The notes under the pieces were generated by a model. That model saw only the letters and a list, made by a program, of their open reading frames with translations. It searched no databases and was not told the origin of the DNA. This document shows positions 1 through 17,742 of a DNA stretch of 17,742 nucleotides, in pieces. The translations under genes were made by a program, and so were the position numbers. Positions within the stretch are counted from its first letter, which is position 1; every line of letters starts with the position of its first letter. Source of the stretch: Promethearchaeota archaeon. Lineage in GTDB: Archaea > Asgardarchaeota > Lokiarchaeia > Sigyniarchaeales > SOKP01. The stretch lies in NCBI GenBank assembly GCA_016930515.1, contig JAFGGO010000150.1:1-17742 (forward strand), read 5' to 3'.

Positions 1-56
1 AAGTTTTATAATTATAAGTAATAATAAAAATTAAATTTATGGAATTTCAGAATATC

Positions 57-839
57 TTATACAATAATATTGTATTGTTTTTCAATTATTTGATCATCTA
101 CATCAAGCGTGCGGATCATTTTTCCCTTCCTTATCGCTAGAATTCTTTTCATCATTGAGCTCTGTACATTCTTTGGAATTTCAATCTCGTTTATCCTGTA
201 AGTGTTTGTAATGGTTGCTTTTTTCCAAGACTTGGGTAGATCAGACTTAAAATCGTGAAATACGAGATCCTCAACGATTGAATTATTCTTTTCTGTATTG
301 TTAATAGTTGCTGTACAAAAAGATACGCGCTTGCTAAGATCGTCTTCTTCAACTTTTTTTTTTGAGGGTTGAGGAATTCTTTTTTTAGTAGTAACTTTAA
401 CCGCTGCTCCTGAATTGAAAGAGATTAATAAATAACTGCTTGCTCGAAGCATTTCAATAGCATTTAGAAGGGTTTCTACTTGTAAAGTATCCTCAATCGT
501 TGCTTTGTATATTTTTTTGTCTCCTGTGGATTTTTTCAACTTCCAATCGAGGCCTAATTTCTTAAGGTCTTCGCTTAAGTCTTTTCCCGTTTCTAATGTT
601 CCAGACACATTAACTTGATCGTTAGTAGAAACCTTGCATCCTATTTCCTGGATCAAATCTTCGTATTCATGAGTTCCCTTAATAGTAATTTTTGCGTTGG
701 TTTTAGTAATCGTAATAGCAGGACCAATGAATTCTCCTTTCGAATACCTATAAAAATGCCTGTGAACATAGAAATGTTCCTTTGCGACCTCCTCTAATTT
801 GGGAGTTTCAATTATTTTTCTGAGAAAATGCATGATCAT
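57..839 (-). CDS. Conserved hypothetical archaeal protein (basic, Lys-rich, soluble)
   Basis: 260-aa ORF with normal composition, divergent from the 962 ORF. No recognisable catalytic motif. The start could be the second Met (833). Confidence 0.85.
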   Translation of the reverse strand: MIMHFLRKIIETPKLEEVAKEHFYVHRHFYRYSKGEFIGPAITITKTNAKITIKGTHEYEDLIQEIGCKVSTNDQVNVSGTLETGKDLSEDLKKLGLDWKLKKSTGDKKIYKATIEDTLQVETLLNAIEMLRASSYLLISFNSGAAVKVTTKKRIPQPSKKKVEEDDLSKRVSFCTATINNTEKNNSIVEDLVFHDFKSDLPKSWKKATITNTYRINEIEIPKNVQSSMMKRILAIRKGKMIRTLDVDDQIIEKQYNIIV

Positions 840-961
840 TCATTTTTGATGTATTCCTATATACCTATCTAAATGAAACACCCTTTAAATTTTCTCTATA
901 ACAAACTTAAAAACTGATAAATTATTTTTTTTCTAAATAAAGTTATTTTCAAAAAATTATC

Positions 962-1180
962 ATGATTCAATTATTGTTCCAATTTGTCCCTACATCAACA
1001 CCATTATGGGTTCTTGCCTGGATATTTCTTGTTATTGGCATAATATCTTTGTTAGTTCTAATCTTATATACGAAATATGGAAGAGAAAGTTCTATCAAGC
1101 TATCTTTTATAACGATCGTGATTGCTTCATTTTTCTTGGGATTTGGATTGCATTTTCTCTTGTTAAATTTAGGATTGTAG
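962..1180 (+). CDS. Small membrane protein (2 predicted TM helices)
   Basis: 72 aa with two hydrophobic stretches (LWVLAWIFLVIGIISLLVLILY; LSFITIVIASFFLGFGLHFLLL) separated by a short charged loop. Confidence 0.7.
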   Translation: MIQLLFQFVPTSTPLWVLAWIFLVIGIISLLVLILYTKYGRESSIKLSFITIVIASFFLGFGLHFLLLNLGL

Positions 1181-1308
1181 AATTTTTAATAGAATTTTAT
1201 AAATTCAATAGCAAATAATTTATATTCTATTTAGTTTTAAATAAGATAGAATATATTTGTAAAAAACCTTACAAATATTTCCTACCTAAAAAAAATGGAG
1301 ATTCTAAT

Positions 1309-1758
1309 ATGATATTACAAGATTGGTCTGCTGTCTACTTAATATTAGGAATTGTAATTGGAACTATTATAGTCACGTTGATACTTTTCATAATAGTAAT
1401 GCTCTTGGAATCCAAAACAAAAGCTAAAGACAAGATATTTTTCATTGTTCTTATCGCGTTCCTTGCAGTTTTTCTCTTACCGATCGTTATGAACGCTATT
1501 GGCGCAGCTTTAGGTGCAATTGGTGATTTATTTGCAGCTATTAGAAATGTATTTGATCCAGGAGAGGGTAGAAATTACTTGGTTTATTTAGTCCCTGTGT
1601 TTGGATTTCTCATCTTACTCGTAATCAACAAGTATCTTCTTGATATTGAGTGGGATATGGCAACTTGGATTTCCCTAATATTACTATTTGTATTGTATAT
1701 AATGTTTTGCGTTGTACACGAATTATCCGATTTTTTCGTTCCAAATCCAATTGGATAA
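1309..1758 (+). CDS. Hypothetical integral membrane protein (~4 TM helices)
   Basis: 149 aa with four hydrophobic segments. GGAG SD-like motif upstream and a T-tract downstream. Confidence 0.8.
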   Translation: MILQDWSAVYLILGIVIGTIIVTLILFIIVMLLESKTKAKDKIFFIVLIAFLAVFLLPIVMNAIGAALGAIGDLFAAIRNVFDPGEGRNYLVYLVPVFGFLILLVINKYLLDIEWDMATWISLILLFVLYIMFCVVHELSDFFVPNPIG

Positions 1759-1771
1759 GAATATTTATTTA

Positions 1772-1787
1772 TCTTTTTTTTCTTTTT
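1772..1787 (+). terminator. Putative archaeal oligo-T terminator
   Basis: TCTTTTTTTTCTTTTT immediately after the 1309-1758 stop codon. Confidence 0.35.
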
Positions 1788-1908
1788 ACTATTTTGTGTT
1801 GTCACCAGTATATTTTTGTCAGTAACTCAGCAGGTTATTTTTGTCACAAAATGACACTTTTTTGGCGATTTTATCCGCGATATTGCCCAGATATCATTAC
1901 ACTTGATT

Positions 1909-1919
1909 AAAAAAAAAAA
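1909..1919 (-). terminator. Oligo-T tract downstream of the transposase fragment
   Basis: 11 A on + (T11 on -), about 20 nt after the stop codon at 1938. Confidence 0.35.
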
Positions 1920-1937
1920 GGATTTAGATATAAGATT

Positions 1938-2507
1938 TTACAGGTCTAGCGTTTTGAGCAAGACCCCGTTAAGATAGACCAGGAGGTTCTTTCCCCCGTT
2001 GATTTCTTGAACCTCCACGGTCTTTCCCGCCAACTTGTAATCGATGGTGTGATATTTACCCTTGTAACCGATAGTACCTGCGTTAGCTATTTTGCGCGTT
2101 TCTTTCCTCTTTCTTGTTGGCACGGTGTAAGCGCGGGATTGAACGAGGTGATCCCGATAATATATATCGATCTTGTCGTCGTATTCCACGATTTCGACTC
2201 TCACCCCCGAATAACCCGGAGGGAGGGCGTATTTCTGGGATTTATAAGAGATCTCGTTGGATTTATTGACTCGTCTTACCTCTACTTCGGCCATCCAACG
2301 TTTCCATTTTTCGCTCACCTCTAAGGGTTGGAAAACGCGCCATTCGGTGGCAAAGTACCGACTGCCAGGAGGCCCCTTTTCTGGCAGGCTGCGATGAGGC
2401 TTCTCCGTATTGTACCATTCCACCCATTTTTTAAATAAGGTGTTAAATTCGGCCAGGCTCCGAACGCCCCCTTCTTTTATTTCGTTTCGAGCCTCCAATA
2501 GAAACAC
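1938..2507 (-). pseudogene. C-terminal fragment of a DDE integrase/transposase (end of rve core plus Mu-transposase C-terminal-like beta domains)
   Basis: WVEWYNTEKPHRSL matches the YN..RPH.SL motif at the end of rve cores. It is followed by RRVNKSNEISYKSQKY and a second RKIANAGTIGYKGKYH repeat. The HTH and the D,D,E residues are missing, and there is an in-frame stop shortly upstream. Confidence 0.8.
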
Positions 2508-2765
2508 ACTTTGGTTTATAAATGAAGCGAACCTGGACGATATCGAGGATCAAGCTTGTCACTCAAACTATTGACGACGAGACGGCGAGCGTCTCAAACG
2601 GCTAAATAAAAAAGGTAGAAAAAGGACGATTTTTGTGACAATTTTCGTTGCTGACAACCCGTAGAAAGCAATTTATTTCGTGTCATTTTTTAATTGCTGA
2701 TCATAACTATTGATTTACTAAAATTTATATTTTAAAAATAAAGAAATACAAAAAATAATAAAAGC

Positions 2766-5700
2766 TTAGATCTTTTCTTTGAGTTTTAATCGAGGAGCAA
2801 GTCCAAGGGACATCATTTCTTGCAACAACAACTTGAAAGCGTAAGAACAGACAACTTTTGATATATTCGTCCCCTCCCCGCAAACAGGGCAGTATCTCTT
2901 GTCGCGATTTCGATCGTAAACTGCTAATAAACCACACTTCTCGCATATAAGTATTACGGTTCGATCGGACTCATCTAGTAATCTCTCTTTTAATAATAAA
3001 GCAGAGCCGTGGCCTACCAAGCAATCTCTCTCCATTTCCCCAAACCTGAGACCTCCTTCTCGCGCCCTACCTTCAGTTGGTTGTCGAGTTAATATTTGTA
3101 CAGGTCCTCGTGCTCGAGCGTGAAGTTTATCAGCAACTAAGTGGTATAGTTTTTGGTAGTAAATTGGTGCGCAGTATATTCCCGCCTCGTATTTTTCTCC
3201 GGTGATACCATTATACATGACTTCCCTGCCGTTAAACTCAAATCCCGCTTCTACGAGTTGTTCTTGAAGTTCCGTTATGTTTTTCCATTCAAACGCCGTG
3301 GCATCACCTAATTTTCCCGTGTTGCAAGCAATTTTTCCGCTGATTCCTTCAAATAATTGACCAAGCGTCATACGCGATGGCATTGCATGAGGATTTACTA
3401 TAATATCCGGAATAACACCTGAAGACGTGAATGGCATGTCCTCTTGGGGTTGAATTAATCCCAAAACACCCTTCTGTCCGTGTCTTGATGAGAATTTATC
3501 ACCAAGTTCGGGGATACGTAAGTCCCTGACTTTTATTTTAACTAATTTATTTCCATCTACCGTTTCGGAAATTATTACCGTATCAACAATTCCTTGTTCG
3601 TTATGGCGCATATTTTTAGAAGTCTCTCGCCTATTAGGTTGCATGAGTTCGAATTCTTCATATGACTTTATGAACCTCGGTGGTGAGGTCCTTCCTATTA
3701 AGACATCTCCTCCGTTTACAACTGTTTCAGGTTCAATTATTCCATCCACTTCTGATAATAAGCGATAAGATTCTGCTGATTTGAATCCTCTAACGCCTCT
3801 TTCAGGGATCTCGAATTTATCGACTTCTCCACCAGGATATTTCCTTTCTTCGGCGTCGTAAGTTCTAAAAAAATGACTTCTTGCAAGCCCTCGCTCGATC
3901 GAAGCCTTGTTGATGATGATAGCATCTTCAATATTGAATCCTTCGAAAGACATCATACCAATTATGAAATTTTGACCCGCTGGGCGTTGGTTGATTCCAA
4001 TAATTTCCATAGGACTCGTTTTAACTAGAGGTTGTTGTGGATAGTGAAGCGTGTGCCCCCGTGTATCTAATCTAAGGTGCATGTTTGCAGCGAACAGTCC
4101 CAATGCTTGTTTAACCATTCCTGCTTCGTAAGTGTTTCTTGGGGATTGATTGTGTTCTGGAAAAGGGATGATTGAAGCACATATACCAAGAATTGCCGCG
4201 GGAGATATTTCCAAGTGAGTGTGTTCTAGTATAATATCCTCTTCAAACATCGCAATGTAGGCGTTTTCTTCTTCTTCCGCATCGAGATATTCTATAATAC
4301 CTTTTCGCACCAAATCGGACCAATTATATTTTCCTTGTCTTAATTTTTCAACTATTTCGCTGGTAATAAGTGGTTTTGTGTTTTTTAACACAAATAAGGG
4401 CCTTGTAGCCCTTCCCGCGTCGCAATTAATTTGAATTTCTTTAGAATCAAAATAAAATCCAATATTTACATATTGACCTATTTCACCCTTTCTTCGTTTC
4501 TCTCTTAGTTGACGGATGAATGAATTGTGTTGCTGATGGATCCCCACTAATTTACCGTTTAAAAATACCTTTACTTTGTTTCCCTTGATATTTTTTACCT
4601 CGTTTATGGGGATTACACCCATCTGAATAATTATATCTTCAAGCAATCTTTCGTCCGCACCAATCGAAATGATAGATGCTAATCCTAAATTTTTAACCAA
4701 TCCACAATTAGGTCCTTCAGGCGTTTCTGCTGGACAAATCTTGCCCCATTGAGTGGGATGTAAATCTCTGGCTTCAAAATGAGGTTGACTCCTACTTAAT
4801 GGTGAAATAACTCTTCTCAAATGGCTTAATGTTCCAACATGATTCGTTCTATTCAGTAATTGGCTTACGCCTGCCTTTCCGCCAACCCAATTTCCCGTTG
4901 CAAGAGCGTGTCTAATTCTTTCGGTGATCACATCTGCTCTAACGGCGGTTTTAATATTAGGGGCCCTCCCCCTTACTGCTGTTCTTTCCAATTGGTATTT
5001 AATATCCTTGACTAAATTTAAAAAAGCCACGCGAAATAAGGATGTAAACAATTCTCCAGCTAATTTCAAGCGTTTATTTGCATAATGGTCTTTATCATCA
5101 GCTTCTCTAAAGCCTAATGCAAGTTCCATTACTTTTTGAGCCATCTGTCCTAAGTAATATGCTTTCTTTACTCGATCCTCTTCTCCATTCCCTATATGAG
5201 GTAAAAGATACCTATCTAATACCTGAAGAGCTCTTCTAATACGATAATCTTTTGTTTGACCTATGGCAACTCGTTTTCCTATATAGTCTAGAGCGTTTTG
5301 TTGAGATTTTTCAGGATCTTTTAAAACTTGAATTTCAGATGCAACATCTATTACTGGAATCAATTCTTTTTGAATTTCTTCGTTTTCTGAAATTGCTTCG
5401 AAGATCTCTCTATCTGAATGCAAACCTAAAGAACGCATTAAAATTGCTAAATGTATCTTACCTGGAACCGAAGGAAAGGAAACTCGTAGATTACCATCTT
5501 TTTTTCTTTCGATTGTAACTGGTGCTCTGAATCCACTTCTAGTAGAAAAAACTTTTGCTTGATGTGTCGCGCTAGAGCTCCTACTAGCTTCTTCTGCCAA
5601 AATTCTATTAGGGGCTAAGTCTTCTTGAGTAACCAGCACCCTTTCTGTACCATTGATGATGAAATACCCGCCAGGATCTAATGGATCTTCACCACGATTG

Positions 5701-6137
5701 ACTAATTCAGAATCGGAAAGGTTTTCTAAAGGACATCTACAGCTTTTTAACATTATCGGTATTTTACCTATGTAAATGTCTAATGTCTCTTCTTCTTCTT
5801 CTCTTTGGGTTCTTTCGTCGATAGTTATAGGAGTCATTTCTAAAACAATATCCGCAGCGTAACTTAATTCCCTTATTCTGGCCTCGATCGGAGTAATCTC
5901 CATGGTTGCTCCATCTGCCTCTCTAACTTTAGGCACACCTACCTTGATTTTCCCGAACTTTATCTTAAATCCTGGAATATCGGGAACGACTTCTGCAGAT
6001 TCATCAACGATTTCTTGCATCTCGAGTTCAATGAAATTATTATATGAATCTAAATGTTGACGTACTAAACCCTTTTCGTCAAAAAGACTTTTTAATATTG
6101 TCCATTTATCTTGGTTAGTTATTTTATCTGTGCTCAA
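2766..6137 (-). CDS. rpo2: DNA-directed RNA polymerase subunit Rpo2 (B), single unsplit chain
   Basis: 1123 aa with motifs GGYFIINGTERV, TLSHLRR, ETPEGPNCGLVKN, GDKFSSRHGQKG, GLRFGEMERD and a C-terminal CxxC...CxxC Zn finger. TTG start with AAGGT 9 nt upstream. Confidence 0.99.
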   Translation of the reverse strand: MSTDKITNQDKWTILKSLFDEKGLVRQHLDSYNNFIELEMQEIVDESAEVVPDIPGFKIKFGKIKVGVPKVREADGATMEITPIEARIRELSYAADIVLEMTPITIDERTQREEEEETLDIYIGKIPIMLKSCRCPLENLSDSELVNRGEDPLDPGGYFIINGTERVLVTQEDLAPNRILAEEASRSSSATHQAKVFSTRSGFRAPVTIERKKDGNLRVSFPSVPGKIHLAILMRSLGLHSDREIFEAISENEEIQKELIPVIDVASEIQVLKDPEKSQQNALDYIGKRVAIGQTKDYRIRRALQVLDRYLLPHIGNGEEDRVKKAYYLGQMAQKVMELALGFREADDKDHYANKRLKLAGELFTSLFRVAFLNLVKDIKYQLERTAVRGRAPNIKTAVRADVITERIRHALATGNWVGGKAGVSQLLNRTNHVGTLSHLRRVISPLSRSQPHFEARDLHPTQWGKICPAETPEGPNCGLVKNLGLASIISIGADERLLEDIIIQMGVIPINEVKNIKGNKVKVFLNGKLVGIHQQHNSFIRQLREKRRKGEIGQYVNIGFYFDSKEIQINCDAGRATRPLFVLKNTKPLITSEIVEKLRQGKYNWSDLVRKGIIEYLDAEEEENAYIAMFEEDIILEHTHLEISPAAILGICASIIPFPEHNQSPRNTYEAGMVKQALGLFAANMHLRLDTRGHTLHYPQQPLVKTSPMEIIGINQRPAGQNFIIGMMSFEGFNIEDAIIINKASIERGLARSHFFRTYDAEERKYPGGEVDKFEIPERGVRGFKSAESYRLLSEVDGIIEPETVVNGGDVLIGRTSPPRFIKSYEEFELMQPNRRETSKNMRHNEQGIVDTVIISETVDGNKLVKIKVRDLRIPELGDKFSSRHGQKGVLGLIQPQEDMPFTSSGVIPDIIVNPHAMPSRMTLGQLFEGISGKIACNTGKLGDATAFEWKNITELQEQLVEAGFEFNGREVMYNGITGEKYEAGIYCAPIYYQKLYHLVADKLHARARGPVQILTRQPTEGRAREGGLRFGEMERDCLVGHGSALLLKERLLDESDRTVILICEKCGLLAVYDRNRDKRYCPVCGEGTNISKVVCSYAFKLLLQEMMSLGLAPRLKLKEKI

Positions 6138-6225
6138 TTTAACCCGACCTTTATTTCAATTATTTTAAATAACACAATTGGATAGGGTGTTATATTTTTC
6201 ATTCTAAAGATTAATCAAGTTATTA

Positions 6226-6483
6226 TTATATCTTTTCTTTTTTTACATAGCGGTAATAAACCACTGAACTTACGGAAGTATCCGATTCTCGGATAATTTT
6301 TACAACGTCTCCTTCTTTTGCGCCTATGGCAATAGACACTGGATCTTTTTCGAACATTTGAGGTAAATCGTTAAGACCAATTTTATATTTTTTTAAAAGT
6401 TCCTTGGTTTCATCCTTGGTTAAGAGAATATGTTTAGGTACATACTTATGCAATAGGACATCAATTTTTTTTTTCTTTGTCAA
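6226..6483 (-). CDS. rpo5: DNA-directed RNA polymerase subunit Rpo5 (H)
   Basis: HKYVPKHILL...LPQMFEKDPV...GDVVKIIRES...YYRYV. Directly upstream of rpo2. TTG start. Confidence 0.98.
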   Translation of the reverse strand: MTKKKKIDVLLHKYVPKHILLTKDETKELLKKYKIGLNDLPQMFEKDPVSIAIGAKEGDVVKIIRESDTSVSSVVYYRYVKKEKI

Positions 6484-6607
6484 AGGAACAATCCTCTTTT
6501 CACATGAATTATTTGTATAAGAATACTTCCTATGTAAAAAGTTTTACGATAAATGATTATTCGTTATTTTAAGTAAATTTATAATGGTTCCATGATGTTT
6601 AGTGAAA

Positions 6608-7243
6608 TTATGATTCATGAAAACACTTAAATACCCAATACCCTCCCCTTTTACAAATGATATCAACATTTTGGGCATCATATAGGGTTTTTAGATTTTT
6701 TAATACAATATCGGCACCCATTTTTTTTCTTATAACAAATTGAAAAAAACCTCTATTCGTTAAAAAATCAGGTACTTGAGCGCATATATCCAAAAATTCT
6801 CTTCTTCCAAGTCTTATGGGGGGATTCATATATATCCCATCGAATCTCAAGTTATTAGCCTTAAATTTTTCGAAATAATTACTTTTCATTGCTCTTACAC
6901 GACCTTTATAATTCGAAATATTTGTTTTTATGTTTTCTTTTGTACACCATATAGCTCTTTTGTTTACATCGACTAAAAAAACCTTACTAGCTGTGGCTTC
7001 GTAACCTAAAACAATTCCGATTGGACCATAACCGCATCCAAGATCTAATAATATTGCTTCTTGCTCGGGAATCGTCATATATTCAATTAATAATTTCGTT
7101 CCATTATCTAGTTTTCTAAACGAAAAAACGCCAGATGCAGTCTTGAAAATATATAAATGCCCTCTTAAACTTTCTGCAACTGTCTGGATTTTTAATCTGG
7201 TATCTGGTAAGGAAGAATAATAATGTTGGTTTTCGTGCTTCAT
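6608..7243 (-). CDS. Class I SAM-dependent methyltransferase, RsmC/MTS-like (likely RNA m2G methyltransferase)
   Basis: GVFSFRKLDNGT, LDLGCGYGPIG (SAM binding) and NPP motif. Confidence 0.9.
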   Translation of the reverse strand: MKHENQHYYSSLPDTRLKIQTVAESLRGHLYIFKTASGVFSFRKLDNGTKLLIEYMTIPEQEAILLDLGCGYGPIGIVLGYEATASKVFLVDVNKRAIWCTKENIKTNISNYKGRVRAMKSNYFEKFKANNLRFDGIYMNPPIRLGRREFLDICAQVPDFLTNRGFFQFVIRKKMGADIVLKNLKTLYDAQNVDIICKRGGYWVFKCFHES

Positions 7244-7250
7244 TTTAACC

Positions 7251-8261
7251 TTATTTTTGTCTTTTTTCGTTCCAGCGAGGGTAAATTCCTCTTTCCATTA
7301 AAATTTTATTAGTTTTTGCCATAATTCCCGTTTTTGCCTTGAGAATAGCCAGAGCATCTTTATTAGCAACACCAAATCCTATCAGTTCTTTTTTAAGTGT
7401 CATATATGCAATTTCCATATTTGATTTGATTCTAGCGTCTATAAAGCAACAACCAGCAGCGGCAAGATCCGCACCGTGACAGAGAGCGTCAACGGCTGAA
7501 TCTCTAACATAGATTTTTGGCACATGTTCTACCATTTTTTCCATAGGAAAGATAATTTTTCGTAAATAATAGTCGTCTCCTTCTGTTCTATAAATTGTAT
7601 ATGCGTCTTTTAATGTTTGAAGCGTTGTCATATTGCTTTCCTCTTTAAAAAGGCCCACTCTAGTCCTTCTTAATTCAAGCATATGAGCACCACTACAAAG
7701 AGCTTCACCAATATCAAAACACAACTTTCTTATATATGTCCCGGCCTCGCATCCAACTCGAAAAAGAACCAAGTGATCTTTTATTTCTAGTAGTTTAATG
7801 TAATATATTTCCCTTGTTCTTAATTTTCTAACTACTGAAGATTTAATAGGTGGTCTTTGATATAATTTACCCGTGAAAAGAGTCAATATTTTTTCAATTC
7901 TTTTTTTAGGTTCAATAGAATGAAGATACATTACACAAACATATTCTTTTCCCGCAGTTAATAATGCCGAAAGGGCTCTTGTAGCTTTGCCAAGAGCGCA
8001 TGGTAGAATTCCAGTCACTTTTGGATCCAATGTTCCTCCATGTCCTGAATTTGGAACATCTAATATTTTTCGAACCCAAGAAACAACCTCGTGACTTGAG
8101 GGTCCGCTAACTTTATCTAAATTGATCACTCCTTTTTGAAGTAATGATTCAGTGGTTCTTTGATAGGGATCGGATCCATAATTCGGATTTGTAGATTCTT
8201 GTGACTTTATAAGTAATTGTTCGGATTCATCGGAGGGTAGTTTTAATTCTGAAATTTTCAT
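7251..8261 (-). CDS. cbf5: H/ACA RNA-guided pseudouridine synthase Cbf5 (TruB/dyskerin family, PUA domain)
   Basis: INLDKVSGPSSHEV, GHGGTLDP (catalytic Asp), YQRPP, CEAGTYIRKLC, ELRRTR and a C-terminal PUA domain. Confidence 0.98.
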   Translation of the reverse strand: MKISELKLPSDESEQLLIKSQESTNPNYGSDPYQRTTESLLQKGVINLDKVSGPSSHEVVSWVRKILDVPNSGHGGTLDPKVTGILPCALGKATRALSALLTAGKEYVCVMYLHSIEPKKRIEKILTLFTGKLYQRPPIKSSVVRKLRTREIYYIKLLEIKDHLVLFRVGCEAGTYIRKLCFDIGEALCSGAHMLELRRTRVGLFKEESNMTTLQTLKDAYTIYRTEGDDYYLRKIIFPMEKMVEHVPKIYVRDSAVDALCHGADLAAAGCCFIDARIKSNMEIAYMTLKKELIGFGVANKDALAILKAKTGIMAKTNKILMERGIYPRWNEKRQK

Positions 8262-8474
8262 TTTAAAGATTTTATTATATTACTTACTTATTTATAGGTA
8301 TACAAGGGCAATATATTTTTCTTCTATTAATATATGAAATCTAAAACATTCTAACAAAGGTTTATCCTTATGATTTCAAATGCTCTTGGTAAATATTCAA
8401 TTAGCAATTGATAAGATAGTTCTTGAATATCTTTATTTGCTTTAAAAAAATTTATGAGATGCAATATAAAATCA

Positions 8475-8498
8475 ATATTGTCAATTATATTGTCAATT
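8475..8498. repeat. Perfect 12-bp tandem repeat ATATTGTCAATT x2
   Basis: Copies at 8475-8486 and 8487-8498, in the intergenic gap between tRNA-Lys and cbf5. Confidence 0.6.
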
Positions 8499-8621
8499 TT
8501 ATGTTCATTCATTTTTTTACCATTAATAATTTATTGCTGTCACTAATTTTATTTTTCTTTATCCTTAAAAGTATATTCATTTTTTTTAATAACTTTTGTA
8601 TAAAGAGAAATGGTAAATTAA

Positions 8622-8725
8622 CGGGCCATGTGGGAATCGAACCCACGACCTTCAGGTTAAAAGCCTGCTGCGCTACCTGCTTGCACTTCAAGCGCTATTT
8701 GCGCTTAAATCTGCGCTAATGGCCC
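8622..8725 (-). tRNA. tRNA-Lys(UUU) with a 30-nt non-canonical D-loop intron (15/16; 8681-8710)
   Basis: Acceptor GGGCCAT/ATGGCCC-G73, D stem GCGC/GCGC, anticodon loop CTTTTAA, T arm GTGGG-TTCGATT-CCCAC. The intron ATTTAAGCGCAAATAGCGCTTGAAGTGCAA forms a 9-bp hairpin with central helix GCGC/GTGC and bulges AG|A and AA|G. CCA is not encoded. Confidence 0.93.
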
Positions 8726-8847
8726 TTATATCTTGAAATAGGGATCAAATCTGAATTAGCATTTCTATAAAATATATTATACAATTAAAATTTTTCCATA
8801 GGATATTGACAAAACAAGAGAAATGAATTCACAATAAAACTAATTTT

Positions 8848-9879
8848 TCAATCGATTTTATTGGGGCCCTTAAAGTGCTCGTAACCGTCGATATTAATAT
8901 TAATTTTTTTGTTATTCTTTAATAAAACAATATTATTACTGGTTGTTACCCTTCCAATTATATGCAAAGATAATTCTTGAAATTTGGGTAAATGCATCAT
9001 TCTTTCTAATTTTTCTTCAGGAATAGTAAATAAATGAATAAATTCTTCACCACCATTAAAAATAAGATTTTCAATGGGAACTCCAAATTCTTTGCTATAT
9101 TCACATGCTTCTTCGTCAAAAAGGTTGTGATCAAAGTAAATTTCAAACCCTAAGCCTGGATTTGAAACCAATAATTCCTTTAGGGAACGCGCAAGTCCAT
9201 CTGAGGAGTCGATACTAGCCGTGGCGAGGGAATTTTCTGCTAAATAATACGCTTCTTCTTCATGTATTGTTGGATTTAAAACGCTTTCAATGGATTTCTT
9301 GTATAAAACAAAATTTGATAAAGGTTGTTTTTTTATCAATAAAATATCTAGACCAACTCCAGTCAACCCAAATTTTCCATTAGCAACAAGAAAATCTCCT
9401 TTGGACATACCAGTCCTGTGAATTATATTATTTTTATTTCCATATCCTAATACGGTTGGATTAATTATCAACTCTCTTGTTTCGTTGATATCTCCACCAA
9501 TATAATGCAAATTATATTTTTTTGAACAATCAACCAATCCTTCGATAAGATTCTTAAAATCTCGCAAAACCATAGAATCAGGGAGTCCCAATGATATTAT
9601 GACTGCTCCTGGCTTAACGGCCTTAACAATAATATCACTCAGGTTAGCAATAATTACTTTCATGCCCATTTGGTAATAACTCATTTGTGGTGGTGCGTCA
9701 GTTGTTGATACAAACATGTCAGAATTAAGAACCACAATATTATCAGAAGGTATTAAGTCTTGGAAATAAAAAGAGTCGTCGCGAACTAGTTTTTCCCCAG
9801 TTTTTTCAAAAATGATCTCTTCAATAATATCAATTAATTGAGATTCTCCAAAAGTGTCAAGCTTCTTCGTTTCGCTCAT
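8848..9879 (-). CDS. thiL: Thiamine-monophosphate kinase
   Basis: GESQLID, RDDS, NSDMFV, ANLSDI, IGGDIN, DSSDGL and GGEEF motifs of the ThiL/PurM-like family. Confidence 0.93.
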   Translation of the reverse strand: MSETKKLDTFGESQLIDIIEEIIFEKTGEKLVRDDSFYFQDLIPSDNIVVLNSDMFVSTTDAPPQMSYYQMGMKVIIANLSDIIVKAVKPGAVIISLGLPDSMVLRDFKNLIEGLVDCSKKYNLHYIGGDINETRELIINPTVLGYGNKNNIIHRTGMSKGDFLVANGKFGLTGVGLDILLIKKQPLSNFVLYKKSIESVLNPTIHEEEAYYLAENSLATASIDSSDGLARSLKELLVSNPGLGFEIYFDHNLFDEEACEYSKEFGVPIENLIFNGGEEFIHLFTIPEEKLERMMHLPKFQELSLHIIGRVTTSNNIVLLKNNKKININIDGYEHFKGPNKID

Positions 9880-9933
9880 AGGATAAGATTTATAATTTCT
9901 TTAAAATTAATAAATATTAACATTAAACTAGAT

Positions 9934-10046
9934 GCCTCTGTGGCTTAGCGGTATAGAGTAATTCTCCGTAAGAGCGATTGATTCGTAATCAGAATATACT
10001 CTGAAGAAACATCAATCGGTCGTGGGTTCAAATCCCACCAGGGGCT
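9934..10046 (+). tRNA. tRNA-Thr(CGU) with two introns: 18 nt at 21/22 (9954-9971) and 23 nt at canonical 37/38 (9988-10010)
   Basis: Acceptor GCCTCTG/CAGGGGC-T73. Spliced D arm GCTT-AGCGGTA-GAGC, anticodon arm ATTGA-TTCGTAA-TCAAT, T arm GTGGG-TTCAAAT-CCCAC. Both inserts fold as BHB-type motifs (GCGG/CCGT; TTCG/AGAA with a TCAGA/TCTGA inner helix). Confidence 0.92.
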
Positions 10047-10149
10047 CTAAATATGATCTTAAATTCTATCCTTATTACAAGATTCCTCATTCAATTGTTC
10101 CATTAAAATATCAAAAACATCTTTAGATTGAAAAAGAAATTAGATTAAT

Positions 10150-11166
10150 TTAGATATCTTCAGTAACGACAAACCTTTTTATTATCTGTAAGGCAAGCAT
10201 TTTAAAAGCATCATTAATATTTTCACCTGTCTTGGCTGATGTTTCAATATAGGAAAGGCCTAATTTTTCTGCCATTTCTTGACCTTGTTCCCTGCTAACT
10301 TCTCTATCGCCTTCTAAATCAATCTTATTACCAACCAAGATTAATGATATATTCGGTGAGGCCGTTTTTATTTCTTTATGCCATCCTTCAAGGTTTTCAA
10401 ATGTTTCGTTCCTAGTTACATCGTATACTAATATTCCGGCTTCTGCGTTTTCTACATATGTCATTCTCACGCGCTTGAATTGTGATTGTCCTGCTAGGTC
10501 CCAAATAACAAAGCGTACTTTGCTACTCAATCCATCAAATTCACATTCCTTCTTCATTATTGATGTTCCAATTGTAGATTTGTAATCAGTTTCGTATTTC
10601 CCTTCTACAAACCTATGAACCATGCTAGTTTTACCAACGCCTCCCTCTCCTCCTAAAATCAATTTATATGCGTATTCTCCAGATTGTATTTTAATACGCT
10701 GGAGCGTATCTTTTTTACGAGAAATATCCTTGCCCTCTCCCCTACTTATAATTTTTGGGATGACAGGACTCACCGTCCGACCATCAAATATTCGAGCAAT
10801 CTTCTCAGCAGTTAAGTAGGCGTAAGGAAATACAGGATCTATCATTGCTACTGCGTCTAATACGGTTACAAAAACCGCATCTGGTCCAGCTTCGCAAAAA
10901 ATAAGCCGATAATCTTCAGTGTCAAATGTACCCGTACCAAAAGCCCCTGAACTAAACTCTTTAGTGATTCTTGTTAAAACAGGCTCCACTAAGGCGCTTA
11001 CGCCACCAACTATTTCCTCGTCAACGGATTTTTGAGAATCCTTTCCTGAAATCGAGTCTAATATTAATCCTTCTCTATTAACAACGATCACGGCTATTAA
11101 ATCCTTACCTACTTCTTGAACATACCATTGAAGCAACGCGGTGAGTTTTTTTCTATCGACAGACAC
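10150..11166 (-). CDS. N-terminal Roadblock/LC7 (MglB-like) domain fused to a Rab-like small GTPase
   Basis: The N-terminal DLIAVIVVNREGLILDS...LIFCEAGPDAVFVTVLD fits the roadblock pattern. GTPase motifs: G1 GEGGVGKT, G2 YKSTIG, G3 WDLAGQ, LVYDVT, G4 NKID, G5 ETSAK. No C-terminal Cys prenylation motif. GTG start. Confidence 0.92.
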   Translation of the reverse strand: MSVDRKKLTALLQWYVQEVGKDLIAVIVVNREGLILDSISGKDSQKSVDEEIVGGVSALVEPVLTRITKEFSSGAFGTGTFDTEDYRLIFCEAGPDAVFVTVLDAVAMIDPVFPYAYLTAEKIARIFDGRTVSPVIPKIISRGEGKDISRKKDTLQRIKIQSGEYAYKLILGGEGGVGKTSMVHRFVEGKYETDYKSTIGTSIMKKECEFDGLSSKVRFVIWDLAGQSQFKRVRMTYVENAEAGILVYDVTRNETFENLEGWHKEIKTASPNISLILVGNKIDLEGDREVSREQGQEMAEKLGLSYIETSAKTGENINDAFKMLALQIIKRFVVTEDI

Positions 11167-11291
11167 GAGTTTTAATGACCTTATTTGGTAATCAAGATGA
11201 ACTTGAAATTGATTTATTCTACCTTAAGATGATAATCTTGGAATATAAATTTTATTAAATAAATAAGACTTAAATCTGGAATATTATAATC

Positions 11292-11909
11292 TCATAAAAA
11301 AAGCATGAAAGCAGTAGTGAAGCCTGTGAGAAAGCATCCAATGATGCCTATTATTAATAAAATGATTTGTGTCCTAAGGTTAGAATGAGATTTGTTGAAA
11401 ATGATCCAAAGACTAAGAACAATGTCTAAAATCGATAAAAACGAACCAATCGAAAGAATAAAGTACAATGATTTATCAAATGGTTCTGAAATTGAATTTA
11501 TATCTGAAAAATTGTAAACTTTACTTGGATCAATCACACTACTATTCATAAAAAGACTAAAAATTAATCTATCTGGAATCGGATCCAATAATATTACCAA
11601 AAGAAGAGTGAAATATGTAAAGATAATTCCAAACCCGATATTAATATAAAAAACAGCTAATATTATCCCACTTTTTCTAAATTTTTCCCCATTTTTCTTA
11701 TACTGAGGACTATATTGCTTTTCCTTGAAATATGGGGATATCCTGCTCCTATATATGGTCAAAACGCCAAGAATAATTAAAATTGCTCCAAAAATATATC
11801 GAATACTTATAAAAAAGATGGATATGAAGGTGTTAAATGAAATACTAAACCCCTCCACTCCTTTCATAAACTCATCAAAAGGATTAGTCGTACTTTGGAA
11901 AATATCCAT
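11292..11909 (-). CDS. Hypothetical integral membrane protein (~4 TM helices)
   Basis: 205 aa with multiple hydrophobic helices, co-directional with and upstream of the GTPase fusion. Confidence 0.8.
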   Translation of the reverse strand: MDIFQSTTNPFDEFMKGVEGFSISFNTFISIFFISIRYIFGAILIILGVLTIYRSRISPYFKEKQYSPQYKKNGEKFRKSGIILAVFYINIGFGIIFTYFTLLLVILLDPIPDRLIFSLFMNSSVIDPSKVYNFSDINSISEPFDKSLYFILSIGSFLSILDIVLSLWIIFNKSHSNLRTQIILLIIGIIGCFLTGFTTAFMLFL

Positions 11910-12127
11910 CCATATTTCATTTGTTTTAAACTATAAAAAGTCTACATAATCTGAATAGAAACAGAATATTCTTGAGAAGAAATCTACAATGATTTTAAAT
12001 CCTTTTTCGTTTTTAGAAAGCAAAAAATTTTAAACTTTCAGAAATTTATTTCAAATACATTTGGTGATTAAGAATTTCTGTTTAAATTACTGATTTTTCT
12101 ACCAAAAAATTATCAGTAATATAAAAT

Positions 12128-12299
12128 GCAGGAGTTGCCAAGATGCAGATCCTTTAGAATCGCATGGGAACCTGGTCTACGGCGCTGGACCGAGGCTCCA
12201 GAAAACTCTTATTAAATAAGGGTTGGACAATCTCATAGGAGTTCGTGGGTTCGAAGTTAAACAAGCGTGCCTTGTTTGAGGAAATTCCCACCTCCTGCA
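12128..12299 (+). tRNA. tRNA-Leu(GAG) with three non-canonical introns: 15/16 (12143-12170), ~43/44 (12202-12230), 59/60 (12256-12285)
   Basis: Acceptor GCAGGAG/CTCCTGC-A73. Spliced D region GCCAAGCCTGGTCTACGGC, anticodon arm CTGGA-CCGAGGC-TCCAG, class II variable arm CTC-ATAG-GAG, T arm GTGGG-TTCGAAT-CCCAC. Each insert is a hairpin with BHB-like geometry. The boundary of intron 2 is uncertain by ±1 nt. Confidence 0.9.
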
Positions 12300-12430
12300 T
12301 TTATTTTAAAACACATGTTCTAAAAATTGTTATTCTTGGTTTAATTAAGATTTTTAAATCAAATTAAATAAGGAAGTATTAAATTATAAAAGAATTTCTC
12401 TATAATTAGCACTTAAAAAGGTAGATATCG

Positions 12431-13600
12431 ATTAGATATACAAGCGATTATTTTCCACTATCACATGTAAAGGCGCTTAATTTTAGTCGGAAGATCTTAA
12501 CAGATGGAGAAATTAAGGCTCTTAATTATATTCAGAACGAACTTGCTAATGAAAACATAAAAAATAATGCAGAAATCTTCAAGTGGAAATATCATTTCTT
12601 TAGCAGATCGTTATTTTTAGCTATAAATTCCATAATTGTGACTTTTTTTTTATTAACTCTGATATTTAAGTTTTTCCCACTAAAAATTATCTTGAGTAGT
12701 ATAATTTTTATATTATATTTGTTTCTATTGCTCAATAGTGGAAAAATTTCCTTGCCTTTTGGAAAAGAAAAGGAATCCAGAAATATTATTGGAGAGATAA
12801 ACGCTAAACATAAAACTTTCAAAAGACCACTATTTATATTTATTTCCTTTTATGGTTCAACAATAAAAAAATACAAACCTCTATATTCAAACATTATAAA
12901 TTCTTTTATTCTATTTTTATTACTCGATTATTTATTGTTAATTTTTATTGCTCATATTTTATCTTATTTATCATCATTATTTGAAATATTTTTAATTGTG
13001 AGTATAGAAATTTTTTCAATTATTTCAATACTTAATCGTGAGAGAGATGAATCCCAAGATTTTCCTAATCATTCATCAGGAGCTGCTGTTCTATTAGAAA
13101 TAGCTAAAACATTGAGAAAAGATGTTTTAAATAACATTGATGTAATTTTTTTATGGTGTGGTGGGAAAATTACTGGAAATAGGGGATTAAAAGCATTTTT
13201 AGATAGACATGTTATTGATATTTATCAAGAATACGACCTTAATCGATTTTATTGCTTGAATATAGATAAAGTCGGTGAAAATATCGGACTTTTTAATATT
13301 AAGAGAATAAAAAAGAAAGAATTAGGTGAATTGGATGTTATAATAGAAGCGACTGCAAAAAATATGAAGTTTCCCCTGTCCAATTTCACATCCATAACTT
13401 CAAACCTGAGTAATCCTGCCATAATTAACTCCTTTACAAAAAGAATAAAAAAATATCCTCACACATCTACTTTAACCTCCAACGAGAAAACCAGACCTTT
13501 TAATTACATAAAAGAGAGTTCTACTTATGAAGAGCAATTAAATAATTGCGTTAGGCTGAGTTTAAACATTTTAGAAAGCCTCGATATGAGAGTAAAATAA
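12431..13600 (+). CDS. Membrane-embedded M28 peptidase-fold protein, apparently catalytically degenerate
   Basis: M28-like segments RNIIGEI, NHSSGAAVLLEIAK, DVIFLWCGG and LNID, with two TM hairpins. The frame is open from 12425 with a typical M28 N-terminus (HVKALNFSRKILTDGEIKALNYIQNEL). The first ATG/GTG/TTG is only at 12638, so the ATT start at 12431 is inferred. Confidence 0.72.
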   Translation: MRYTSDYFPLSHVKALNFSRKILTDGEIKALNYIQNELANENIKNNAEIFKWKYHFFSRSLFLAINSIIVTFFLLTLIFKFFPLKIILSSIIFILYLFLLLNSGKISLPFGKEKESRNIIGEINAKHKTFKRPLFIFISFYGSTIKKYKPLYSNIINSFILFLLLDYLLLIFIAHILSYLSSLFEIFLIVSIEIFSIISILNRERDESQDFPNHSSGAAVLLEIAKTLRKDVLNNIDVIFLWCGGKITGNRGLKAFLDRHVIDIYQEYDLNRFYCLNIDKVGENIGLFNIKRIKKKELGELDVIIEATAKNMKFPLSNFTSITSNLSNPAIINSFTKRIKKYPHTSTLTSNEKTRPFNYIKESSTYEEQLNNCVRLSLNILESLDMRVK

Positions 13601-13604
13601 TAAT

Positions 13605-16600
13605 TTAGAAAAAATCACTGAGTTTTTGTTGCTTAATTTTAGGATTATTTGTTAAGCTCTGGACATACTCGTTAATTAATTCCATTCGTTGTAAGGTGTA
13701 TTGGTCTAAATTGAATTGAGTGCACAAAATTATTGCTCGTTTGATGTATTTTTCAATTCCCCCCCTATTAACGGTTAAAATAATTCGATTACCGCAACGG
13801 GGACACTTATTTCCGTTTGAAATGGGTGGACGCCTGAATTTTGAGTTGCATTTGATGCATCGAAAAGATTGAACCGAAAATTTTCTGAGATTTCCTGCAA
13901 TATCTGGAGTGAAATGAGTTGAAAGTATTTTTTTTGCTACATTTTTAGAATCTACTGCATTAATAATCTTAGCGAGATGTAATTGAGCTGTAATTTTATC
14001 GTCCATAGACTCATAGGTTTTATACGCTGTCTTGGTTGGGCCTTCATTGATATTTTCCGTTGGAATATTAAATCCTGATTGATATTGCTCCGGCGTTCCT
14101 AAGTGATTTTTTATTATACCCATGATATTGTCTATTTCTGAAGGTTGAGAGTATTTTTGTGTCGCTTCGTAAAATTCTAATGGATATTTAAAGAGAGTAT
14201 CCACATTATGAGCTTCTGCGTCTATCTCGTTAGGATCTAATAATGTCGAAATAACTAAGGTGGCGTCCATCCTTCCACCGATCTTGCTTGGTAAATAAAA
14301 TCTCGAGAAGTTCAACAACGGATCAAGGAGAAGCATCACTCCATCTTCGTCTCCGTCGCAATTTCTCCTTTTAGCGGCGTGCCAGAATGGATGGGCGTAG
14401 ATTGATCGCGCTGGAGAAAATCCAATTATTCTTCCAATAATGCCTGCGCTTGTGTGAGGTGCCAATCCCACGACGAGATGTCCAACTAAATCGTCTCGTA
14501 CAGAGACCTTATAAAAAGGTTCCAACTTGTAGAAGTACTCGAGTTCATCATCTATGAATTTTGCTACTTTTAAAAGGTATTCAGCGCAGTCATCTGATAA
14601 CACTATATCTTGAACCTTGAGTTCTACTATTTGATTTCCGTTTTCAAGAGTTTTTCCATCGTAAGCTTTGTTGTATCCCAATTCGTTTAATTTTTTAACG
14701 CTTACGGAAATCTCGTTTGGTTTAAAATGAGTTAATGGGATATCGGTTGCATCGTATCGAATCTCTGCTGTTTTATAGACAAGAACACCATTTTTTGCTC
14801 TTAGAATCCCTTTTTCAATCGGTTCGGGTACTTTAAATTCGTTTGTCAAACCAATTATCCCTTTGAAATTTTCGGGCATTCTCAATTTTAATGATTTTAA
14901 TTTGGAAAAGATATGGTTTTTTAGGTTGAATCGGGCCTCTAAAGAAGTTGAAAGTCGTTCAGAACATTGGGGACATTCGTGGAGATTTACCTGAAATAGA
15001 TAAGTTTTATTTTTTGTCCTGCATTTTGGACAAATTTTCTTCAATTCTGTGAAAGTTCCACATTTAGGGCAATTGTTAAAAATAGAAACATAATCACATT
15101 TTGGACATTGTTTGCGAGCCACATCAATGACTATTCTATTTGGTAATTCTTCCTTTTTTTTTCTTAATTCGTTTTTCTTTTTGCCCTTATCTCCATCGGA
15201 ATCCTCCAATCTTAATTCAATGGCTTTTTCAAATAACCTAGAACTCCCAACTTTGTCGCTTAGCGGAAACAAAGAATGAACTCCCTTCATGCTCTTTCTT
15301 TCAGATTTTTCTGGACGACCCATTCGAGTCCCCATAAAATAAGGTGCCTTATTTTTAACTTGAATTGAAGATAGGGTTAAAAAATAGGAAAAGACATCAG
15401 TCTCCCCCTCTTGTGATATGATAACTTCATCATTCAAATTAAATATTGCCGTGTAAATGAAATTCATGGCCTTACTAAAATTTATTTTTCCTTCCTTCAC
15501 CTTATGAGGCACAAATGCTTTTTCTAAAATTTTTTTAATTGAATCCTCGTTATCTAATGCAATCTTGCCACTTGACTTGATATAATTACTTAGAAACGCT
15601 TTTCTTAATTTCTTAATTTCTTCTACGGTTAAATTCCCCCAAAAATCCGTATATGCTGGATGGAGTGGAATTCTAAAAATTTTCGAGATTCGTATCGCTT
15701 CACTTGCCGTGGGAATGTTTTGAAACGGATTTTCGATGTATTTCAAAACATCAGAATTTGAATCGTTATCTTTTATTGAGGATTCTAATTCTAAAGACCA
15801 CCATTCTTCGACATATCCTGAAGGAACCAATTTATGGTTGTTTTCTGCAAATTCTCCAAATCCAAATAAAATATCCCCTAAAAAAAGGATCTCCTCGATT
15901 TCAGGAAAGCTCCTCCTTCCTGTAATGTAATCTGTTACTCTTACTACATTGCCGTTTTTTAGTTTCACGATAGGTGGTTCAATCGCATCAACTGGGCAAA
16001 TACTTGTGCTTTTTCCAGGTCTTTCTATTCTTAATTGAGTCCCAATTGCGACAAAATCGTCTAAAATTGCCATTGTTGCGGGATGCATTCCTCCTGCTGC
16101 CAAACCCGTGTTTCTGGATTTTCCGTACCTTATTCGATGACCTCCTATTCGTGAAGGATGGCTAAACACTGGCCTTCCAGCGATGATATCTGCTACAAAC
16201 TTAGGATTGGGAGGAATTTTTTCAGGCATTGACTGTTCTTTTTCTTGACTCTCCTCTTCCTTTAAAGCGATTTTTTTCAAATCTAAGAGCCAATCCCATC
16301 CTTCCAAATTCATATTCTTGGTAATTTTCATTAACTTCGATGCTTTTGAGAGTATTCCGTCATTTAAAACAAGACATGCCCCGCCCCGAATTTTGTTTGT
16401 CTCTACGCGAGGTAAATTTCGAAAAGCTGAAACTTCCTCGTCTTCCGTAGAATCTCCATTAATTTCAATTGGTAAATTCTTGACAGCGAATCTTAATTCG
16501 TCGTTAGAAGAAGGGTATTGTAGATGAATTTTTCTGTCATATAGCTTGACCTCTTCGACATACCTGCCGATTTCTGCTTCAGTAGCTTCGTATTTCGGAA

Positions 16601-17111
16601 TATGGGTTTTTCGTCTCACATAATCCGCAATCAATACACATAATGCTTGAACTGTTCCTCCGGCAGCTCTGATTGGTCCAGCGAAATATAGTGAGAGATA
16701 TTTATTTCCTGATTGGTCTTCTCGAACTTTAATTTTTGAAATCCCCTCAAGTGGTGCGCTTACAACCCCCATAGTCTTAATTGCAAGCCCTACTCTAATG
16801 GCCCTTTCAACTCTATCGTTTAGAGAATCAATATTTCCTACTTTCCTGTCTAAAATGTCCGATACTACTTGAAAAACGATTTCATCCTCGTTCTTTCCCT
16901 TTTTTTTATAATTTCTTATGATTTCTGCAACCCCATCGGGTCCAACTAGCTTTTCGACCCTGCCTGCTAAGTCCTTAGCTTGTGGGGATTCAACATATAA
17001 TTCGGGATCTAATCCTTGTTCTCGGGCATTTGTTGCAATTTCATAGCATTCATTAACCCTTTCTTGAATGGTTCTGAAATATTGTTCCATATCTTTGCTC
17101 ATTTCTACCAA
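13605..17111 (-). CDS. polC: DNA polymerase D large (catalytic) subunit DP2
   Basis: AGPIRAAGGT, RIRYGKSRNTG, RMGRPEK, catalytic RRNCDGDED, three CxxC Zn modules and a C-terminal PIP box QQKLSDFF. No intein. Start is TTG 17111 or ATG 17102. Confidence 0.99.
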   Translation of the reverse strand: MVEMSKDMEQYFRTIQERVNECYEIATNAREQGLDPELYVESPQAKDLAGRVEKLVGPDGVAEIIRNYKKKGKNEDEIVFQVVSDILDRKVGNIDSLNDRVERAIRVGLAIKTMGVVSAPLEGISKIKVREDQSGNKYLSLYFAGPIRAAGGTVQALCVLIADYVRRKTHIPKYEATEAEIGRYVEEVKLYDRKIHLQYPSSNDELRFAVKNLPIEINGDSTEDEEVSAFRNLPRVETNKIRGGACLVLNDGILSKASKLMKITKNMNLEGWDWLLDLKKIALKEEESQEKEQSMPEKIPPNPKFVADIIAGRPVFSHPSRIGGHRIRYGKSRNTGLAAGGMHPATMAILDDFVAIGTQLRIERPGKSTSICPVDAIEPPIVKLKNGNVVRVTDYITGRRSFPEIEEILFLGDILFGFGEFAENNHKLVPSGYVEEWWSLELESSIKDNDSNSDVLKYIENPFQNIPTASEAIRISKIFRIPLHPAYTDFWGNLTVEEIKKLRKAFLSNYIKSSGKIALDNEDSIKKILEKAFVPHKVKEGKINFSKAMNFIYTAIFNLNDEVIISQEGETDVFSYFLTLSSIQVKNKAPYFMGTRMGRPEKSERKSMKGVHSLFPLSDKVGSSRLFEKAIELRLEDSDGDKGKKKNELRKKKEELPNRIVIDVARKQCPKCDYVSIFNNCPKCGTFTELKKICPKCRTKNKTYLFQVNLHECPQCSERLSTSLEARFNLKNHIFSKLKSLKLRMPENFKGIIGLTNEFKVPEPIEKGILRAKNGVLVYKTAEIRYDATDIPLTHFKPNEISVSVKKLNELGYNKAYDGKTLENGNQIVELKVQDIVLSDDCAEYLLKVAKFIDDELEYFYKLEPFYKVSVRDDLVGHLVVGLAPHTSAGIIGRIIGFSPARSIYAHPFWHAAKRRNCDGDEDGVMLLLDPLLNFSRFYLPSKIGGRMDATLVISTLLDPNEIDAEAHNVDTLFKYPLEFYEATQKYSQPSEIDNIMGIIKNHLGTPEQYQSGFNIPTENINEGPTKTAYKTYESMDDKITAQLHLAKIINAVDSKNVAKKILSTHFTPDIAGNLRKFSVQSFRCIKCNSKFRRPPISNGNKCPRCGNRIILTVNRGGIEKYIKRAIILCTQFNLDQYTLQRMELINEYVQSLTNNPKIKQQKLSDFF

Positions 17112-17346
17112 AAGGTTATATCACTTTTTTAAGATGGGATTATGCTTTCAAGCTTTGAAATATGATCTTTATTATCATATGGCAATTAAATGATCTTGTT
17201 GACTTATTAATAGCTAGAGTTTATGAATTTATAAATGAAAAAGGTTGGACTAATATTAACTTGAATTTAATTAGTTTAGTTTATATGCCTAATTTAAAAA
17301 ATAAAATTGAGAGATCAACCCAAACATCAATATTGAGGAATTCACG

Positions 17347-17742
17347 ATGCAAAAAGTCTTAATAAAACAAAGAATACCAGAAAAATTAGAACTAAAGCTT
17401 GTCAATGAAATAAGGAATTATCTATGTAGTAAGGGAGAAATCAAGGCCTGTCTCCTTCATAAACTTTACAAGTACTTATTTAATAAGGGAATAATTCTTG
17501 ACAATAATAAAGAAATGCTCATTATTACATTAATTAGGATGTTTGAACAAGGAGAGATCGAAATAATTATTCCTAGACCATACACTCTACTATGGAAAAA
17601 AAGAAAATTTAATAAATTAAAATTTTTACAATCTGGGTATTATTACTTTAGGGCATATCGAGAATGGCCAGAAAAGATCGCTCCCCCCCTAAATTATTTA
17701 TTCGATTCAAGAAAATTTAATTTGAATGATGAGAAGAAAAAC
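17347..17742 (+). CDS. Hypothetical protein, truncated by the window end (possible winged-helix-like N-terminus)
   Basis: ATG at 17347 after GAGGA, open for 132 codons to the window end (MQKVLIKQRIPEKLELKLVNEIRNYL...). Absent from the ORF track because no stop codon is reached. Confidence 0.65.
   Translation, partial: MQKVLIKQRIPEKLELKLVNEIRNYLCSKGEIKACLLHKLYKYLFNKGIILDNNKEMLIITLIRMFEQGEIEIIIPRPYTLLWKKRKFNKLKFLQSGYYYFRAYREWPEKIAPPLNYLFDSRKFNLNDEKKN

Follow-up and report, generated by a model that had tools for sequence, protein, structure and literature searches.

Are the tRNA genes of this Promethearchaeota (Loki-type Asgard) locus working genes and, if so, how might the inserts that break them up be removed? 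We analysed a 17,742-nt stretch of DNA (the window), in which an intron-aware cloverleaf search detected three tRNA genes, for Lys(UUU), Thr(CGU) and Leu(GAG), with a total of six introns. Judging from sequence comparison, we put the probability at about 0.86 that these are functional single-copy genes interrupted by archaeal introns of the protein-spliced kind.

Three interrupted tRNA genes

The tRNA-Lys(UUU) gene (8622-8725, minus strand) is 104 nt long and yields a spliced sequence of 74 nt, with exon 1 at 8711-8725 and exon 2 at 8622-8680. The tRNA-Thr(CGU) gene (9934-10046, plus strand; 113 nt, 72 nt when spliced) has orthologues with other intron sets, and the tRNA-Leu(GAG) gene (12128-12299, plus strand) is a class II gene of 172 nt that is reduced to 85 nt on splicing. 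Removal of all six inserts, and only this, restores canonical cloverleaves. Each of the anticodons UUU, CGU and GAG occurs only once among the 35 tRNA genes found in the genome, indicating that the interrupted Lys, Thr and Leu genes are the working copies.

The window can serve as a test case for annotation. ARAGORN at default settings returned 0 of the 3 genes, and Rfam found one and a half, namely Thr, in which two inserts stayed unaligned, and a truncated, mis-folded Lys. The intron mode of ARAGORN was also tried and rejected, as it forced the insert into the anticodon loop and so reported wrong anticodons. Separately, we observed that the anticodon loop of tRNA-Leu(GAG), CCGAGGC, carries C rather than the near-universal U at position 33; many relatives share this C33, also where the gene is intron-free.

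Orthologues define the exon junctions and reveal intron turnover

We fixed the boundaries of the six introns without using the splicing motif, by comparison with related genomes, in which the orthologues have no introns or are interrupted differently. Intron-less orthologues of Leu (85 nt, present in the same genus and family) and of Lys (74 nt, identical in exon sequence to the window gene) have the same exon junctions as the window genes. Some Thr orthologues lack one of the two introns and some lack the other, and those without the 37/38 intron have a contiguous anticodon loop. Only a few substitutions separate the spliced window products from their intron-free orthologues. The initial annotation had placed six introns of 18-30 nt at 15/16 (Lys, Leu), 21/22 and 37/38 (Thr), and 43/44 and 59/60 (Leu), and all of these boundaries agree with the orthologues.

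The orthologous introns also covary. Among seven copies of the Lys intron the central helix is 100% paired, and three hairpin pairs have changed on both sides. In the Leu 15/16 introns of genomes G026 and G006 a C-G pair has changed to T-A in a compensatory manner, and the hairpin of the Leu 43/44 intron covaries in the same two genomes.

The same interrupted genes are retained across several genera, and where different genera have introns at the same site, these share no sequence relationship; the Leu 59/60 site, for example, holds unrelated introns of 30-35 nt in three other genomes. An 18-nt intron in the D-arm region of Thr is found in two relatives from the same genus, G039 (at 21/22) and G026, and is missing in G033. 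With orthologues from the same genus or family either intron-free or interrupted at other sites, gain and loss of these introns appears to be fast. This rapid turnover among relatives makes the introns look like tolerated insertions, which are retained at any site that allows a cleavable motif.

Relaxed bulge-helix-bulge motifs at all six junctions

Bulge-helix-bulge (BHB) motifs can be formed at six of six introns. The central helix (H) is paired at 4/4 positions in two of them, each with one G:U pair: the Lys intron at 15/16 in the D-loop (8681-8710, minus strand; 30 nt; HBh'; h 0, h' 9) and the Thr intron at 21/22, on the boundary of D-loop and D-stem (9954-9971, plus strand; 18 nt; h 0, h' 4). 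The other four have 3/4 pairs and a terminal mismatch. These are the canonical Thr intron at 37/38 (9988-10010, plus strand; 23 nt; hBHBh'; G:A mismatch; h 7, h' 5) and the three Leu introns, at 15/16 in the D-loop (12143-12170, plus strand; 28 nt; G:G; h 0, h' 3), at 43/44 where the anticodon stem meets the variable arm (12202-12230, plus strand; 29 nt; C:C) and at 59/60 in the T-loop (12256-12285, plus strand; 30 nt; hBHBh'; G:G; h 5, h' 9). The Leu 15/16 and Leu 43/44 introns contain hairpins of 3 + 3 bp and 2 + 6 bp, respectively, each interrupted by a 1-nt bulge. On re-computation we obtained a geometry identical to that first described, with terminal G:A, G:G, C:C and G:G mismatches in four central helices and G:U pairs in two.

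The motifs in the window belong to the relaxed rather than the strict class. None of the three D-arm introns (Lys 15/16, Thr 21/22 and Leu 15/16) has an exon helix, and they are thus of the HBh' type; the outer helix of the D-loop introns had been called weak or absent, and h is indeed 0 in all three. At least one flanking helix (h or h') is present at all six introns, and the weak motif of Leu 43/44 has H 3/4, h 2 and h' 2. Of random genome positions, 4.7% allow a central helix with 3 or more pairs together with a flank of 2 bp or more, and at this rate per site BHB motifs at six of six junctions are far beyond chance. Motifs of the class formed by Lys, Thr 37/38 and Leu 59/60 are found at only ~2e-5 of random sites.

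A putative (αβ)2 endonuclease and splicing pathway

The genome contains two genes for EndA paralogues (L001:1453-2046, minus strand, 197 aa; L002:1435-2040, minus strand, 201 aa), each with an N-terminal and a catalytic-type domain and with matches to PF02778 and PF01974. EndA α is 75-88% identical to its counterparts in Promethearchaeota MAGs, including Loki_b31, and aligns end to end with the A. pernix α chain (3P1Z_B; E 5.6e-35). In this alignment the catalytic Tyr/His/Lys are kept, the His column being the one mutated in 3AJV, and the N-terminal domain has a crenarchaeal-type L1/CSL loop, whose GINKPR segment lies ungapped against DVEKPR of 3P1Z_B, placing lysine on lysine (A. pernix K44). 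EndA β has no His at the catalytic position, the column of M. jannaschii His125; it is a full-length two-domain paralogue that resembles M. jannaschii EndA more closely than it does the crenarchaeal β chains. By sequence, the pair is therefore predicted to be of the (αβ)2 type with a specificity loop, one of the two enzyme types (with ε2) that the initial annotation had named as needed for relaxed motifs at non-canonical sites. Previous work demonstrated that non-canonical introns are cut only by (αβ)2 and ε2 enzymes with a specific loop (Kaneta 2018, PMC5829648), and that Asgard EndA is an (αβ)2 enzyme with L1 (PMC5829648).

In the mechanism that we propose, the intron and the adjoining exon of the precursor RNA would fold into a BHB in which a 4-bp helix is flanked by two 3-nt bulges, with the cut after the second nucleotide of the bulge. 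For the 37/38 and T-loop introns the outer helix would be provided by the tRNA's own stem (hBHBh'), while for the D-arm introns, with no exon helix, a hairpin internal to the intron would support the motif instead (HBh'). We infer that these relaxed motifs would be cleaved by the heterotetrameric (αβ)2 EndA, with its L1/CSL loop lysine on α, and that the exons would then be joined by an RtcB-type ligase. RtcB was not found in the source assembly, which is 94% complete; as 38 of the 40 searched members of the family have it, its absence most likely reflects an assembly gap.

Introns across the genome

We searched the genome with an intron-aware cloverleaf finder written in C, anchored on the T-arm and allowing one intron per region, at a score cut-off of ≥63 (the maximum in a reversed-genome null was 61). 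This census gave 35 tRNA genes, 25 of them (71%) interrupted and 10 intronless, with 32 introns, 22 of which are non-canonical. An exon helix is absent in 14 of these 22, although motif statistics across the census are partly circular since the finder itself uses the BHB motif, and motif-free boundaries are available for the six window introns only. The genome mean is ~0.9 introns per gene compared to 2.0 in the window, which is the intron-rich end of this genome and not the rule. The idea that every tRNA gene is interrupted is thus true of the window (3/3) and false of the genome (10/35 intronless). In contrast, the proposal of intron abundance genome-wide is upheld by the 25 interrupted genes among 35, and the possibility that most other tRNAs would turn out to be intronless is not what we find. 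A permissive splicing system, as had been suggested, is also indicated at the sequence level by the two EndA paralogues, the L1/CSL lysine and the 22 of 32 introns at non-canonical sites.

Eleven expected anticodons are missing from the census. Allowing one acceptor mismatch in the finder gave no further genes, and when we sought the 11 using the mature tRNAs of relatives (blastn-short), only already known genes were matched, so that the missing genes either lie outside the assembly or are disrupted more heavily. Anchoring the tRNA search on GC islands was too unspecific (3270 islands) and was abandoned. Threaded by hand, the tRNA-Trp gene on contig C18 has a strong intron at 29/30 and an insert of ~31 nt near 37/38, with approximate boundaries.

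Alternative explanations

The non-canonical introns might be copies of one mobile family transposing between tRNA genes, as proposed for Thermoproteales, but we consider this unlikely. Copies of one element could explain the 28-30-nt length class and common hairpin layout of these introns and pairwise scores slightly above those of shuffled sequences. However, the 22 non-canonical introns include no recognisable sequence family, and the best pairwise global scores are small and are partly due to bases forced by the motif, such as GAAC opposite GTTC in both 58/59 introns. The lack of relatedness between same-site introns of different genera also speaks against transposition, as do cross-isotype families at 1.5% in Asgard compared to 28% in Thermoproteales (10.64898/2026.10.13.758758, section 2.5). 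The introns had been described from the outset as unrelated in sequence, and a pairwise similarity only slightly above shuffled sequences bears this out.

A second idea, which exists for disrupted archaeal tRNA genes and was raised here by the initial annotation, is that the introns are maintained because they keep mobile elements from using tRNA genes as sites of integration (att). The non-canonical introns do split the D and T arms, as protection would have it. However, ~4.4 kb from the two-intron tRNA-Trp gene on C18 lies a duplicate of the 3' half of that gene (T arm and acceptor), and a duplicated tRNA 3' half is the usual footprint of integration at a tRNA 3' end. The idea is therefore contradicted in at least one case. 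In addition, close relatives thrive with intron-free versions of the same genes, and the 2026 census links no intron gains to mobile elements (10.64898/2026.10.13.758758, section 2.5), and we regard a protective role as improbable.

Finally, it is very improbable that the inserts go unspliced and the three genes are pseudogenes with small insertions, their working copies lying in the unassembled 6% of the genome: the 11 missing anticodons do point to an incomplete assembly and C33 in tRNA-Leu(GAG) is unusual, but relatives share C33 even in intron-free genes, the exon sequences are conserved in intron-free orthologues, the inserts coincide exactly with BHB-forming junctions and covary, several genera have the same interrupted genes, and the pseudogene reading would have to extend to 71% of the tRNA genes detected.

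Relation to known splicing systems

Multi-intron Asgard tRNA genes and a broad-specificity EndA are already known, and the window, as a clean and ordinary example, leaves the published picture unchanged. Heavy interruption of Asgard tRNA genes was reported by Valentin-Alvarado 2024 (PMC11291895) and in a 2026 bioRxiv census of 90 Asgard genomes (10.64898/2026.10.13.758758). The Atabeyarchaeia and Freyarchaeia/Jordiarchaeia described there share with the present genome an Asgard host, several short introns per gene, two EndA paralogues, many D-arm, T-arm and variable-region introns at BHB-forming junctions, D-arm introns that are missed by standard tools, and repeated gains among relatives. The present genome belongs to a Loki-type family outside these focal families, and its intron load is lower (~0.9 per gene and 71% interrupted, compared to 2.2 and 92-97%), close to the 0.91 published for "other Asgard families". 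Its non-canonical introns cluster at 28-30 nt, whereas the published median is 22-23 nt. What the window adds is a well-resolved Loki-type case, with motif-free exon junctions and gain and loss within a genus.

Thermoproteales with (αβ)2 EndA (A. pernix, PDB 3P1Z/3AJV; PMC5829648) likewise have relaxed HBh' motifs in the D-arm and at other sites, and ~70% of their genes are interrupted. The enzymes are also alike, with a heterotetramer-type architecture, the L1/CSL loop lysine and an α chain aligned over its full length. Unlike these systems, however, the present lineage shows no families of related introns that span tRNA types; it is AT-rich (35% G+C) and mesophile-like, and has the M. jannaschii-like, two-domain β paralogue in place of a crenarchaeal β chain.

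The load and diversity of Asgard introns, together with a heteromeric endonuclease, bear on the evolution of eukaryotic TSEN and of protein-based RNA splicing. The link to TSEN origins suggested for this locus is already in print, as is the co-occurrence of the L1 loop and disrupted tRNAs in Asgard (PMC5829648). Like the EndA pair, TSEN is heteromeric and combines catalytic and non-catalytic paralogues of one fold, and EndA α matches the catalytic domains of Sen34 and Sen2. In TSEN, Sen2 and Sen34 are the catalytic subunits and Sen15 and Sen54 the structural ones; the complex finds its cut sites by measuring from the mature domain, and these are essentially confined to 37/38. In contrast, the introns described here lie at many positions, and their recognition would be local, through the BHB motif.

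A possible class of hairpin mini-introns

The length class of the non-canonical introns is sharp, with 17 of 22 measuring 28-30 nt and 13 exactly 30 nt. They are laid out alike: 1 nt is followed by a hairpin (stem of up to ~9 bp, loop of ~4-5 nt), then by the 4-nt strand of the helix and by 2 nt. We looked in the window for an mRNA mini-intron joining the reading frames at 1309-1758 and 1650-1910 and found no convincing motif there. In relatives, a 29-nt intron lies inside the rtcB gene. It is conceivable, though we hold it only tentatively and with more doubt than belief, that one genome-wide class of hairpin mini-introns (~29-30 nt) occurs in both the tRNA and the protein-coding genes of this Loki-type family, including the rtcB of relatives. 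If so, the fixed intron size would reflect a structural ruler within the machinery for splicing or insertion, and the tRNA splicing system would also splice mRNA in the closest prokaryotic relatives of eukaryotes.

Interrupted tRNA genes in the window and their junctions

Default ARAGORN found no tRNA in the window. The Rfam tRNA model matched tRNA-Thr, leaving inserts of 19 and 25 nt unaligned, and gave a truncated, mis-paired match on the minus strand for tRNA-Lys. By reading the sequence and using a self-written intron-aware cloverleaf search we recovered three genes, tRNA-Lys(UUU) (8622-8725, minus strand), tRNA-Thr(CGU) (9934-10046) and tRNA-Leu(GAG) (12128-12299), and verified their exon and intron coordinates letter by letter. 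The search returned no further candidates above the null score in the window.

The Leu gene was compared by BLAST with 60 genomes of the same family, and the intron-aware finder was then run on the fetched loci. Intron-free 85-nt Leu(GAG) genes, with exons almost identical to those of the window gene, occur in a genome of the same genus (G033) and in several other genera. Two further genomes of the genus, G026 and G006, have introns at 15/16 and 43/44 without the 59/60 intron, and the Leu(GAG) genes of other relatives carry a sole intron, either in the variable arm or at 59/60. These intron-free and differently interrupted orthologues fix the three Leu junctions, without use of the splicing motif, exactly where the initial annotation had placed them. 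The Lys gene is intron-free and 74 nt long in at least nine fetched relative loci, has a 29-30 nt intron at 15/16 in eight loci (seven relatives, three genera), and has instead an intron of 28-32 nt at 59/60 in six loci. The relatives too have a Thr gene ~1.3 kb upstream of Leu, with introns at 37/38 alone, at 21/22 and 37/38, or at ~29/30 and 58/59. From the comparisons of all three genes it therefore follows that the inserts are real intervening sequences, which turn over within a genus.

The anticodon loop of tRNA-Leu(GAG), at 12190-12196 of the window, reads CCGAGGC, with C33 rather than the near-universal U. C33 is common to many family members, including those with intron-free 85-nt genes, and U33 is present in other relatives; it could reflect editing or a tolerated variant.

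BHB motifs at the six junctions

We applied the standard BHB geometry, in which the central helix (H) pairs four exon bases, ending 2 nt upstream of the 5' splice site, with four intron bases that stop 2 nt short of the 3' splice site. Both strands have a 3-nt bulge that is cut after its second nucleotide, and the exon helix (h) and the intron helix (h') lie on opposite sides of H. The Lys 15/16 intron (30 nt) and the Thr 21/22 intron (18 nt) have a 4/4 H with one G:U pair, no h, and an h' of 9 and 4 bp, respectively. The other four have a 3/4 H with a terminal mismatch: G:A in Thr 37/38 (23 nt; h 7, h' 5), G:G in Leu 15/16 (28 nt; h 0, h' 3), C:C in Leu 43/44 (29 nt; h 2, h' 2) and G:G in Leu 59/60 (30 nt; h 5, h' 9). 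Our motif analysis thus reproduced all the positions and lengths first described, together with the mismatches in four helices, the G:U pair in each of the other two and the absent outer helix of the D-arm introns. A point that had not been stressed is that the D-arm introns of the window have a good intron-internal helix, and they are therefore of the classical relaxed HBh' type, which lacks the exon helix, and not motif-less inserts.

To estimate chance occurrence we scored 400,000 random positions in the genome, using lengths of 18-30 nt. An H of at least 3 pairs flanked by ≥2 bp was found at 4.7% of these, the 'canonical' class (H 4/4 plus flank) at 0.68%, and the strongest motifs, with either H 4/4 and h' ≥7 or H ≥3 and both h and h' ≥5, at ~2e-5. 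All six window junctions, set independently of the motif, have at least the first of these, and three of the six introns fall within the ~2e-5 classes. Across the seven orthologous Lys introns compared, pairing holds in 100% of cells for the central helix and in 86% for the intron hairpin, with double-sided changes at three pairs; when the structure is shifted by 1-3 columns, just 22-55% of cells are paired. Coming from seven related sequences, this covariation is supporting evidence, not proof.

tRNA introns across the genome

Rfam gave only 27 tRNA matches over the whole genome. The intron-aware finder, calibrated on the reversed genome (maximum null score 61), gave 35 genes at the acceptance score of ≥63, ten with no intron, 19 with one, five with two and one with three. 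The 35 include a tRNA-Asp and a tRNA-Ile(UAU) with two introns each. In total there are 32 introns (0.91 per gene; 71% of genes interrupted), a count that is a lower bound as the finder relies on the BHB motif. Ten of the introns are at 37/38 and 22 are elsewhere: nine in the D-loop, five in the T-loop (58/59 or 59/60), four at 43/44 or in the variable region, two in the anticodon loop and two at D-stem junctions. The exon helix is shorter than 2 bp in 14 of these 22, although census-wide motif statistics of this kind are partly circular for the same reason. The possibility that most other tRNAs are intronless or canonical-only does not describe this genome, in which 22 of 32 introns are non-canonical and 17 genes have at least one of them. 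That every tRNA is interrupted holds in the window, with two introns per gene, but not genome-wide, where 10 of 35 genes are intronless and the window is above average. Eleven expected anticodons (UGC, CCG, GUU, UUC, CUC, GAU, CAA, UAG, two further CAU, and GAA) were not found in the assembly, also when mature tRNAs of relatives were used as probes.

A 36th gene, tRNA-Trp on contig C18, is interrupted at 29/30 by a strong 29-nt intron and contains a second, less clearly delimited insert. Its T arm and 3' acceptor strand recur ~4.4 kb away, behind the same ten bases (indices ~25339 and ~29704, minus strand). This duplication is the footprint of an element whose integration used the 3' exon of an interrupted gene. 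At least here, introns were no bar to the 3' exon serving as a target. The idea that introns protect tRNA genes from integration may still hold in other cases, but it is without support.

Splicing enzymes and host

EndA subunit architecture had been proposed as a check, and the genome has two EndA-like paralogues, each with N-terminal and catalytic-type domains: an alpha with a loop lysine and a putative beta without the catalytic His. The 197-aa alpha aligned end to end with 3P1Z_B, the catalytic alpha of Aeropyrum pernix EndA (E 5.6e-35), and retains the active-site residues Tyr, His and Lys; the 3AJV mutant carries its replacement at this His. Its crenarchaeal-type loop has GINKPR aligned to DVEKPR, which puts the lysine on A. 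pernix K44, as counted from the alignment. The 201-aa protein is nearest to Methanocaldococcus jannaschii EndA and has no His at the catalytic column, as would be expected of a structural beta subunit. Kaneta et al. 2018 (PMC5829648) count such a pair as one of two enzyme types able to cleave non-canonical introns, and report its conservation across the TACK and Asgard superphyla; we infer that the EndA of this genome has broad specificity. No gene for the tRNA ligase RtcB (PF01139) was found in the assembly, which is 94% complete; we read this as an assembly gap because 38 of 40 family members searched have it.

Proteins of Promethearchaeota/Promethearchaeia MAGs, including Loki_b31 and the AMARA bins, share 75-88% identity with the alpha subunit, and the genome studied here is 4.0 Mb in size with 35% G+C. 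The host is a Loki-type Asgard archaeon.

Comparison with published work

The interrupted tRNA genes of the window belong to a phenomenon that is already known. An (alpha-beta)2 EndA with an L1 loop and disrupted tRNA genes have been mapped onto Asgard archaea, including one Lokiarchaeota bin (PMC5829648), and in Atabeyarchaeia and Freyarchaeia interruption was reported for 92-95% of tRNA genes (Valentin-Alvarado et al. 2024, PMC11291895). A motif-free census of 90 Asgard genomes (bioRxiv October 2026, 10.64898/2026.10.13.758758) counted 2.2 inserts per gene for its three focal families, against 0.91 for other families of Asgard archaea. It also described repeated independent gains, an enrichment of inserts at BHB junctions and, in 44 of 60 genomes, a pair of EndA paralogues, found D-arm introns to be those that tRNAscan-SE misses, and saw no evidence of copying between tRNA genes or of mobile elements. 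Our 0.91 introns per gene, the within-genus turnover and the unrelated intron sequences all fit that census, and the window finding is thus a correct reading of this known phenomenon.

A possible class of hairpin mini-introns

The non-canonical tRNA introns, spread over many contigs, form a sharp length class, with 17 of 22 measuring 28-30 nt and 13 exactly 30 nt, compared to a published median of 22-23 nt in the focal Asgard families; canonical introns of this genome are 17-56 nt long. Their common layout starts with 1 nt and a hairpin (stem of up to ~9 bp, loop of ~5 nt), followed by 4 nt and then 2 nt. The two bulge bases on the intron side are A-rich, and the introns have no sequence in common.

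A 29-nt insert interrupts the rtcB frame within the GGVGYDINCG motif of four relatives (L179:83-111 in G013, L180 on the minus strand in G036, L181:90-118 in G032 and L182:79-107 in G017). Its BHB motif is perfect (H 4/4, h' 9), its layout is that of the tRNA introns, and its removal restores one open frame. The ligase mRNA itself appears to need tRNA-type splicing in these relatives. In the literature library searched we found no paper reporting BHB introns in Asgard protein genes. The length class, C33 and the rtcB insert are the basis of a speculative reading, less likely than not, in which the non-canonical introns would belong to one genome-wide class of mini-introns.

A similar mRNA intron was considered for two overlapping frames on the plus strand of the window, 1309-1758 and 1650-1910, whose fusion would need removal of a 3k+2-nt insert. 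We found no convincing BHB motif at 1309-1910, and the overlap is more likely a frameshift or chance.

The same-genus MAG G033 also has at least eight compact intron-free tRNA genes within 2 kb (C415:1024-2935), part of them non-archaeal-looking in sequence, which are possibly a viral or contaminant tRNA array.

Follow-up and report, generated by a model that had tools for sequence, protein, structure and literature searches.

A leucine tRNA gene interrupted by three short non-canonical introns in a Lokiarchaeia genome

The 172 nucleotides at positions 12128-12299 (plus strand) of contig JAFGGO010000150.1, from a Promethearchaeota archaeon (genome G000 hereafter), are a genuine leucine tRNA gene, tRNA-Leu(GAG), with three short introns, which are very probably excised by the tRNA-splicing enzyme. 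The introns (28, 29 and 30 nt, i.e. 87 of the 172 nt) are located at 15/16, 43/44 and 59/60 in Sprinzl numbering, and without all three of them the gene folds into an 85-nt class II cloverleaf (Table 1). We are highly confident that the locus as a whole is a functional, single-copy tRNA-Leu(GAG) gene with three independent EndA-type introns, spliced to an 85-nt tRNA.

The coordinates and junctions given in the initial annotation for three non-canonical introns proved to be correct, and ARAGORN calls the product of their removal. Indeed (i) among the eight combinations of removed introns, ARAGORN called tRNA-Leu(GAG) only for the triple removal and returned nothing or a forced wrong call for the other seven, (ii) a blind genome-wide profile search that allows for introns placed the identical three cuts, and (iii) none of the junctions (AG/A..AA/C, AG/A..AA/T and AA/G..AT/T, slashes marking the cuts) can slide without altering the spliced product. 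The long variable arm, A73, the leucine anticodon and the D- and T-loop invariants of a class II tRNA-Leu are all present; position 33 is a C where U33 is expected. The four exons are collinear within the 172 nt, so that the gene is neither split nor permuted. A bacterial promoter scan, which is not applicable here, found nothing.

Table 1. Features of the tRNA-Leu(GAG) gene and of its neighbours (positions in the window)
Feature	Positions	Strand	Evidence
tRNA-Lys(TTT), 30-nt intron at 15/16, central pairs 4/4, 9-bp stem	8622-8725	-	
tRNA-Thr(CGT), introns at 21/22 (18 nt) and 37/38 (23 nt)	9934-10046	+	Rfam, profile search
Roadblock-Rab GTPase gene, synteny marker	10150-11166	-	
Exon 1, tRNA positions 1-15: acceptor 5' strand, D-stem 5' strand	12128-12142	+	removal test, profile search, homology
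Intron 1, 28 nt, 15/16 (D-loop), HBh'	12143-12170	+	
Exon 2, tRNA positions 16-43; C33 at 12191, anticodon GAG at 12192-12194	12171-12201	+	
Intron 2, 29 nt, 43/44	12202-12230	+	
Exon 3, tRNA positions 44-59: variable arm with ATAG loop, T-stem 5' strand, T-loop	12231-12255	+	
Intron 3, 30 nt, 59/60 (T-loop), hBHBh' with G57.G mismatch	12256-12285	+	
Exon 4, tRNA positions 60-73; discriminator A73, CCA not encoded	12286-12299	+	
T-rich tract right after the gene, likely terminator	12300-12307	+	

The window (the whole 17,742-nt stretch of DNA that was analysed) holds genes for RpoB, PolC, a Roadblock-Rab fusion and other Asgard-type proteins, in agreement with the Asgard host that had been thought probable. 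The suspicion that standard scans may miss the gene was also borne out, as neither ARAGORN nor Rfam RF00005 reports it, in the window or in the whole genome, and Rfam detects just the two neighbouring tRNAs in the window. Introns interrupt each of the three tRNA genes in the window, and the ARAGORN genome run mis-calls those for Thr(CGT) and Lys(TTT). The product of the GTPase gene has a Ras/Rab Pfam match (residues 168-329) behind a Roadblock-like N-terminal domain, and this fusion gene adjoins tRNA-Leu(GAG) throughout the family. A membrane-protein frame (12420-13600, plus strand) is open from about 12428 and has no ATG, GTG or TTG before 12638; the corresponding site in the same-genus genomes G002 and G005 likewise offers no ordinary start codon, and an unusual start codon is possible. 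A C-terminal fragment of an integrase/Mu-transposase (1938-2507, minus strand) adjoins rpoB. The polC genes of two relatives (G002, contig C17; G026, contig C108) code for 1620-1624 aa and carry an insertion of ~450 aa near residue 920-930, probably an intein.

The splice junctions are fixed by the existence of intronless orthologs. The spliced product is identical at 81 of 85 positions to the intronless, syntenic ortholog of G001, a genome of the same genus, and two of the four differences form a compensatory T-stem pair; in the family, 26 full-length intronless matches are 91-100% identical to the G001 ortholog. The Rab and PolC genes serve as landmarks of the orthologous locus, and tRNA-Leu(GAG) is present as one syntenic copy throughout the family. 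Within the genus, homologs of intron 1 are found in G002, G003 and G004 and are missing from G001 and G005, and homologs of intron 2 are found in G002, G004 and G005; in both introns the motif ends are kept across congeners and the stem changes are compensatory. Intron 3 is found in the genus only in G000 (the G003 copy ends before site 59/60). That the inserts could be an assembly artefact or the scars of mobile-element integration is extremely improbable: the contigs examined from the source run do not cover tRNA-Leu(GAG), but homologous introns 1 and 2 recur in independent genomes with identical insertion points, the splice motif of intron 3 is the best of the three, and neither a second copy of any intron nor a duplicated tRNA end was found in genome G000.

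Relaxed splice motifs, C33 and an assembly that is 94% complete would also suit a pseudogene from which the inserts are poorly removed, Leu(GAG) being supplied by another, unassembled gene. This explanation is very unlikely, given that the exons are conserved with compensatory pairs, that a single syntenic copy exists family-wide, and that introns 1 and 2 are each kept in four species with covarying stems. C33 is characteristic of the family: it occurs in most intronless orthologs (groups g1, g2 and g3), with U33 in the others, and is therefore not a sign of decay. It is also called in Glu tRNAs of G050 and G086, and it is known in tRNA-Cys of Sulfolobales (PMC7668247). No separate intact Leu(GAG) gene, which the initial annotation had named, together with a lack of spliced junction reads, as evidence against its reading, was found in the G000 assembly, nor does any other GAG anticodon arm of that assembly sit in a tRNA context. 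The codons CTC and CTT make up 32% of the leucine codons in G000, and the mature tRNA-Leu(GAG) would read CUC and CUU.

The gene belongs among the archaeal EndA-spliced multi-intron tRNAs, but its motifs are relaxed instead of strict. A strict hBHBh' motif (a 4-bp helix between two 3-nt bulges, each cut after its second base) is absent, all three central helices having three of four pairs, whereas a relaxed motif (HBh', BHL or a 3-of-4 helix) is present above chance at each of the homology-defined junctions. In intron 1, G10-A13 pairs with intron TGGG (3/4, G10.G mismatch), the intron stem has 3 bp and the exon-side helix is absent. In intron 2, C38-C41 pairs with intron GGAC (3/4, C38.C mismatch), a motif that competes with the anticodon stem and must displace it. 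In intron 3, the TTCG of the T-loop pairs with GGAA (3/4), the intron stem has 9 bp and the native T-stem serves as the outer helix, which makes it the best motif of the three. When introns were shuffled at the same sites, the observed motif was reached in 0.3%, 0.6% and 0 of 20,000 shuffles for introns 1, 2 and 3, respectively (P = 0.003, 0.006 and <0.0001).

The predicted cost of forming the motif is 2.9 kcal/mol for intron 3, 4.1 kcal/mol for intron 1 and 6.7 kcal/mol for intron 2, so that the T-loop intron is probably the one cut most easily. The three motifs are predicted to be able to co-form, that at 43/44 being a minor conformer. Nested or dependent introns were considered and rejected for this gene, since the motif costs barely shift when other introns are removed. 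Judged by the G000 sequence alone, intron 2 could also be excised in another register (27 nt, 12203-12229), which would add two bases to the foot of the variable arm and yield an 87-nt tRNA; this register offers four of four central pairs (TCCA/TGGA) at a similar predicted cost (5.6 versus 6.3 kcal/mol for 43/44). The chance that this register is the one used is small: in every intronless ortholog a single base separates the anticodon stem from the variable arm, and two other introns at 43/44, one in G026 and one in tRNA-Asp(GTC) of G000, fit no register but 43/44, the Asp intron sharing with intron 2 the mismatch at base 38. Together these observations favour the 43/44 register for intron 2.

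With the cuts at 15/16, 43/44 and 59/60, the 172-nt precursor would be cleaved at three relaxed bulge-helix-bulge motifs by an (alpha-beta)2 splicing endonuclease, RtcB would rejoin the exons into the 85-nt class II tRNA, and CCA would be attached after splicing. The T-loop motif fits the folded tRNA, and cleavage there would probably be easiest; the D-loop and 43/44 motifs, which borrow bases from the D-stem and the anticodon stem, would require local refolding, and the site predicted to be cut last is 43/44. Two EndA paralogues are encoded in genome G000 (contigs C83 and C30). One of these, the alpha subunit, aligns best with the catalytic subunit of Aeropyrum pernix, an alignment that extends over the specificity loop with its lysine. 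The host encodes an (alpha-beta)2 EndA of broad specificity, with the L1/CSL loop. This loop enables the enzyme to cut non-canonical and relaxed introns (PMC3241643), and Asgard EndA is reported to have it (PMC5829648).

RtcB was not found in the G000 assembly (94% complete). An assembly gap is likely, as RtcB is encoded ~10 kb from tRNA-Leu(GAG) in several relatives and the G000 contig ends 5.4 kb after the tRNA. A lineage-wide loss was rejected, since RtcB is present in 112 of the 121 related genomes searched and in four of the five congeners. In G017, G034, G021 and G061, the GYDINCG motif of rtcB is disrupted by a 29-nt bulge-helix-bulge insert (helix 4/4, 9-bp stem), which is absent in G005.

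The intron content of tRNA-Leu(GAG) in the six same-genus genomes is 0 (G001), 1 (G005, intron 2), 2 (G002, introns 1 and 2), 2 (G004, the same two), at least 1 (G003, intron 1, the contig ending inside the copy) and 3 (G000). A tree of concatenated RpoB, PolC and Rab, based on partial sequences of ten relatives, has the topology (((G000,G003),((G002,G004),G005)),G001) with supports of 90-100. In the simplest scenario, the gain of introns 1 and 2 followed the branching of G001, and intron 3 is a later, recent gain; intron 1 was apparently lost precisely in G005. The introns would be passengers gained and lost over time, those at 43/44 and 15/16 having entered before G000 split from its congeners and that at 59/60 afterwards. 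A simple ladder from 0 through 1 and 2 to 3 introns was rejected, as the tree demands a precise loss or a replacement of intron 1 in G005.

No donor for any of the three introns was found in genome G000, the best BLAST matches being 13-14 nt with E above 0.1. The tRNA-His gene (contig C34, 3569-3700, minus strand) has a T-loop intron that is 30 nt long, like intron 3, and aligns with it in register with compensatory stem pairs. A common origin of the two is possible; transposition between T-loop introns was rejected, as the match of 18 of 30 positions (P = 0.03, uncorrected) is not significant after multiple comparisons.

Other genera have introns in tRNA-Leu(GAG) at 21/22, 30/31, 43/44, in the variable arm and at 59/60; for example, the 43/44 intron of G026 (27 nt, central pairs 4/4) is unrelated to intron 2. 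In G086, three tRNA genes, those for Leu(GAG), Asp and Ile, carry three interruptions each. These different introns and the triples of G086 indicate that the multi-intron condition recurs in the family. The 15/16 insert of Leu(GAG) in G086 and G148 is 59-60 nt long and looks like a 30-nt intron nested in a 29-nt intron, the inner one in G086 having a 4/4 helix and a 9-bp stem; such nesting would mean four splicing events in that gene.

In genome G000, about 35 tRNA genes were located, 25 of which carry 33 introns (~0.9 per gene), in a census with automated boundaries in which several isoacceptors were not found. The initial annotation had inferred heavily fragmented tRNA genes; they are fragmented, just moderately so, tRNA-Leu(GAG) being the sole triple-intron gene among those located. 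Positions 15/16, 43/44 and 59/60 are also used in other tRNAs of this genome. A tRNA-like gene with an enlarged anticodon region (contig C139, 18798-18877, minus strand) was left unassigned by the profile model. In G005, ~30 compact tRNA genes form a dense array (contig C215, 6484-15106), which is probably a virus, a mobile element or a contaminant; the host tRNAs are scattered.

Three-intron tRNAs had been described in the initial annotation as rare and best known from Thermoproteales, which goes too far: such tRNAs are no rarity in Asgard archaea, and Thermoproteales are no longer the main group to show them. In three Asgard genomes, 92-95% of the tRNA genes contain introns, over half of them several (Valentin-Alvarado 2024, PMC11291895). 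Supplementary Data 4 of the same study lists a Leu(GAG) with three introns in 176 nt for Atabeya-2 and with three to four for Freya, as well as introns after base 15 for Freya Pro, Ile2 and Lys. A three-intron tRNA-Leu(GAG) is therefore already published for other Asgard groups, and the G000 gene is a fresh example and not a new kind of gene. The tRNAs of Atabeyarchaeia and Freyarchaeia resemble those of G000 in their Asgard host and in having several non-canonical introns per gene, a likeness in number and position; however, G000 belongs to another class (Promethearchaeia/Lokiarchaeia) with a lower burden of ~0.9 per gene.

An Asgard census (bioRxiv 10.64898/2026.10.13.758758) reports 2.2 inserts per gene, with up to five, in the richest families and 0.91 in others, so that the value for G000 is at the ordinary Asgard level. 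The same census describes repeated terminal (recent) gains, introns systematically missed by annotators, relaxed motifs in the D-arm and variable region, little copying between tRNA genes and two EndA paralogues, and G000 is like it in all these respects. It takes in only genes detected by tRNAscan-SE, does not name Loki/Promethearchaeia in its text, and gives a median intron length of 22-23 nt, whereas the non-canonical introns of G000 centre on 30 nt. It also names the arrival of intron DNA as the central open problem.

Triple-intron tRNAs have long been known in Thermoproteales, e.g. tRNA-Pro(UGG) of Pyrobaculum islandicum (PMC4090602, PMC4033280). They share with the G000 gene the three introns, the bulge-helix-bulge or relaxed motifs and an (alpha-beta)2 EndA, and 59/60 is among their listed positions. 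However, the P. islandicum gene includes a canonical 37/38 intron, whereas all introns of the G000 gene are non-canonical, and Thermoproteales introns recur as families across tRNAs, whereas the three Leu introns of G000 are unrelated to one another, and no clear copy of them exists elsewhere in that genome. Indeed, closely similar introns shared between tRNA genes, as in the transposed families of Thermoproteales, were not found in G000.

The ~30-nt introns form a real size class. In G000, 19 of the 22 non-canonical tRNA introns measure 27-32 nt, as against 4 of the 11 canonical ones, which range from 17 to 56 nt (Fisher P = 0.006, for a length range picked post hoc), and 12 of the 22 are exactly 30 nt long. 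The 27-32 nt trend is also seen in other genomes (19 of 26 in G086; 7 of 12 in G029). Furthermore, a 30-nt insert splits the DEAGRGP motif of RNase HII (contig C58, near 3956, plus strand), with no intact DEAGRG found elsewhere in the genome, and a 31-nt insert splits the TGGGDCPG motif of PFK (contig C126, minus strand). A tentative reading, which draws on data beyond tRNA-Leu(GAG), is that one ruler-like mechanism still gives birth to ~30-nt EndA introns in this Lokiarchaeia family, in tRNA and protein genes alike; new introns might then be 30-nt near-perfect hairpins, such as intron 3, that decay with age, as introns 1 and 2 may have done.

In summary, the multi-intron tRNA phenotype extends to a Lokiarchaeia family that is not singled out in published work. 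The triple intron alone is unsurprising, and the value of the gene is that of a test locus, in which intron differences among six congeners allow a single substrate to serve for studies of gain, precise loss and the order of splicing. The ~30-nt size class common to tRNA and protein-gene inserts is a lead on the arrival of introns, and if a single mechanism did produce them, the tRNA-Leu(GAG) locus would be a direct test case for how introns arrive in archaea.
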